Positions 1 through 64,000 of a stretch of 64,000 nucleotides of DNA are shown here, in pieces. Every line of letters starts with the position of its first letter. Within the stretch, counting starts at the first letter, position 1. Under the pieces are notes generated by a model that saw only the letters and a list, made by a program, of their open reading frames with translations, had not been told where the DNA came from and ran no database searches. Source of the stretch: an uncultured delta proteobacterium (GTDB taxonomy: Bacteria; Myxococcota_A; Polyangia; Polyangiales; Polyangiaceae); the NCBI GenBank assembly GCA_963841435.1, contig CAWJCS010000005.1, forward strand, positions 672,001 to 736,000, given 5' to 3'. The position numbers were made by a program, and so were the translations under genes.

Positions 1-101
1 GCGCCCCCGACGCCGCGGACCGCGCGCTCGTCGAGACCGCGCTCAAGCGACTCGGCGATGGCATGAAGGCGGCGGCCACCACCGAGCTCAGCGCCGACTG
101 A
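1..101 (+). CDS. 3' end of an unidentified CDS (partial)
   Basis: Frame 3 is open from the window edge (APDAADRALVETALKRLGDGMKAAATTELSAD), with GC3-rich codons and TGA at 99-101. Confidence 0.55.
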   Translation, partial: APDAADRALVETALKRLGDGMKAAATTELSAD

Positions 102-128
102 CCACGCCGGCGGGACGGGCGCACGGCC

Positions 129-896
129 TCAGAGTCCGGTGTACTCGACGAGCTCTTCGCGCACGTCGCCTTCCTCCGTGAGGACCTGTCCGATGCCCGC
201 AGAGTAGTACTTGCGCTCGTCCATGCTCGGGTCGAGCACGGAGCGGTCGCGCGTCTCCACGCAACCCGTGAAATCTCCCGCGGGCACGCTCGCGCTCGCG
301 GCGAGCGACAGCACCTCGGCGTCGTCTTCCGCCTCCCCGGCGAAGTACTCCTGGCGATAGCGATCGCCGACCTCGGGGTGCGCGAGCATCACGACGCCCG
401 GCAGCGCTCCGTCGACTCCGGCCGTCCACGTGCCATGGGTGCTCACGACCTCACCGTTTTCGTATTCGGCGGTGTCCTCACCCAGGTACCAGACGTTACC
501 GTGAGGATCCTCGGCATAGTAGTCGGTGGTGTCCTCGATGAGCTCGCCGTCGAGGTAAGCCGAGTCGCGAACCACGCGAGCATCCACTCCCCAGACCGCT
601 TTGGTGTCGTCCTCGACGGACACCTCGATGCGCTCCAAGCCATCCGCGGTCTCGGACTCGTAGGCCCAGGTCGCGCCGGGCGGTAGCGGCAGGAATCGGT
701 TCGTGATGTCCGGCGAGAGCATCGCGGGATCGACGGTGGGCGCGTAGGGCGCATAGGGCGCGGGGTTGTGCGTATCGGTGACGAGGGGACGGTCGTCGTC
801 CTTCCCGGCTTCGCCCTCGTCGTCCTCGGCCCCGCAGCCGATGACCGCGAGCGCGAGAAATGAGCCGAATGCCAGACGGGCGGGGTATCGCAACAT
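129..896 (-). CDS. Hypothetical lipoprotein, acidic and beta-rich
   Basis: Start MLRYPARL, lipobox LAVIG-C; conserved-looking motifs GNVWYLGE, VPAGDF and KYYSAGIG. Confidence 0.75.
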   Translation of the reverse strand: MLRYPARLAFGSFLALAVIGCGAEDDEGEAGKDDDRPLVTDTHNPAPYAPYAPTVDPAMLSPDITNRFLPLPPGATWAYESETADGLERIEVSVEDDTKAVWGVDARVVRDSAYLDGELIEDTTDYYAEDPHGNVWYLGEDTAEYENGEVVSTHGTWTAGVDGALPGVVMLAHPEVGDRYRQEYFAGEAEDDAEVLSLAASASVPAGDFTGCVETRDRSVLDPSMDERKYYSAGIGQVLTEEGDVREELVEYTGL

Positions 897-937
897 GGTG
901 CCTCCGCCGGTGAGTGCGCGCGGCGTCCAAAGACGGC

Positions 938-3187
938 TCACGGAGCGCGTCGCCGAGTCGCCCGGCCCAAGGCCCCAACGATACGTTCGCACGCGTCGGC
1001 CTCGCCCGCCGTGACCGCCGGCGCGCGCTCGGCCGCGTACGGAAGCGCGCGTGCTTTCGGGGCGCCGAGCTGCGCCGCCGGTAGCCAGGCGTGCTCGACG
1101 CTGCCGATGCGCGCCCCGGCGCCCACGAACAGCGCGCTCGGGTCGGGCCCGGTCGCGCGGCGCGGCGCGGGGCGAAGCGAGAGAGGTTGCCCGCCGGGAA
1201 GGAGCGCACCAAATCCCGCGACACGCTGGGCCACAGGGTCCGAGAACGGGTCACGCGTGCCGGGTAGGCCCTGCGCGACGAAACGAGCCACGTCGAGCCC
1301 GCCCGAGCGCTCGAGCCCGAGTGTGCGATGGACCGCAGCGAGGCGACGCTCGACTTCGTCGAGCGACATGCCGCCGGGAGCGCGCACGAGTGCCGACTCC
1401 TCGTCGAGCAGGAAGCTCGAATCGAGCGGCGGAGAAGACGAAGGATGCTGCGGCGCGGCGCCGAGCGGCGAGGCCGGACACAGAATGCCCGCAGGATCCC
1501 AGGCTGCTTTCACGGCGGCGAGTGCGGAGAGCGAGCCCGCGCCGAGGTCGGCGGCGAGCGCCTCGGCGCGCAACCGCCCGATGCCGTGGTGATGACTGAT
1601 GGTACCGCCCGCCGCGATGGCCGCTTTCATGGCGTCCTGCCAGAGCGTCACGTGCCGGTCGACCGCCTGCGCGCTCTTCGAGGCGCCGACGAGCGTGAAG
1701 TAGATACTGCAACCGTCCGGATAGGCGTGCGAAAGGTGCGCCATCACGAGGGCATGGCGGGCGAGAGCACGACGCACGCCGTGGTAGAGCGCGCCGACCT
1801 GGGACCACGGCGCCGCCACCTCCAGCGTGTCGCTGAACGCCTGGTGGCGAAACACCCGGGACTGTTCGTAGCTCACGGCATAGCGGCGCTCGAACCAGAC
1901 TCGCGCCGGTTCCTCGCCGAGGGCCGTGCCGCCTTCTTCGCGTGCGATCGTGCGGGCGCTGAGCGCGTCGTCGTCCACCTCGCCGTGCCGACCTTCGAAG
2001 ACGAGCACGAGCTTCGCGGCGCTCATCACGGTGCGCTCGAGCAATCCGAGCGCCCCCTCGAGCAGCTTCGGCGCGCCGAGCCAGCGCGTGACCCCGACGT
2101 GGCGATCCGGATCGATCGGACCTTCGGCGAAGGGGGGGGCGGCAGCGGGCGCGGTTGCCTTGAGCAACACCGAATCGAGCGGGTCGTAGAGCCGGGCAAC
2201 CGCCGGGCGCAACCCCGCCTGGTAGATGCGCCTGAGTGTAGAAAGCCCGGCAGCGAGGTGCGGCAGCTCGAACGCGGAGAAAGCGCGCGCCTCTGGAATC
2301 GGGTGCAGGCGCAGCTCGACGCGCGTCAGGATCCCGAGGGTGCCCTCCGACCCGACGAGGAGCGGGGTGAGGTCGAGCCCCCCGGCGCGCCGGTGAAAGG
2401 TGACCCTTTCGCCCGTGCCGAGAACCGAGTCCGCGGCAACGAGCATGTCCTCGATCTTGCCGTAGCGTCCCGAGCACTGACCCGCGCCGCGCGCCGCGAC
2501 CCAGCCACCGACCGTCGAGCACAGGATGCTCGACGGAAAGTGCCCGATGGTGACGCCGAGCCGGCCGAGCGCTTCTTCGAGCGTGACACCGAGCGCGCCG
2601 GGGCCCACCGAAAGCACGTCGCCACGCCGCTCGAACGTGCGCATCCGTTTGGTATCGACGATGAGCGTGCGGGCGTCGGGCGCGATGGCTCCGCACACAC
2701 CGCTGCCCGCACCGTACGGGACGAGCGGAATGCCCTCGCGGCGCGCGAGCTCCACGAGCAAGGCGACGTCTTCTGCCGACGAGGGCCGCACCACGCCCGC
2801 GGGCAAGGCGTCTGCAACGGCCGGTCCGTGCTGGAGCGCGATTAGGTGCCGCTGCCAGAGGTCGCGCGAGCCCGCGAGGCGGTCGGGCAGCGCCGTGGAG
2901 GTCTGACGCCGCAGTCGCGCGGGCAGAAGCGACACGACATCGGCCACGCCGGCAGCTTGGCAGAGCGCCCCCCAGGAGGCGAGCCCCGCGAACCGCGCGG
3001 CGCCCGAGCGCTCGGGGCGCAGGAGAACGGTCACGCGCTCGCCGGTGACGTCGACTGGAAGCTCCATGACCGCCTCTGCTTGACGCGCGGGAGGTCGAGG
3101 ACTCGGGGCTCTGGGCTCCGCCATGCGAGCGGCGGTCCGGCGAGCTGGCGGCCGACCATGAGGTTGGACCTTTCGAGTCGGCGTCAA
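938..3187 (-). CDS. FAD-linked oxidase, alkyl-dihydroxyacetonephosphate synthase (AGPS)-like, with extra C-terminal FAD_binding_4-like domain; start uncertain
   Basis: VPYGAGSGV, GHFPSS..STVGGW..RGAG..SGRYGKIEDM, GSEGTLG, HLSHAYPDG, ISHHHGIG. Confidence 0.85.
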   Translation of the reverse strand: MTPTRKVQPHGRPPARRTAARMAEPRAPSPRPPARQAEAVMELPVDVTGERVTVLLRPERSGAARFAGLASWGALCQAAGVADVVSLLPARLRRQTSTALPDRLAGSRDLWQRHLIALQHGPAVADALPAGVVRPSSAEDVALLVELARREGIPLVPYGAGSGVCGAIAPDARTLIVDTKRMRTFERRGDVLSVGPGALGVTLEEALGRLGVTIGHFPSSILCSTVGGWVAARGAGQCSGRYGKIEDMLVAADSVLGTGERVTFHRRAGGLDLTPLLVGSEGTLGILTRVELRLHPIPEARAFSAFELPHLAAGLSTLRRIYQAGLRPAVARLYDPLDSVLLKATAPAAAPPFAEGPIDPDRHVGVTRWLGAPKLLEGALGLLERTVMSAAKLVLVFEGRHGEVDDDALSARTIAREEGGTALGEEPARVWFERRYAVSYEQSRVFRHQAFSDTLEVAAPWSQVGALYHGVRRALARHALVMAHLSHAYPDGCSIYFTLVGASKSAQAVDRHVTLWQDAMKAAIAAGGTISHHHGIGRLRAEALAADLGAGSLSALAAVKAAWDPAGILCPASPLGAAPQHPSSSPPLDSSFLLDEESALVRAPGGMSLDEVERRLAAVHRTLGLERSGGLDVARFVAQGLPGTRDPFSDPVAQRVAGFGALLPGGQPLSLRPAPRRATGPDPSALFVGAGARIGSVEHAWLPAAQLGAPKARALPYAAERAPAVTAGEADACERIVGALGRATRRRAP

Positions 3188-3207
3188 CGCGCTATCCTAG
3201 AAGTATC

Positions 3208-4625
3208 GTGCCTTCCTTACCTCGCTCGTTGGCGCTGCTAAAGACCTTTGGATTTTGCGCTTTCATCGGGTGCAGCCCCGCGGAGAAGTCCTCGGACACG
3301 GCAGGTGGCAAAGGCGGGACGCCCGGCACGGGGGGCGCCGGCACTGGTGGACAGGGCGCGGCCGCGGGGGCAGCCGGCCTCGCTGCAGGCGGTGCTTCGG
3401 GCGGCGCCGCGACCGGTGGCACGGGCGGAGGCGCCGGCGACATGGCAGGAGCGTCGGCAGGCGGCGGCGTGGCCGGCGCGGGAGCAGCGGGCACGGGCGG
3501 CATTTCCGGTGGCAACGGCGGCGCGGGCAGTGGTGGCATCGCGGGCGACGGCGGGGCGAGCGCAGGAGCGGCCGGTGACACGGGCGGCGCGAGCGGGGCG
3601 AGCGGCGCGGGAGCGGGGGGCGTCGGCAACGTCTGGCACGCCGCGAAGGCGTCGGCCGTGACGGATGCCATGCTCGCGAGCGAGTACACGACGTGGAAGG
3701 GCCGTCATGCCCAAACGTGCAGCGATGGTAGCGCCGTCGTGAAAAAGGACGCTGGCTCGGTGGTGTCCGAGGGCATCGGCTACGGCATGTTGCTCGCCGT
3801 CGCCCAGGACGACCGCGCCTTCTTCGACGGACTCTACAAGTACTACGGCGACCATCTCGATCCGAAGGGCCTCATGAACTGGTCCACGGGCGTGTGCGAC
3901 CCGGCCGGGAACAACAACGCGAACGCCGCGGCCGACGGGGATCTCAACGTCGCCATGGCGCTCGTGCAGGCCAGCGCCCGCTGGACCGACGGCGGCTACC
4001 TCACGCTCGCCGAGACGCTCGCCGACACGATTCTCGCCGAGGAAACCGAGATCTGCAGCGGGCTGGCGATCCTCCGGCCCGGCGACAATTTCGGCGGCTG
4101 CAGCGATACGTCGAGCCCACGCGATCGAATCCTTCCTACTTCGCGCCGGGCTACTACCGCGTGTTCGCGGCGCGCTTCCCCGCCCAGGCGGAGCGCTGGA
4201 ACGCGCTCGTCGAAGGGACGTACGAGCTTTACCCTATCTACCAGGCGCGGATGGAAGGCCTGGTGCCCGACTGGAGCGCCATCGATGGCTCCGACTGGTA
4301 CGGCGCAGGCTACTCGTACGATGCCTGCCGCACGCCCTGGCGCGTGATGGTCGATTACGCCTGGAGCGGCGACCCGCGCGCGCAAACGTTCCTCGGCAAC
4401 GTCAACACGTGGGTGGCGGCACACGGGCTCACCGGCAGCACGCTACCGAATAATAGCGCTTTCGTCGGCGCGCTTTCGCTCGCGAGCGCGGTGGATCAAG
4501 CGGCGCTCGACGCGGCCGTGACGACGTGGCTCGGCTCGAACGGCGACGACATGCCGTACTTCCAGGGAACGCTGCGCGTGCTCTACCTGCACGCCGCCGC
4601 CGGCAAGTTCCCGTCGACGCTCTGA
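3208..4625 (+). CDS. Glycoside hydrolase family 8 lipoprotein with Gly/Ala linker; frameshift near 4122
   Basis: Lipobox AFIG-C; VSEGIGYGML and AADGDL in ORF 3208-4347; NPSYFAP and YDACRTPWR in the other frame (ORF 3894-4625). Confidence 0.88.
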
Positions 4626-4781
4626 AGATTGCTCGAGGATCGTCTTCGTCGCGCGCGGCGCGAGGCGCGCGGACCGGCAGCCCCTCGCTCGATCCCAGTC
4701 CTACGGTGCTCGACCGACGGGGGTCGAAAGAGTCCGCGCGCTCGTTGCAGACGCGGCCCGTGGGCATTAATCTCCTCGGCG

Positions 4782-5177
4782 ATGCCCTCGCCTCGCTGGT
4801 TCGTTTTCGCGCTCACGGTCCTTGCCGTCGCCTGTGGGGGCTCCGAGCCGGCGGCTCGTTCGGCCGACTCCGCCGATGGGAGCGCGCCGAGCGACGCGCG
4901 CGCCGACGGCAGTGGCACGGACGAGAGCAGCGGCGACGGCGAAGAGAGCACGGCCGAAGCACCGAGCGCGCCGAGCTGCGACGACGGCACCTGCACGACG
5001 TGTGGAGACGCCCTCTGCCCGAGCGGCTGGTACTGCGACGAGGGTGCCCCGGGCGGTCCCGCCTGCGGCTGGCTCCCCGAGTGCGCCACGAAATCCACCT
5101 GCGCCTGCGTCAAGCGTGCCTTCAGCGGCTGCCGCTGCGAGGACGAGGGCGGCGCCGCGCACCTGAGCTGCCGGTAG
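4782..5177 (+). CDS. Small cysteine-rich lipoprotein
   Basis: MPSPRWFVFALTVLAVA-C lipobox, acidic linker, 12 Cys in the C-terminal ~65 aa. Confidence 0.75.
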   Translation: MPSPRWFVFALTVLAVACGGSEPAARSADSADGSAPSDARADGSGTDESSGDGEESTAEAPSAPSCDDGTCTTCGDALCPSGWYCDEGAPGGPACGWLPECATKSTCACVKRAFSGCRCEDEGGAAHLSCR

Positions 5178-5179
5178 TC

Positions 5180-6031
5180 GTGGCCGCTCGTCCCGTCGCC
5201 GACGTGATCTCGGAGCAGGTCGGTGCGAATGCAAGCGCCGAGGGCGAGCGGGCTGCGTTCGCGTCGCACCGAGCCCGGCTCACGCGCCTGCTGGTCGAGC
5301 GCGCGCGGCCCAATGCGTCGCTTTGCGTGCTCGGCGCGGGCAACTGTCACGATCTCGAGCTTGCCACGCTGCTCGAGCATTATGGCGAGATCCACCTCGT
5401 CGATCTCGACCCCGCCGCGCTCGAGCGCGCCCGCTCACGGCTCGAGGAGGGCGGCGAGCGCATCGTTGCCCATGCCCCGCTCGACGTCTCGGGGGTGCTC
5501 GACAAGCTCGAGCGCTGGGCGGCGTTCCGCGTCACTCCAGAGGAGCTGATCGGCCATGGTGACGCCACGGCACGCTCGGTCGCCGCAGCCTTGGGGGCTT
5601 CGTTCGATGTCGTCTTGTCGTCGTGCTTGCTCACTCAAATCCAGCGGGCGCCCGTGGCGGTGCTCGGCGATAAACACCCGCTGTTCGAGGCCGTACGCCA
5701 CACGCTCAGCGTCACCCACCTGCGCGTCTTGCGCGCGCTGCTCGGCCCCGAGGGACGCGCGCTGCTCGTCACCGACGTGACCGCCGACCGCATCGCCAAG
5801 CTCCCCGAGAGCGACGGCGGCGAAAGTCTCGTCCCGCTGCTCGACGAGCTCGTTCGCACGCAGGCCGTCTTCCAGGTGGCGCAGCCCGAGCTCTTGAAGG
5901 CCATGGTGCGCGACGACCCCGTGCTCGCTTCGAGCACGGAGGCAAAGGGGCCGCTCGATGCCTGGCTCTGGCAAAATGGGCCGCACGAACGCTTCCTCGT
6001 GGCGGCGCTCGAGCTCGTCCCGCGCCGCTGA
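5180..6031 (+). CDS. Class I SAM-dependent methyltransferase-like protein
   Basis: VLGAGNCHD motif I, HLVDLD motif II, FDVVLS; GTG start inferred just after the upstream stop. Confidence 0.7.
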   Translation: MAARPVADVISEQVGANASAEGERAAFASHRARLTRLLVERARPNASLCVLGAGNCHDLELATLLEHYGEIHLVDLDPAALERARSRLEEGGERIVAHAPLDVSGVLDKLERWAAFRVTPEELIGHGDATARSVAAALGASFDVVLSSCLLTQIQRAPVAVLGDKHPLFEAVRHTLSVTHLRVLRALLGPEGRALLVTDVTADRIAKLPESDGGESLVPLLDELVRTQAVFQVAQPELLKAMVRDDPVLASSTEAKGPLDAWLWQNGPHERFLVAALELVPRR

Positions 6032-6133
6032 CCGGGCCCGGCGAGCGCGACGGGCGCTTCTCGGGTTTTCGACGTGGTTCGTTGCGAACGACGCCGATCG
6101 AGGCTGCTCCTGCCAAGGACTGGCGGGGTGGTG

Positions 6134-8155
6134 CTACGGCTTTTGCGCGAGGACGATGAGGCGCGGCGAGAGCTCGCCGAAGAAGACGCCCGGCATCGAG
6201 GGTTGACCGCTCGCCTCGGTGACGCGAAAGCCCACGTCGTGCAGCAGCTTGCCGAGCTCGTGGAGCGAGTACAGCCGCACCGAGTACGTGCACTCGCGCG
6301 AGCGTCCATCGTCGAAGATCACCGAGCGCTTCACGCGCAGGCGGCTCGTGATGAAATCGAGGCTCATGTCATCCATACAGACGCACGAGTCGCCCTCGTA
6401 CCAGAGCTGACTGGGCGAATACCCCGCCGCAAAATCCCGATTCGCAACGTCGACGAGGAACATGCCGCCCGGCTTGAGCGCGCGGAAGATGCGCTCGGCA
6501 ACGGCCAGGTTCTTTTCTTCTTCGAAGTAGCCGAAGCTCGTATTCCAGCAGTAGATCCCATCGAACATGGCCTCGAAGGCCATCTCGCGCATGTCGCCCT
6601 GCAAGAAATTGATCTTTTGGGCGCGCTCCTGCGCCATGTCTCCGGCGAGCGCGAGCTGATACACGGAGAGGTCGTACCCGACGACGCCGTAGCCGCGCGA
6701 GGCGAGCTCGACCGCGTGGTGACCCGACCCGCAGGCGAGATCGAGCACGACGCCTCCCTTGGCGACGCCCAGCGATTCCTCGATGAAATCCACTTCGCGC
6801 GCGATTTGCTTGTCGGTGAGGCGCGGAATTGCACGCGAGAAATCTTCGCCGAAGATGTCTTCCCACCACGGGCGCTTGAGGGTGCGGCGAGCTCGAGGGC
6901 GATCGGTGTCGGGACGTCGCGGGGGCTGCGGGCGTCGCGGAGGTGGAGGCGGCGTGGGCGCGCCGGGGGTCTTGTCGGTCCGCGACTCGGGCACGGAGGT
7001 CGCCTCGGTGGCGGGGAACTCGGGCACCGACAGGGCGTCATCGCGCCCGAGCTCCGTGATCTTCTCCAACGTTGGCCTGTCCTCGGAGTCGGAGTCGGGC
7101 GCGAGGTCGGCGTCATCGAGCTCCGTGGCATCGTGCGCCACGGGCGCCTCCGTCGACTCCTCGGACGAAGACAGGGGCTCCCGCGCCCCGGTCTCGACGC
7201 CAGCGAGCGCGGGCGTCGGGTCATCGTTGTCGAGCTCGCTCTCGACCTCTTCGCGCGATTCGCTCCCGCGCGCCCCCGGGGCTGGCCCGGCGCCCGGCGT
7301 GCCGATGGCAATGATGCGCATCACCTGGATCGCGGGGGCGGGCGTGGGCTTGCTGGGCGGCGCTGCGAAGTCGGTCGGGACGATGACGTGAGCCGGAGCC
7401 GGGGGCTCACTGCGACGGGGTGGAGGTCGGGTGGTGCGGTTCGGCGGCTTCACGCGCGCGGCGCCACCCGATTCGATGCCGAGCGCAGCGGGAACTGGTG
7501 GCGGCGGCGGCGGCTTGACCACGGGGGCACCTGCCGCCGATGGAGGCGGCGGCGGCGGGGGCGAGGGCGATTTGACGGCGGGCGGGGTTGCCGCCGGCGC
7601 CGGTGGGCGCGGCGAGGGCCGTTTGACCGCGGGGGCACCCGCCGCCGAAGCAGCGACCGCCGCTGGGGACGGCGAAAGGACGGGACGCGGCGGCGCGGGC
7701 ACCGGACGCGGCGGCACGGAGCCGGGCAAAAGCGGCGACTTGGGCATGGCGACGGGGGGTGGCGCCATCGCCTCGGCCGCCGGCTTGTCGCTCGACTTGC
7801 GAGCGGGCGCATCGGGCCCGGCGGGCACGGAGTCGCGCCGCGGCTTCGGCGGCGGCACGAGCTTGCGCGACGCGGGCGGCGTCGACTCGAGCCGAGGCGA
7901 CGACACCGGCGGCACGACGAGCTCCGGCGTGATCGCTTCGATCTCCGGAGCGGATGCCGCGCTCGAACGCGCGGGAGGAGCCGGCACCGCACGCGGGCTC
8001 GAAAGCGCCGGACTCGAGCCGGGTGGGCGGCTCGGGGTCCCGACAGAGAGCACGCGGTGGCTCGGGATCTTGGGTGGCGCGGGTGGCGGCGTCGGCGGCT
8101 CGCTGATGGGCGTCTCCGCATCGTCGCGCGGGGCGGGATCGCTCGGCTTGCTCAT
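6134..8155 (-). CDS. Class I SAM methyltransferase with a ~430-aa Pro-rich/acidic disordered N-terminus
   Basis: VLDLACGSG, VGYDLS, QGDMR, FDGIYC, LKPGG in the C-terminal ~250 aa; 4-nt overlap with psd. Confidence 0.88.
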   Translation of the reverse strand: MSKPSDPAPRDDAETPISEPPTPPPAPPKIPSHRVLSVGTPSRPPGSSPALSSPRAVPAPPARSSAASAPEIEAITPELVVPPVSSPRLESTPPASRKLVPPPKPRRDSVPAGPDAPARKSSDKPAAEAMAPPPVAMPKSPLLPGSVPPRPVPAPPRPVLSPSPAAVAASAAGAPAVKRPSPRPPAPAATPPAVKSPSPPPPPPPSAAGAPVVKPPPPPPVPAALGIESGGAARVKPPNRTTRPPPRRSEPPAPAHVIVPTDFAAPPSKPTPAPAIQVMRIIAIGTPGAGPAPGARGSESREEVESELDNDDPTPALAGVETGAREPLSSSEESTEAPVAHDATELDDADLAPDSDSEDRPTLEKITELGRDDALSVPEFPATEATSVPESRTDKTPGAPTPPPPPRRPQPPRRPDTDRPRARRTLKRPWWEDIFGEDFSRAIPRLTDKQIAREVDFIEESLGVAKGGVVLDLACGSGHHAVELASRGYGVVGYDLSVYQLALAGDMAQERAQKINFLQGDMREMAFEAMFDGIYCWNTSFGYFEEEKNLAVAERIFRALKPGGMFLVDVANRDFAAGYSPSQLWYEGDSCVCMDDMSLDFITSRLRVKRSVIFDDGRSRECTYSVRLYSLHELGKLLHDVGFRVTEASGQPSMPGVFFGELSPRLIVLAQKP

Positions 8156-8976
8156 CCGGCCCTCAACAGCGACTCACCGAAACGGATCGCCCCCGGGCGC
8201 CGCGCCACCGACAAGCCCGGCTCGAGCAGCAGCACGACGGTGGAGCCGAGGTGGAAGATCCCGAGCTCGTCGCCGCGCGCAACGCTTCGTGCCGGCTCGA
8301 TCGGGTGCTCGCCCTCGGGCACGTCGTCGCCGGGCAACACGCTCACCGTCACGCGGCCCACGATCGTCGCGCCTACCATCACCACCGTCACGCGCCCGAG
8401 ACCGTCGGTATCGACGACGATCGCGACACGCTGGTTTTTGACGAAGAGCTGCGGAACATGACGCTCGCCAATCTTGTTGACCGGGTACAAATCGCCCGAT
8501 AGCCCGCGCACCAGCGTCACCTTGCCATCGACCGGCGAATGAACGCGATGGTAATCGCGCGGCGCGAGGTACACGACCGCGAACTCGCCCCCCGCGTAGC
8601 GGGCGGCGTCGCGCGGATCACCCACGAGCTCGCCCACGTCGTAGGGCTGCCCTTTTACGAAGATCCGCGCGCCCGAATCGACGACGCCGAGTGACGACAG
8701 CGCGCCGTCGGCGGGGCTCACGAGCGAGTCGCCGCTCACGGGCCGGGCGCCTTTTTTGAGCGGGCGCGTGAAGAAGGCGTCGAAGCTCGGAAAGCCCTGC
8801 GCCGGTAGCTCTGCGTCGTCGAGCTCGACGCGGTAGGTGCGACAATACGCCGAGGTCACCGCGCGCGAGACCGCGCGGGGAAGGGGTTGGTCGCACAAAC
8901 GCCCCATGGCCCGGCTGATTCGGACCCTGGGCAGCGCGCGCAGGACCTGTGCGGCGAGGAGCGTGGCAATGCCCAC
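8152..8976 (-). CDS. psd: Phosphatidylserine decarboxylase proenzyme
   Basis: FFTRPLK, SPADG, YLAPRDYHRVHSP, FHLGST autocleavage motif; GTG start at 8976 inferred (ORF open to 9042). Confidence 0.95.
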   Translation of the reverse strand: MGIATLLAAQVLRALPRVRISRAMGRLCDQPLPRAVSRAVTSAYCRTYRVELDDAELPAQGFPSFDAFFTRPLKKGARPVSGDSLVSPADGALSSLGVVDSGARIFVKGQPYDVGELVGDPRDAARYAGGEFAVVYLAPRDYHRVHSPVDGKVTLVRGLSGDLYPVNKIGERHVPQLFVKNQRVAIVVDTDGLGRVTVVMVGATIVGRVTVSVLPGDDVPEGEHPIEPARSVARGDELGIFHLGSTVVLLLEPGLSVARRPGAIRFGESLLRAG

Positions 8977-9097
8977 GGAAGTGTTTCGAAGCCGGCTTGG
9001 ACTCGAGCTTTCATCGTACGGCTTCTCGTGGACTCGGGTCAATTCTCTCGTCTTTTCCCGGACTTTGGTACAGCGGCCGCGGGCGGGAATTTTTCGA

Positions 9098-10652
9098 TCA
9101 GAGCGGCTTCTCGGGCTTCTTCGGGGCTGCTTCGCGCGCCGATTCGCACAGGGCGCGCCGACGCGGGTCTTTGGGTACGACCCGTACCCCTCCTTCTATG
9201 CCCCCTTCGCAGGCCACCGTGCTGTCGAGCGGGTCGAGACCGAGGGCGTGCTCGAGCTCGGCCCTGGCCTCCTCCGCGTGCCCGGCGTCGGCGTCCAGGC
9301 GACCCCGGAGAGCCATCCACCCCCCGTGGGGCCCTCGAATGTCCGAAAGCGTCCCCAGCCGGGTGCTCGCCTCGGCCGCCGTGCCGAGGACCATGGCCGT
9401 CCGGGCGGCCCGGTAGCGCACCGACGCCTCAGCGGAACCAAGCGCGAGGGCGGCGTCGTACTCGACCTGGGCGGCCGCGGCCCGGCCTCGTTCCGCCAGC
9501 AGATCGCCGAGCCGGACGCGGCGAGCCAGGGCGCGCGGGTCCTTGACGGGCGCGGGCCGTGAGCGCGCCTCTCGCGGGTCGCGCGGCGGGACATCGAGCA
9601 TGCTCTTTTTCCAGAGCCGGCTCCAGTCGCCGAGACCATAGCCGCTCACCGAGCGGAGCGCCGGATCGGCGCTATCGGGCGATGTCTCCGCCATGTCGGA
9701 AAAGAGCAACCTCAGCGCCGGACTTCCGTTGAGCGCGAGCCAGTACGTGACGAAGCTCTGCACCTCCGCGTAGGCAACCGACGCTTGCTCGGGGCTCGGC
9801 AACATGGCGATGGAGGGGCCGAGCTCGTCGAGCCCGATGAAGCGCCCCGTCAGCAGGGCCTCGAAGGCCAGCTGCTGGGCGGCGCTCGCGTCGTCGAACG
9901 CTCGTGCTGGGCGCCAGCGCGTTTCTTCGCGCTTGGCGATGCCCTCCTGAAGCCAGAGCGGCGCGCGATCCGTCGAGGCGCGCGTCACGATGAGGTGCGT
10001 GATTTCGTGGGCAAGTGTGTCCTGCCAGGGGTAGCCGAGCGGCGTCGCGCGTGGCGTGATCGCGATCACGCGGCCCCAACGGGCCACGGCGAGCGTCCCC
10101 GTGGTTTCGGCGGCGGAGAGCGGTAGCCCCGAAACGGCGGCCAGCGAGAACAGGTCGCGCACGAGATCGATGCGCAGAGGCCGTGGAAACGCTACGTCGA
10201 GCTCGGCGGCGATCGCGTCCCTCGCCCGGGCGGCGGTTTCGATCACGAACGGCGCAAAGGCGCGATCTGCGTCGTCCTGCAACCTGACCCACACGCCGAG
10301 CTTCTCGTCCTCGACGACGAAGCCGCTCACGGTCGCACGCGCGCAGCTTTCGGCGAGCGCCGAGAGCGGCGCGCCACCGGGCGCCTCGGCGAGCGTCGGC
10401 GCCGAGAGCGCGGCAGCGGCGCGGTCGCAGTCACCTCGATAGATGGCGAGTCGCGCGCGCTCGAGTGCCAGCTGGGTGGCGTCGCCCTTCGCGACGTTCG
10501 AGCAGCTTCTCGGCACGGTCGAGGTCGAGTCGGGTGATAGCCTCCGAGACGCTCGCGTCGGGCGCGGAGGGCAGTCCGGCGGCGGCCACGGCCGAGAGCA
10601 ACGCGCCGCCCGAGAGCAGCGCCACGAACCAAGCGAGCCCGCGGCCCGTCAT
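9098..10652 (-). CDS. Secreted peptidase MA-like zinc metallopeptidase with TPR-like helices; frameshift near 10495
   Basis: Signal peptide in ORF 10431-10652; LAHEITH (HExxH) and PLWLQEGIA in ORF 9098-10516. Confidence 0.8.
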
Positions 10653-13499
10653 TGCAGAAGGCCCTCCGCGTAGCGCCGGATGGCCGGCTCGAGGCGCGAG
10701 CCGCGCTCCTTGCCGAGCCCCTCGAGCACCCGACGGCGGAATTCCTGGGCTCGGCGCCGATCGTCGGCCGCCGGCACCGCCGCGTCCGTACCCATCCCGT
10801 GACCGTTTTCGCCGTGACGGTCGGCGTGGCGCTCGTCGCCCGCGCGCTCGTCGCCGTCGGTGGTGCGGCCCGTGCCGCCCTGCTCGAGCAACCGCTGCGC
10901 CTCGCGCTGATGCGAAAGGCCGGCCTCGCCGCGCCCTTGCCCGAGCTCGCTCGCGGCGTCGCGCATGGCGTCACGCGCGCGACGGAGCTTGTCGAGCATG
11001 CTCTCGGGCAGGCTCGCCTCGGACTTCTCGGCACGCTCGCCGAGCTCGCCCGTGCGGCGCTCGATGGAGCGCTCGCGCTCGGCGGCCTCGCCCAAATGCC
11101 CGCGCGCGCGCTCGCGAGCGTCGTTCTTGAGCGCCGCGCGCGCGCGTTCCGCCCACGCCTTCGCCTCCGAGAGCGCCTGGCGCGCCGTCTCGAGGGCGTC
11201 GCGGTCGGTCACGTCGGCGATGCTTTCAGGACGCTCGGCCTTGCTTTTCGCTTCGTCGGCGAGCCCGAGCGCCTTGTCGCCGCTATCGAGCGCCTCGTCG
11301 AGCTCGAGGCGCTCGAGCCGCTCGGCCATGGCCGCCCCGTGCTCGCGCGAGAGGGCCGCCGCCGCGCGCCCGGACCCTTCGGGAGCGCCGGCGCGCGGCA
11401 GACTCTCGAGCGCATCGCGCAGCGCCTTGGCGCGCTGCTGAGCCTCGCGCCGCATGGCTTCGTCGCCCGCGGCCTCGCCGGCCTCGACGAGGTCGCGACC
11501 GACCTGCTCGAGCAGCGCGCCGTGCTCACGCGTGAGCTCCGAGAGCTCGTCCGCGATCTCATCGAAGCGGCGATTGGCGTCGGAAGGAGGAACGTTGGCG
11601 TCGCCCTCGCCGGAATCCCCCGCCGCTCTCGACGCCGCCGGCACCGTTGCCGCCCGCGACCGAGAACGACGGGTCGGGCCGGCGGAGCCGTGCGGCGAGG
11701 TGCCGTGCCGCGAGCTCCGCGTGATAAAGTGAGTGATCGGCGACAGCGCGTCGGATGCGAGCCAGCTCACCTCGCGTCACGCTCGCGAGATCGTCACCGA
11801 GCTCGTCGAGGACAGCGAGGTTCCCGCGGCCCACGTCGAGCACGGCGAGAGCGGCCTGGGCCCGCTCGGTCGCGAGCGCCGCTCGCTCGCTCGTGCGGCC
11901 GTCGGCAAAAGCATCGGCGGCCTCCTCCGCCACGTCGCCGAGCCGCTTGGCGACCCCGCGCGCGTCCCGCGTGCCGAACGCGCGCACGGCCGAGTCCACG
12001 GCGAGCGCCACGTCCTCCACTCCCTCCGAGGCCGATTTGGCCCGGGGGGGCATTTCGAGGCGCCGCGCCTGACCGACGAGGAAAGTGCGGAGCCCCTGCG
12101 GAAACCGTGCCGCACCGACCGAGCTGACGCCCGCCGTGCGCAGCGCCTGCGCGGCGACGGCCCGTCGCTCGCCGAGCCCGCGGCGCCGCGTGGCGGCGTC
12201 GGCCTCGGCCCCCTCGACGGCCAGCCACGCGAGCACGTCGAGCACGGCCCCCCGCGCCTCGACGAGCGACAGGTAGCGTGCCGCCTCGGGGGCCCCGACG
12301 GGCGGCGGCCGGATCGTGACAGGCTCGCTCCGCCCCCACTTCGCCCCCGACAGCACGTCGTTGTCCTTGGCCTCGATCGTGACGAGGACGGGAAGGAACA
12401 TGCGCCGGACGAAGGGATCTCCGGCGTCGAGCGCCTGGGCACCCTGTTCGGTCCGACCCTGTCCGTCGAGCTTCTCGAGCACGCGCCGCTCCTCCCGTCC
12501 TCCCGAGCGCAGCACGAGGTCAATCTGGCGCAGCCCATGGTCGTCGGTCGCGCGATAGGCGAGCTCGAGGCGTCCGAGTCCCTCGAGATCCACGGTGCGC
12601 GGGGCGCCGTCGAGCAACACTCGGGGCGCAGCGTCGGGCACAGCCGCGATACGGATGGGCTCCGGCTCCCGCAAAAGGACGTCCCCGAAGCGCGCAGCGA
12701 CGAAGAGCTCGACGTGGTCTTTCACTGCAAAACGCGCCACGACCCCTTCGCCGCCCTCGGACCCGAAGGCGACCTCTTCGTGGCCGTCGGTGAGCACGAG
12801 CCGGCGCCCCGGACGCGCCGGGATCCCCCGGACCACGAGGGTGCTGCCGACTGGCGCCTGCGATCCGCTCGGGTCGGCGTGTCGATCGGCGAGCCTGAGG
12901 TACGGGGGGGCCTGGACGAGGACGCTCAGACCGTCGAGCCAGGGAAGCGACAGTGGCGCGACGCCACGGCGCGCCGCGAGCACGTCGAGCCCCTCGATGA
13001 CTCGTGCGGGATCGGACACCACCGCGCCGGCACCGAGCAGGGCAAAAAGGAGCGCGCCGAGCCGGAGCCGCGAAGCAAAGCGCTCGCCGCGGGCGCGCGA
13101 GAGGTCGCGCGGGATGCGCGCGATGGCCCGGCTCGCGTGCAATCGCGCAAGTGAAAGCGAGCCCACGTCCACCCCCGCGACCGCCTGATCCTCGAGCGCG
13201 AGCGCCCGCAAAATGCGCTGGTACAGGGCGCGGTCCTCGCGGACAAGCAGCCTCTTTACGACGAGGTCACGGCGGCGCGTGGCACGCCGGTCCCGCAGGC
13301 GAGCGACAGCGAACCCGAGCACGACCGAGCCGACGAGCGTCGCGGCACCGACCCGAAACGCCGTGGTGCCCCGCCGCGCGACGAGCCCGGCGGCGACGAC
13401 GGCGCAGAACGAGCTCGCGAGCAACGCGAGCCGCCAGGCAGGGCGGACGCGCGCGCGAAACGTCGCGAGGTGCTCGGCGAGCGTCGGGTGCCGATCCAA
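10649..13499 (-). CDS. Large membrane protein with Ig-like region and coiled-coil C-terminus (DUF4175-like); frameshift at a G run near 11620
   Basis: N-terminal TM helices, PPY and ATDDHGL motifs, C-terminal FRRRVLEGL..IRRYAEGLL; 4-nt overlap with the peptidase. Confidence 0.7.
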
Positions 13500-13558
13500 G
13501 GTGCCGGAGTCTAGCAGCGCCCCTTGCCTGGCGCCTCGGACGCGGTCATCCTGAGCAC

Positions 13559-14335
13559 GTGAGCTCCGAGCCACGGCGCATGCAGCGCGTCATCCTCGGC
13601 CTTCCCGAGATGGGGCTTCGCATCGAGTGGCTCCGCGACTACCTGACGACGACGCCCTGCGAACGCGCGGCGGGCGAGCTCGAAGCAGTTTGCGAGGCGA
13701 GCGAGCGTTCCGATCCGAGGGCTCGCGAGACCGTTCTCGCGCTGGCGCTCCTTTTGGCGCGCTTCGGCGACCAGAGCTTCGTCGGGCGCCTGCGCGAGCG
13801 AGCGGAGCAGCAGCACCTCTTGAGTCTCGGGCGGCTGCTGCGGCGCGCGCCGGCGCAGCCACGCTCGGTGCCGCCGCCCGGGCAGGCGCCCGTTCCCGAC
13901 TATGGCCGGGGCCGCGAGCTGACGGTCGGTGAGCGCCGCAGCCTCGCGCGCATGCCGAGCCGCAGAGCGTTCGACAAGCTCCTCTCCGATCCACACCCCC
14001 TCGTCATCCGCCAGCTGCTCGAGAACCCACGCCTGACCGAGGACGACGTCGTGCGCATTGCCGCGCGCCGTCCCGTGCGACCCGAGGCCGTCATCGCAAT
14101 CGCGCGCTCGGAACGCTGGCTCAAGCGCCCGCGCATCCGCCTGACCATCCTCTTGAACCCCGGCTCACCGCCCGACGTCGCGATGCCGCTGCTCGCCGCC
14201 TGCACGCGCACCGAGCTGCTCGAAATCGTCCACGGTCCCGACATGAGCAAGGTGCTGCGCGCCACGGCGCGCGAGCTGCTCGCGCGCCGTCCACCCCTGG
14301 ACCAATCGGACACTGCCGACCACGTGCTGCAGTAA
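13559..14335 (+). CDS. Conserved helical-repeat (LRV/HEAT-like) hypothetical protein
   Basis: Repeats LLSDPHPLVIRQLLENPRLTEDDV and IRLTILLNPGSP; coding-like codon usage. Confidence 0.7.
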   Translation: MSSEPRRMQRVILGLPEMGLRIEWLRDYLTTTPCERAAGELEAVCEASERSDPRARETVLALALLLARFGDQSFVGRLRERAEQQHLLSLGRLLRRAPAQPRSVPPPGQAPVPDYGRGRELTVGERRSLARMPSRRAFDKLLSDPHPLVIRQLLENPRLTEDDVVRIAARRPVRPEAVIAIARSERWLKRPRIRLTILLNPGSPPDVAMPLLAACTRTELLEIVHGPDMSKVLRATARELLARRPPLDQSDTADHVLQ

Positions 14336-14388
14336 GGATCGGGACGGAGCTCGGCGCCGCGGGAGTCGGAGCTTCGCCCCGTCCGCCG

Positions 14389-14655
14389 CTAGCCTTCGTC
14401 TTCGCCCTCGGCGTCCCACTTCAAGAGGGCCCCGACGGTGATCTCGGACGCACAGGCTTCGCAAAGCGGCGGCTCCTCGTAGCGGACCTCGTCGCCTCGC
14501 GTCCAGAGGAACAGGCCCGACCCCGCGGGCTCACCTTCGAACCATTGGCCGCAGGCGTCGCAATCGAAGCCGCGGCGCGGCCGCGAGCCAGGGCCGCGCG
14601 CGCTGCCGGGCTCGTCGGCATCGGCGATGGTTCTGACGTCGGGCGCGGGCATCAC
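14389..14655 (-). CDS. Small putative zinc-ribbon protein
   Basis: CDAC...CEAC pair; lies directly downstream of the Fe-S oxidoreductase on the same strand. Confidence 0.6.
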   Translation of the reverse strand: MMPAPDVRTIADADEPGSARGPGSRPRRGFDCDACGQWFEGEPAGSGLFLWTRGDEVRYEEPPLCEACASEITVGALLKWDAEGEDEG

Positions 14656-14706
14656 TGGTCATTATACCGCCCGTTCAACGGCGCCGCGCCACCCCGCGCG
14701 CTTTTG

Positions 14707-16863
14707 CTACTCTGCCGCCGCGGGCCGCGAGGCGCCCTCCCCGAGGCCGCAGGCTTCGGCGAGCAGTTCCGCAACGTCGAGATTTTTCACCTCGGTTTCC
14801 TTGGACTCGGCCTTGATACCGTCCGTGAGCATCGTCATGCAGAAGGGACAGGCGCTCGCGAGCGTGGTCGCACCCGTGTCGATGAGCTGCAGGGTTCGCT
14901 TCACGTTTACGCGGTTCTTGTTCTGCTCCTCCATGAACATCTGGGCACCACCCGCGCCACAGCAGAGCCCGCGCTTCTTGTTGAAGTGCTCGACCTCCAC
15001 GAGCTCGACGCCCGGGATACTCGCGAGCAGCGCTCGAGGCGACTCGTAGCCGTCGTTGTAGCGGCCGAGGTAGCACGAATCGTGATACGCGATGCGTCCG
15101 CGCACCCCGGCCCCGGCCTTGGGCACGAGCTTCCGCTCGGCGAGCAAGCCGAGCAGAAAATCGGTGTGGTGGACCACCTCGAGCTTGGCGCCGAAATCCG
15201 GGTACTCGTTGAGCAGCGTGTTGAAGCAGTGCGGGCAGGTCGTGATCACCGTGCGAGCGCCGCCCTTTTCGCGGTACCCGTTGAGCGTCGCGGCATTGGT
15301 CTCCGCGAGCATGCTGAAAAGGTACTCGTTGCCCGCACGGCGCGCCGGATCGCCCGTGCACGTCTCCTCGTCACCGAGGATGGCGAAGTCCACGCCGGCG
15401 CTCGACAGCAAGCGCGCCGTGGCACGCGCAATCTTCTTGGCGCGGTCGTCGTAGCTCGCGGCGCACCCGACCCAGAAGAGCACGGGTGCGTCGGGCTTGT
15501 CCGCCATGCGGGGCACGTCGAGCCCCTCGGTCCATGTCGTGCGGTCGACGCGCGCGAGGTTCCACGGATTGCCGTTCACCTCCATGCCCTCGAACGGCTT
15601 GCCGAGCTCGGCGGGAAACTCACCGCGGATCGTCACGAGGTTTCGCCTCATCTGCACGATCTTGTCGACGTAACTGATGTTCACGGGGCACTGTTCCTCG
15701 CACGCGCGGCAGGTCGTGCAGGCCCAGAGCACCTCGGGCTTGATGAGCTCGGGGACGAGATCCTTCGGCCCCTCGTTTTTGCCGTAGAGCCGGTCGCGCA
15801 GGTCGAGGGTCAGCTGCTTGGGCGAGAGCAGCTTGCCCGTGACGAACGCCGGGCAGTTGTCCGAGCAACGGCCGCACTCCGTGCAGGTGTAAAAGTCGAG
15901 GTAGTCCTTCCAGCTGAAGTGCTCGATGCGGGCGTAGCCGATGCGCGCGGCCGTGAGGTCCTCGCCCTCGGTGGCTTTCTCCACCTTCGTCATCAGCTCC
16001 TCGGTGCTCGCTGCCAGAGGCCGCAGCCGACCCTTGGGCGTCAGATCGCCGAGCGCGACGTTGGGCAGCGCCGTGATGATGTGGAAGTGCTTCGTGTAGG
16101 GCAGGATGTTGAGGAACACGAGCACGAGCGACGAGTGGGTCCAGAAGCCGGCGTGCGCCACGCCGACGAGAACCCCGTCGGGGAGCCGGGCGAGCAGCGT
16201 CGCGGCGAGCATGGCGCCGGGCTCCGGAAACCATTCGAGGGCGAGCGTCTCGCGCGGTGCGCCGAGCGGCGCGACGAGCGCGGCCACGTCGGGGCAGAGC
16301 TCGGCGAGCGCGGGCGGGCAGCCGAGCGCGTAGCGGGCATGGAGAACGACCGTGGCGCCGTCGTAGGCGAGATCGGCGACCATCATCGTGACGATGATGC
16401 CGAGGATCACGAGCCCCTCCCCGCTGAGCGTCATCCGTTTCTCGCGCCGCACGGCGCGCAGGTAGACGAACGCGAGGGCTCCCGCGATGACGAGCAGAGC
16501 CATGACGTCCTTGAGAAAGCCGTAAGCCTCACCGAGCGGCAGCCCGAAGACGGGCGACGGACCGAGCACCCACAGGTTGAAATCCTGCGAGAAGCCGCGC
16601 CCCCACAGCACGAGGCTCCGCAAGAGCAAGATGACGAAGCCCCAGAAGATCGCGTAATGCGCGACGGCCGCTAGGGGGTAGTTCGGCATCTTCACCTGCA
16701 GGAGCGCAAACCTCACGACGGCTCGCAGGCGATCCAGCGGACGATCGGTGCGGCGTTCCCAGGTGGGCGCGCCTTTTCTCAGGAGCTTCAGGCGGCGTGA
16801 CGCGCTGACGGCGAAAGCCCCCCAGAGCCCGACGAGCAGGGCGCCCATGAAGAGCGGGTTCAT
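14707..16863 (-). CDS. Membrane-bound Fe-S oxidoreductase, FadF/HdrD-like (TM domain + 2x[4Fe-4S] + two CCG domains)
   Basis: CTECGRC..CP, CTTCRACEEQCP, FWVGC, CPHC, YHDSC, LCCGAGG, ACPFC; His-containing TM helices. Confidence 0.92.
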   Translation of the reverse strand: MNPLFMGALLVGLWGAFAVSASRRLKLLRKGAPTWERRTDRPLDRLRAVVRFALLQVKMPNYPLAAVAHYAIFWGFVILLLRSLVLWGRGFSQDFNLWVLGPSPVFGLPLGEAYGFLKDVMALLVIAGALAFVYLRAVRREKRMTLSGEGLVILGIIVTMMVADLAYDGATVVLHARYALGCPPALAELCPDVAALVAPLGAPRETLALEWFPEPGAMLAATLLARLPDGVLVGVAHAGFWTHSSLVLVFLNILPYTKHFHIITALPNVALGDLTPKGRLRPLAASTEELMTKVEKATEGEDLTAARIGYARIEHFSWKDYLDFYTCTECGRCSDNCPAFVTGKLLSPKQLTLDLRDRLYGKNEGPKDLVPELIKPEVLWACTTCRACEEQCPVNISYVDKIVQMRRNLVTIRGEFPAELGKPFEGMEVNGNPWNLARVDRTTWTEGLDVPRMADKPDAPVLFWVGCAASYDDRAKKIARATARLLSSAGVDFAILGDEETCTGDPARRAGNEYLFSMLAETNAATLNGYREKGGARTVITTCPHCFNTLLNEYPDFGAKLEVVHHTDFLLGLLAERKLVPKAGAGVRGRIAYHDSCYLGRYNDGYESPRALLASIPGVELVEVEHFNKKRGLCCGAGGAQMFMEEQNKNRVNVKRTLQLIDTGATTLASACPFCMTMLTDGIKAESKETEVKNLDVAELLAEACGLGEGASRPAAAE

Positions 16864-16909
16864 GGGACCCGATCGTAGCAGGGGCGTCGCCCGCCCGGTC
16901 GGTTCGTCG

Positions 16910-17434
16910 TCAGCGCGGGTGCGTTAGCGCCCAAACGAGCAGCGCGAGGCCCACGACGATGGCCGCGGCGAGCCAGGGCGGCCACCGTTTGCGCTGGGTG
17001 AGCGGCGCCGGGGGAGGTACGGAGGCCTTGACGACGCGCGCGGAGCGCACCGCGAGCGCAACGGTCGGGTCGGACTCCGTGCTCGGCTCGACGCGCAAGA
17101 GCAGATGCCCCCGGGGCAGGTCGGAACCCGCGGGGGGTAGTCCCCCGTGCTCGGGAATGCGGATGACGAACGGCACGTCCATCTGCCCCGCCGGTAGGGC
17201 GACTTCGACCAAGTCGACCGGGTCCTGCCGCCCGCGCACGGTGATCGCCCCCGAGCGTTCGCAGGTGTCGCAGCCGCCCCCGTCGCAGGCGGCGCACGTG
17301 AGGTTTCGGGGCAGCTCGACCTCGATGGTCACCCCCCGCTCGACCCAGGCGCTTTCCACCCGGACGCGATGCAGCGCATCCGGCCCCCGCGGGGACCCGA
17401 GGTCGGTGACGACGCGCCCTAGGACTTCGGGCAT
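16910..17434 (-). CDS. DnaJ zinc-finger/C-terminal-like protein lacking a J domain, with C-terminal TM anchor
   Basis: CAACDGGGCDTCERSG, IRIPEHG, RGHLLLRV, hydrophobic tail; no HPD motif. Confidence 0.65.
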   Translation of the reverse strand: MPEVLGRVVTDLGSPRGPDALHRVRVESAWVERGVTIEVELPRNLTCAACDGGGCDTCERSGAITVRGRQDPVDLVEVALPAGQMDVPFVIRIPEHGGLPPAGSDLPRGHLLLRVEPSTESDPTVALAVRSARVVKASVPPPAPLTQRKRWPPWLAAAIVVGLALLVWALTHPR

Positions 17435-17440
17435 GGTTTC

Positions 17441-18139
17441 ATGTTAGACCGAACGCGCTACTTTCGGGAGGTTGGATTCTTGGACCTGATTTTGAGCTTC
17501 TGGGACGTCCTCAGCCACCTCGACGTCCATCTCGCGGAATGGGGACGCGCGTTCGGCCCGTGGCTCTACGTCATCCTGTTTGCCATCATTTTTGCCGAGA
17601 CGGGGCTCGTGGTGACGCCATTTCTGCCGGGCGACTCGCTGCTCTTCACGATCGGCACCCTCTGCACCGTCGCGGGCATGCCGCTCGACGTGCTTTTGGT
17701 CGCGCCCCTCTTGATGGCCGCCGCCGTGCTCGGAGACGCCGTGAATTATTCGATCGGCTACAAGCTGGGGCCGGCCGTGTTCACGAGCGAGCGGTCGCGC
17801 CTGTTCAATCGTAAGCACCTCTACCGCACGCAGGCGTTTTACGAGCGCTACGGCGGCAAGACCATCATCATCGCGCGCTTCATCCCGATCGTGCGCACCT
17901 TCGCCCCGTTCGTCGCCGGCATCGGCAAGATGCAATACCGACGCTTCTTCGGCTTCAACGTGGTCGGTGCCGTGGCGTGGGTGGGGCTCCTGATCGGCGC
18001 GGGCTACCGCTTCGCGGAGCTGCCCGTCGTCAAGAAGCAGTTCCACTACGTGATCTTCGCGATCATCCTGCTCAGCATCCTGCCGGCCGTCGTGGAAATC
18101 TCGCGAGAATGGCTGCGCGCCCGCAAGGCGAAGGCCTAG
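17441..18139 (+). CDS. DedA family membrane protein
   Basis: FAETGL..PFLPGDSLLF, YGGKTIIIARFIPIVRTFAPFVAG. Confidence 0.95.
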   Translation: MLDRTRYFREVGFLDLILSFWDVLSHLDVHLAEWGRAFGPWLYVILFAIIFAETGLVVTPFLPGDSLLFTIGTLCTVAGMPLDVLLVAPLLMAAAVLGDAVNYSIGYKLGPAVFTSERSRLFNRKHLYRTQAFYERYGGKTIIIARFIPIVRTFAPFVAGIGKMQYRRFFGFNVVGAVAWVGLLIGAGYRFAELPVVKKQFHYVIFAIILLSILPAVVEISREWLRARKAKA

Positions 18140-18241
18140 TAGCGCTCCCCCCGCCGTTCCGCGGACCGTGGCATCGACAGCGTGCAATCTGCCAGGGCGC
18201 TTCAGCGCGCCGACGGGCACTGACTCGCGCGAGGCGTCGGC

Positions 18242-18490
18242 TCAGGCGCTCGTCTTCGGCTCGCCCGACTGGTCGCTCGACTTCTCGGGCGCGTCCTTGT
18301 CGGGGCCCTTGTCGCTGAGCTGCTTCGAGTCCTCGGGCTTTGGCTCGGGATCGTCCGTGCTCAAGCCCTTCTTGAACGAGCGAATACCCTCGCCGAGACC
18401 TTTACCGACACCTGCCAGCCGGTTGGGGCCGAAAACCAGCAAGACGACGAGGATGACGAGGATCCAATGAACCGGGCTGAGCGTTCCCAT
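18242..18490 (-). CDS. tatA: Twin-arginine translocase TatA/E subunit
   Basis: MGTLSPVHWILVILVVLLVFGPNRLAGVGKGLGEGIRSFKKG. Confidence 0.93.
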   Translation of the reverse strand: MGTLSPVHWILVILVVLLVFGPNRLAGVGKGLGEGIRSFKKGLSTDDPEPKPEDSKQLSDKGPDKDAPEKSSDQSGEPKTSA

Positions 18491-18570
18491 AGCGGCGGCC
18501 TCCTGGCCGAGAGCCTGGTTAGCATAGCACCCAGGCGATCGAAAACATTCCCGGGCGCGCCGCGGGCCCC

Positions 18571-19147
18571 TCAGGGCCGCAGAACGCGTCTCCAGTCCTC
18601 TTCGACGCGCCGCAGCGCCAGCACGGCGCCGTAGGACCGTTGGCCGAGCCGCGCCGCGAACCGCACCTCGATCGGGGGCTCGGCGGCCCCCATCGACACC
18701 AGGCGGACGAGCACTCGGTAGTCCCCCGCGAGGAGCTCGCCGCGCTCGAGATACACGTTCTCGAGATTTCTCCCGCGACACTCGCCGTCGCGACCCGGGC
18801 AGTCGCGCTCCTTCACCAGGCCGCTGCTCGTCGGGCGCCCACTCTCGGCAAGCTCGCCGTTCGGGTCGATCACTCTTCAGATCGACGTCCGCGGTGGGCT
18901 CGTCCCAGGACACGAGAAAGTCGGCAAGCCCCGTCGGCAGCCCGCACCCTTCGTCGGCGAGCCCGTTGCCGTCGTCGTCGAGCGCGTTGCCGCAGAGCTC
19001 GGGCGCCGTGGTCACGGCCGGTCGCAAGGGCAGCTCCGTGGGCTCCACGGCGCTTTGGGGCGCCGGCGGGCGCGACGGCGCGCAACCGACGTGCGCGCCG
19101 AACAGCGCGAGCGCGAGCCAGGGCGCGCGCGCTCGCTCGCCGGTCAC
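18571..19147 (-). CDS. Lipoprotein with ELCxxxDDDxNGxxDEGC putative metal-binding motif and YfaP/DUF2135-like domain; frameshift near 18875
   Basis: AHVG-C lipobox; SWD..ADVDL continues as VIDPNG, RDC, ENVY, GDYRV in the other frame; GTGA overlap with the upstream gene. Confidence 0.7.
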
Positions 19148-21855
19148 GGGGCGTCCGGCATCTTGATCCCGGTGACGACCTTCGGGTTCATGAGCTCGAA
19201 GTAGGCCTGCCGGGCGGCTTCGCCCACGGCGCCGGGCTCGTTGCGCAGCGCGAGCAAGACCCCCTGTTCCTTCATGAACTTCAGGGTGCGCAGGGCGCCC
19301 GCACGCTTGGTTTCGTCGCTGCCCTTCGCCATCTGCCAGAGCCGATAGCGCAAAACGACGCGCGTGAACGAGTGCGGGCCGTTGTCGTAAAGCAGGTTGT
19401 CGAACTGCTTCGTCAGCATCACGCGCGCCCACTCCTGCGGCGTCTGATTGATGCTCACGTGCGACATCGCCTCGGCATTGTCCACGTACTTGAACAAGAG
19501 GCCGGCCTCGAGGTCGTCGGTGGACCAGTAGCCGAAGGTCTTGTACCAGAGCTCGCCGAGCTCATCGAGCGCGGGCTTGGCGACGCTCAGCGGCTTGGTT
19601 CCATAGAAAGCAACGGCGCGAGCCGCCGTCTCGGGCGAGCCGCCGAGGATCAAGGCCAGCGCCGCATCGTTGATCAACACGTCGCTGTTCATCATTTCGA
19701 ACAGCTTCTGCTCGATGGTCGCGTCGAAGCCGCCCTTGGCGAGGGCGCGCGCCACCTGGTGCCGCGTTTCGATGGCGGCTTCTGGCGTGAACAGCGAGAG
19801 CAGCGCCGGCGCCGTGCCGGGCACGGGACGCTGGATCAGCGACTCGAGCAGACACTCGCGTCGGAACTCGTCGGGCTTCTCGTTGCCCTTGTACTCGTCG
19901 ATCTTCTTCGCAATCTCGAGAAAATCGTCCTTCTCGGCGACCCAGGCGAGCGCGGCACACGCGGCCTTCCGGCTCTGCTCGTTCTCCTTCGTGTCCTCGA
20001 TGTACTCGAGAAGCATTTTGAAGGCCTTGTTGTCGCGCCATTCGGAGAACCCGTCGGCGGCGCCGACGCCGATGGCGCGCAGCGACATGCCGAGGATTGC
20101 GAGGCCGCCCTGATAGAGGCCGTCCATCGTGACGTCGAGCTCGTCAGGCTTGGCGTGAATGGCCTTGTCGAGGCTCTTCCACGACTGCTTGTCCTTGAGC
20201 CACCCGACGTAACGCAGGGCGCTCTGCGCGATCACCCACTCCTCGGGCATCGGAGGCTGCTGACCTTCCTTGGGGAGCGGCTGGTCGGGATCCGCCCACT
20301 TGCGGAAGGCGTCGATGTCCTTGGTGGAGCCCATGGCGGCGAGCGCGCGCAGGCCGTTGGCGTGCGGCGACGGCAGCTCGTGGATCCAGAAAATGACCGC
20401 GTCCTCCGCCTGCTCCTGGATGAGCGGGAGCTTGTCGGGATGCAGGATCGCGAGGTCGGCGATCATGCGGGCCGCCATGACGCGCTCGTCGTCGGTGCGC
20501 TTGAGCCCCATCTCCCAGTCGTTCTGGTCGGAGTAGATCTTGAGCGGATCCATGCGCAGCCGCTTGGCGAGCGTCGGCACGGCGCGAATATCGCCGATGG
20601 CCGCCAGCGCGAGCGCTGCGTGCGTCTGCAGGTGAATGTGCGGGTTCGACTCGATGTACTTGTAGAGCGCGTCGGCGCCGCTCGGATCGTTCAGGCCCTG
20701 GCCCGGCTTGAAGGCGTCGGTCGCCTCGATCACGTGGATCATGTTGAGCAGCTGCTTCTTGAAGTACCAAGCAGCCTTGCCCGGCTGACGATTGTCGTCC
20801 GGCGGATCCTCGGTCGGCGCGGCCTGCAGCGCGACGACGAGACCCTGGGTCCCGATGCCGTCGCGGATGGCCTCGAAGTACTTGGTGCGGCTTTCCTTGT
20901 CGACGCCGCGCAGGGCCGACACGAGCGGCTCGGTGGCCCGCGCGTCGCCGATGCGGCCGAGGCCCGGCGCCGCCTGGCGCGCGACCTCGGCGTCCTTGTC
21001 CTGCACGAGCTTGATGAGCGTGTCCGTGTACTTGGGCTCGGCGTGATCGGAAAGCACGGTGGCCACGAGCTGGCGCACGGCCGCGCTCTCGTCGTTGGCC
21101 ATCGTCGCGAGCTTGTCGATACCGATGAGGTTCACGATCTTGTTGGGATCGAAGGCAATGCCGCCGCCGAGGCGCTGCACCTTCGCGAGGTGCCCGAGCC
21201 GATAGAGCTTCATGACCTCATCGAGCGCTCGCGTGTCACCCAAGACGACGAGCGCCCAGGCGATCTGAGGCCTGGCGCCTGGCCCCGCCTTGGCGAACGC
21301 CGCGAGCAAGCTGTCGCGCGCGCCGTCGGCCATGGGCCGCCCGTACTCGGCGAGCGCGACCGCGGCCATGCCCTGCACGGCCTCCGACGGATAAGCGAGC
21401 GCCGCCGCGGCGGCCGGGACCCCTTGGGGATCCCTTTCCCACGCGAGCTGTTTGAGCGCCTCGCAGCGCAGCTCGTCGCTCGACTCCTTCGTCGCCCACT
21501 CTCGCCACGCTGCAAGCTGCTCGGCCTTCGGCTTGACGAAGATGTCCTTCTTGATCGCCTCGCCTTGCTCGATGGTCAGCCGCTCGGCGTCTTTCTTCAT
21601 GCCGAAGAACAAGAAGCCGGCGAGGCCGAGCACCGCGAGCACGCCCACGGCGATCACAGCGGGATTGAAACGGCCCTTCTTGAAATCGCCGTCTCCGCCG
21701 CCGTAGCCGCCGAAACCGCCTCCGGCGGGAATGCCGGGACTCGGAGCGCCCGGGATGTCGTCGTCGGGCGGCCATTTCGACAGGTCAACCTTGGGCACGA
21801 GCGCGACAATCGGCGGCTTCGGGGGAGCAGCGTGAGGGATGTTGGGTTCGAGCAT
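19144..21855 (-). CDS. Membrane-anchored HEAT-repeat protein (~900 aa)
   Basis: Single TM helix (VIAVGVLAVLGLAGFLFF) followed by repeats such as VRQLVATVL, VARQAAPGLGRIGD and AALALAAIGD. Confidence 0.85.
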   Translation of the reverse strand: MLEPNIPHAAPPKPPIVALVPKVDLSKWPPDDDIPGAPSPGIPAGGGFGGYGGGDGDFKKGRFNPAVIAVGVLAVLGLAGFLFFGMKKDAERLTIEQGEAIKKDIFVKPKAEQLAAWREWATKESSDELRCEALKQLAWERDPQGVPAAAAALAYPSEAVQGMAAVALAEYGRPMADGARDSLLAAFAKAGPGARPQIAWALVVLGDTRALDEVMKLYRLGHLAKVQRLGGGIAFDPNKIVNLIGIDKLATMANDESAAVRQLVATVLSDHAEPKYTDTLIKLVQDKDAEVARQAAPGLGRIGDARATEPLVSALRGVDKESRTKYFEAIRDGIGTQGLVVALQAAPTEDPPDDNRQPGKAAWYFKKQLLNMIHVIEATDAFKPGQGLNDPSGADALYKYIESNPHIHLQTHAALALAAIGDIRAVPTLAKRLRMDPLKIYSDQNDWEMGLKRTDDERVMAARMIADLAILHPDKLPLIQEQAEDAVIFWIHELPSPHANGLRALAAMGSTKDIDAFRKWADPDQPLPKEGQQPPMPEEWVIAQSALRYVGWLKDKQSWKSLDKAIHAKPDELDVTMDGLYQGGLAILGMSLRAIGVGAADGFSEWRDNKAFKMLLEYIEDTKENEQSRKAACAALAWVAEKDDFLEIAKKIDEYKGNEKPDEFRRECLLESLIQRPVPGTAPALLSLFTPEAAIETRHQVARALAKGGFDATIEQKLFEMMNSDVLINDAALALILGGSPETAARAVAFYGTKPLSVAKPALDELGELWYKTFGYWSTDDLEAGLLFKYVDNAEAMSHVSINQTPQEWARVMLTKQFDNLLYDNGPHSFTRVVLRYRLWQMAKGSDETKRAGALRTLKFMKEQGVLLALRNEPGAVGEAARQAYFELMNPKVVTGIKMPDAP

Positions 21856-22122
21856 GAGTCCTCGGGCGTGGCGGTCCGGTGGCGCCGCGTACGCTGGCAC
21901 ACACGCCCCGGACGGGCGCAGGGCCGGAACCTTAGCCCAGGCTGCTTTGCGTGTGGAGCCCAGGTTTCTCGCTCTCGTGAGCGCTTTTCGCGCGCGTTCT
22001 CGGCTCCGTTCGCGATGGAAGTTTCTTCCAACCTCCACGCGGTCGCTCGGCGCGGTCGTGGCGCGGTCGGCCCCACAGCCGGCGTCGCTCGGCGTATTAG
22101 GCTCGGCGGGGCTCCCGACGGC

Positions 22123-22824
22123 ATGATGGTCTCCTCGAAGGCACTCGCGCCAATCGGCGTTGCGCTGCTCACGACCGTGGTCGTGACGGTCCTTTCCTAT
22201 GCGCTGCCCCCGGCTCATCAGGCGACGGGCGTCGGCCTCGCCTTCCTCGTCGTCACCTACGTCATGGTGCTGCGCCATGACGGCGATGCCGTGGCGCGCC
22301 ACGGGCTCGCGCTCGGCGGGCTCCTCGAGCCAGACCCAATCTCGCTGAAGCGGCTCTTGCGGGATGCCGTGCGCGCCGTGCTTTGGGCGCTCGCGCTCGC
22401 GCTGCTGATTTTCCCGCCTTTCTGGCTCGGGTGGCTTTGCTTCTGGCACCCGGAAGGCGGCTTCGCTCGCGCTTCGTTCCGCACGCTCGCCGCCGACGTG
22501 CCGGGTCAGCTGCTCGTCATCGCGCTGCCGGAAGAGGCGTTTTATCGAGGTTACCTGCAGAGCGCCCTCGACGAGGCGTTTCCCGCCCGGCTTCGCGTGC
22601 TCGGGGCGCCGCTCGGCGCCTCGCTGCTCGTCACGAGCGCCCTCTTCGCGCTCGGCCACCTGGCGACCGAGGTGGATCCGAATCGGCTCGCGGTATTCTT
22701 CCCCTCCCTGGCGTTCGGTTGGCTGCGCGCCCGCACGCGCGGCGTCGGGGCGTCAATCGTCTTTCACATGGCCTGCAACCTCTTCACGGCGTTTCTCGCC
22801 GCAAGCTACGGGTTCTCTTCATGA
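22123..22824 (+). CDS. CPBP/Abi glutamic-type intramembrane protease, myxosortase-like
   Basis: LPEEAFYRGYLQ, LFALGH, RLAVFFPSLAFGWLR, FHMACN. Confidence 0.85.
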   Translation: MMVSSKALAPIGVALLTTVVVTVLSYALPPAHQATGVGLAFLVVTYVMVLRHDGDAVARHGLALGGLLEPDPISLKRLLRDAVRAVLWALALALLIFPPFWLGWLCFWHPEGGFARASFRTLAADVPGQLLVIALPEEAFYRGYLQSALDEAFPARLRVLGAPLGASLLVTSALFALGHLATEVDPNRLAVFFPSLAFGWLRARTRGVGASIVFHMACNLFTAFLAASYGFSS

Positions 22825-23666
22825 CGTACGGAGCGCTGCTCGATGATGTCGTCAACCGCGCCCTCGCCGAGGATCTCGCGGCGGGCGACCCGACCACCGA
22901 GGCGGTCGTCGCCGACACCGCGCGCGCCGTCGGTCGCGCCGTCGCCAAGTCGTCGCTCGTGGTCGCGGGTGGCGACGTGTTCGCGCGCGTCTTCTACCGC
23001 GTGGACCCGGGGGTTCGCGTGGAGCGCTGCCTGCCCGACGGCGCTCGCGCCGCGCCGGGGGACGTGCTCTGGCTCGTGGAAGGGGCAACGCGCTCGCTGC
23101 TGTCCGCCGAACGCACGGCGCTGAACTTCGCGCAGCGGCTCACCGGCGTCGCCACCCTCACGGCGGAGTACGTGAGCCGGATCCCGGAGGGCACCTCGCT
23201 CCGCATCGCGGACACCCGCAAGACGACGCCGGGCTTGCGCGGGCTCGAGCGCGAAGCGGTGCGCGCGGGCGGCGGCAAGAACCATCGCAACAATCTCGGC
23301 GCCGCCGTGCTCATCAAGGACAACCACGTCGCGGCGGCCGGCGGAGTGCGACGCGCCGTGGAGCTGGCGCGGTCGCGCGTCTCACATACGGCGAGGCTCG
23401 AGGTCGAGGTGGAAACGCTCGCCCAGCTCGACGAGGCGCTCGCCGCGGGAGCGGACTGCATCCTGCTCGACAATTTCGCAAAGGGAGACGTGGCGGCAGC
23501 GGTAACGCGCGTTGGCGGGCGCGCGCTCGTCGAAGTTTCCGGCGGCGTCACGCTCGACCGCATCGCCGACCTGGCGCGCGCGGGCGTCAACGTCGTGAGC
23601 GTCGGTGCGCTCACGCACTCCGCCCCGGCAGCCGACATCTCGCTCGAGATCGAGCCGCTCGGTTGA
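22821..23666 (+). CDS. nadC: Quinolinate phosphoribosyltransferase
   Basis: AERTALNF, DTRKTTPG, LIKDNH, EVEV, ILLDN, EVSGG, VGALTHS. Confidence 0.97.
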   Translation: MTYGALLDDVVNRALAEDLAAGDPTTEAVVADTARAVGRAVAKSSLVVAGGDVFARVFYRVDPGVRVERCLPDGARAAPGDVLWLVEGATRSLLSAERTALNFAQRLTGVATLTAEYVSRIPEGTSLRIADTRKTTPGLRGLEREAVRAGGGKNHRNNLGAAVLIKDNHVAAAGGVRRAVELARSRVSHTARLEVEVETLAQLDEALAAGADCILLDNFAKGDVAAAVTRVGGRALVEVSGGVTLDRIADLARAGVNVVSVGALTHSAPAADISLEIEPLG

Positions 23667-24457
23667 CGGCGTTCGATGCTGCTCGCTTCCGCGCGCTGCT
23701 CGCCGCGCGTCACCCGGGTCTCGGCGAGCCGCTCGAGCACGTCACGCTCACCGACTCGACCAACGACGATGCCCTGCGCGCCGCCGCGAGCGGCGCCCCG
23801 GACGGGGCGCTGTTCGTCGCCGAGGCGCAGCGAGCAGGCCGCGGACGGCGTGGCAGCACCTGGCTCTCGGAACCCGGTGAGGGGTTGCTCGCCTCGCTGT
23901 TGCTGAGACGCACGCTCACCCCGGAGACGGCCGCGCTCTTGCCCCTCGCGGCCGGCGCGGCCGTGCGCGCCGCCGTCGCGCTCGCTCTCGCCCCGAGCGC
24001 GGCCGCGCGTTCGGTCGGGGTCAAGTGGCCGAACGACGTGCTCGTCGATGGTAGGAAACTCGCTGGAATTCTCGTCGAGAGTCGGCTGCGCGGCTCGGGC
24101 GAAGCCGCAGTCGTCGTCGGCCTGGGTCTCAACGTGGGACGGCTAAGCCTTCCGGACGAGGTCGCGGCTCGTTCAACGTCACTCGGGGCGCTCGGCGCGC
24201 TCGAAATCATGAAGGAAACGTTGTTGCATGCCATCCTGACCGAGATCGCGGCGCGCCTTTCGCTGCTCGCTCGGCCGACTGGCCCCGCTGCCCTGATTGA
24301 GGAAATCCGGCAGCACGACGCGCTCGAAGGAAAGCGCGTCCGGGTCGAAGGGCGCCAAGGGATCGCGTCGGGAATCGACATCGACGGGAGCCTGTTGATA
24401 AGAGACGAGCAGGGTGACCTCCACTCACTGCGTGCGGGCCACGTCGAGCTCGTGTGA
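23663..24457 (+). CDS. birA: Biotin--protein ligase (no HTH)
   Basis: DSTN, QRAGRGRRGSTW, KWPND, KLAGILVE. Confidence 0.95.
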   Translation: MTAFDAARFRALLAARHPGLGEPLEHVTLTDSTNDDALRAAASGAPDGALFVAEAQRAGRGRRGSTWLSEPGEGLLASLLLRRTLTPETAALLPLAAGAAVRAAVALALAPSAAARSVGVKWPNDVLVDGRKLAGILVESRLRGSGEAAVVVGLGLNVGRLSLPDEVAARSTSLGALGALEIMKETLLHAILTEIAARLSLLARPTGPAALIEEIRQHDALEGKRVRVEGRQGIASGIDIDGSLLIRDEQGDLHSLRAGHVELV

Positions 24458-24673
24458 AGGCGGAGTCGGCCGGAGGAGGCCGGCCCGAGCTGGGCCGGCG
24501 CGGGTGAGGTCCCGGCGCCCCACTTGACGAGAAGACCGAGCGGAGCAAGCAGGAGCGAACGAGAAGCGCGCGAAGCGTCATGACGGACGCCCCCCGAAGG
24601 CGACGCCTACCGGCATCTTCGCGGTGCGGCTTGCAGTCGATACGAAGACGAGGCATAAAAAGGAAAGCTAAGA

Positions 24674-24705
24674 CCCACGTCTCGGGGGCGTGGTTGGAGG
24701 CCAAC
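24674..24705 (+). promoter_or_regulatory. Structured 5' leader with the Shine-Dalgarno inside a hairpin
   Basis: CCACGTCT/GGGCGTGG stem followed by GTTGG-AGG-CCAAC (24693-24705), which contains GGAGG 8 nt before ATG 24709. Confidence 0.45.
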
Positions 24706-24708
24706 AGT

Positions 24709-25435
24709 ATGGCAACCGAAGAAACGGTGAGTGCGATCGCTAAGGCCCTAGGCGAAGCGGACGAAATTCCGCTCGCTCAGATTGCTGGTGTGGTTCAGGC
24801 GCTCGGGGAAGAGCAAGCTCGTACGCTGCTCACGGAAACTCTGGAGATCGAAGGCAAGGGCGGGATGATGCTGCCCGACGGCAGCCGCAAGCGCTCGCCG
24901 GGCGGGGTGTTCTTCTTCCTCTCGCGGCAACGCTTGAGTGTGGATGACAAGCACCGCATCTTCCGGGCGCCGAAGCCGGCGAAGCCTCCGTCTTCGTCCG
25001 CCCCTGAGACGAGCCCGTTCCCGCGCCGCCGCGTGATCGAGGTCGCGCCAGCACGGCCTGCGCCCGCAAGCCGGCCGCCTCGTCCGGGCTTCTTGCCGCC
25101 CGAGCTGCCCGTGGCCGTGAAGCGCGTGAAGGTGCGGGAGGCCATCCAACAGGCGCTCACGGCTCTACCGGCGGAAGATCAATACGGTCTGTTGCTCGAT
25201 TTCCTCGCCGACCTCCACGAGCGTCTCGGCTACCGCGTGCCGGAGTCTCAGCGGACGCCGTCCGTCTTCGAATCCGCCGACGCGTCCCGGCGCCGCCATG
25301 GGCGAGCCGCCGTCGTCGCAGCGTCCGATCCCCGTACCGGAGTCGGCCCGCATCTCGACGAGCGAGCCTCCCGTGAGCCAGGCGGCGCCGAGCGAGCGCA
25401 AGCGAGCCGCGGCCAGCCGCTCGAAGCGCAGCTGA
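24709..25435 (+). CDS. PHAX RNA-binding-domain protein; probable frameshift near 25261 (as sequenced the ORF ends at 25455)
   Basis: TLEIEGKGGMMLPDGSRKRSPGGVFFFL resembles the PHAX RBD signature; good SD; the alternative frame after 25261 has GC3-rich codons and repeats VPES(Q/A)R. Confidence 0.8.
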
Positions 25436-25451
25436 CGCCGCGCTTCGAGTG

Positions 25452-26135
25452 CTAGGCCGCCCGCCGGGCGGGCGTGACCTCGACGCGTTGCTCGGAGGTT
25501 GCGCGCCGTCGTGCGCGAACCTCGTCGTGCACCACGCGAGCCGCACGACGAGGCCGCGGAGCGGGCAAGCTCCCCGGCTCGTTCGGCGCGGCGTCTCCGG
25601 GCTCGCTGAGCCGGAGCGCGAGCTGTCGGCGCCCGCGGTGCAGCCGGCTCATGATCGTTCCCACGGGAACACCGAGCTCGCGAGCCGCATCGCGATACTC
25701 GAGCCCGCCGAGGTCGACGAGCTCCACCGCGCGCCGATAGCTCTCGGGCAAGTCACGGAGCGCACGGCGCACGGCGCGCCCCACGAGCGCGGCGGGCGGC
25801 GGCCCGTCGGCGTGAACCCAAGAACAGGGGTCGAAGGTGACGCGCTCGAGGGCACGATGCTCGCGCCGTAGCCGCCGGTAGCGGGAGACGAACAGGCTCG
25901 TCTGGATCTGCCGCAACCAGGCAAATAGGTTCGACCCCGGCTCGAAGCCGTGCGCGTAGACGAGCGCGCGCAAGACCGTATCCTGAACGAGATCGAGCGC
26001 ATCGCTCTCGCACGCGCAGAGACGACGCGCTCGCGCGCGGAGGCGCGGCAGCTCCGCTTCGATCGCGAGACGAGAGCTCGCGACGCTCGTCGGAACGGCA
26101 TCGGGAACCAGTACGGTGGTCGGCGTCGGGGTCAT
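25452..26135 (-). CDS. ECF sigma-70 factor
   Basis: DALDLVQDT, NLFAWL, LPESYR..V.L, YRDAARELGVPVGTIMSRLHRGR. Confidence 0.9.
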   Translation of the reverse strand: MTPTPTTVLVPDAVPTSVASSRLAIEAELPRLRARARRLCACESDALDLVQDTVLRALVYAHGFEPGSNLFAWLRQIQTSLFVSRYRRLRREHRALERVTFDPCSWVHADGPPPAALVGRAVRRALRDLPESYRRAVELVDLGGLEYRDAARELGVPVGTIMSRLHRGRRQLALRLSEPGDAAPNEPGSLPAPRPRRAARVVHDEVRARRRATSEQRVEVTPARRAA

Positions 26136-26148
26136 GCCTCGGTGCTCT

Positions 26149-26164
26149 CGCAAACCGCGTGCCA
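26149..26164 (-). promoter_or_regulatory. Sigma54 (-24/-12) promoter
   Basis: Minus strand TGGCACGCGGTTTGCG = TGGCACG-N4-TTGC with exact GG-N10-GC spacing, intergenic, immediately upstream of the ECF gene. Confidence 0.75.
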
Positions 26165-26365
26165 CGTCCGAAGCGCACGCTCCAGCGCGGATCCGGGCCG
26201 ATCTCTGCGGCTGGCGAGCCACCGTCGCGTGTCAAACTGGCAAGCGCGCGTTTCCCGCTGACAGCACGTCCAGCGCGCGAGGGCCCGCCGCCCTCGCGGG
26301 ACGATTCTCGAGCATCGTCGAGCACTCCGCTCGCGCCGCACGGCCGACCGCGCGGCAGCAACCGA

Positions 26366-27685
26366 TCAGAGCACGACCATGCGCCCGCTCATCGTGATGA
26401 ACGCGAGCAGGCCGAACAGCCCCGGGTAGTACCGGACGGAGCCCGGCGGCAGATTGAGGTCCCAGACCGCCTGCACGAAGTCAACGCGCTCCGCCCTCGT
26501 CGCCGGCACCGCCGCGATCCCGTTCGCGAAGATCAGGGCCAGCTCGCGCGACTCGAGGATCGGCGTGCCGTCGAGCTCGTAGCTCGTCCCGTATTTCGTC
26601 AATCCCTGGGAATAAAAGAAGCTGATCAGGAGATCGCTCTCGGCCGCGGCCCAAGCGCCCTCGTCGGTCCAGATCGCGTCGAGCGTCACGTTGAGGTGAG
26701 TCCGGTACGCTTCCGGTCCGAAGTAGCCCCAGCCCTCTTTCGAAACACCATCGAAGTAGGCGCGCACGGGCGTGAGCCCCGTGCGGGCGTGGGCGACGAG
26801 CTGGATGTAGGCGCGGCCCGCGTCCGCGGCGTCGAGCCAGAAGTCGTCGCCCGTCGCCTCCGCCCAGAGCTGGTAGTAGGCGGGCATCTCGATCGACGGG
26901 CGGGTGAAGATGGCGGCCTTGGCATTGGGCACGTCGAAGACGAGCTTCGTCTCGCCGTCGAAGGTGTTCGTGACACCATCGACGATGCCGCCGTTCCGAT
27001 CTTCCTTTTGACGCATGACGTCGAGCAGCTCGAGTGCGTCTGCTTCGTAGTCGATCGCGCCGTCGCTACCCCAGCGATCGTGCGCGAAGATCAGTGACAT
27101 CGTGAATTGCTGATAGCCGAACGGATCCACGCAGGCCGTCGTCGTCAACGGATCGAGCGTGTCGCACCAGGAGTCGAAGTAGCCGGCGTTCGCTCCCGAA
27201 GCGGCCATCACGGCCTTCGCGTAGCTCCAGAGCTTGTCGAACTCCTGCTGCTTGTCGAGCTCCACCGTGATGAGCATCCCCAAACCGACGCCCTCGGTGC
27301 GCACATCGCCGTGGTAGATGTCGCGGATCTCGGCCTGATCGGGATGGTCCGGATCCTCGTAGTAGATGGCGCGCGTGTCCGGATCGCCGTGGAAGAGCTG
27401 TTTGAAGGCGCCGTCGATCTTGTCGCTGATCTCCCGCTCGCTCTTGCCGAGCAGGTCGCGAAACACATTCGGGTAACTGCTCCTCGGGCTCAATGGCCTG
27501 AGGCTCGATTCGGTCGGGCCCCCATCGGATCCGCCCTCGCCGATCGCGTCGGGCCCCGTGTCAACGCCCGCGTCGAGCTGGTCGCACCCGAGCGAGTCCA
27601 CCGTGGTGGAGCAGCCGCCGAACGCCCCGACTGCCAGCACGCAGGCGGTTCCAGCCGCACGAAGGCACGAAAGGATTCCGGTCAT
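26366..27685 (-). CDS. GH8 lipoprotein, Rex (reducing-end xylose-releasing)/xylanase-like, divergent active site
   Basis: AFGG-C lipobox; YPNVF, DVRTEGVGLGM, EFDKLWSYAK, FTRPS..PAYY, TGLTP, RYY. Confidence 0.82.
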   Translation of the reverse strand: MTGILSCLRAAGTACVLAVGAFGGCSTTVDSLGCDQLDAGVDTGPDAIGEGGSDGGPTESSLRPLSPRSSYPNVFRDLLGKSEREISDKIDGAFKQLFHGDPDTRAIYYEDPDHPDQAEIRDIYHGDVRTEGVGLGMLITVELDKQQEFDKLWSYAKAVMAASGANAGYFDSWCDTLDPLTTTACVDPFGYQQFTMSLIFAHDRWGSDGAIDYEADALELLDVMRQKEDRNGGIVDGVTNTFDGETKLVFDVPNAKAAIFTRPSIEMPAYYQLWAEATGDDFWLDAADAGRAYIQLVAHARTGLTPVRAYFDGVSKEGWGYFGPEAYRTHLNVTLDAIWTDEGAWAAAESDLLISFFYSQGLTKYGTSYELDGTPILESRELALIFANGIAAVPATRAERVDFVQAVWDLNLPPGSVRYYPGLFGLLAFITMSGRMVVL

Positions 27686-27714
27686 CGCCGCCCGGGAACC
27701 CTGATGAACGGATG

Positions 27715-28431
27715 CTACTCCGTCAAGTACGAGCGAACGCGCGACGCGAGGACGCTGTTCGGGTGGCGCTTCAGGAATGCGTCGGCGTGCTTCCCGGCCG
27801 CGGCCTTTTGCCCGCTCTTCGCGAGCGCATCGATGCGCAGTACCTCGGCCTCGAGGACGAGGCGCCCCCGCGGGTAGGTCCGCGCGTAGTCGTCGAGAAG
27901 CGATAGCGCATCGCTCGCGTCCCCCGAGCCGAGCCGTGCCCGCACCCGGTCGAGCGCTGCAAGCTCCTGAGCGAGCGAGCTTGCCGACGAGACACGCGGC
28001 TCGGCCACCTTGGACGGCGCGGCCGCCGGGGGTGCCGCCGCCTCGTCGCCGTTCGCGACCTCGGGCTCGGGGACGGCGGGCCGCGGTGTGGGCGCCGCGT
28101 GCGGTACCGGTTCCGTCGCCTGGGCAACGACGGGAGTCGCAGGTGCCGCAGCCGTCTCGCGGTGCTGCCAGACGTAGTAGCCCGCTGGCGCCGCCACCGC
28201 GGTACCGAGCCCCGACACCACGAGGAACTTCGCCCAACCCGCCTTGGCGAACAGCGCGGACGAGGCGCCGCCGGCCGTACCGGCCGTGAGCGCCGCCGAC
28301 CCCGCGACCCCGAGCGCCGCGAGCGTTCGAGCACGCACGGCGTCCGAGCTTCGATAAGAGGACCCCGCCTCGAGCAAGGCTTGCTCGAGCGCGCTGCCGC
28401 CCTCTTCGCGCAATCGACGCGGCCCGTTCAT
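27715..28431 (-). CDS. Putative anti-sigma factor (short cytoplasmic N-terminus, TM, Pro linker, TPR-like periplasmic domain)
   Basis: ATGA overlap with the ECF gene; LAQELAALDR..L, YARTYPRGRL..EA..LRIDAL, FLKRHPNS. Confidence 0.7.
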   Translation of the reverse strand: MNGPRRLREEGGSALEQALLEAGSSYRSSDAVRARTLAALGVAGSAALTAGTAGGASSALFAKAGWAKFLVVSGLGTAVAAPAGYYVWQHRETAAAPATPVVAQATEPVPHAAPTPRPAVPEPEVANGDEAAAPPAAAPSKVAEPRVSSASSLAQELAALDRVRARLGSGDASDALSLLDDYARTYPRGRLVLEAEVLRIDALAKSGQKAAAGKHADAFLKRHPNSVLASRVRSYLTE

Positions 28432-29111
28432 GGGCCCACCTTCGTCAGGCCCGCTTCGAGCGCCTGCACGAGGTCGCGAAACTGGGCGCGCGCGCGGCGG
28501 AGCCGCGAGGCCACCGTCCCGGACGGGATCGACAGCACGACGGCAATCTCGGCCATGCTGAGCTCTTCGAACTCGTAAAGGACGAAGACGGTACGCAAGT
28601 CGAGCTCCATCCCATCCAGTACCCGGTCGAGCAATCTTCGGGCACGCTTTCTGTCGGCAAGCTGCTCGGGAGTGGACGGGTCGACGAGCTCGGGAGCCTC
28701 GTCCGCCGCGACCTCGCGACGGCGTGCGGCGGTACGCCGCGCATGGGCCGCAACGTTGAGGGCTGTCTGCAAGAGGAAGCTCTTTTCCGACCCGTGTCGC
28801 ACGTCATCGAGACGGCGCGCGACCGTGATGAAGGTACGCTGCACCTCGTCGTCAACCTCGGCGGGCGGCGTACCGGCGTTGCGCAGCACGCGGGCGACGA
28901 AATCGATGTGCTCGTCAACCATGCGCCTCAGGCGTGACTCTCGCTCGCTCGCCAAATCCTTCGCGCGCAGGCTCGACCCGACGACGAGCGGACGCACGCC
29001 CGACTTCAGATCGACAAGCCCCGTGGGGGCGTGCAAGGCGAGCTCGGTCATCGATGAGTCTTCGGGAGCGCGGGTGGGCGCCGGGGGGCCGCTGGAGGGT
29101 GCGCGTTTCAT
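28428..29111 (-). CDS. ECF sigma-70 factor (start uncertain: 29132, 29111 or 29051)
   Basis: FVARVLR, VDDEVQRTF, RTVFVLYEFEELSMAEIA..L.IP.GTVASRLRRAR. Confidence 0.92.
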   Translation of the reverse strand: MKRAPSSGPPAPTRAPEDSSMTELALHAPTGLVDLKSGVRPLVVGSSLRAKDLASERESRLRRMVDEHIDFVARVLRNAGTPPAEVDDEVQRTFITVARRLDDVRHGSEKSFLLQTALNVAAHARRTAARRREVAADEAPELVDPSTPEQLADRKRARRLLDRVLDGMELDLRTVFVLYEFEELSMAEIAVVLSIPSGTVASRLRRARAQFRDLVQALEAGLTKVGP

Positions 29112-29197
29112 CAATTCCCGACCTAGTCCCAAATGATCACCTCAACTGCGGCGTCCGACAACCCGAGTCGCCAGAGAGCCTGGAAATTCCAGGGGAG

Positions 29198-30208
29198 TCA
29201 GAAGCGAACCGACAGGCCGACCCCCCCGAACGGCGAAACCGCCGGAGTTTCACCCAAGGGGCGCTCGGGCAGCCCGACGACGAATTGTCGCCTCGCGAAG
29301 GGTACCGTGAACCCTCCGGAAACCTCGAGCGCGACAGGATCGATTGGCAACCCCAGCGTGAGTGATCCGCCCGCGGCGTAGTACGCGCGGACGACGGAGG
29401 TCGTGTAGGACAAATCCTTACCCGCGGCGCCCAGCCACCCCGCGACGAACAACGCGCACGGCTCGACGGTGAGCACGTCACGGAGGGCCCAGCGTGCGGG
29501 GCAGCCCGCGAGCTCGAAGGCCGTCAGCCGGATGCTGGCGTCGTGCGGCTCGCCGAAAAGGTCGTTTTGCAGTCGCACGAAGTTGACGCCAATCGAGGGA
29601 CCCTGGTCGCTTTCGTCAACGAAGCGCAGCCGGGCGACCAGCTCACCGCCCACGGTGACGAACGACGAAACGACCTCGCCGATCATCACCTGCGCGCCGA
29701 GCTCGAGCGCGAGCGACAAGGGCTCGCTGTCGGTGGGCTCTTCCTCGGGTGGTGGTTCGGGCGGCGGCTCGGGCGGCGGCTCGGGCGGCGGCTTGCGCGG
29801 CGGCGGCTCGGGTCGCGGCTTGGGCGGCGCAAGACGCGCGGCGGGGTCGAGCGCGAGCGCGGCCGTGAGCGACAGTGCTTCGACAATCTCGTCGCAGGTC
29901 CCCCCATCGACGCGACGCGTGTCGCTCTCGCCGTGCTCGCCCAAGAGCCTGAGCTCACCGTGGGCGCTGCCGCCCGCCTCGTTCAGACGCACGCGCAGCT
30001 CCATGGCGCTCTCGCCCGGCGCAGCGAGCCGCACGCGGTCAGTGCGCGCTCGCACGCCCTGGTAGAAGGCTTCGAGGCTCGAGCAATCGCTCGGCGCTTC
30101 GAAGGCGATCCTGAGCGGGATGGGCGATGGCGGCGGCGGGGCGGCGGCGTCCGGAGTGCTGAGCGCGACGACGAGCTCGAGGAGCACGATGCCGCCACCA
30201 GAAGTCAC
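29198..30208 (-). CDS. Putative outer-membrane protein (Cys-paired N-domain, Pro linker, C-terminal beta-barrel)
   Basis: Two Cys in the N-domain, (EPPP)n linker, amphipathic strands, terminal GGVGLSVRF. Confidence 0.7.
   Translation of the reverse strand: MTSGGGIVLLELVVALSTPDAAAPPPPSPIPLRIAFEAPSDCSSLEAFYQGVRARTDRVRLAAPGESAMELRVRLNEAGGSAHGELRLLGEHGESDTRRVDGGTCDEIVEALSLTAALALDPAARLAPPKPRPEPPPRKPPPEPPPEPPPEPPPEEEPTDSEPLSLALELGAQVMIGEVVSSFVTVGGELVARLRFVDESDQGPSIGVNFVRLQNDLFGEPHDASIRLTAFELAGCPARWALRDVLTVEPCALFVAGWLGAAGKDLSYTTSVVRAYYAAGGSLTLGLPIDPVALEVSGGFTVPFARRQFVVGLPERPLGETPAVSPFGGVGLSVRF
29745..29812. repeat. 12-nt imperfect tandem repeat (TCGGGCGGCGGC)n encoding the EPPP linker
   Basis: About 5 copies directly visible. 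Confidence 0.7.
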
Positions 30209-30212
30209 GCCG

Positions 30213-31757
30213 TCAACCTGACACGAACCGCCCCGCGGGCGAAAGCCCTGCGATGGCCCCTGGCAGCTCGTCGGCCACCTCGTGCGCGAGGGCTCCGCGG
30301 TCCACCCCGCGCGCGCCCGCCAAGCGCTCCGCGGCCCGACCGTGGACGAAGGCGCCCGCGCACGCTGCCCGGTACGGATCGGCCGCGACCAGGAGCGCGC
30401 CGATGGCCCCGGAGAGCACGTCGCCCGAACCCCCGGTCGCGAGGATGGGATGGCCCGGCTCGCTCACGGCCACCCGCACGCCGGGCGCGCCGACGAGCGT
30501 CGGTGAGCCCTTGAGGAGCACCGTGGCCTGGGTGATTTCGACCGCTTTGGCGAGCGCGGAAAAGCGATCGCCTTCGATGTCGGCCGTGGTCATGCCGAGC
30601 AGCCTCGCGAGCTCCCCGGGGTGCGGGGTGAGGACGAGCCGGCCCGCCGCGGCCGCAAGGTCCCCGGCCCGCCCGGCGAAGTGTGTCAACGCATCGGCGT
30701 CAACCACGACCCGCCCGGTCCACGACGAGACGACGTAGGCGACGGCCCGCCGCGCGGCCTCGGACATGCCGACGCCCGGCCCCACGACCGCGGCGTCGGC
30801 GTGCTCGAGGAGCAGAGCGAGCGCGCTTTCGGGACCGCTGGGGTCGAGGCGTGCGGTCATGGCTTCGAGCACGCGCGTGTCGAGAATCGCCGCGGCTTCG
30901 GGTGGAGCAGCGATCGTGACGAGGCCCGCGCCCGTGCGCAGCGCGCCGTGTGCCGAAAGCAGCGCCGCCCCGATCTTCCCCGGCGAGCCGGCGACCACGA
31001 GCACCCGCCCCGAGCTGCCCTTGTGCGACAGCGCCCCACGCCGGGGGATCGCCGCCGCGGCATCGGCCGGCTCGAGCGCGGCGACACCGTAGCCGAGCCG
31101 CTCGGCGAGGCCGCCGGGGATACCGATGTCGACGACCTCGACGCGACCGCAGAAGCTCCGACCAATCGGCGTCTCGAGGCCGCGCTTTCGATGCGCGAAG
31201 GTGAGCGTCAGATCGGCATGCAGCGCGAAGCCGAGCGGCACGCCGCGATCGGCGTCGAGGCCCGACGGCAGATCCAGCGCCACGCGGGGGATCAACGCCG
31301 TGTCGAGCCGTTCGAGCACGGCGCGCTCGAAGCCCGCGATGTCGCGCGTGAGACCCGTGCCGAACACGGCATCGACGACGGCGTCGGCCGTCGAGAGCGC
31401 CCCGTCGAGCGCGGCAAGCGTGCCCGGGCCGAGCCGCTCGTAGACGCCGCCGAGCCCCGCGAAGCTTTCGAAGCTCGCTCGCGCATCGCCCTCGAGCGAC
31501 GCGGGATCGGGCAGGACGAGCACGCTCGGGCTCCTCCCGTTCACGAGCAGCCGCCGCGCCACGACGAAGCCGTCACCCCCGTTGTTGCCAGCGCCGCACA
31601 CGACGACGAAGCGCCTCGCGGACGGGTACGCGGCGAGCAGCGCCTCTGCTGCGCCACGACCCGCATTCTCCATCAACACGAGCGAAGGCACCCCGCCCTC
31701 CTCACTGGCGAGCCGATCGAGAGCTCGCGCTTCGACGCGCGACAGAACCGGAATCAC
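30213..31757 (-). CDS. nnr: Bifunctional NAD(P)H-hydrate epimerase/dehydratase
   Basis: LMENAG, GNNGGDG, DAVFGTG, DLPSG, HKG..G, VDADAL, TPHPGE, ATGGSGDVLSG. Confidence 0.95.
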   Translation of the reverse strand: MIPVLSRVEARALDRLASEEGGVPSLVLMENAGRGAAEALLAAYPSARRFVVVCGAGNNGGDGFVVARRLLVNGRSPSVLVLPDPASLEGDARASFESFAGLGGVYERLGPGTLAALDGALSTADAVVDAVFGTGLTRDIAGFERAVLERLDTALIPRVALDLPSGLDADRGVPLGFALHADLTLTFAHRKRGLETPIGRSFCGRVEVVDIGIPGGLAERLGYGVAALEPADAAAAIPRRGALSHKGSSGRVLVVAGSPGKIGAALLSAHGALRTGAGLVTIAAPPEAAAILDTRVLEAMTARLDPSGPESALALLLEHADAAVVGPGVGMSEAARRAVAYVVSSWTGRVVVDADALTHFAGRAGDLAAAAGRLVLTPHPGELARLLGMTTADIEGDRFSALAKAVEITQATVLLKGSPTLVGAPGVRVAVSEPGHPILATGGSGDVLSGAIGALLVAADPYRAACAGAFVHGRAAERLAGARGVDRGALAHEVADELPGAIAGLSPAGRFVSG

Positions 31758-31771
31758 CCAGCGACTCTGGA

Positions 31772-32521
31772 TCAGTCGCGCGCGGGTGTCGAGCCGCGCC
31801 GTGCGACGCCGCGGTCAACGGCGGCGCGCAAATCTCGCACGGCGCGATCGAGTCCGACGAGCACGGCGTCCGCGACCACCGCGTGACCGATGTTGAGCTC
31901 CTCAATCTCCGAGATGGCACTGATCGCGGGCACGTTGTCGCGCGTGAGCCCGTGACCGGCCGCAACCTCGAGACCGAGCTTCCGTGCATGGCCAGCCGCT
32001 CGCGCGAGCCGCGCGAGGCTCTCGGCGCGACCCGTGCCTCGCGCCTCGGCATACTGTCCCGTGTGAAGCTCGATCTGGCGCGCGCCCAGATCGACGCTCG
32101 CCTGGACTTGATCCGCGTCCGCTTCGATGAACAGGCTCAGCTTGATGCGCCGTGCCTCGCACGCGCGCGCTACCTTTTCCACCTGCTTTCGCGTCGCGAG
32201 CACGTCGAGACCACCCTCGGTCGTGAGCTCCTCGCGACGCTCGGGAACGAGCGTCACGACGTTGGGCACGATGCGCTCCGCAAACGCGATCATCTCGTCC
32301 GTCGCCGCCATCTCGAGGTTCAGCATCGTGGTCAGCGACTGGCGCAGGCGCTCGATGTCGGCGTCGCGCATGTGCCGGCGATCCTCGCGGAGGTGGGCGG
32401 TGATGCCGTCGGCGCCCGCGAGCTCGCAGAGCCCCGCGGCGAGCACGGGGTCGGGGTACACCGTGCCGCGGGCGTTGCGGATCGTGGCGACGTGGTCGAT
32501 GTTGATGTGGAGGCGGACCAT
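31772..32521 (-). CDS. pdxJ: Pyridoxine 5'-phosphate synthase
   Basis: NIDHVATIRNAR, HLREDRRH, TTEGG, ELHTG, AGHGL, ELNIGH. Confidence 0.97.
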   Translation of the reverse strand: MVRLHINIDHVATIRNARGTVYPDPVLAAGLCELAGADGITAHLREDRRHMRDADIERLRQSLTTMLNLEMAATDEMIAFAERIVPNVVTLVPERREELTTEGGLDVLATRKQVEKVARACEARRIKLSLFIEADADQVQASVDLGARQIELHTGQYAEARGTGRAESLARLARAAGHARKLGLEVAAGHGLTRDNVPAISAISEIEELNIGHAVVADAVLVGLDRAVRDLRAAVDRGVARRGSTPARD

Positions 32522-32695
32522 GTTTCCCGCGCAGCCTAGCCTCGCTCGGCGCCGTTCCAAGGGACAGCCGCACGATCCCGGTGGGGACAGACGGGGCGCC
32601 CGGCCCGCGCGCTGCGAAAGGCGGGCATTTCGCCCCGGTTTGGCAGGCGGCGGCTCGCCGTTCTGCCGGTCGGCTACGCTCCGCGAAAGAGCCGG

Positions 32696-33853
32696 GTGAC
32701 GACGACGCATCCCAAAGAGCGGCCCACACGGCGCGCGCGCCGCGTGACAGCGGCAATCGTCGTCGTCGAGGTCATCGGGTTCGCGCTCATCATCGCCCCA
32801 CCCGCGCCGAAGGCCCCGGTGCCGGCGCCGAGCGCGTCCAGCCGCGCACTTTTGGACCACACCTCCACGGCGGAGCCAGGCGACGCGGGCTCACCCGAAG
32901 CCCCGACGCCCGAGAGCGCGCCGCTGCCTTACGTCGAGCTCGACGGGGGCACGCTCGAGGAACGAAATGACGTGCTCATCGTCAACATGCAGCGCGTGCT
33001 CGGGCTCTCGGAAGAACAGGTGGGCACCATCCAGGCCGTCTTCGCGGGGTCGGATCGCATCGGCCAGGGGAACCCCAAGATCTCCCGCCATCCGCTCACG
33101 CGCGCCGAGTGCCTCGTGCGGCGCGCGGAGGCGCCCCACCTTGCCGCCGCGGATCCGCGCTGCAGCGCCCCGAACATGGTGCCGCTCTACGATCCTGGCG
33201 CGGGGCAAACGCCGGAGCAAGCGCGCGTCTGCATCGATCAGTTCGAGTTTCCGGACATACCCTGTGAGCTTCCGGTGGTGTGGGCGCGCGCCAACGAAGC
33301 AGAGGACCTTTGCCACGCCGTCGGCAAGCGACTCTGCGACGCGCATGAATGGGAAGGCGCCTGCGCTGGCGCCCTGAAGAGCCCGGAAAGCGAATACGCC
33401 TTCGGCGAGCGCCGCATCATGATGCAGTACCTCCACAACAAGAGCCGCGAGATCGTGTGGGCCTACGGCAAGGAGCAGAACCACGCGCTCTGCGCCACGG
33501 GCTCGGCCAAGAGCCCGAAGTGCTTCGCCGGCGGCTGGCACCTCTGCGGCACCAACGACTACCCCGCGGGCTCCTTTCCCGAATGCGTGAGCCCGCTCGG
33601 CGTCTACGACCAGCACGGCAACGCCGCCGAGCACATGAACTTCCCCATGAAGCCCGAAGAGCTCGGCAGTCGCGGCGGCTCCGGCGAAACGGAGATGAAG
33701 GGCAGCTGGTTCATCTTCGCGCACGCCAACGTCCACGAGGACGACTGCCGCTTCCGCGCCCCCGACTGGCACGTCACGCGCATCGACGACAAGAACAGCC
33801 ACAGAAACTACCACCTCGGTTTTCGCTGCTGTCGCGATTTGCCTGGCGGGTAG
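32696..33853 (+). CDS. Membrane-anchored Cys-rich FGE-sulfatase (SUMF1)-fold protein
   Basis: CIDQFE, C...GKRLC...EWE.AC, SPLGVYDQHGNAAE, KGSW, LGFRCC. Confidence 0.85.
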   Translation: MTTTHPKERPTRRARRVTAAIVVVEVIGFALIIAPPAPKAPVPAPSASSRALLDHTSTAEPGDAGSPEAPTPESAPLPYVELDGGTLEERNDVLIVNMQRVLGLSEEQVGTIQAVFAGSDRIGQGNPKISRHPLTRAECLVRRAEAPHLAAADPRCSAPNMVPLYDPGAGQTPEQARVCIDQFEFPDIPCELPVVWARANEAEDLCHAVGKRLCDAHEWEGACAGALKSPESEYAFGERRIMMQYLHNKSREIVWAYGKEQNHALCATGSAKSPKCFAGGWHLCGTNDYPAGSFPECVSPLGVYDQHGNAAEHMNFPMKPEELGSRGGSGETEMKGSWFIFAHANVHEDDCRFRAPDWHVTRIDDKNSHRNYHLGFRCCRDLPGG

Positions 33854-33937
33854 CCATGCTCGACGGCAGAGGGCGGCCCGAAGCGCACCACGTTCGTCAA
33901 CGGCGAGGCCGCGCGATCGAGCGCCGAGCCGGCGGGC

Positions 33938-36900
33938 TCACTCGCCGCCGGTTCCGAGATCCCAGTCTTCGCCCAACGTTTCGGCCTTGGGCGTCGGCAA
34001 CGGCTCGCCGTTCGGTCCGTCGCGGCGCACCACCATGGTGTGACGGGTCGCCGTGTCCTCGCTCTCGCGAGCGACGACCGTGATCACGTTCATGCCGGGC
34101 TGAAGCTCGGCGTCGAACGCGAACTCGAGCCGCTTGGGATCGGCAGCCTTGCGATTGGACTGGTAGAACACCTTGCGCGGGCCGACGAACACGAACACGT
34201 CGCGCACCTTGTCGCTGTCGGTCGCGTGCCCGGCGACGTGGATCTTGGTGTCGCGCGTGGAAAGGCTCGCGGGCGCCACGTCGAGCAGGGGCGGCGAGTG
34301 CGTGAGCACGGGCTCGAAAACGATCTTCGGAGCGCCCGCGGACGCCGGTTTCAGCGCGCGCGTCTCGACGAAACCGAAGCGCGCGTCCCCGAGGCTCACC
34401 TTGGTGAAATCACCGAGCTGACCGAGGCGCTGGACGACGGAGCCCTTGTCGAGCTGCCCGACGACGGGCGCCACGCCGATTGGCTGGCCGCGCACCGCCG
34501 CGAGGACGGGCACGCTCACGAAGCCGGAGCTCGGCGTCACGGGCAGGGCGCTCTTCGAGACGCTAAGCTTGGCCCGCTCGCTCGACACCACGCGCAGATC
34601 GCGATCGGCCACGCTGATCTCGACGTTGGCCGCCGGATTCTTGCAGGGAATCGAGCACGTCGAAGGTGAAGGCCACGTTCTTCACGTCGCCGGGTTTCAT
34701 GTTGGAGATGTCGAAGCGGCCCGCGTGCAAGAGCAGACCGTCCCCCGTGAGATTGCGCAGGTTCGCCTGCGTCTCGTAGGACGCGCCCTTCCCCACGTTC
34801 TTGACGTTGAGATACACGGTGACCCCCTCGCCGAGCGCGAGCTGCCCGTCGCCGTTGCCGGGCCGATTGTCGGCCACCTGGTAGTTGTAGGCGAAGATCG
34901 GGCGCGGCTCGGCCGTGATGGTGGGCCGGAGCTCGGCGTCGCGCGGTGGCTCGCCACCTTCGGCGAAGAACTGAATGCGCACGACGTCCGCGCGCGTGTC
35001 GGCGTCGAGCGGGACGCGGCACACGCGCTTCGCGTCCTGCGGCACCGGCTTGGTCGAGCCGGGCTTCTTGCCGTCGACCTCGCAGAAGCCGAGCGGCGCC
35101 GTGGCCGTCTTGGTCTCGCCGGGTCCGATGCGACCGAACGCGAGCTCCTTCTCGTCCCAGTAGGGGCCGTCGCTCTTCGTGACGGCGCGCAGCTGGTAAA
35201 TCGGCGCCTTCGACTTGTTCTTCACGGACACGCTGAGCGACATCCCATCGCCCGCGACGATGGTGTCCTTCGCGCGATCGGTGGACACCTTCACCTCGTA
35301 GTCGCCCGCGCCCGGACCGCCCGCGAAGTCCTTGGGTGGAGCGGCCCAATCGATGCCAAGCTTCGCGAGATCGGCGCTGATGGCGTCGATCTCGGCGGTC
35401 TGCAGCTTGTCGAGATAGCCCTTGGCGGCACGCAGCTGGTCGCGCCGCTTGCCGCCGCTCAGGCGGCTCACGAGCCCCTGCCCGACCTTGATCGCGAAAT
35501 CGAGCTCGAAATCTTCGTCGAGGTCGTCGCCACGATCGCGGATCTCCGCGCGCGCCTTTTCGGGCAGATCGTAGCGAAGCGTGAAGGTCGGGCGCTCGGG
35601 GTTTCGGCGCGCGGCGCCGCTCAGGCTCTTCGTGAGATCCCGCTCGCGTAGCGCGCGGTCGGAGCGGAAGAGGTCCATCTCGAGCACGTCGGCGGTCATC
35701 GGGTCGAGCTCGACGTCGGGCGTCACGCCCACGCCCTGAATCGAGTAGTCGCCCGGCGTGAGGTACTGGGCGATCGTCAGCTTGAGCGCGGCATTGTCGG
35801 GTGTGACGCGTGGAAAGACGAGCTGCACGCTACCCTTGCCGAACGTCGTCTGACCGACGATCACGGCACGATCCAGGTTCTTGAGCGCGCCCGCCACGAT
35901 CTCGCTCGCGCTGGCGCTGGCGCCGTTGACGAGCACGACGAGCGGGTAGTCGGGCTCGGTGCCGGGCCGCGTCGCGCGCTTCTCGTCGCGACCCTCCATC
36001 GCCCCCACGGTCGAGACGATCACGCCGTCGTCGAGGAAGCGGTCGGCGACGAGCGCCGCCTGTTCGAGCAAGCCCCCCGGGTTGCTGCGAAGGTCGAGCA
36101 CCAGGCCCTTGAGGCGCTCCTTCTTGCGCAGCTCCGTGAGCGCCTGGTCGAGCTCGTCGGAGGTGCTCGACTGGAACTGCTTGAGCCGCACGTAGCCGAT
36201 GCCTGGCGCGAGCGAGCGGCTCTCCACCGATTTGACCTGAATGTCCTCGCGCGTCAGCTCGAAGGGCCGCGAGCCTTGCCAACCCTCGGCGCCGTCACGC
36301 TGAATCCAGATCGTGACCTTGGAGCCGGGCTTGCCGCGCAGGCGGGAAACCGCGTCGTCGAGCGGCATGTTGAGTGTCGACTCGTTGTTGATCTTCGTGA
36401 TGCGGTCGAGCCGCCGCAGGCCCGAGCGGCCCGCGGGCGTTCCCGCCATGGGCTTCATCACCGTCAACATCTGATCGCGGATCGAGATCACGATGCCGAG
36501 CCCGCCGAAGTGCCCCGAGGTCGAGAGGTTCATCTCGCGGTAGGCCTCGGGGCTCAGAAACACGCTGTGCGGATCGAGCGTGCGCAGCATGCCGTTGCAC
36601 GCCGCGTATTCGACCTCGCGCAGATCCGTGCCCGTGCCCTTGAGGTGCAGCTGCAAGAACCCGAACACCTCGCGCAGCCGCGCCGCGACGTCCCACGGAC
36701 CCTGCACGTTATCGACGCGGAAATCTTTGGACTCGGTATCGACCTGCACCCAGACCTTGGCGTTCTTCTCGTCGAAGCGGACGATCACCTCGGCCACTTC
36801 CTTCTGGATCTGGTTGAGCGCGCTCAAGAACATCAGCCGCGGCTTCACGCGACCGGGGTCGACGTACTTGTTGCGGATCGTGTTGAGCGTTTCCTTGACG

Positions 36901-37079
36901 GCGAGCAGCTGCGTCAGATCGTAGGGCGCGGGAGGCTGCCCGGGCGCCGCGACCGCATGCGCCGCGGCGAGCCCGCGCCACAGGCCGCCCGTACCGAAAT
37001 GCAGGGCGAGGTACGACGCGACGCCGAACACGCCGAGGACCACGATCAAACGGCCCAGCCGTTCTAGAAAGCGCAGCAT
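33938..37079 (-). CDS. S41 carboxy-terminal processing protease with PDZ domain and long Ig/SH3-like C-terminal extension (MXAN_5808-like); frameshift near 34640
   Basis: LDPHS, GGLGI, LDLRSNPGG, SASASEIVAG, TFGKGSVQ; C-terminal part in ORF 33938-34612. Confidence 0.9.
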
Positions 37080-37114
37080 CGTCGGGGGAGTCTAGTACAG
37101 GCGGCCCGGCGAGG

Positions 37115-38311
37115 TCAGGGCGCCGGAGCCCGCGCCTCGGCCGCGATGCCGCCCGAGACGGCAGCGCCCTGCCCTCGTGCGCCTTGTGCGGCTCGGCTCT
37201 CTCCGGCCCCGGGATCCTGCACGGGGGCCGCGAGGTCATCACGTCGGATCGAGTACCGGACGAGCGCCCGGAGAGCCTTGTTGCGCTCCACGTTGCCGAG
37301 CACGAGCTTCAGATCCTCGTAGACCGAGGGGTCGACGAGCAGCGCGCCGAGCGTCCCCTTGCCGGCCCGCACGTCGGAGACGATCTCCTTCAGATCCTGG
37401 CTCACGGCGTTGAGGTTGTGCATCAGGGCCTGGGACTGGTCGTCGCCGTAGATGATGCTCCGTGCGACACCGTTGCCCTCCCGGATGCCCTTGAGCGTCA
37501 GGCGGAGCTCGTCGGCGGCACCGCCGAACTGCGCGATGGCCCGCTCCGAGTCCCCCTCGTAGAGCACCTGGTGCACGAGGCCGGGGCCGGTCCGGATCTG
37601 GGCAATCACCTGGTTGACGCCCGCCACCGTCTGGCTGAGCTCGCCCGTCGTCCGCTCGAGATTCGAGGCGATTTTCGACAGGCGCTCGGCCTCCGCGGGG
37701 TCGGAAAGGACGCGGCCGAGGTACCCCTCGCGCCGGTCGAGCGACCCGAGCACGCCGTTCAGCGACGACGCGACGCCCTTGATGTCGGTCGTCAGCCCCT
37801 CGTCCGACAGCGCGGCCGTGGTGCGCTCCAGGTTGTCCACCACCTTCTCCACCTTGCCGGGCAGCGCGGCGAACTTGCCCATCATGGCAGCCAGGTCCTC
37901 GCTCTCGCGCGCCTCGATGGGGCTACCGGGCGGCAGCACGGCGGTCTTCTCCGTGCCAATGCTGATGGAGAGCATCTTGTCGCCGAGCAGCCCCTTTCCC
38001 TCGATGGTGGCCACGGAGTCCTTCTTGACGCGCTCCGCCTGGTCCGAGAGCACGGCGAGGGTAACGTGGATTTTGCGGTCCTCGGTGTCGTTCCCGTAGC
38101 CGACCTTGGTGACGCGGCCGATGTCCAGGCCGCCCATGCGCACCGTCGACCCCACCGTCAACCCCGACACGTCGTGAAACGACGTCTCGAACTCGACCTT
38201 CTTCTTGAAGAGCTGCCGCTCTTCACCAATCAAGAAGATCACCCCGCCGATCGCCATCATCCCGGCGAGGACGAAAGCGCCCACTTTGTATTCGCGGCTC
38301 TTTCTTGCCAT
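37115..38311 (-). CDS. MlaD/MCE family protein with long helical region
   Basis: KVGAFV TM, GL.VGS.VR.GG..IGRV, GLLGDK, GKGTLGALL.D. Confidence 0.92.
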   Translation of the reverse strand: MARKSREYKVGAFVLAGMMAIGGVIFLIGEERQLFKKKVEFETSFHDVSGLTVGSTVRMGGLDIGRVTKVGYGNDTEDRKIHVTLAVLSDQAERVKKDSVATIEGKGLLGDKMLSISIGTEKTAVLPPGSPIEARESEDLAAMMGKFAALPGKVEKVVDNLERTTAALSDEGLTTDIKGVASSLNGVLGSLDRREGYLGRVLSDPAEAERLSKIASNLERTTGELSQTVAGVNQVIAQIRTGPGLVHQVLYEGDSERAIAQFGGAADELRLTLKGIREGNGVARSIIYGDDQSQALMHNLNAVSQDLKEIVSDVRAGKGTLGALLVDPSVYEDLKLVLGNVERNKALRALVRYSIRRDDLAAPVQDPGAGESRAAQGARGQGAAVSGGIAAEARAPAP

Positions 38312-38499
38312 ACGAGCGTCGAACAAGTGTTGCGCGTTCGGGGCCCGCCGTCACGTCTGCCCTTCACCACCCCCATTCCCGCGGGTCTTGCCTGCTCGAG
38401 GACCGCTTTTCCGTGACGGGCGATTCGAGCGCGTGTCTGGCTTCTTCGGCCCGACACGGCGCAAGTCGTTCGGCACCGCCCCGTGGTAAGTCCGTCGCC

Positions 38500-39894
38500 A
38501 TGCGGCTTTCCACGCTACTCGCGCCCGACATCAAGCGCATCCTCGAGGAAGATCCAGCGCAGGTGTACGACCTGCTCGACGAGATCCATCCCGAGGACCT
38601 CGCCGATCTCGTGAGCGAGCTCGAGCCGCACCAGGCGGCAATCTTGCTCGGGCGCATGCCGGCCGAGGGAGCCGCGCCGATCTTCGAGCGTCTCGAGGAG
38701 CACGAGCAGGAAGAGCTCGCCGAACACATGAGGCCGGAGTCGGTCGCCCGCATCGCGAGCGAGATGGCGCCCGACGATCGCGCGGATCTGTTCTCGATCC
38801 TGCCTCCCGGCGTCGCCGAGGACGTGCTCGAGAACCTCGCGAAGGTCGATCCCGAGGCCGCCGAGGACGTGCGCGAGCTCGCCAAGTACCCAGAGACGAC
38901 CGCCGGTCACTTGATGACGACGTTGTACGTCTCGGCACCGCCCACGGCGACGATCGCCCAGGCGTTCGACGCCATTCGCCTGCACGCCGAGGAGACCGAC
39001 ACGCCGATATACAGCGTGTACGCCTTGTCCGACGACGAGAGGCTGGTCGGCCTCGTCCCCCTGCGTGACCTGATCGTGGAGTCGAAGAACGGCACGGATC
39101 AACCCATCGGCGAGCTGATGCACACGAACTTCATCACGGTGCCGCCGGACATGGATCAGGAGGAGGTCGCGCGCCTCATGGCAAAGTACGACACCAACGC
39201 GATGCCCGTGGTCGACGGCGACGGCGTCTTTTTGGGCATCATCACCATCGACGACATCGTCGACGTGCTCACGGCCGAGCAGACCGAGGACGTGCAGAAG
39301 ATCGGCGGTGTCGCGCCCCTCGAGGAGCCGTACTTCCAGACGAGCTTCGGAGCGTTCATCCAGAAGCGCGGCGTCTGGCTTTTGGTGCTGTTCTTCGGCG
39401 AATTCTTCACACAGATGGCCCTTCGCCGACACGATCGCGTGCTGAGCGCGATCCACGGCGCCGCGTACTACGTGCCGCTGCTCATCAGCGCGGGCGGCAA
39501 CTCGGGCTCGCAGTCGTCCACTTTGATCATCCGTGGCCTCGCGGTGGGCGAAATCAAACCGGGCGACTGGTGGCGCATTCTCTGGCGCGAGGCGGGCATG
39601 GGGCTCGTGCTCGGCACGGGGCTCGCCATCATCGGCTTTTTCCGCGTGCTCATGTATCCAGACCAGCACCTCGATTTCGCAACGACCGTGGGGCTTGCCA
39701 TCGTCGGCATCGTGTTCGCGGGCTGCACCATCGGGGCGATGCTGCCGATCCTGCTCCGGCGTCTCGGGGTCGACCCGGCGACGAGCTCCACGCCGTTCAT
39801 CGCGAGCCTCGTCGACGTGACGGGCATCCTCATCTTCGTCTACATGGCGCGCATCCTGATGAGCGACGTGATCGCCGCCTATCCGTCGCACTGA
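38500..39894 (+). CDS. mgtE: Magnesium transporter MgtE
   Basis: MgtE_N repeats, CBS pair, GIITIDD, GGNSGSQ, DPA..S.PFI...DV.G. Confidence 0.96.
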   Translation: MRLSTLLAPDIKRILEEDPAQVYDLLDEIHPEDLADLVSELEPHQAAILLGRMPAEGAAPIFERLEEHEQEELAEHMRPESVARIASEMAPDDRADLFSILPPGVAEDVLENLAKVDPEAAEDVRELAKYPETTAGHLMTTLYVSAPPTATIAQAFDAIRLHAEETDTPIYSVYALSDDERLVGLVPLRDLIVESKNGTDQPIGELMHTNFITVPPDMDQEEVARLMAKYDTNAMPVVDGDGVFLGIITIDDIVDVLTAEQTEDVQKIGGVAPLEEPYFQTSFGAFIQKRGVWLLVLFFGEFFTQMALRRHDRVLSAIHGAAYYVPLLISAGGNSGSQSSTLIIRGLAVGEIKPGDWWRILWREAGMGLVLGTGLAIIGFFRVLMYPDQHLDFATTVGLAIVGIVFAGCTIGAMLPILLRRLGVDPATSSTPFIASLVDVTGILIFVYMARILMSDVIAAYPSH

Positions 39895-40290
39895 GTCGCA
39901 CTGATCGGTCGAGCGCCGGGCGTCGCAACCCGCGCGCGCGGAGCGCCGGACGGCGGCGCGCAGCGGCGAAGCGGGGCGCGGCGGGCGCAACGCGTCGCGC
40001 CACGTTCTTTTCCGCCGGAATACTTTAGCTTCGATGAACTGGAACCGCTTCCGGAAGTTGGCCTCGGGGGAGCAACGGAGTTGACAATCCGGGGACGGGC
40101 GTGGTGGGGGCGCGAACGCCCGAGCCTAATTTGGCTCTTTCGTGCTCCTCGGCGCGCCCCCACGACCCGGGGCCTCCCCAAACTCGTCACGTCCCGGACT
40201 CCTTCTGGCCGACCGCGCCGGGGTCAGAAAGAAACGATAATGAAAGTCGCCTTGCCAAGGTGCGAACCAGGTCGGAGATTAAGCAACAAC

Positions 40291-42703
40291 ATGGCTTTCA
40301 GCACGCGCCTTTCGCTCCTCTGCTCCACCGTTCTCCTGGTCTCGGGCATCAGCTGCAGTACGGGTGTCGACAAAGGCAAGGGCTTCGACGACAACGCGGG
40401 CGGAACCGGTAACAGCGGTGGAACCAGCGCTGGCAGCGCGGGGATCCGGCCGGGTGGCGGCAGCGGCGGCATCTCCGTGGAGAGCGCCGCTTGCGGGGAC
40501 GGCAAGCACCAGGACGGCGAGCAGTGCGACGACAGCAACAAGAACGACGGCGATTGCTGCAACTCGTTCTGCAAGGTCGAAGCAGACTGCGAATGTCCAG
40601 AGGTCGGGGCCTGCATGAGCTTCACGGCGTGCGGCGACGGCAGGCTCACGAGCGCCGAAGCGTGCGATGACGGCAACACGGTGGATGGCGACGGCTGCGC
40701 CGCCGACTGCAAGACGGTCACGCCCGGCTGGCAGTGCCGCGTGCCCGGAAAGAAGTGCGTCCCGTTCTGCGGCGACGGGCAGATCATAGGCGGCGAGAAC
40801 TGCGACGACGGCAACAACGTCTCGGGTGACGGCTGCTCGGCCACGTGCCTCATCGAGCCGGGTGCGACCTGCACCGGCACGCCCAGCGTGTGCACCACCG
40901 CGATGTGTGGCAACGGCATGAAGGAAGCGGGCGAGGGCTGCGACCTCGGTCCGCAGAATGGCCTCTTCTACGGCGACGCGACGGGCTGCTCGAAGACGTG
41001 CACGCAAGAGCCCAACTGCCGGCCCAGCGGGACCACGCAGGCCTGCTCCACCGCGTGCGGCGACGGCAATGTAGACACGCCCGACGGCGAAGAGTGCGAC
41101 GACGGCAACGCCTTGAGCGGCGACGGCTGCTCCGCCGACTGCAAGATCGAGGGCGGCTTCACCTGCACCGACGAGGAGAAGCCGGACACCGAGCCGTGCC
41201 CGAGCAACCCGAGCCTGCAGTGCCTGGTGCTCCCGGTCACCTATCGCGACTTCGACGGACAGCAGGCCGGCTCCACCGGTCACCCCGACTTTTTCTACAT
41301 GGGTGCCGCCAGCACCGCCGGCACGCCGGGCAACATCGGCACGAAGACGGCATGCGTCCCGAACGCCAGCGGCGCCAAGCTCCCGTGGGCTGCGGGCGAC
41401 TCGTGCCCGAACACCGACGCCGTCGGGCCGTGCACCGGCATCGCGGCGGCGGCGCTCAACGCCATGGGCAAGCCCGCGCTCGCCAAGGACACCTGCCCGT
41501 GCGTGTTCACCGACTGGGATCAGACCGGCGTGCTCACGGGCGTCACCGGGGTGCAGCAGTGCTGGGTCGAGAACGAAGGCAGCATGCGCGACCGCATCGA
41601 CACGACGGTCAAGGTCGTGAAGGACGCTACGAGCTTCGCCCAGTGGTACACGACCTCGACCATGAGCACCGAGTCGCACGGCACGCTCGAGCTCGCCGAC
41701 ACGGGCGCCGGCACCTACCAGTTCTCGAGCAGCGTCCCGGGTGCGGCCGCAGGCGCCATGGGCAGCACCGTCTCCGACGACATTCACCAGAACTGCCTCG
41801 GCACGGCGACGCCCCTGCACAGCGGGTTCTTCCCGCTCGACGGCAGCACGGGCACCGGCTCGACGACGCTCTGCAACCTCTGGCCCTACTGGAAGGCGGG
41901 GCTCACCCCGGCCAACTGCACGGCGGGCGCGGGCAACACGATCCTCGCGCAATGGGATCCGCTGGCGGCCTGGGACGCTTGCCCCACGCTCGGCGCGGGC
42001 GGCGGCTGGGTGCCGAAGTCGGACGGCACCGGCACGGCGCTACAAGGCGTGGCGCACGACTTCTACTTCTCGACGGAGGCGCGCTATCTCTTCCGCTACA
42101 CCGCCCCCGCGCAGCTCGCGTTCTACGGCGACGACGACGTTCTGGGTGTTCGTCAACGGCAAGCTCGCCCTCGACCTCGGCGCCCCGCACGAGCGCCTCT
42201 CCGGCACGGTCATGATCACCGACACCGCCTTCGGCCTCGAGGTCGGCCGCATCTACGAGATCGCCGTCTTCCACGCGGACCGCCACCCGCGCGAGTCGAA
42301 CTACCAGCTCACGCTCTCCGCCTTTGCCACACAGAAGTCGGCGTGCGAGCCGCGCTGCGGCGACGGCGTCGCGACCCTGACCGAAGAGTGCGACGAAGGC
42401 GCGAACAACGTGGACGGCGTCTACGGCGGTTGCAGCGCGACCTGCCACTTCGGCCCGTTCTGCGGCGACGGCAACACCGACACTCAGGTCAACCCCGACA
42501 CGGGCTTGCCCTACGAGCAGTGCGACAAGGGCCGCGACAACGTCAACGTGTACGGCACCGTGGGCGGCTGCTCGCCGAGCTGCCAGATCACGCCCGCCTG
42601 CGGTGACGGCATCATCGACAGCGCTTTCGGCGAGACCTGCGACGACGGCGCCATGAACGGCCAGGGCGCCTGCGGCCTCGACTGCACGAAGATCGTCCTC
42701 TAA
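40291..42703 (+). CDS. Lipoprotein with Myxococcus Cys-rich (DUF4215) repeats and fibro-slime/PA14 domain; frameshift near 42141
   Basis: Repeated CGDG....E.CDDGN...GDGCS..C; YRDF..HPDF, GFFPLD, FYGDDD(V)WVFVNG..LDLG..H. Confidence 0.9.
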
Positions 42704-42719
42704 CCCGGCACGAACGGGG

Positions 42720-42745
42720 GCTGCCCCCGCGCGGGGGCGGCAGCG
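42720..42745. terminator. GC-rich hairpin between convergent genes, possible terminator
   Basis: GCTGCCCCCGCGCGGGGGCGGCAGC inverted repeat; no U-tract. Confidence 0.35.
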
Positions 42746-42838
42746 AACGTCCCGCGTCCTCGGCCTCACGGCCTCCGGGCGCGGGCGCCCGCCAAGCGTC
42801 CGCTCCGCGGCCGCGGGGGCGCAGCCACGTTTCCGTCC

Positions 42839-43627
42839 TCAGCTGTTCAGCAGCGCTTCGACGCTTTCCTTCACGGGCGCGCGGCCCTCGATGAAATCGG
42901 TGACGCGCGCGTCCGGGGAGGCGCGAAACTCGTCGACGGTGCCGGCGCAGATCACGCGACCCGAGTGCACCATCGCGATGCGGTCGCTGATGCTGAAGGC
43001 GCTCCGCATGTCGTGCGTCACGACGATGCTCGTGATTTTGAGCCTCTCCTGCAGGCCCGTGATGAGATGGTTCACGCGCGCCGTGTTGATGGGGTCGAGC
43101 CCGGTCGTCGGCTCATCGTACAACAGCACCTCGGGCTGGACGGCGATGGCGCGAGCGAGCCCCACGCGCTTGCGCATGCCGCCCGACAGATCGGCGGGCT
43201 GCATGGCCTCGATGCCCGGCAGATCGACGAGGCCGAGCGCCCAGGCCACGCGATCTTGTCGCTCCTTGACGCTCAGCTTGTCGCGAAAATGCTCCTCGAG
43301 GCCGTAGCCCACGTTTTCGCCGACCGTGAGCGAGTCGAAGAGGGCCCCACTCTGGAACAGCATGGCAATCCGGCGTCGCACGTCGGAAAGCTTGGCCTCG
43401 TTGAGCTCGGTCACATCGAGGCCATCGAACTGGATGTGCCCCGAATCGACCGCCAGAAGGCCGATCAGCATCTTGAGCATCACGCTCTTGCCCACGCCGG
43501 AACCGCCACAGATGGTGAGCACCTCGCCACGCCGCACGTCGAGGTTGAGCCCGGCGTAGACGATCTTGTTGCCGAACGCCTTGCGCACGCGCGAAAAGCT
43601 TATGTACGTGTCGTCCGAGCCGGCCAT
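42839..43627 (-). CDS. ABC transporter ATP-binding protein, MlaF/Mkl type
   Basis: GGSGVGKS, FQSGALFDSL, LSGGMRKRVGLARA, LYDEPTTGLDP, VTHD. Confidence 0.95.
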   Translation of the reverse strand: MAGSDDTYISFSRVRKAFGNKIVYAGLNLDVRRGEVLTICGGSGVGKSVMLKMLIGLLAVDSGHIQFDGLDVTELNEAKLSDVRRRIAMLFQSGALFDSLTVGENVGYGLEEHFRDKLSVKERQDRVAWALGLVDLPGIEAMQPADLSGGMRKRVGLARAIAVQPEVLLYDEPTTGLDPINTARVNHLITGLQERLKITSIVVTHDMRSAFSISDRIAMVHSGRVICAGTVDEFRASPDARVTDFIEGRAPVKESVEALLNS

Positions 43628-43685
43628 CTCCGACCGGCACCATAGCGCGGGCCGGGCGGACGCCCCAGCGGAGCCGTGCCGAACC

Positions 43686-45365
43686 TCACGAAACGCGCGA
43701 GAGCAGGAGCTCGACCGCGTCACCGCCGCGGAAGCGATCGCGCCGCAAGCGACCCGCGACGAGCACGCGGCCCGCAACGGAGGCCGCCCGAGCGCCGAGC
43801 CCGGGTCCGAAGGCGGCGAGGCGCTGACTTCCTTCCACTTGGAGCTCCAGCTGCAGGTGACCACCCTGCACCTCCCTCGCGCGGAGCACGTCGGCGGTCA
43901 GCTCGAGCTCGGGCAAGGGGTTGCCCTCGCCGCACGGCTCGAGCAGCGCGAAGTCGTCGAGCACCCGCGCGAGCGTGTCGCCCGGGGCGAGCGCGACAGA
44001 GGGCCCGTGCGCGGCGGGAGCGTCGCTGGGCGGCCGGTTGCCGATCGCGGCCACGAATGCCTCCCGCAGAGCATCGAGCTCTGCCGCCGCCACCTCGAGA
44101 CCGGCCGCGGCCTGGTGCCCCCCGAAGCGCACGAGCAAGTGCTGAACCTCGGAGAGGGCGTCGTGGAGGCGGGCACCACGCGGCCCGCGGACGGAGCCCC
44201 GCCCGTGCCCGCCCTCGAAGCCGACCACGATGACCGGCCGCGCGAAGCGGTCCGCGAGCCGCCCCGCGACGATGCCCACGACGCCCTGGCTCCAGCCCTC
44301 GCGCCCGAGCACGATGGCCGGGCGTTCCGCATAGCCCCGCTCGTTCACCTCCGCGAGCGCTTCGCCGAGCATGGTGTCCTGCAGACTGCGACGCAGAGCA
44401 TTTTGCTGCTCGAGGTCACCCGCCAGGGCGTCGGCCCGCGTCGGATTGGTCTCGAGCAGGAGCTCGAGCGTGAGCGCGGGCGACCCGAGCCGTCCGGGAG
44501 CGTTCAAGCGCGGCGCGATGCGATACGACACGTCGTCGGCCGCGAGCCTCGCACCGCGCTCGATGCCGGCGAGCTCGAAGAGCGCGCGCAGCCCCGGACG
44601 CCGCCCCTCGGCGAGCACGCCGAGCCCTGCGCGCACGAGCGCGCGGTTGTCGCCCGTGAGCGGCGCCACGTCGGCGATGGTCCCGATCGCAACCAGATCG
44701 AGCACCGCCTTCAGGTCGAGCGCACGCCCGAGCTCGGCACGCACCGCTGCGCCGAGGGAAAGGGCGAGCCCGCAGGAAGCGAGCCCTTTGAAAGCGAAGC
44801 CGCAGCCTGCGCGGTGCGGATTCAAAAAAGCGAGCGCCGGCAAGGGCTCGTCGGGCACGAGGTGATGATCGATGACGATGGCCTCGAGCCCGCGCCGGCG
44901 AAGCTCCGCAAGCGCCGCATGATCGGACGAACCGCAGTCGCAGGTCACGACGAGCGTCGCCCCCGTGGCGACGATGCGCTCCACGGCGGCCGGCGAAACA
45001 CCGTAGCCGCCTTCGTAGCGCACCCCGACGAGCGGCGCGACCTCGGCACCGAGCGCACGCAAGAGCTCGGTGAGCACGGCCGTCGCGGTGATGCCGTCGC
45101 AGTCGTAGTCGCCGAATACGGCGATGCGCTCCCGCGCGCGCACGGCGCGGGCCAGACGCTCGGCTGCGACGGCACGGTCGAGCATCGCGGTCGGGGTGCT
45201 GAGCTCGGCGAGCCGCGGCGAGAGAAAGCGCCGAACGGCGTCGGGCTCGGACCAGCCCTGGCTCGTGAGCCAAGTACAGAGCGTCCGCGAGAGCTTGAGC
45301 GTTCGGCCGAGCTCGGCGGCCGGTCCGTCGAGCTCACTCGCCGCCGCGTCGCTCACCGTTGCCAT
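43686..45365 (-). CDS. recJ: ssDNA-specific exonuclease RecJ
   Basis: GDYDCDG, TCDCG, IDHH, GTIAD, PRLNAPGR, GSVR, FGGH..AAG, EPCGEGNP. Confidence 0.95.
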   Translation of the reverse strand: MATVSDAAASELDGPAAELGRTLKLSRTLCTWLTSQGWSEPDAVRRFLSPRLAELSTPTAMLDRAVAAERLARAVRARERIAVFGDYDCDGITATAVLTELLRALGAEVAPLVGVRYEGGYGVSPAAVERIVATGATLVVTCDCGSSDHAALAELRRRGLEAIVIDHHLVPDEPLPALAFLNPHRAGCGFAFKGLASCGLALSLGAAVRAELGRALDLKAVLDLVAIGTIADVAPLTGDNRALVRAGLGVLAEGRRPGLRALFELAGIERGARLAADDVSYRIAPRLNAPGRLGSPALTLELLLETNPTRADALAGDLEQQNALRRSLQDTMLGEALAEVNERGYAERPAIVLGREGWSQGVVGIVAGRLADRFARPVIVVGFEGGHGRGSVRGPRGARLHDALSEVQHLLVRFGGHQAAAGLEVAAAELDALREAFVAAIGNRPPSDAPAAHGPSVALAPGDTLARVLDDFALLEPCGEGNPLPELELTADVLRAREVQGGHLQLELQVEGSQRLAAFGPGLGARAASVAGRVLVAGRLRRDRFRGGDAVELLLSRVS

Positions 45366-45488
45366 AGCCCTCGGTAGCGTCCCCGTGGGCAGAGGGAAAG
45401 CGGCTTCCACTCCGCCCGCGCCGGACCGAGCGCGTCTCGTGACCCTGTCCTGCAGCGCGAAGCCCCTCGCAGCGGGTTGGGCCGGGCT

Positions 45489-45887
45489 CTAGTTGAGCTC
45501 TCGGGGATCGACCTCGGGAGCGTCGAGCGGGCGAGCCACGAACACCCAGCGGACCTGGCCGTCGGCGCCGTGGATGCGCACGTGCTCCTCGGGGACGGCG
45601 AGCAGCGTCACGCGAGGGCCCGACTCCGACGGCTCGACATCGACGAGCTGCATGCCGTCGAGCACCTCGAGACCGCGCAGCGCCTCGTCCATCTCGAGGC
45701 CAGCGCGCTTGCGCACCTCCCTGAGGCCGAGCGTCCGGTCCATACCAAAGCCATCGAGCAGCGCCTGTGCGCTCTCACAGGCCGCTCGGTACTCCACCGG
45801 CATGGCCGCCCAGACCTCGGTCGGGAACGTGAGCGGCGGCGTGGACGCCTTGGCGTGCGGTGAGGCGGGAAACATGGAGGCGAACAT
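45489..45887 (-). CDS. Small hypothetical protein, possible winged-helix
   Basis: LREVRKRAGLEMDEALRGLEVLDGMQLV pattern; lies between secF and recJ on the same strand; start uncertain. Confidence 0.55.
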   Translation of the reverse strand: MFASMFPASPHAKASTPPLTFPTEVWAAMPVEYRAACESAQALLDGFGMDRTLGLREVRKRAGLEMDEALRGLEVLDGMQLVDVEPSESGPRVTLLAVPEEHVRIHGADGQVRWVFVARPLDAPEVDPRELN

Positions 45888-46008
45888 CTCATTGAAACTT
45901 AAGGTCGCCTGGCCGGGTGTCAACGGGCGCGCCAAAAGGGGGCCAAGTGGGGGCGGAATTGGGGGCGCATCGCTGAAAGTCGCCGGCGACCGCCCTCTTT
46001 CGTTCGAC

Positions 46009-47259
46009 TCAAGCCGAGGCTTCCGCGGCGCGGCGCGCTGACTTCTGCCGCCCGCCACCACGACGGCCCCCGCCCTTCTTCCCACCCTTGCCCATGCGGG
46101 CAAAGATGACCTTGTCGAACCATTCGGTGGTCGGGAGGGCGACGTAGATCGTCGAGTACGTACCGAAGACCAGCCCGATCGAGATCGACAGGGCGAAGTT
46201 CTTGAGGGTGCCCGTGCCCCAGACGAAGAACGCGAGCAAGCTCATCTGCACCGTCGCCGTCGTGAGGATCGTCCGGCCGAGCATCTCCGAGGTGCTCACG
46301 TTGATGAGCTCGCGGAACGTGGCACCGCGCAATTTTCCCAAATTTTCGCGCACGCGGTCGTAAATGACGACGGTGTCGTTCACCGAGTAGCCGATGATCG
46401 TGAGCACGGCGGCAACCGTCGTGAGGTCGATCTCGCGCTTGAGCAAGATGAGGGCGCCCACCGTCCCCGTCGCGTCGTGCACGAGGGCGACGATGCCGCC
46501 CGGTGCGAAGCGCAGATCGAAGCGGAAGGCGATGTACGCCATGATGAACACGATGGCGATGAGGATGCTCTTGACGGCGCTGTCGCGAAGCTGGGCACCC
46601 GCGCGCGGGCCGATCCACTCCGCGCGCAACGCGGTGTCGGGCGCGCGTTCGCCGAGCGCATGCTTGAGCCCCGCGAGCAGCTGATCGCCCTTGCTCATGA
46701 GCTGGATCTCGACCTTGTGGTCGCGGGCGTTCTGCACGAGCGGGTTGTTGTCGCCCGGGCGGAGCCGGATGCCGCCGACGCCGGACGCTCGCTGCTTGAT
46801 CCAGGCGAGATCGGGCGCTTGCTCGAAGCGCGCCGTGATCTTGTCGCCGCCGGGGCTGAACCGGACCTCGGTGGCCCGCCGCGCTTCGGGGCAGTCTGCC
46901 GGCGGGGCGTTGGGCCCGAAGCAGAGTGCGCGCTCGGCGGCGGCCTCGGTCTCGAGCGAGAGCGTCGAAACCTCCTGAACGCGGATCATGTAGCGCGCGG
47001 GATGCTTCGGGTCGTCGACCTTGATGACGTCGGGCGTGCTGAAACCGGCCTCTTGCACGGCATCGCGGATTTCCTGGACGCGAACGCTCCCCTTGAAGGC
47101 GAGCTCCACCTCGGTGCCACCGCGAAAGTCGGTGCCGAGCATGGCTTGACCGCTGACCAAGAGGACGATCGACCCGATCGTGATGAAGATGCTGAGCCCG
47201 ACGAATAGGCCCCGCCAACGCATGAAGTCGTAGATCTTGCCGCTGGCGAAGAAGCGCAT
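46009..47259 (-). CDS. secF: Protein translocase subunit SecF
   Basis: GTDFRGG, IGP..G, LVHD, IIGYSVNDTVVIYDRVREN, RTILT, GTYS. Confidence 0.97.
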   Translation of the reverse strand: MRFFASGKIYDFMRWRGLFVGLSIFITIGSIVLLVSGQAMLGTDFRGGTEVELAFKGSVRVQEIRDAVQEAGFSTPDVIKVDDPKHPARYMIRVQEVSTLSLETEAAAERALCFGPNAPPADCPEARRATEVRFSPGGDKITARFEQAPDLAWIKQRASGVGGIRLRPGDNNPLVQNARDHKVEIQLMSKGDQLLAGLKHALGERAPDTALRAEWIGPRAGAQLRDSAVKSILIAIVFIMAYIAFRFDLRFAPGGIVALVHDATGTVGALILLKREIDLTTVAAVLTIIGYSVNDTVVIYDRVRENLGKLRGATFRELINVSTSEMLGRTILTTATVQMSLLAFFVWGTGTLKNFALSISIGLVFGTYSTIYVALPTTEWFDKVIFARMGKGGKKGGGRRGGGRQKSARRAAEASA

Positions 47260-47263
47260 CGTC

Positions 47264-49384
47264 CTATCCCAGCGCCAAGCGGCCCTGACGGCCGAGCAGG
47301 CGCACCCAGAGGTCGAACATGACGCGCGTCATTGCGACGCCCGTGAAGAGGCTGCACACCACGCCGACGAGCAACGTCGCGGCAAAGCCTTTGATGGGCC
47401 CCGTGCCGTACTGGGCGAGCACCACGCCCGCAATCACGCTCGTCAGGTGTCCGTCGAAGATGGCGCTGAAGGCGCGTTTGTAGCCGATTTCCACGGCCGC
47501 TCGGGCCGACTTCCCGAGATCGAGCTCCTCACGAATACGCTCGTTGATGAGCACGTTCGCGTCCACGCTCATGCCGATCGTGAGCGCGAGACCGGCGATG
47601 CCGGGCAGGGTCATCGACGCACCGAGCGAGGCGAGCACCGCAAGCTGGAGGAACAGGTTCACCACCACCGCGATGTCGGCGATGAGGCCGGCGCGCGTGT
47701 AGTAGATGACCATGAAGATCAAGACGAGCACGCCGCCGCCGAGCGCGCCCTGCACGCCGAGGTCGATGGCGTCGCGCCCGAGCGATGGCCCGATGCGCTG
47801 CTCGTTGGACGGCGAGATGGGCGCGGGCAGCGCCCCCGAGCGCAGCACCAGCTCGAGCTTGCGGGCGTCGCGCAGCTGCACCTCGGGGTCGCTCGACCCC
47901 ATACTGATTTGCGCGTGACCGCCGGGGATGCGCGTCTGGATCACCGGCGCGCTCTCCACGCGCCCGTCGAGGATGATGGCGAAGCGCCGCTTGATGTTCT
48001 CGGCGGTGATGCGCTCGAAGATGCGGCCGCCCTGTTCGGTGAAGGTGAGCGCGACGTGCCAGCCGCCCAGCGAGCCCGTCCCCTGATCCGGCTGTGCTGC
48101 AGCGTCGCGCACCAGATCGCCAGTGACCTCGGCGCGCGCCTTGAGGAGGTAGGTGCGGTAGCCGACCTCTTCCTCCTTGAGCGTGACCTCGTCGACGGTC
48201 CGCCGTTCGATCTCGAAGCCGAGCTCGCGATCGGGCGGCAGCTCGAGCGTCGATGCCCATTCTTTGAGGCGCTGGAGCGTCTGCTGGCTCGTCTCCTTCG
48301 CGCCCTTCTTCAAAAACGCGTAGGTGACCTGACGGTGCTTCACGTCGGACGACTTGTCGAGGCCGACGCTCACGGACTCCGTGTAGAATTCGAGTCCTTC
48401 GGGCAGGCTGTCGGGCGACGCCTTCTCCTGGACCGTCTTCATGTAGTCGGAATCGTCGTCGAGTAGCTTGAACTCGAGGCGCGCGGTCTGGCTGATGATG
48501 TCGCGGATGTTGGCGAAGCTCTTTTCGTCCTCGCCGGGCACCTCGATGACGATGTCCTCGTCGCGAGTCGAGACGGCCGCCTCGCGCAAACCGAGCTCAT
48601 CGACGCGGCGGTTGATGATTTCACGCGCCTGGCCCACGGCGCGCTCGCGGATGCTGCTTTCGACGCTCGAGCGGATGCGAAACTCGTAGTCTCGCCCATC
48701 CGAGCGGCGCGTGTACGAAAGCTCGCTCGTGAAGTGGGAGAGGAAGCGCTGATCGATCTTGGAGGGGTCGACGTCGGGCCCGAGCGTCAGATGGATGATG
48801 CCTGCTGGGCGGCGGGGCGCCTCGAGCGTCACCTTCTCGCGGAGCTTCTTGTACGTCTCCTCGGTCGGCCGCTCGTCACCCTGGTGCAGGCCGAGCACGC
48901 GCGTGAGCTCGAGCCGCATGTCCTCGTAGTAGTGGTCCCGCTTGTCCTTGACGGCCTCTTCAACGTCGACCGTGTAGACCAGGCGCATGCCGCCGCGAAG
49001 GTCGAGCCCCGCGACGAGCCTGAAGCTCACGTGCTCTTGGACGTAAGCGGGGCACGGGATACGGCCGCCGCTCATGCTGTGGAACGTGGGCCAGAGCGCG
49101 AAGATGCCCATCGTGACGACGGAGACGCACAGCGAGGCACGCATGCGCCAGCTCAGATCCAGCACGTCGACGGCTGCAAAGGCCGCCGTGAACGCCATCA
49201 GCCCGAGCACGACCATCGGCCAGAAGCTGGCGACCCAGGCCGCCCCGGCCGCCGAGGCCGCAAGCACCGCAGCGAGCCACAGCGCGACGCGGTGCCCACG
49301 TGCGACCCCGCCCGCCACCAGCAACCCGAAGGCGATGGCACCGAGGATGGCGGTCAGGACCTGCGACGTGTCGAGCGCGGGCAT
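47264..49384 (-). CDS. secD: Protein translocase subunit SecD with extra N-terminal TM segments
   Basis: GLDLRGG, RRVDELG, LRSGALP, IGPSLG, TLPGIAG, GMSVDANVLINERIREE, GPIKGFA. Confidence 0.97.
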   Translation of the reverse strand: MPALDTSQVLTAILGAIAFGLLVAGGVARGHRVALWLAAVLAASAAGAAWVASFWPMVVLGLMAFTAAFAAVDVLDLSWRMRASLCVSVVTMGIFALWPTFHSMSGGRIPCPAYVQEHVSFRLVAGLDLRGGMRLVYTVDVEEAVKDKRDHYYEDMRLELTRVLGLHQGDERPTEETYKKLREKVTLEAPRRPAGIIHLTLGPDVDPSKIDQRFLSHFTSELSYTRRSDGRDYEFRIRSSVESSIRERAVGQAREIINRRVDELGLREAAVSTRDEDIVIEVPGEDEKSFANIRDIISQTARLEFKLLDDDSDYMKTVQEKASPDSLPEGLEFYTESVSVGLDKSSDVKHRQVTYAFLKKGAKETSQQTLQRLKEWASTLELPPDRELGFEIERRTVDEVTLKEEEVGYRTYLLKARAEVTGDLVRDAAAQPDQGTGSLGGWHVALTFTEQGGRIFERITAENIKRRFAIILDGRVESAPVIQTRIPGGHAQISMGSSDPEVQLRDARKLELVLRSGALPAPISPSNEQRIGPSLGRDAIDLGVQGALGGGVLVLIFMVIYYTRAGLIADIAVVVNLFLQLAVLASLGASMTLPGIAGLALTIGMSVDANVLINERIREELDLGKSARAAVEIGYKRAFSAIFDGHLTSVIAGVVLAQYGTGPIKGFAATLLVGVVCSLFTGVAMTRVMFDLWVRLLGRQGRLALG

Positions 49385-49390
49385 CGTTGC

Positions 49391-49783
49391 CTACCGCTTC
49401 TCCGCGGCGGCCTGCGTCTCGGGGCTGTCTTTGCCCAGGATACTCGAGCGAAGCACGTCGACCTTCACGCCTGGGGCGATTTCCACCTTCGCGACGCGCT
49501 CGCTCATTTCCAAAAACTTTCCGACGATCCCGCCCTGGAGCACGACGCGGTCGCCCTTGGCGAGACCGGAGAGCACTTTTTCCTGCTTCTTCTGCTGCGA
49601 CCGGCTGCTCCAGAACATGAGCAAGAGCAGCGGGGCGATCATCAGCAGCATGATCCACATGCCGCCGGGAGCCGGCTCGGACGGGGCGCCGCCGGCAGGC
49701 GCGGAGGGCTCGGGGTGGATCTCCCCCGGCTGGCGCCCGGGCGCCGGCGGAACGATCTGAGACAAGAGCGCGGCCGATGCCAA
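49391..49783 (-). CDS. yajC: Preprotein translocase subunit YajC (start uncertain)
   Basis: TM helix, QQKK, LAKGDRV...GGIVG, VEIAPGV; directly upstream of secD. Confidence 0.9.
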   Translation of the reverse strand: MASAALLSQIVPPAPGRQPGEIHPEPSAPAGGAPSEPAPGGMWIMLLMIAPLLLLMFWSSRSQQKKQEKVLSGLAKGDRVVLQGGIVGKFLEMSERVAKVEIAPGVKVDVLRSSILGKDSPETQAAAEKR

Positions 49784-49886
49784 GAGCGTGGGTCCGGGCT
49801 GAAAGCGCGGGGCCGGCCTATACCCAGAATCCACGACCCGCGCAAGGACGGTGGAGGCGTGCCACCAGAACGGCACCGGGCGGTGC

Positions 49887-49915
49887 TTGACAGCCCCTCG
49901 ACCGGGTTGTACTCC
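49887..49915 (+). promoter_or_regulatory. Sigma70-type promoter for tRNA-Val/thrS
   Basis: TTGACA-N17-TACTCC about 60 nt upstream of the tRNA. Confidence 0.6.
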
Positions 49916-49974
49916 CTCTAGCCTGTTTTCCGGGAGATTCAGAGTTACGGCGGCCGAACGGGCCGCTGACCCGC

Positions 49975-50049
<75 letters not shown>

Positions 50050-50122
50050 CCTGGGAAGGCAGAGAAAACAACCGGATGCGCCCCCGCACGGGCCTCGCCG
50101 CCCGCTCGCGCACCACCACGGC

Positions 50123-52096
50123 ATGATCGCTGAGCCTGCGCGCAAGACGCCAGGCGAGCTGCTGAGGGAGCGCGGTCAGCTCGCCGACGACATCGTGGCC
50201 GTCCGTACGGGTGGTCGGGTCGTCGACCTGCACACGCCGGTCGCCACCGATGCCGAGCTCGTCCCGGTCCGTGCGAGCGAGCCCGACGGGCTTCGAGTGC
50301 TCAGGCACTCGGCCGCGCACGTGATGGCCGACGCCGTGCAGCGCCTCTTCCCCGGCACGCAGGTGACGATCGGCCCCGCGATCGATTCCGGCTTCTACTA
50401 CGACTTCGATCGCCCGAGCGGTCCGTTCACCGACGCCGACCTCGCGGCGATCGAAGTGGAGATGCACGCGATCATCGCGGCGAAGAAGCCCTTTTTCCGT
50501 GTCGAGGTCAGCCGCAGCGCGGCGCACGAGCTGTTCGAGGGCATGGGCGAGAAATTCAAGCTCGAGGTGCTCGACGCCATTCCGGGCGACGAGGCGATCT
50601 CGCTCTACCGCCACGGCAGCCCGGGGCGGCCGGAAGGCACCTGGGTCGATCTCTGCGAGGGCCCCCACGTGCCCGACACGGGCCACATCGGGGCCGTGAA
50701 GCTGCTTTCGGTGGCGGGCGCCTATTGGCGCGGCAGCGAGAAGAACCCGATGCTCCAGCGCATCTACGGGACGGCGTTTCCGGATCAGGCGAAGCTCGAC
50801 GAGCACCTGAAGCTGCTCGAGGAAGCGCGCGCCCGCGACCACAGAAAGCTCGGCAAGGAGCTCGAGCTCTTCATGTTCCACGAGTGGGCGCCGGGCATGC
50901 CCTTCCTCTTGCCGCGCGGCGCGGGGATCTACCACCGTCTGATCGAATATCTCCGCGGGCTCTACCTCGAGCACGGCTACGAGGAAGTGATCACCCCGCA
51001 GATCTTCGACAAGCGTCTGTTCGAAACCAGCGGCCACATCCCGAACTTCGTCGAGGGCCTCTACTTTCCGACGACGGCCGATGCCCTGCACGAGCACGGC
51101 GCCGAGCCCTTCGGCGAGGGCGCCGCCGTCGCCGAGCACGCGGCGCTCGGCTTCGGCCTCAAGCCGATGAACTGCCCTGGCCACTGTCTCCTGTTCGGGC
51201 ACCGGCGGCGCAGCTACCGTGAGCTGCCGTGGCGCGTGGCCGACTTCGGGCGGCTCCATCGCTACGAGCGCACGGGCGTGATGCACGGCCTCGCACGCGT
51301 CAGAAGCTTCTGCCAGGACGACGCGCACATCTTCTGCACCGACGATCAGATCGAGGCCGAAGCAACGTCGTTCATGCAGCTCGTGCGCGACGTCTACGCC
51401 GTGTTCGACCTGAAGCGGCTCGACATCAAGCTCGCGCTGCGCCCCGAGCATCGCATCGGGTCCGACGCGCTCTGGGACAAGGCGGAGGCGACCCTCGAGC
51501 GCGTGCTCCGTGCCGCGGACATGAGCTTCGAGACGATCGTGGGCGAAGGCGCCTTCTACGGCCCCAAGATCGAGTTCCACGTCGTTGACGCGCTGGGGCG
51601 AAGCTGGCAGCTCGGCACGATTCAGCTCGACTACTTCTTGCCGGAGCGCTTCGGGCTCGACTATGTCGCGAGCGACGGCGGGCTACGCCGGCCGGCAATG
51701 CTCCACCGCGCGGTGTTCGGCTCGCTCGAGCGGTTCTTCGCGATCTACGTCGAGCACGTCGCGGGAAAGTTCCCGACCTGGCTCGCCCCCGAGCAGGCCG
51801 TGCTCGTCACCGTGAGCGAGAAGCAGGCCGAATACGCCGAGCGCGTCCGGCGCGAGCTCGCCCAGCAAGGGTTGCGCGTGAGCGTCGACGCGGGGGCGGA
51901 GAAGCTCGGCGCCAAGATCCGCACCGCGCGGCTCATGCGCCACCCGTACATCGTCGTGCTCGGCGACAAGGAAGCCGCCGCGGGGACGCTCTCGCCGCGC
52001 TCGCGCGACGAAGGCGAGCTCGGCTCCCTCGCGATTGCCGAATTTGCCGCGCGTCTGCGCGCGGAAGCCAAGCCGCCCCGTCCGGGGGCAGGGTGA
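50123..52096 (+). CDS. thrS: Threonine--tRNA ligase
   Basis: RHSAAH, DLCEGPH, GAYWRG, RDHRKLG, KPMNCPGH, HRYE, GAFYGPK, WQLGTIQLD, MLHRA. Confidence 0.98.
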   Translation: MIAEPARKTPGELLRERGQLADDIVAVRTGGRVVDLHTPVATDAELVPVRASEPDGLRVLRHSAAHVMADAVQRLFPGTQVTIGPAIDSGFYYDFDRPSGPFTDADLAAIEVEMHAIIAAKKPFFRVEVSRSAAHELFEGMGEKFKLEVLDAIPGDEAISLYRHGSPGRPEGTWVDLCEGPHVPDTGHIGAVKLLSVAGAYWRGSEKNPMLQRIYGTAFPDQAKLDEHLKLLEEARARDHRKLGKELELFMFHEWAPGMPFLLPRGAGIYHRLIEYLRGLYLEHGYEEVITPQIFDKRLFETSGHIPNFVEGLYFPTTADALHEHGAEPFGEGAAVAEHAALGFGLKPMNCPGHCLLFGHRRRSYRELPWRVADFGRLHRYERTGVMHGLARVRSFCQDDAHIFCTDDQIEAEATSFMQLVRDVYAVFDLKRLDIKLALRPEHRIGSDALWDKAEATLERVLRAADMSFETIVGEGAFYGPKIEFHVVDALGRSWQLGTIQLDYFLPERFGLDYVASDGGLRRPAMLHRAVFGSLERFFAIYVEHVAGKFPTWLAPEQAVLVTVSEKQAEYAERVRRELAQQGLRVSVDAGAEKLGAKIRTARLMRHPYIVVLGDKEAAAGTLSPRSRDEGELGSLAIAEFAARLRAEAKPPRPGAG

Positions 52097-52151
52097 GGCA
52101 CAAAAACCTAGCGGGCCATCCGCCCGCGGAGAGGACGAGAGCGACACGTAC

Positions 52152-52952
52152 ATGCCTGTAGCAGGAGGCCGCCGCTTCAACCGGGACCCGCGAGGGCCCC
52201 AAATTCGCATCAACCACCGGATCCGCGTGCCGGAGGTGCGGGTCGTCGCCGAGGACGGCTCGAACCTCGGCGTGCTCTCCACCGAGCAGGCGCTCAGGCG
52301 AGCCCAGGAGGTAGGCCTCGATCTCGTCGAGGTGAACCCGAAGGCAACCCCGCCCGTCTGCAAGATCCTCGATTTCGGCAAATACAAGTACGAGGAAAAG
52401 AAGCGCCAGCGCGAAGCAAAGCGCAAGCAGACGATCGTCGAGGTGAAGGAGATCAAGATCCGGCCCAAGACGGACGACCACGACCTCGACGTGAAGCTCC
52501 GAGCGGCGCGAAAGTTCGTCGAAGCCGGCAACAAGGTCAAGATCGTGTGCCGCTTCCGCGGACGCGAGATCACCCACCCCGAGCGCGCCAGGATGCAGCT
52601 CGATGCCATCATCTCCAAGATGGAGGACCTCGTTAACGTCGAGCAGCGCCCGACCATGGAGGCGCGCACGATGGCCGTGCTCGTGGCGCCGAAGCCGATC
52701 GTGTTCCAGCGCCTCGCCAGCGAGCGCGCCCAAAAGGAGCGCGAACGAGGCAAAGACCAGCCGGACGGGTTCGACTCGGGCGAGGAGCACGACGACCAGG
52801 AGCACGACGAGGAGCTCCACGACGCGGACGACGCGGACGACGCGGACGACACGGACGACACGGACGACGCGGACGGCACGGACGGCGCGGAGGCCGCAGA
52901 GGCCGCGGAGGGCACGAAAGACGGAGACGCCGCCGACGGCAACGCGAGCTGA
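52152..52952 (+). CDS. infC: Translation initiation factor IF-3 with acidic C-terminal tail
   Basis: RIN..I...EVR, LDLVEV, PPVCKILDFGKYKYE, VKEIKIRP, FRGRE. Confidence 0.96.
   Translation: MPVAGGRRFNRDPRGPQIRINHRIRVPEVRVVAEDGSNLGVLSTEQALRRAQEVGLDLVEVNPKATPPVCKILDFGKYKYEEKKRQREAKRKQTIVEVKEIKIRPKTDDHDLDVKLRAARKFVEAGNKVKIVCRFRGREITHPERARMQLDAIISKMEDLVNVEQRPTMEARTMAVLVAPKPIVFQRLASERAQKERERGKDQPDGFDSGEEHDDQEHDEELHDADDADDADDTDDTDDADGTDGAEAAEAAEGTKDGDAADGNAS
52818..52890 (+). repeat. 9-nt tandem repeat (GAC-GAC-[G/A]CG)n encoding the DDA/DDT tail of IF-3
   Basis: About 8 imperfect copies directly visible. Confidence 0.8.
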
Positions 52953-52964
52953 GCGCTCGCGCGC

Positions 52965-54365
52965 TCAGTGGGGGATGAGACCGCCGAAGTAGGCGGCCGC
53001 GGCGGCAGCGATCGCCACGACGACCACGACGACGCCGATGAGGCCGCTCTTCTTCGATCGCCCGACGGCGCTCAGCACGTCCTCGGGCGGTGCGTCCACG
53101 GCGCTCGGAGAAGAGCCCGGCGGCGTCGGCAGCGGCGCCGTCGGTTGCAGCCCCGCGGGCGTCGGCCTGCGGGGCAGCGACGGGCCGTCGTCCTCGTCCT
53201 CGAGCGCGGCCAGGTTGCCGAGCTCGTAGCTCATCGGGGCGCGGTCCCGAGCCCGGGGCGGCTCAGCGGACATCTCGTCACCCCAGTTGTGCACGTCCTC
53301 GAACGAGCCGATGCTGACGGGCACGGCGCCGACCGTGCTCTTGCTGGCGCGGTCACCGCTTTCGAGCGAGGAGAACTCGAACAGCGCCTCGTCGATCAGC
53401 GAGCCGATGATCGCGCCCTTGTCGACCTTGTCCTTCTTCTTCTTCTGCCGCTCGCGCCAGATCGGTAGGACGAGCTGAGAAACGTCGAACGACGAGACGG
53501 CGCGACCGATCTGAAACAGGATCTGGTTGAGATCGCGGCCGAATTCGCGCGCAGTCTGGTAGCGCTTCGCTGGATCCTGCGTCAGGCTCTTCGCGAGCAC
53601 GCGCTCGAGCTCAGGGGGGACCTTCGGGTTGAATTGGCGAAGCGGCGGGATTTCCGCCCGCTGCACCATGCGCACCGTCTCGAGATCGGTGTCGCCGAGA
53701 AAGAGCCGCCGGCCGGCGAGCATCTCCCAGAGGATGATACCGACCGCGAACACGTCGGTGCGCGCGTCGACGGGCTGACCCTGGGCGGCTTCCGGCGACA
53801 GGTAGCTGAATTTTCCCTTGATGATGCCCGGCTCGCTGTGCTCGAGCTGGCTGTTCGCCTTGGCGAGACCAAAGTCCACGATTTTCACTTCACCGAACCG
53901 CGTGAGCAGCACGTTCGGCGGAGACATGTCGCGGTGCACGATGTGCAGGTTGCGGCCCTTGCTGTCGGTGAGCTCGTGGGCGTAGGCGAGGCCCTCGCAG
54001 ATGCGCACGCAGATGAGCGTCGCCTCCTCGACGGGGAACGGCTTGCCGCCCTTCTTCCGGTGCTCGATGACACCCTTGAGGTCGGAGCCGTCCACGAACT
54101 CCATGACGATGAAGTACGTGTTGTCGCCGACGCCGATGTCGAAGACCTGCACGCAGTTCGAATGGGAGAGGTGTGCCGACACGCGCGCCTCGTCGAGGAA
54201 CATCCCGATGAACTGCTTCTTCTCCGACAGGTGCGGCAGGACGCGCTTGATGGCGACGAGCTTCTTGAACCCCTCGAGGCCGGCGCTCTCGGCCCGGAAC
54301 ACCTCGGCCATGCCCCCCGCAGCGATGCGCTCGAGCACCTTGTAGCGCTGGGCGGGTTGGGCCAT
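52965..54365 (-). CDS. Hanks-type Ser/Thr protein kinase with C-terminal TM helix
   Basis: GGMAEV, VAIK, HRDMSPPN, DFG, YLSPE, DVFAVG. Confidence 0.96.
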   Translation of the reverse strand: MAQPAQRYKVLERIAAGGMAEVFRAESAGLEGFKKLVAIKRVLPHLSEKKQFIGMFLDEARVSAHLSHSNCVQVFDIGVGDNTYFIVMEFVDGSDLKGVIEHRKKGGKPFPVEEATLICVRICEGLAYAHELTDSKGRNLHIVHRDMSPPNVLLTRFGEVKIVDFGLAKANSQLEHSEPGIIKGKFSYLSPEAAQGQPVDARTDVFAVGIILWEMLAGRRLFLGDTDLETVRMVQRAEIPPLRQFNPKVPPELERVLAKSLTQDPAKRYQTAREFGRDLNQILFQIGRAVSSFDVSQLVLPIWRERQKKKKDKVDKGAIIGSLIDEALFEFSSLESGDRASKSTVGAVPVSIGSFEDVHNWGDEMSAEPPRARDRAPMSYELGNLAALEDEDDGPSLPRRPTPAGLQPTAPLPTPPGSSPSAVDAPPEDVLSAVGRSKKSGLIGVVVVVVAIAAAAAAYFGGLIPH

Positions 54366-54530
54366 CGACGATCGTCCACCACGCCCCAGGTGGGCGCGGC
54401 CAAAGAGCCTAAGGCCCCGGCTCCACGACGGTCAAGCGAGGGGGCGCTTCGCGGGGGCAGCCGGGAGACGCGAGAACGCGGAAACGTTCGCTTGACCCCT
54501 CGAAACGAACGTAGAAAGACTCCCTCCGCG

Positions 54531-54953
54531 ATGAGCGATCCGAGTCACCACGGCCCGAGCGGGGCGAGCGCCGGACACGACGACCATCACTACGACGGCA
54601 TTCCGACGAACGAGCCCGGTCCGGGCGAGCCGCGCACGCCGGGCTGGCTCACACTCCTCGGAGTGGTCCTCGTGCTGGGCCTCCTCTTCGCACTCGCACT
54701 GGGGAGCCCCGAGGGCGAGAAGACGGCCGTCGCGGCCGCCTCGCCGGACACGACAACGACGGCGGCCGCCGAAGCGCCGGCACCGCCGGCGCCGCCCGTG
54801 CGCCGGCCGCCACCCGCCATGCCCAATGGCACCGCGCCGCGTCCCGTCCCCATGCTGAGCGCGTTCCCCCGCGTGCCGCGTCCGCCGGGCGCGCCCCGTC
54901 CGGGACCGCGTCCGCCGCGCGCCCCAAATGCCCGTCCTCCCGCCGCCCAATAG
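54531..54953 (+). CDS. Small single-pass membrane protein (His-rich N-terminus, Pro-rich C-terminus)
   Basis: MSDPSHHG..HDDHHYDG, EPRTPGWL followed by a TM helix. Confidence 0.6.
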   Translation: MSDPSHHGPSGASAGHDDHHYDGIPTNEPGPGEPRTPGWLTLLGVVLVLGLLFALALGSPEGEKTAVAAASPDTTTTAAAEAPAPPAPPVRRPPPAMPNGTAPRPVPMLSAFPRVPRPPGAPRPGPRPPRAPNARPPAAQ

Positions 54954-55025
54954 CGCGTGGTCCGAGCGGGCAGCCGGCCCTCGCCTTTGTGCTCGGGCTG
55001 TGCAAGGCTCCCGCTCCCTTTTCCC

Positions 55026-55098
55026 GGGGCCGTAGCTCAGCTGGGAGAGCGCATGACTGGCAGTCATGAGGTCTGGGGTTCGATCCCCCACGGCTCCA
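55026..55098 (+). tRNA. tRNA-Ala(GGC), CCA not encoded
   Basis: GGGGCCG/CGGCTCC acceptor with G3:U70, anticodon arm CATGA-CTGGCAG-TCATG, TTCGATC T loop; followed by CCC. Confidence 0.95.
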
Positions 55099-55111
55099 CC
55101 CCGTCACCGCT

Positions 55112-56131
55112 TCACGCGGTGCGCGAGGCCGTCGCGAGGCGCACGCCGAGCTCGATGGCGTGCATCATGCCGCGCGGATCGGCCTTTCGCTGCCAGGCGA
55201 TGTCGTAGGCAGTGCCGTGGTCCACGCTCGTGCGCACGATCGAAAGGCCCATCGTGACGTTCACCGCCTCACCGAAGGCCACGAGCTTCATCGGGATGGT
55301 CGCCTGGTCGTGGTACATCGCGACGACGCCGTCGTAGACGCCGGCGCGCGCCTTGCGAAAGGCCGTCTCGGCACCGAGCGGCCCCGTGATCTCGAGGCGT
55401 GCCGAGCGCCGGCGGGCCCGCGCGACACCCGGCGCGATCGCGCGGCGCTCCTCGGCTCCGAACATCTCGCCCTCGCCGGCGTGCGGGTTGAGCGACGCCA
55501 CGACGATCTTCGGGTGGCGATGGCCGAGCCGCTCGAGCAATCTGCCGAGCTCCACGGTGGCGAGCGCCACGCGCGCTGGCGTGAGGAGCGAGGGCACCTT
55601 CGCGAGCGGCACGTGCGTCGTCACGAGGCTCGTCGCGAGCCCGCCGCCGACGAAGCACATCACGCTCCCGCGCGCGTGATCGAGGCGCTCGAGCCATTCG
55701 GTGTGTCCCGTGAACCGCTTGGCGTCGGGAGCGCCCGAGGTGGCGACGGCATGCTTGCTCACGGGCCCCGTGACGAGCGCGCTTCTCGGCGTGCGCACGG
55801 CGAGCTGGTACGCCGCGTTCACGGCGAGAAGCTGTGCGGCCCCCGCCTGACGCCCGGGACGCCCGGGACGCCGGGCGGCACGTGGCAACGGCGGCCCCGC
55901 CTGCACCACGCCGATGCTGCCGGGTTGCGGCGGTGAGCCGTCGAAGGGCGTGAGGCGACGCTCGGCCACGCGGACGAGCGCCGCGGCCTCGAGCAGCGTG
56001 CCGATGTCGCCCACGATCACGGTGGGCACGCCGCGCAGGCGTGCCGCGGCCAGGACGCTCACCTCGGGGCCGATTCCCGAGGGGCACCCCATCGACACGA
56101 TCGCCATGGTCCTCGACGCGCGCTTGGCCAT
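55112..56131 (-). CDS. pdxA: 4-hydroxythreonine-4-phosphate dehydrogenase
   Basis: GIGPE, TGPVSK, FTGHTE, TTHVPL, LNPHAGE, MYHDQ, RTSVDHGTAYDIA. Confidence 0.96.
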   Translation of the reverse strand: MAKRASRTMAIVSMGCPSGIGPEVSVLAAARLRGVPTVIVGDIGTLLEAAALVRVAERRLTPFDGSPPQPGSIGVVQAGPPLPRAARRPGRPGRQAGAAQLLAVNAAYQLAVRTPRSALVTGPVSKHAVATSGAPDAKRFTGHTEWLERLDHARGSVMCFVGGGLATSLVTTHVPLAKVPSLLTPARVALATVELGRLLERLGHRHPKIVVASLNPHAGEGEMFGAEERRAIAPGVARARRRSARLEITGPLGAETAFRKARAGVYDGVVAMYHDQATIPMKLVAFGEAVNVTMGLSIVRTSVDHGTAYDIAWQRKADPRGMMHAIELGVRLATASRTA

Positions 56132-56166
56132 CGAAGAAAGCGTAGCACCGGGCCCAGCGGGACCCC

Positions 56167-57012
56167 TCAGCCTTCGCTGGCCTCAACGTCCCGGCTGCGC
56201 GACGATGAGTCGTCGGCGTCGGGGGCACGCAGCTTGTAGCCGGAGCCCCGCAGGGTCTCGAGGGGCAAGGCCGGGCCGAGCTTCGCGCGCAGGCGGCGCA
56301 CGTGGATGTCAACGGTACGCGGACCGCCCTCGTAGCGGTTGCCCCACACGCGCGCGAGCAAGTGTTCGCGCGAGAGCACCTTGCCGCGCCGCTCGCAGAG
56401 GTACGCGAGCAGCGCGAACTCCTTCGCGGTGAGCGGTACGGAGCGGCCGTCAACGTAAACCTCGTGGCCGGCCTTGTCGACGACGATGCCGGCAACCTTG
56501 TGCCGCTCCTCCGTCGCAAACTCGCTACGCCGCCACTCGAGCGCGCGAATGCGCCCGTAGAGCTCCTCCGGCACGTAGGGGTGCAACACGAAGTCGTCGA
56601 AGCCGCTCGACGGTTCGATGCGCGCGATCTGCCCGACGGTCACGGCAATGATCGCTCCCACGTTGTCGAAGTAGGGCTCTTTGCGCACCGCGCGTAGCGC
56701 TGCCACCGCGAGGTCCGGTCGATCGAGAGCTTCGAAAACGAGTGCACGGGGGCGAATCTCGAGCTCGTCGTCGTCGTCGTCGATGAGATTGACCGGATCG
56801 TCCCACAGGTCCAGCGTGCGCACGGTGGAGCCGAGCTGGCGCAGCGTGGTCGCCGCGCCCTCCTCGCGCTCGAGCATCGGACCGTGCCCCACGACGGCCA
56901 CGAAGCTCTTCGGTCGACCCAGGGCTTTATCGAGTGATTTCGGTGCCGCCAACGGTAATCCGCCCGATTTTGAGGGTTGGGCAGCCGACTCCGACGGGTA
57001 CGCTCTGTCCAT
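56167..57012 (-). CDS. OmpR/PhoB-family regulator with atypical (GlnR-like) receiver; start uncertain (57036, 57012 or 56952)
   Basis: LTAKEFALL, SREHLL..VWG, RTVDIHVRRLRAKLG, TLRGSGY; the receiver lacks the canonical Asp and Lys. Confidence 0.88.
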   Translation of the reverse strand: MDRAYPSESAAQPSKSGGLPLAAPKSLDKALGRPKSFVAVVGHGPMLEREEGAATTLRQLGSTVRTLDLWDDPVNLIDDDDDELEIRPRALVFEALDRPDLAVAALRAVRKEPYFDNVGAIIAVTVGQIARIEPSSGFDDFVLHPYVPEELYGRIRALEWRRSEFATEERHKVAGIVVDKAGHEVYVDGRSVPLTAKEFALLAYLCERRGKVLSREHLLARVWGNRYEGGPRTVDIHVRRLRAKLGPALPLETLRGSGYKLRAPDADDSSSRSRDVEASEG

Positions 57013-58387
57013 CTTTTCCGCAGGTCCAGATTCCATCTGAGAGGGCTACGTCGTTACCCAGCATGCTTACCTCGCGCAATGTTTCGGGACCGTTGCCAAT
57101 AAGGTTCACGTTTTTCAAAGGTGCAGTCAGTTGTCCGTTCTCGATGAGATAGCTCTCCGTGAGCGAGAACACGAAGTCCCCATTCGAGATATCCACCTGA
57201 CCGCCGCCGAACGTACGCGCGTAGATCCCACGAGAAACACTCTTAATGATGTCTTCCGGCGCTTCGGTCCCGGCCAGTAAGACGGTATTGGTCATGCGGG
57301 GCATGGGAGCGCAGGCGAAGCTTTCGCGTCGGCCGTTGCCGGTCGGACCCACGTGGAAGTGCCGCGCTGACAATCGATCCTGCAAGTACCCGAGCAGCCG
57401 ACCGTTTTCGATGAGGACGGTGCGCTCGGGTGTCACGCCTTCGTCATCGACGTTGATCGAGCCGCGGCTCTGCAAAAACGTGGGGTCGTCAACGACGGTA
57501 CAGAGCCCGCTCGCGACGAGCTCGCCGACCTGGCCGCTGTAGTTGCTCGTGCCCTTGCGGTTGAAGTCGGCTTCGAGCCCGTGACCCACGGCCTCGTGGA
57601 GGAGGATGCCGCTGTCTCCGGGGCTCAATACCACGGGCATTTGCCCGGCTGGCGCGGGGCGGGCGTCGAGCAGGACCAGGGCTTGGCGCGCCGCCTCCGC
57701 CGCATGCATCTCGGGGGTCTTGTCGTCGAAGTACGCGAGGGTCTTTCGCCCCCCGCCCCCGCTGCGGCCCGACTCGCGACGCCCCCCCTGCTCGGCCACG
57801 GCCGACACACCGAAGCGAAGCAGCGGCTGCACGTCGTACGCCGAACGCCCGTCGCTCGTGATCACGAGGATCTCGCGAATCTCTTCGGCGAAGGTGACGC
57901 TCACCTTGACGATGCGCGGGTCGAAGGCGTGGGCGGCTCGGCTCGCGCGCTCGAGCAAGGCGCGCTTCTCGAGGCCGGCGACGTCGATGCTCGGGACGTC
58001 GAGCCCGTAGCGATCGGGCAGCGTGAGGGGTTCGATCGCGACGGGCTCGAGCGTGGCGCCCGAGCTCGCGATGCGAGCTGCCGTTTCGGCGGCGCGCTGC
58101 ATCGACTCCCACTCGAGATCCTCCACGTGGGCGTAGCCCGTGGCGTCGCCCTTTTGTACGCGCACGCCGAGACCCAGGCTCACGCCGCGCGACGCGCTAC
58201 GCGTGATGCCCTCCTCGAAGGTGAGCCCGCCGCCGGCCCGGTACTCGAAGAACAGATCCGCGTACTCGCCGCCGCGCGAGAGGGCGATGCCGAGCAGTCG
58301 GGTGGCGAGGTCGTCGCCGATGGAGTGGCTTCCACCGGCACCGAACGGGGCGAAATAGCGCGAGGAGCGGGTCACGACTCCAAGCAT
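56927..58387 (-). CDS. tldD: TldD metalloprotease
   Basis: GLGVRV, LLHEAVGHGLEAD, DDEG, TGNGRRES, PMPRMTNT, GGQV, CGKDGQ. Confidence 0.95.
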   Translation of the reverse strand: MLGVVTRSSRYFAPFGAGGSHSIGDDLATRLLGIALSRGGEYADLFFEYRAGGGLTFEEGITRSASRGVSLGLGVRVQKGDATGYAHVEDLEWESMQRAAETAARIASSGATLEPVAIEPLTLPDRYGLDVPSIDVAGLEKRALLERASRAAHAFDPRIVKVSVTFAEEIREILVITSDGRSAYDVQPLLRFGVSAVAEQGGRRESGRSGGGGRKTLAYFDDKTPEMHAAEAARQALVLLDARPAPAGQMPVVLSPGDSGILLHEAVGHGLEADFNRKGTSNYSGQVGELVASGLCTVVDDPTFLQSRGSINVDDEGVTPERTVLIENGRLLGYLQDRLSARHFHVGPTGNGRRESFACAPMPRMTNTVLLAGTEAPEDIIKSVSRGIYARTFGGGQVDISNGDFVFSLTESYLIENGQLTAPLKNVNLIGNGPETLREVSMLGNDVALSDGIWTCGKDGQSVPVGVGCPTLKIGRITVGGTEITR

Positions 58388-58418
58388 AAGGCCGGAGGCC
58401 CCGCGCCGCGAGTGTGGG

Positions 58419-60128
58419 TCAGCCGGGCTGTCTCAGCTCGACGACGAGGGGCGCGGGGGAGGGGAACGCGGGCTCGTCAACCTTCGGGGCCACGATCGAC
58501 TCGAGCCACGCGAGATGGGGCCGGATGCGATACCAGATGCTCCGTTCGGGCGTCCGGAAGGCCTCGAACTGCCAGGTTTGCAAGAGCGGCCGGCCGGGAT
58601 TGCCCGCGAGAACGATGGGCTGCCCCGTGAGCGGATCGGTCTCGTACACGAAGAACGAGTGAAAGTGCATGATCCGCGGCTTCCAGGGCTTGTCCCAGGG
58701 CGCGTAGCCGCGAATGAGAACGACGTCCCCGACTTGGAAACGGTCGGCCTCGCTCACGAGGGAGTCGGAGAGGCGTCGCGGGAACTTGAACGGCACGCGG
58801 TCGGCCTCGGGCACCTCGTAGAAATCGAACGACTCTGGATGGGCGCGTGCGTAATCGACGACGCTCGTTGCCCGACGCATGGTCTGGTCCTCGAGGGTTT
58901 TGAAGTCGAGACGACCGACGACGCGCTCGCGAGGAGCGCCACGGCGCCGCCACCAAGTACCACTCGCGCGCTCGAAAGTGTCGAAAACGAAGTCGACGCA
59001 CACTTCCGGAACGAGCGGCTGCCCGGCGTACCCGAACACCTGGTAGCGGTCCTTGTTGAACACGTAGTCGTTCTGACCGGCGTCGTAGGCCATGCGCCAG
59101 CGCGGGCGGAGCTTGCCGTCTTGCTGACCGTACTCGGTCAGGGGCTCGTCGAACGGCAGACCGTCGGCGATGCCGTCGGCGATGGCGCTCCGAAGCCCTG
59201 AAAGCACGGGCTTTCTGCGTTCGTGCTCGGCGCGAACGGCCGTGACGACCGAGGCGGCTTCGGCGCTCGGCGCCTCGCACTCGAGCTCGAGGTGTGCCCC
59301 CTGGGAGCGCAGCAGCGTACGGACCCAAACGCTCCGATAGCGCAGATCGGCGACGATGGCGTGCTCGCCCAGCCACACGAGCTTCGCGCGGTCGAAGCCG
59401 AGCCGCTCGCGCAACGCCCGGAAGTCGCGGTGCAGCGGCGGGGCCGGCGTACCGGTGCCGATGCGATCGAAGAGCAGGAGCTTGACGGGCTGACCCCGCT
59501 CGGGCCCGTCGGCGTACTCGTACTTGCCTGCCTTCGTGCGCACGGCCGTCAAGGTTCGCTCGCCGCGCTGGATCCAGATTTCCCTATCGCTGAAGAGCTG
59601 CTGCGCGGCGACGAGATCGACGAGCGCGAACGCGAGCTCCGGTTTTTCGGCGTAGAGGTACCCTTCACGCAGGAGCACCGAGCGACCGAGCTCCGGATTC
59701 GCGGAGAACACGCCCCAGAGGCGCTGCAGGTTGCTCCAGGGCGAGCCCGTCGTCGCTAGCAGCTGGCGATAGGCCTCGGACACGGCCCCACTGTGGGCGG
59801 GGGGCAGCGGTGTCCGCACGAACGCCGTGGGCTCGGCCTTCGTGTAAAGCAGCACGACGGCGCGGTTCTTGTCGAGTTTTGGCGTACCGGGCAGCGGGTG
59901 CTCCGCCAGCGCTTGCGCGAGCTGTCGCTCGCAGCTCAACGCGGGCGGGAGGAAATCCTCGGGTGGCTCCGGCGTGGGCGTATCGCGCAGCGGCGCCGGC
60001 ACGCGCGCGGCGAGCGGCGATGTTAGGCTCTCGGGAAACGCGCGCGCCGGCTCCGACCGCCCGCCGGTAACGGCGACCGCAGCGATGCCCCAGAACAGGG
60101 CGTGCACGAGCTGGAGGGGAGTGCGCAT
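58419..60128 (-). CDS. Exported hypothetical protein with putative C-terminal CHAP/NlpC-P60-like domain
   Basis: N-terminal signal-like segment; EVCVDFV, GDVVL, HFHSFFV, AGN in canonical order. Confidence 0.65.
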   Translation of the reverse strand: MRTPLQLVHALFWGIAAVAVTGGRSEPARAFPESLTSPLAARVPAPLRDTPTPEPPEDFLPPALSCERQLAQALAEHPLPGTPKLDKNRAVVLLYTKAEPTAFVRTPLPPAHSGAVSEAYRQLLATTGSPWSNLQRLWGVFSANPELGRSVLLREGYLYAEKPELAFALVDLVAAQQLFSDREIWIQRGERTLTAVRTKAGKYEYADGPERGQPVKLLLFDRIGTGTPAPPLHRDFRALRERLGFDRAKLVWLGEHAIVADLRYRSVWVRTLLRSQGAHLELECEAPSAEAASVVTAVRAEHERRKPVLSGLRSAIADGIADGLPFDEPLTEYGQQDGKLRPRWRMAYDAGQNDYVFNKDRYQVFGYAGQPLVPEVCVDFVFDTFERASGTWWRRRGAPRERVVGRLDFKTLEDQTMRRATSVVDYARAHPESFDFYEVPEADRVPFKFPRRLSDSLVSEADRFQVGDVVLIRGYAPWDKPWKPRIMHFHSFFVYETDPLTGQPIVLAGNPGRPLLQTWQFEAFRTPERSIWYRIRPHLAWLESIVAPKVDEPAFPSPAPLVVELRQPG

Positions 60129-60244
60129 GAAACCGCGAGGAGGGCGGTATTCGCCCCCATGCTACAAAGTGTGCGGCCCGAGAGGCCTCGGCGCAAGCAT
60201 TGCGCCCGCTCGGGTGTCGTCCCGAGACCTACACCGCGGGCTCG

Positions 60245-62302
60245 CTAGTCGACGAGCTTCGAGAGCAGCCGGACGTAGGACGCCTGGTAGTAGATGGCAG
60301 GCTCGGTGAGCTCCCAGGACTTGTCGTACGGGTTCGACGGCTCGTAGCTCGTGTTCGAGTCGAGATAGGCCTTCTCGGGCGGCTGATCGCGGACGGGAGA
60401 CTTCGCGCAGGCGTGCTCCTTCGGGTCCTGACCCTCGCAGTAGCTCTTGTTGGGGCCGCCCGTGACGTAGCCTGGCGCGGGACCGAGCTCGGAGGTGCGC
60501 GCGTTGTCCCACTTGGGGTCCTTGTCGCGAAACCACGTGTGATACGCCTCGTCGGCGCAGGCGTCGCCACCCACGGCGTACATGTTCGTGAGGTAGACGA
60601 GCTGCATCGGGTTGACGCCGTGGAACGAGCTCACGATGCCGGCGACCCGCTCCTCGATGCTCGCACGCGCCGCCGGCTCGACGAGCCCGTGCTGGACGAG
60701 ATCGTAGTTGGTGTTGCCGAAAGCCGCCCGCGCGTTGTTGCTACCCCAGTGGTAGGAGTCCTTTCGCATGTATGCACGGTAGAGATCGAGCTCCGGGCGA
60801 AACCCGTAAATCTCGACACTCGCCGCCTGGGCCTTCTTGCGCTCGACGATGGCCTTCTTGGTGGCGGGGTCGGCCTTCGGAAGATCTGCGTAGTAGAGCA
60901 GGGCGTCGCCCTGGCTCTGGTCATAGACGGACCAGCGGTCGTCTTGGAACGGGCGCGTCTCGGTGAAGTGGGCGTTCACGTAGTCGCCGTAGGCGGCGTC
61001 ACCCGTGAGCGCGAACAGGTACACGGCAGAGGCGACGGCAGCCTGGTCTTGCTCCTTCTGCGAGCGGTCGGCGTCGCCCGACTTGATGGTGCCGTCGTCG
61101 CAGGCGTCGCTCTTCGGATGGGTCTGGTAGTACTGCCAGGCGCTCTTCGCGCGCGCGACGAGCTTCGGGACCTCGGCCTTGAAGCGCGGGAACCGCTCGA
61201 GGACGAGCGCGGCGTGAGCGAGCTCCCCCGCCATGACGATGGTCGAGGAGGAGCAGGGCTCCGGGTAGTAGTAGCGCAGGAATTTGCTCTGATCGGGCAC
61301 GGGATCGCCATACTCGACGTTGCCCATCTTGATGAGCGCACCGCCCTTCAGGTCGGCGGGCTGCATCTTCTTCAGCCACTCGAGCTCGACCACGATTTCG
61401 TCGATGAGGTCGGGCAGCCCGTTGCCGGATTCGGGGATGCCGAAGTCGTCGCCGAAGGTCTTCGGACGCTCCTCGTAGGCCGTGAGAAGCTGGTGAAACG
61501 CGTCGTTCGAGAAGGTCACGTACTTGTCGGTGTCGCCGGCGTCCCACCAGCCGCCGCTGAGGTCGCGCGCGGTCTTCGGGTTTTCGCGATCGGTAACACT
61601 GCGCGCCTCGCGGTCCTGGCCCTTGCCGACGTAGTCCGCGCCGAGCGACCAGCAGCGCTTCCCGACGCACGAATACGGCGGCTTCTTCGCGAAGTTCGCG
61701 CGATTGAAGTAGAAGGCCTTGAATGCGCTGACGAGCACGCTCCTGTAGACGTTCGCGGCGATCTCGAAGGGGTGGGAGCGGACGGCGTTCTTCGAGTCGA
61801 ACACGTAGTAGAGGCCCGGCTCCTTCAGGCTCGAGAAGTCGAACCAGGCGCCGCGATCGCCCGCCGTGTCGTCGAGCGCACCGCCGTTCCAGGGCGTGCT
61901 CGGCGCGTGGAAGACGACCGCGCCGTCCGACCACTTGCGAACCTCGAGCTCGGGGCCCGGCGAGTACGCGTCGGCCGCGTTCCAGCCGACCTCGGGGTTC
62001 ACGAGCACGGCGACCTTCTTCATCTCGGGCCGGTAGCCGAACTGATCGACGACGATGTAGCGCTGCAAGGTCACGGCGAGGCCCTGGCCGGGCGGCGGCG
62101 AAACGGGAGGCGGACCCTTGGGCGCTGCCGGATACGGAAACGACGCTCTCGTCGAAGGGGCTCTAGCCGTGGGCGCGGGGCTCGGGGTCGCGGCGGGCGG
62201 CGGGGCGGCGGGCGCGGCCGCGGGCTCGGGCGCCATGCAGCCGGAAAGCACGAGCGGCGGCAGCAGCCGGGCGACGAACGGCAGACGGAGGGAACGGGAC
62301 AT
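60245..62302 (-). CDS. GH9 glycoside hydrolase lipoprotein with N-terminal CelD-like Ig domain
   Basis: VLSG-C lipobox; VDQFGY.P..KK.A, FDFS...EPG.Y, DLSGGWWDAGD, GVNP, GGPN, TEPAIYYQA. Confidence 0.92.
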   Translation of the reverse strand: MSRSLRLPFVARLLPPLVLSGCMAPEPAAAPAAPPPAATPSPAPTARAPSTRASFPYPAAPKGPPPVSPPPGQGLAVTLQRYIVVDQFGYRPEMKKVAVLVNPEVGWNAADAYSPGPELEVRKWSDGAVVFHAPSTPWNGGALDDTAGDRGAWFDFSSLKEPGLYYVFDSKNAVRSHPFEIAANVYRSVLVSAFKAFYFNRANFAKKPPYSCVGKRCWSLGADYVGKGQDREARSVTDRENPKTARDLSGGWWDAGDTDKYVTFSNDAFHQLLTAYEERPKTFGDDFGIPESGNGLPDLIDEIVVELEWLKKMQPADLKGGALIKMGNVEYGDPVPDQSKFLRYYYPEPCSSSTIVMAGELAHAALVLERFPRFKAEVPKLVARAKSAWQYYQTHPKSDACDDGTIKSGDADRSQKEQDQAAVASAVYLFALTGDAAYGDYVNAHFTETRPFQDDRWSVYDQSQGDALLYYADLPKADPATKKAIVERKKAQAASVEIYGFRPELDLYRAYMRKDSYHWGSNNARAAFGNTNYDLVQHGLVEPAARASIEERVAGIVSSFHGVNPMQLVYLTNMYAVGGDACADEAYHTWFRDKDPKWDNARTSELGPAPGYVTGGPNKSYCEGQDPKEHACAKSPVRDQPPEKAYLDSNTSYEPSNPYDKSWELTEPAIYYQASYVRLLSKLVD

Positions 62303-62387
62303 CGGCTCTCCTGGCTGGGGAAGATAGGGGCGCGCAGGATAGCCCAGGAGTCCGGTGCGCTCGCAAGCGTCGAGGCCGTGGCCGCGC

Positions 62388-62999
62388 TCAGAGCCCGATG
62401 CGCACGGCAACGCCGACGTCGAGCGAAGGCTCGGGGCGATCGTGCGTCACCCAGACCATGGGCTCGAGGAGCATCAGCTCGAGCACGGCGCTGTCGCTGA
62501 TGACGCAATCGATGCCCGCCGAGAGTCGCAGCGTGGGCCCGTTCCTGGGCAGGAAGCCGGCCCCGAAGCGCAGCGGCACGCCGAGCGCCGGACCCGGCAG
62601 GGGCAGGCGGTAGAAGAACGACACCTCGGGCAGCACGTTGTGCGCGCGACCTTCCTTGCCGCGCAGATTCGCGTACGAGACACCCAGCTCGAAGGCGCCG
62701 CGCGGCGTCCACGCGAACCCGAAGCGCGCACCGACGAGCTCGTTCACGAACTTCCCGCCGCGCAGCCCGAACGCCGTCGTCTCGGTAGGGACGAGCTGGT
62801 AGCGAGCCTCCATGCCGGTACCGCTCGCGGCGGGAGGAGCTTCCGGCGCCGTGGCAGCGGGAGGCGAAGGCTCGGCCGCGGCGACCCTGGGTGGCGCCGG
62901 CGAAGAGGCCGCGGCAGGAGGCGGCGCGGACTGAGCGAGAGCGCGCGCCGGAGCAAGCGCGAGCAGGAGCACGAGGGGCGTGACACGGCGACGAGTCAT
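62388..62999 (-). CDS. Putative small outer-membrane beta-barrel protein
   Basis: Signal peptide (ARALA), Pro/Ala linker, about 8 amphipathic strands ending DVGVAVRIGL. Confidence 0.65.
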   Translation of the reverse strand: MTRRRVTPLVLLLALAPARALAQSAPPPAAASSPAPPRVAAAEPSPPAATAPEAPPAASGTGMEARYQLVPTETTAFGLRGGKFVNELVGARFGFAWTPRGAFELGVSYANLRGKEGRAHNVLPEVSFFYRLPLPGPALGVPLRFGAGFLPRNGPTLRLSAGIDCVISDSAVLELMLLEPMVWVTHDRPEPSLDVGVAVRIGL

Positions 63000-64000
63000 G
63001 GTGCGTGTGCGGGGGCGGCGCCTCCGGCAGAGAGCGCCGCCTCGGCAGCGGCGAGCAGCATCCTCGCATAGCTCGGGTTGTGGACGTCGGCGGCGGGATC
63101 CTCGAGCACGAGCTTCACGTCGCGAAGAGCGCGCCCAAGCGCGACGTCGGGCGGGCGGGCGGCACCCGTCGCGTGCGGCGGCTCGCCGTTCCGGGGTGTT
63201 TGGCGTGGAGCGCCGAGCCGTTCAGCGAGGTCGCGCGCGCGGGCCGCGAGCGTCCGGTCCCGCGCGGGAGGTGCAGCGTGGCACGCGGCGCACGCGGCGG
63301 TTCCGGCGGCGAACGCATGGTTCGCACCGCGGCCGAGACCTTCGGGGCCTTCCGCGTGACACGAGAGGCAGCCCTGCGAGGCCGAGGCGTGGGGTGCGGT
63401 ACCTGAAAGCGCCTCGCCCGTCTTGGGATCGACTCCGCCGCGGCCGAGCATGAGCGCCGCAGCGCTTGCCTCCGGCGGGCCCTCGGCGTCGGCGGGCGCG
63501 TGGCAATTGAGGCAGACCCGACTCGCCCCGGCGAGGCCCTCGGGCAGCGCACCAAGCGCGGCCGGAACGGGGAGCGCCCGGAGAAGAGACGGGCGCACGC
63601 CGGACGTCGAGCTCCGCTCGGTCTCGTGGGGGTGCACGTCGTGGCACGTGGCGCAGCCTAGACCGAGCGTCGTGTCGTCGGGCGGGCGGTGGGAATCACG
63701 ACCGAGCGCACCGAACGTCGTGTGACAGCGCGCGCACGGCGCCGCGCGAGTCCGCGGGTCGTGATCGGCTGTCGCCATCCTCGAGGCTTCGAGCGCGCGA
63801 ACGTGGCCGTAGCTCGGAGGCGCGTCGTGGCACACCGCGCAGACGCCACGGCCGAGCAGCGCGAAGCGCGAGCTCTGGTCGGGTATGGCGCTCGGGCCGT
63901 GACACGCGAGGCAGCCCACGCCACCGAGCCGTCGGAGCGCCCGCGGCAAGTCGGAAAACGCGTGCGGTGGCGCGAGGTCGAGCTCGTCCTTGACCTGCTG
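62996..64000 (-). CDS. Multiheme c-type cytochrome (5' partial)
   Basis: Seven CxxCH motifs (CLACH, CAVCH, CARCH, CATCH, CLNCH, CLSCH, CAACH); frame open to the window edge. Confidence 0.9.
   Translation of the reverse strand, partial: QQVKDELDLAPPHAFSDLPRALRRLGGVGCLACHGPSAIPDQSSRFALLGRGVCAVCHDAPPSYGHVRALEASRMATADHDPRTRAAPCARCHTTFGALGRDSHRPPDDTTLGLGCATCHDVHPHETERSSTSGVRPSLLRALPVPAALGALPEGLAGASRVCLNCHAPADAEGPPEASAAALMLGRGGVDPKTGEALSGTAPHASASQGCLSCHAEGPEGLGRGANHAFAAGTAACAACHAAPPARDRTLAARARDLAERLGAPRQTPRNGEPPHATGAARPPDVALGRALRDVKLVLEDPAADVHNPSYARMLLAAAEAALSAGGAAPAHAP

Follow-up and report, generated by a model that had tools for sequence, protein, structure and literature searches.

A PHAX-type RNA-binding domain in a small Polyangiaceae protein, an offshoot of a mostly Chloroflexota bacterial family

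According to the accessible text of two accounts (PMC12350170, 10.1101/2023.07.25.550453), the eukaryotic export adaptor PHAX is a mostly disordered protein of 394 aa, in which an ARS2-recognition motif, phosphorylated ST clusters, the W118 CBC-binding helix and a CRM1 NES lie N-terminal to the RNA-binding domain (RBD), and a CBC-binding tip, DLDIF (residues 390-394), forms the C-terminus. The RBD is described in the same accessible text as a non-specific RNA-binding domain, and its region may also contribute to CBC binding (10.1101/2023.07.25.550453). A ‘novel RNA-binding domain’ from C. parvum (2W4S), part of a larger eukaryotic protein and deposited as an ankyrin-repeat protein, is a second structure of this type. 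To our knowledge, the CBC, CRM1 and RanGTP partners are not known in bacteria, and few families of general RNA-binding proteins are known there, namely Hfq, ProQ/FinO, CsrA and Csp.

Bacterial copies of the domain do exist in the databases, sporadically according to the initial annotation of the locus described here, and have been annotated automatically only: the NCBI name is ‘phosphorylated adapter RNA export RNA-binding domain-containing protein’ and that of JGI ‘PHAX RNA-binding domain’. That no functional characterisation of a bacterial copy is known, as also stated there, agrees with the full-text literature, most subscription journals being outside its coverage: no such study was found, and the identifier ‘PF10258’ appears in 0 papers of the same literature.

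The window, that is, the whole 64,000-nt stretch of DNA analysed here, which comes from a soil myxobacterium, carries a gene whose product begins with a domain of this kind (Table 1). The initial annotation had named the domain, and by profile, sequence and predicted fold it is a genuine PHAX-type RBD. Against the Pfam profile PF10258 (PHAX_RNA-bd), residues 8-87 score 67.9 bits (E 7.9e-19), where the curated gathering cut-off is 25 bits, and they span positions 3-81 of its 84; one further Pfam match is sub-threshold (Phage_Bbp19, E 0.13) and 0 NCBIfam families match the protein. A six-frame PF10258 search of the whole 7.78-Mb genome found a single copy (70.2 bits), with 0 matches in 14 control genomes. 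When the PDB is searched with phmmer, the top match is the human PHAX RBD (2xc7_A, E 9.9e-10), the others being full-length PHAX in 8pnt and 9hfl and the C. parvum chain 2w4s; of full-length PHAX in 8pnt_C, residues 244-302 only are aligned. The family profile matches 2xc7 with E 2.7e-13. Searching the ESM Atlas with the domain returned PF10258 clusters only, which are bacterial, with Chloroflexota commonest, except for one that is mainly eukaryotic.

The structure was modelled with AlphaFold2 (AF2) on P0002, a 98%-identical intact relative used as proxy, with an alignment of 55 homologues. The domain is predicted to consist of five helices (pLDDT about 87-94). With this predicted model as query, Foldseek found just two PDB matches with E<1, 2xc7 (TM 0.63, rmsd 3.2, 91 columns) and 2w4s (TM 0.79, rmsd 2.1), both with probability 1.00. 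The human domain is 36% identical over 91 aligned columns, with GG...GSR[RK]R[ST]PGGVF in both proteins, and the C. parvum domain gives the best superposition on the predicted model (~90 columns), although its identity is 23-28%. The signature quoted in the initial annotation lies at 24859-24918, where GGMMLPDGSRKRSPGGVFFF, which contains the conserved element GG-x(5,6)-SR[RK]R[ST]xGGVF, aligns with human ‘GGLFIMNGSRRRTPGGVF’; the C. parvum chain aligns there too. Overall the RBD is slightly acidic (net -1, pI 5.8).

The likeness to PHAX is confined to this domain. The ARS2 motif, phospho-clusters, Trp helix, NES and CBC tip of the human protein, as far as the accessible accounts describe them, are absent from the bacterial protein, which has just 7 residues before the RBD and then lineage-specific motifs, a hairpin and a basic tail. 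Where PHAX ends in DLDIF, the intact bacterial relatives end in a basic sequence, ...SRSKRS or ...RAKRS. Since the RBD alone is held in common and, as judged from sequence, every export-adaptor element is absent, the bacterial protein is not a PHAX orthologue. An analogy can be drawn with the ProQ/FinO RNA chaperones, in which a small helical RNA-binding domain is likewise combined with a basic disordered linker or tail; a general RNA-binding role is likely to be a further point in common. However, there is no sequence or family relationship in Pfam or NCBIfam and the fold family is different; the Hfq, ProQ/FinO, CsrA and CspA profiles of Pfam and NCBIfam give no match.

Table 1. Positions in the window of the PHAX-like gene, its parts and its upstream elements
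Feature	Position	Strand	Basis
Promoter-like pair, TTGCAG - 17 nt - CATAAA	24631..24659	+	kept upstream in close relatives; conserved sequence, not a mapped promoter
Leader block CCCACGTCTCGGGGGCGTGG with G-run, immediately 5' of the Shine-Dalgarno sequence	24674..24693	+	conserved
Shine-Dalgarno sequence GGAGG	24696..24700	+	8 nt before ATG
Codons 1-187, frame 1, common to all homologues	24709..25269	+	homologue alignment
PHAX-type RBD, residues 8-87, predicted five-helix bundle	24730..24969	+	PF10258, 2xc7_A match, AF2 model
Signature loop and helix GGMMLPDGSRKRSPGGVFFF	24859..24918	+	GG, D, S, R, GGV and F invariant in 55 homologues
Linker motif RRRVIEV, predicted disordered	25024..25044	+	alignment (RRRV..V invariant in 55 homologues), AF2
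Linker motif GFLPPELP, immediately before the helical hairpin	25087..25110	+	alignment (PP.LP invariant)
Two-helix hairpin, residues 135-151 and 155-173, conserved	25111..25227	+	AF2 model (pLDDT 85-90)
Frame-1 continuation as assembled, 61 residues (188-248), ending ...PRFEC, TAG at 25453-25455	25270..25455	+	
Extra A giving +1 frameshift (GAATCC; GATCC or GACCC in relatives)	25271..25272	+	relatives' DNA
C-terminal tail in +1 frame, Pro/Ser-rich, conserved PPSSQRPIP, basic end, TGA at 25433-25435	25273..25435	+	

The layout that had been read from the sequence at the outset, an N-terminal helical domain followed by a linker, a short helical segment and a basic tail rich in Ser and Pro, can be traced in the DNA part by part; the linker is rich in Pro and Arg, and the segment has two helices. 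Conservation extends beyond the RBD, in favour of a real gene under selection: the 44 columns that are invariant in the 55 homologues fall in the RBD, the two linker motifs, the helical segment and part of the tail. Outside the RBD and the hairpin AF2 predicts disorder, and there are no strands after the RBD; the linker and the tail are basic (pI 11.7 and 11.5, respectively). No known family was found for the post-RBD region in Pfam, NCBIfam, hhalign, PHROGs, PADLOC or the ESM Atlas; residues 100-246 gave no usable match in the ESM Atlas, and PHROGs and PADLOC gave nothing for the window protein. Two OB-type relatives (see below) weakly match phrog_36163, which is of unknown function (E 7e-4 and 7.5e-3). 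Two possible derivations of the region were not supported. One would equate the hairpin with the C-terminal helical module present in 20/37 aligned Chloroflexota-type proteins (hhalign E 0.26 over 8 columns), and the other would make the linker plus hairpin a degenerate relic of an OB fold (hhalign of the post-RBD regions, E 0.36, 16 columns). A two-copy complex prediction for self-association of the hairpin (residues 125-192) scored 0.34 against a mark of 0.42, with controls at 0.00, a result that weighs neither way.

As assembled, the gene is interrupted. The interval 24709-25435 had been put forward as one gene, and its features are all present, but its 727 nt are not a multiple of three and do not make a single ORF, an extra A shifting the frame at 25271-25272. 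The tail described in the initial annotation lies in the +1 frame, so that the one-base insertion had been read across. In the DNA alignments of three relatives (L002, L004 and L006), a one-base gap in each stands opposite the window's TTCGAATCC, and P0002 (98% identical over the common part) continues after ‘...TPSVF’ as ‘DPPTRPG...SRSKRS’, the sequence encoded by the window in its +1 frame. The homologues all cover just ~76% of the ORF as assembled; the frame-1 tail is without homologues and overlaps the end of a convergent ECF sigma gene by 4 nt. Reading through the insertion gives a 241-aa protein. Past the shift, GC3 is 0.87-0.90 in the +1 frame versus 0.70-0.80 in frame 1, and this persistence of GC3 and of DNA conservation in the shifted frame implies that the insertion is either very recent or an assembly error. 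The same persistence argues against a decaying or inactive copy in this genome, in which a real insertion would have removed the conserved C-terminal 54 residues. That reading is rather unlikely: it draws on the extra base relative to three relatives and a 98%-identical protein and on the accessory nature of a family often not found in related genomes, whereas the RBD, linker motifs and hairpin stay in frame, the gene is present in 3/3 other genomes of the genus, and the genome, in 6 contigs, is at a guess an indel-prone long-read assembly. Among public sequencing runs, no RNA dataset containing the gene is listed and no expression data were found; one soil-metagenome contig covers 24770-25011 at 100%, stopping short of the frameshift site.

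The protein belongs to a family of some size. A homologue search gave 235 homologues and, among the matches listed, 120/120 carry PF10258. When 1.84 billion cluster representatives, to which no names are attached, were searched with the profile, 2,278 clusters (50% identity) matched at E<=1e-3 and 1,033 at E<=1e-10, these counts including an unquantified eukaryotic share. A scan seeded with a pattern and run on a single genome of each prokaryotic species led to 73 confirmed loci, none of them archaeal. Of these, 22 are full-length relatives from Polyangiaceae or Myxococcales MAGs, with two labelled Pseudomonadota; the remaining loci are one variant Polyangiaceae (L030), one Haliangium, one Chromatiales MAG and 48 Chloroflexota, the last spanning Anaerolineae, Chloroflexia, Ktedonobacteria, Caldilinea and Herpetosiphonaceae. 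The window protein is a Polyangiaceae-specific offshoot of a wider, mostly Chloroflexota, bacterial PHAX-RBD family.

The members outside the window's type differ from it in what follows the RBD. A Pfam scan covering 41 of the 51 loci L024-L074 (40 from non-Polyangiaceae lineages, plus L030) found PF10258 in 41/41 ORFs, with RRM_1 in addition in 5/41 (up to 4 copies) and a cold-shock domain (CSD) in 1/41; most of them have a common C-terminal domain without a Pfam family. The Haliangium version of this domain is predicted with pLDDT 89.9, and its residues ~115-218 match OB folds with Z 7-8.2, among them those of SSB, PriB, editosome proteins and the anticodon-binding domains of class-IIb tRNA synthetases. 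These Z values are middling; what gives them weight is that dozens of OB matches agree. The RBDs of the two types are homologous: with the RBD plus OB proteins of Chloroflexota and Haliangium, of which Thermosporothrix hazakensis (L034) and Haliangium (L035) provide examples, hhalign gives probability 99.9 and E 3.8e-33 over 89 columns, and the Haliangium relative matches C. parvum 2W4S with Z 11.8. Both types are also stand-alone bacterial genes without a conserved partner. However, the Chloroflexota/Haliangium type carries the predicted OB fold after the RBD, some members also having RRMs, a CSD or a helical module at the C-terminus, whereas in the window's type no strands are predicted in that part and no homology was detected for it. 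Among 148 cluster representatives, 146 have PF10258, 5 add RRM_1 and 12 contain 2-4 tandem PHAX domains; since no enzymatic or other family was found in these representatives at E<=1e-5, the PHAX-type domain occurs there with nucleic-acid binders only. Fused forms of 432-2000 aa were absent from 574 candidates, which is weak evidence.

The distribution of the family is patchy. PF10258 was found in 16/151 genomes and 10/89 genera of the window's GTDB family, and in 3/401 genomes of a sample of the phylum, all three in the window's family (0/371 elsewhere); in a Chloroflexota sample it was found in 15/401 genomes, the centre genome included. These counts describe genome samples and do not demonstrate absence. 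Such patchiness points to an accessory role. A sizeable, unstudied family built from nucleic-acid-binding modules only would be a new candidate for a part in post-transcriptional control in two phyla of multicellular-type bacteria with large genomes, and it offers a concrete case in which to ask whether part of the machinery of snRNA export in eukaryotes goes back to bacteria. The window's gene is of more modest significance, being an accessory lineage-specific variant that already has an automatic name and is interrupted by an insertion as assembled.

The product is probably a small cytoplasmic protein whose RBD binds ssRNA without strict sequence specificity. Binding would be through the GG...SR[KR]R[ST].GGVFF element, as in the eukaryotic domain, with the basic linker and tail contributing electrostatic affinity. 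The hairpin and the linear motifs (RRRV.[ED]V and PP.LP) may serve for docking, driving self-association or the recruitment of a partner, and the protein could take part in post-transcriptional control as an RNA chaperone or adaptor. Bacterial relatives with an RRM or CSD fused to the domain, or with a predicted OB fold after it, strengthen the case for the RNA binding proposed in the initial annotation. Counting against this reading are the slight acidity of the RBD, the ability of OB folds and the CSD of the relatives to bind ssDNA too, the lack of a partner gene conserved beyond close relatives, the patchy distribution, a basic tail that is out of frame here and a post-RBD region without detectable homology.

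The alternatives to ssRNA binding are not all mutually exclusive. The partner domain in the Chloroflexota and Haliangium relatives is most like the OB folds of SSB and PriB (Z 7.3-8.2), the CSD binds ssDNA as well as RNA, and nucleoid proteins, too, typically have basic disordered segments like the linker and tail, so that the protein might be an accessory ssDNA-binding or nucleoid-associated protein. Yet the RRM fusions (5/41 ORFs and 5/148 representatives) indicate RNA, the OB matches include tRNA-anticodon-binding and editosome folds, the window protein itself has no OB fold in its predicted structure and, in the accessible accounts, the only characterised members of the domain type bind RNA; an ssDNA ligand seems distinctly unlikely. 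It is less probable still, and in our estimate highly improbable, that the domain is a scaffold for protein-protein interaction with no nucleic-acid binding. A net acidic RBD, invariant short linear motifs and a hairpin that resemble docking elements, and the possible contribution of the eukaryotic RBD region to CBC binding (in the accessible text of its description) would suit a scaffold. They are opposed by the conserved basic SR[KR]R loop, which is common to the RNA-bound 2xc7 structure, and by the exclusive association of the domain with nucleic-acid-binding modules across the family. Binding of ssRNA remains the reading that we prefer.

The relationship between the bacterial types was followed in an unrooted ML tree without eukaryotic sequences (74 domains, 90 columns). 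All 24 of the 24 Polyangiaceae-type rows form one group (support 96/88), to which Chloroflexota rows lie nearest. The Haliangium row has a long branch and lies outside the Polyangiaceae-type group; a single Myxococcota clade is not rejected by the AU test (p 0.385). Against human PHAX the Chloroflexota-type profile scores 83 bits versus 53.5 bits for the Polyangiaceae profile, which fits the window's type being derived. A bolder proposal combines two claims: that the bacterial PHAX-RBD proteins are an undescribed class of RNA chaperone or adaptor, and that they are the prokaryotic source of the RNA-binding module of PHAX rather than the result of a late eukaryote-to-bacterium transfer. As a joint claim this is doubtful. 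It would have the domain acquired by the eukaryotic stem lineage from a bacterial family in which Chloroflexota pair it with OB, RRM, CSD or tandem copies, and some Polyangiaceae with a helical hairpin and a disordered linker that carries motifs.

The gene lies on a contig of 1.85 Mb, its neighbours are bacterial and synteny is conserved. It is preceded by a HEAT-repeat gene (-), nadC (+) and birA (+), in this order, and followed by four genes on the - strand, for an ECF sigma factor, a GH8-like protein, a TPR protein and another ECF sigma factor. birA is upstream in 6/6 of the closest loci that have upstream DNA, and the convergent ECF sigma gene is downstream in 7/7, the whole nadC-birA/ECF sigma arrangement being limited to these 7 closest loci. 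In a distant Polyangiaceae group the neighbours are a 253-aa ORF of no family, DUF481, DUF6438, an NFACT-R protein and TPR/PEGA, and Chloroflexota loci have common neighbours within one tight clade only. No conserved partner gene was found beyond close relatives in the loci compared. One recurrent neighbour ‘family’ in Chloroflexota turned out to be a mix of histidine kinases, response regulators and STAND/WD40 proteins.

These neighbourhoods bear on the fuller reading offered in the initial annotation, in which an sRNA regulator would be under phosphorylation control as a possible substrate of the Hanks kinases of myxobacteria. In its favour, Ser/Thr kinases are numerous in myxobacteria and the Ser/Thr/Pro-rich tail has a conserved PPSSQRP motif. 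No link to such kinases emerged, however: there is no syntenic kinase at the Polyangiaceae loci compared, and the kinase-like neighbours in Chloroflexota, which include one Pkinase-STAND-WD40 protein, are heterogeneous, come from abundant signalling families and are variably placed. The phospho-clusters of PHAX itself, in the accessible text of its description, sit in regions that have no counterpart here (PMC12350170). This reading as a whole is extremely improbable.

The start of the gene and its upstream region are conserved in their own right. A longer in-frame start is possible at 24580; the ATG at 24709 is preferred because more than 50 homologues begin with an identical ‘MATEETV’. The promoter-like pair was not called in a generic sigma-70 scan, since its first hexamer matches at just 3/6 positions. 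Over 22000-28000 there is no match in Rfam (E<=0.1). Terminator-like matches at 24890-24911 were dismissed as meaningless because they lie inside the codons for GGVFFF. The leader at 24674..24693 can form a hairpin (MFE z -2.0, with 9/200 shuffles folding equally well); single-sequence z-scores of the leaders range from -2.0 to +1.2, and RNAalifold of 21 leaders gave no consensus pairs or structure. No second genomic copy of the leader motif was found above the control count. The leader element GGGGGCGTGG is invariant in 8/8 sequences, and both the G-run and a TTGC[AG]G block are also present upstream of the gene in the distant Polyangiaceae group, whose genomic context differs. The PHAX-like gene appears to travel with its own upstream block, consisting of TTGC[AG]G, ~17 nt, an A/T-rich hexamer and the G-run leader.

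The PHAX-like gene is preceded by a block conserved at the nucleotide level, in which TTGC[AG]G is followed, after about 17 nt, by an A/T-rich hexamer and then by a leader with an invariant G-run. Two Polyangiaceae groups that differ in genomic context both keep this block together with the gene. A consensus RNA structure was looked for in the block, and a second copy of it in the genome from which the window derives; neither was found.

Within the gene, an extra A at window 25271-25272 is a one-base insertion that puts the conserved C-terminal tail out of frame. It is absent from the relatives and from a 98%-identical protein, and may be an assembly error.

Next to the gene, the order of the ECF sigma factor cluster is kept in three of the related loci (L002, L004 and L007), and its TPR protein is a possible anti-sigma factor. 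The HEAT-repeat protein, for its part, is far better conserved than the neighbouring genes: its counterparts in five related MAGs are 79-86% identical to it across a stretch exceeding 800 residues. In the distant Polyangiaceae group, the PHAX-like gene is preceded at a distance of about 3 kb, on the opposite strand, by a gene for a small protein with the RNA-binding NFACT-R domain.

Features of the window and of related loci and proteins
Feature	Location or carriers	Strand	Remark
Upstream block	window 24631-24708		compared with upstream regions of L002-L023
ECF sigma factor, GH8-like protein, TPR protein, second ECF sigma factor	window 25452-29132	-
HEAT-repeat protein	window 19144-22659	-	1171 aa
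NFACT-R domain protein	L021:2192-2635	-	same position in 7 further loci
PHAX RBD + predicted OB fold	L035:5992-6678; L034:5908-6687		examples
Fusion or tandem architectures	L057:2331-4166; L061:5146-6717; L056; L059; L063; L029:5662-6762; P0195; P0138
Helical module	L033, L046, L068, L072		examples

In relatives from Chloroflexota and Haliangium (L024-L074), the PHAX RNA-binding domain (RBD) is combined with a predicted SSB/PriB-like OB fold, for which there is no Pfam family. Fusions among the relatives join one to four RRMs to the RBD, with or without the OB fold, or a CSD to the RBD and OB fold, and up to four PHAX domains occur in tandem in one protein (P0195, 797 aa). A conserved C-terminal helical module, 'LPxE..KLxxLYxSAxxFRQK...GLxMTxxLLxxxExxI', is present in 20 of the 37 aligned Chloroflexota-type proteins (alignment A2, columns about 700-778).

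The PHAX+OB gene of a Chromatiales MAG (L046) nests within a tight Chloroflexota clade (support 99/97), and this position in the tree points to lateral transfer or, alternatively, to an error in binning. In two loci labelled 'Pseudomonadota bacterium' (L017 and L021), the gene is of the Polyangiaceae type and its neighbours are those found in Polyangiaceae MAGs; the label therefore probably reflects an older taxonomy.
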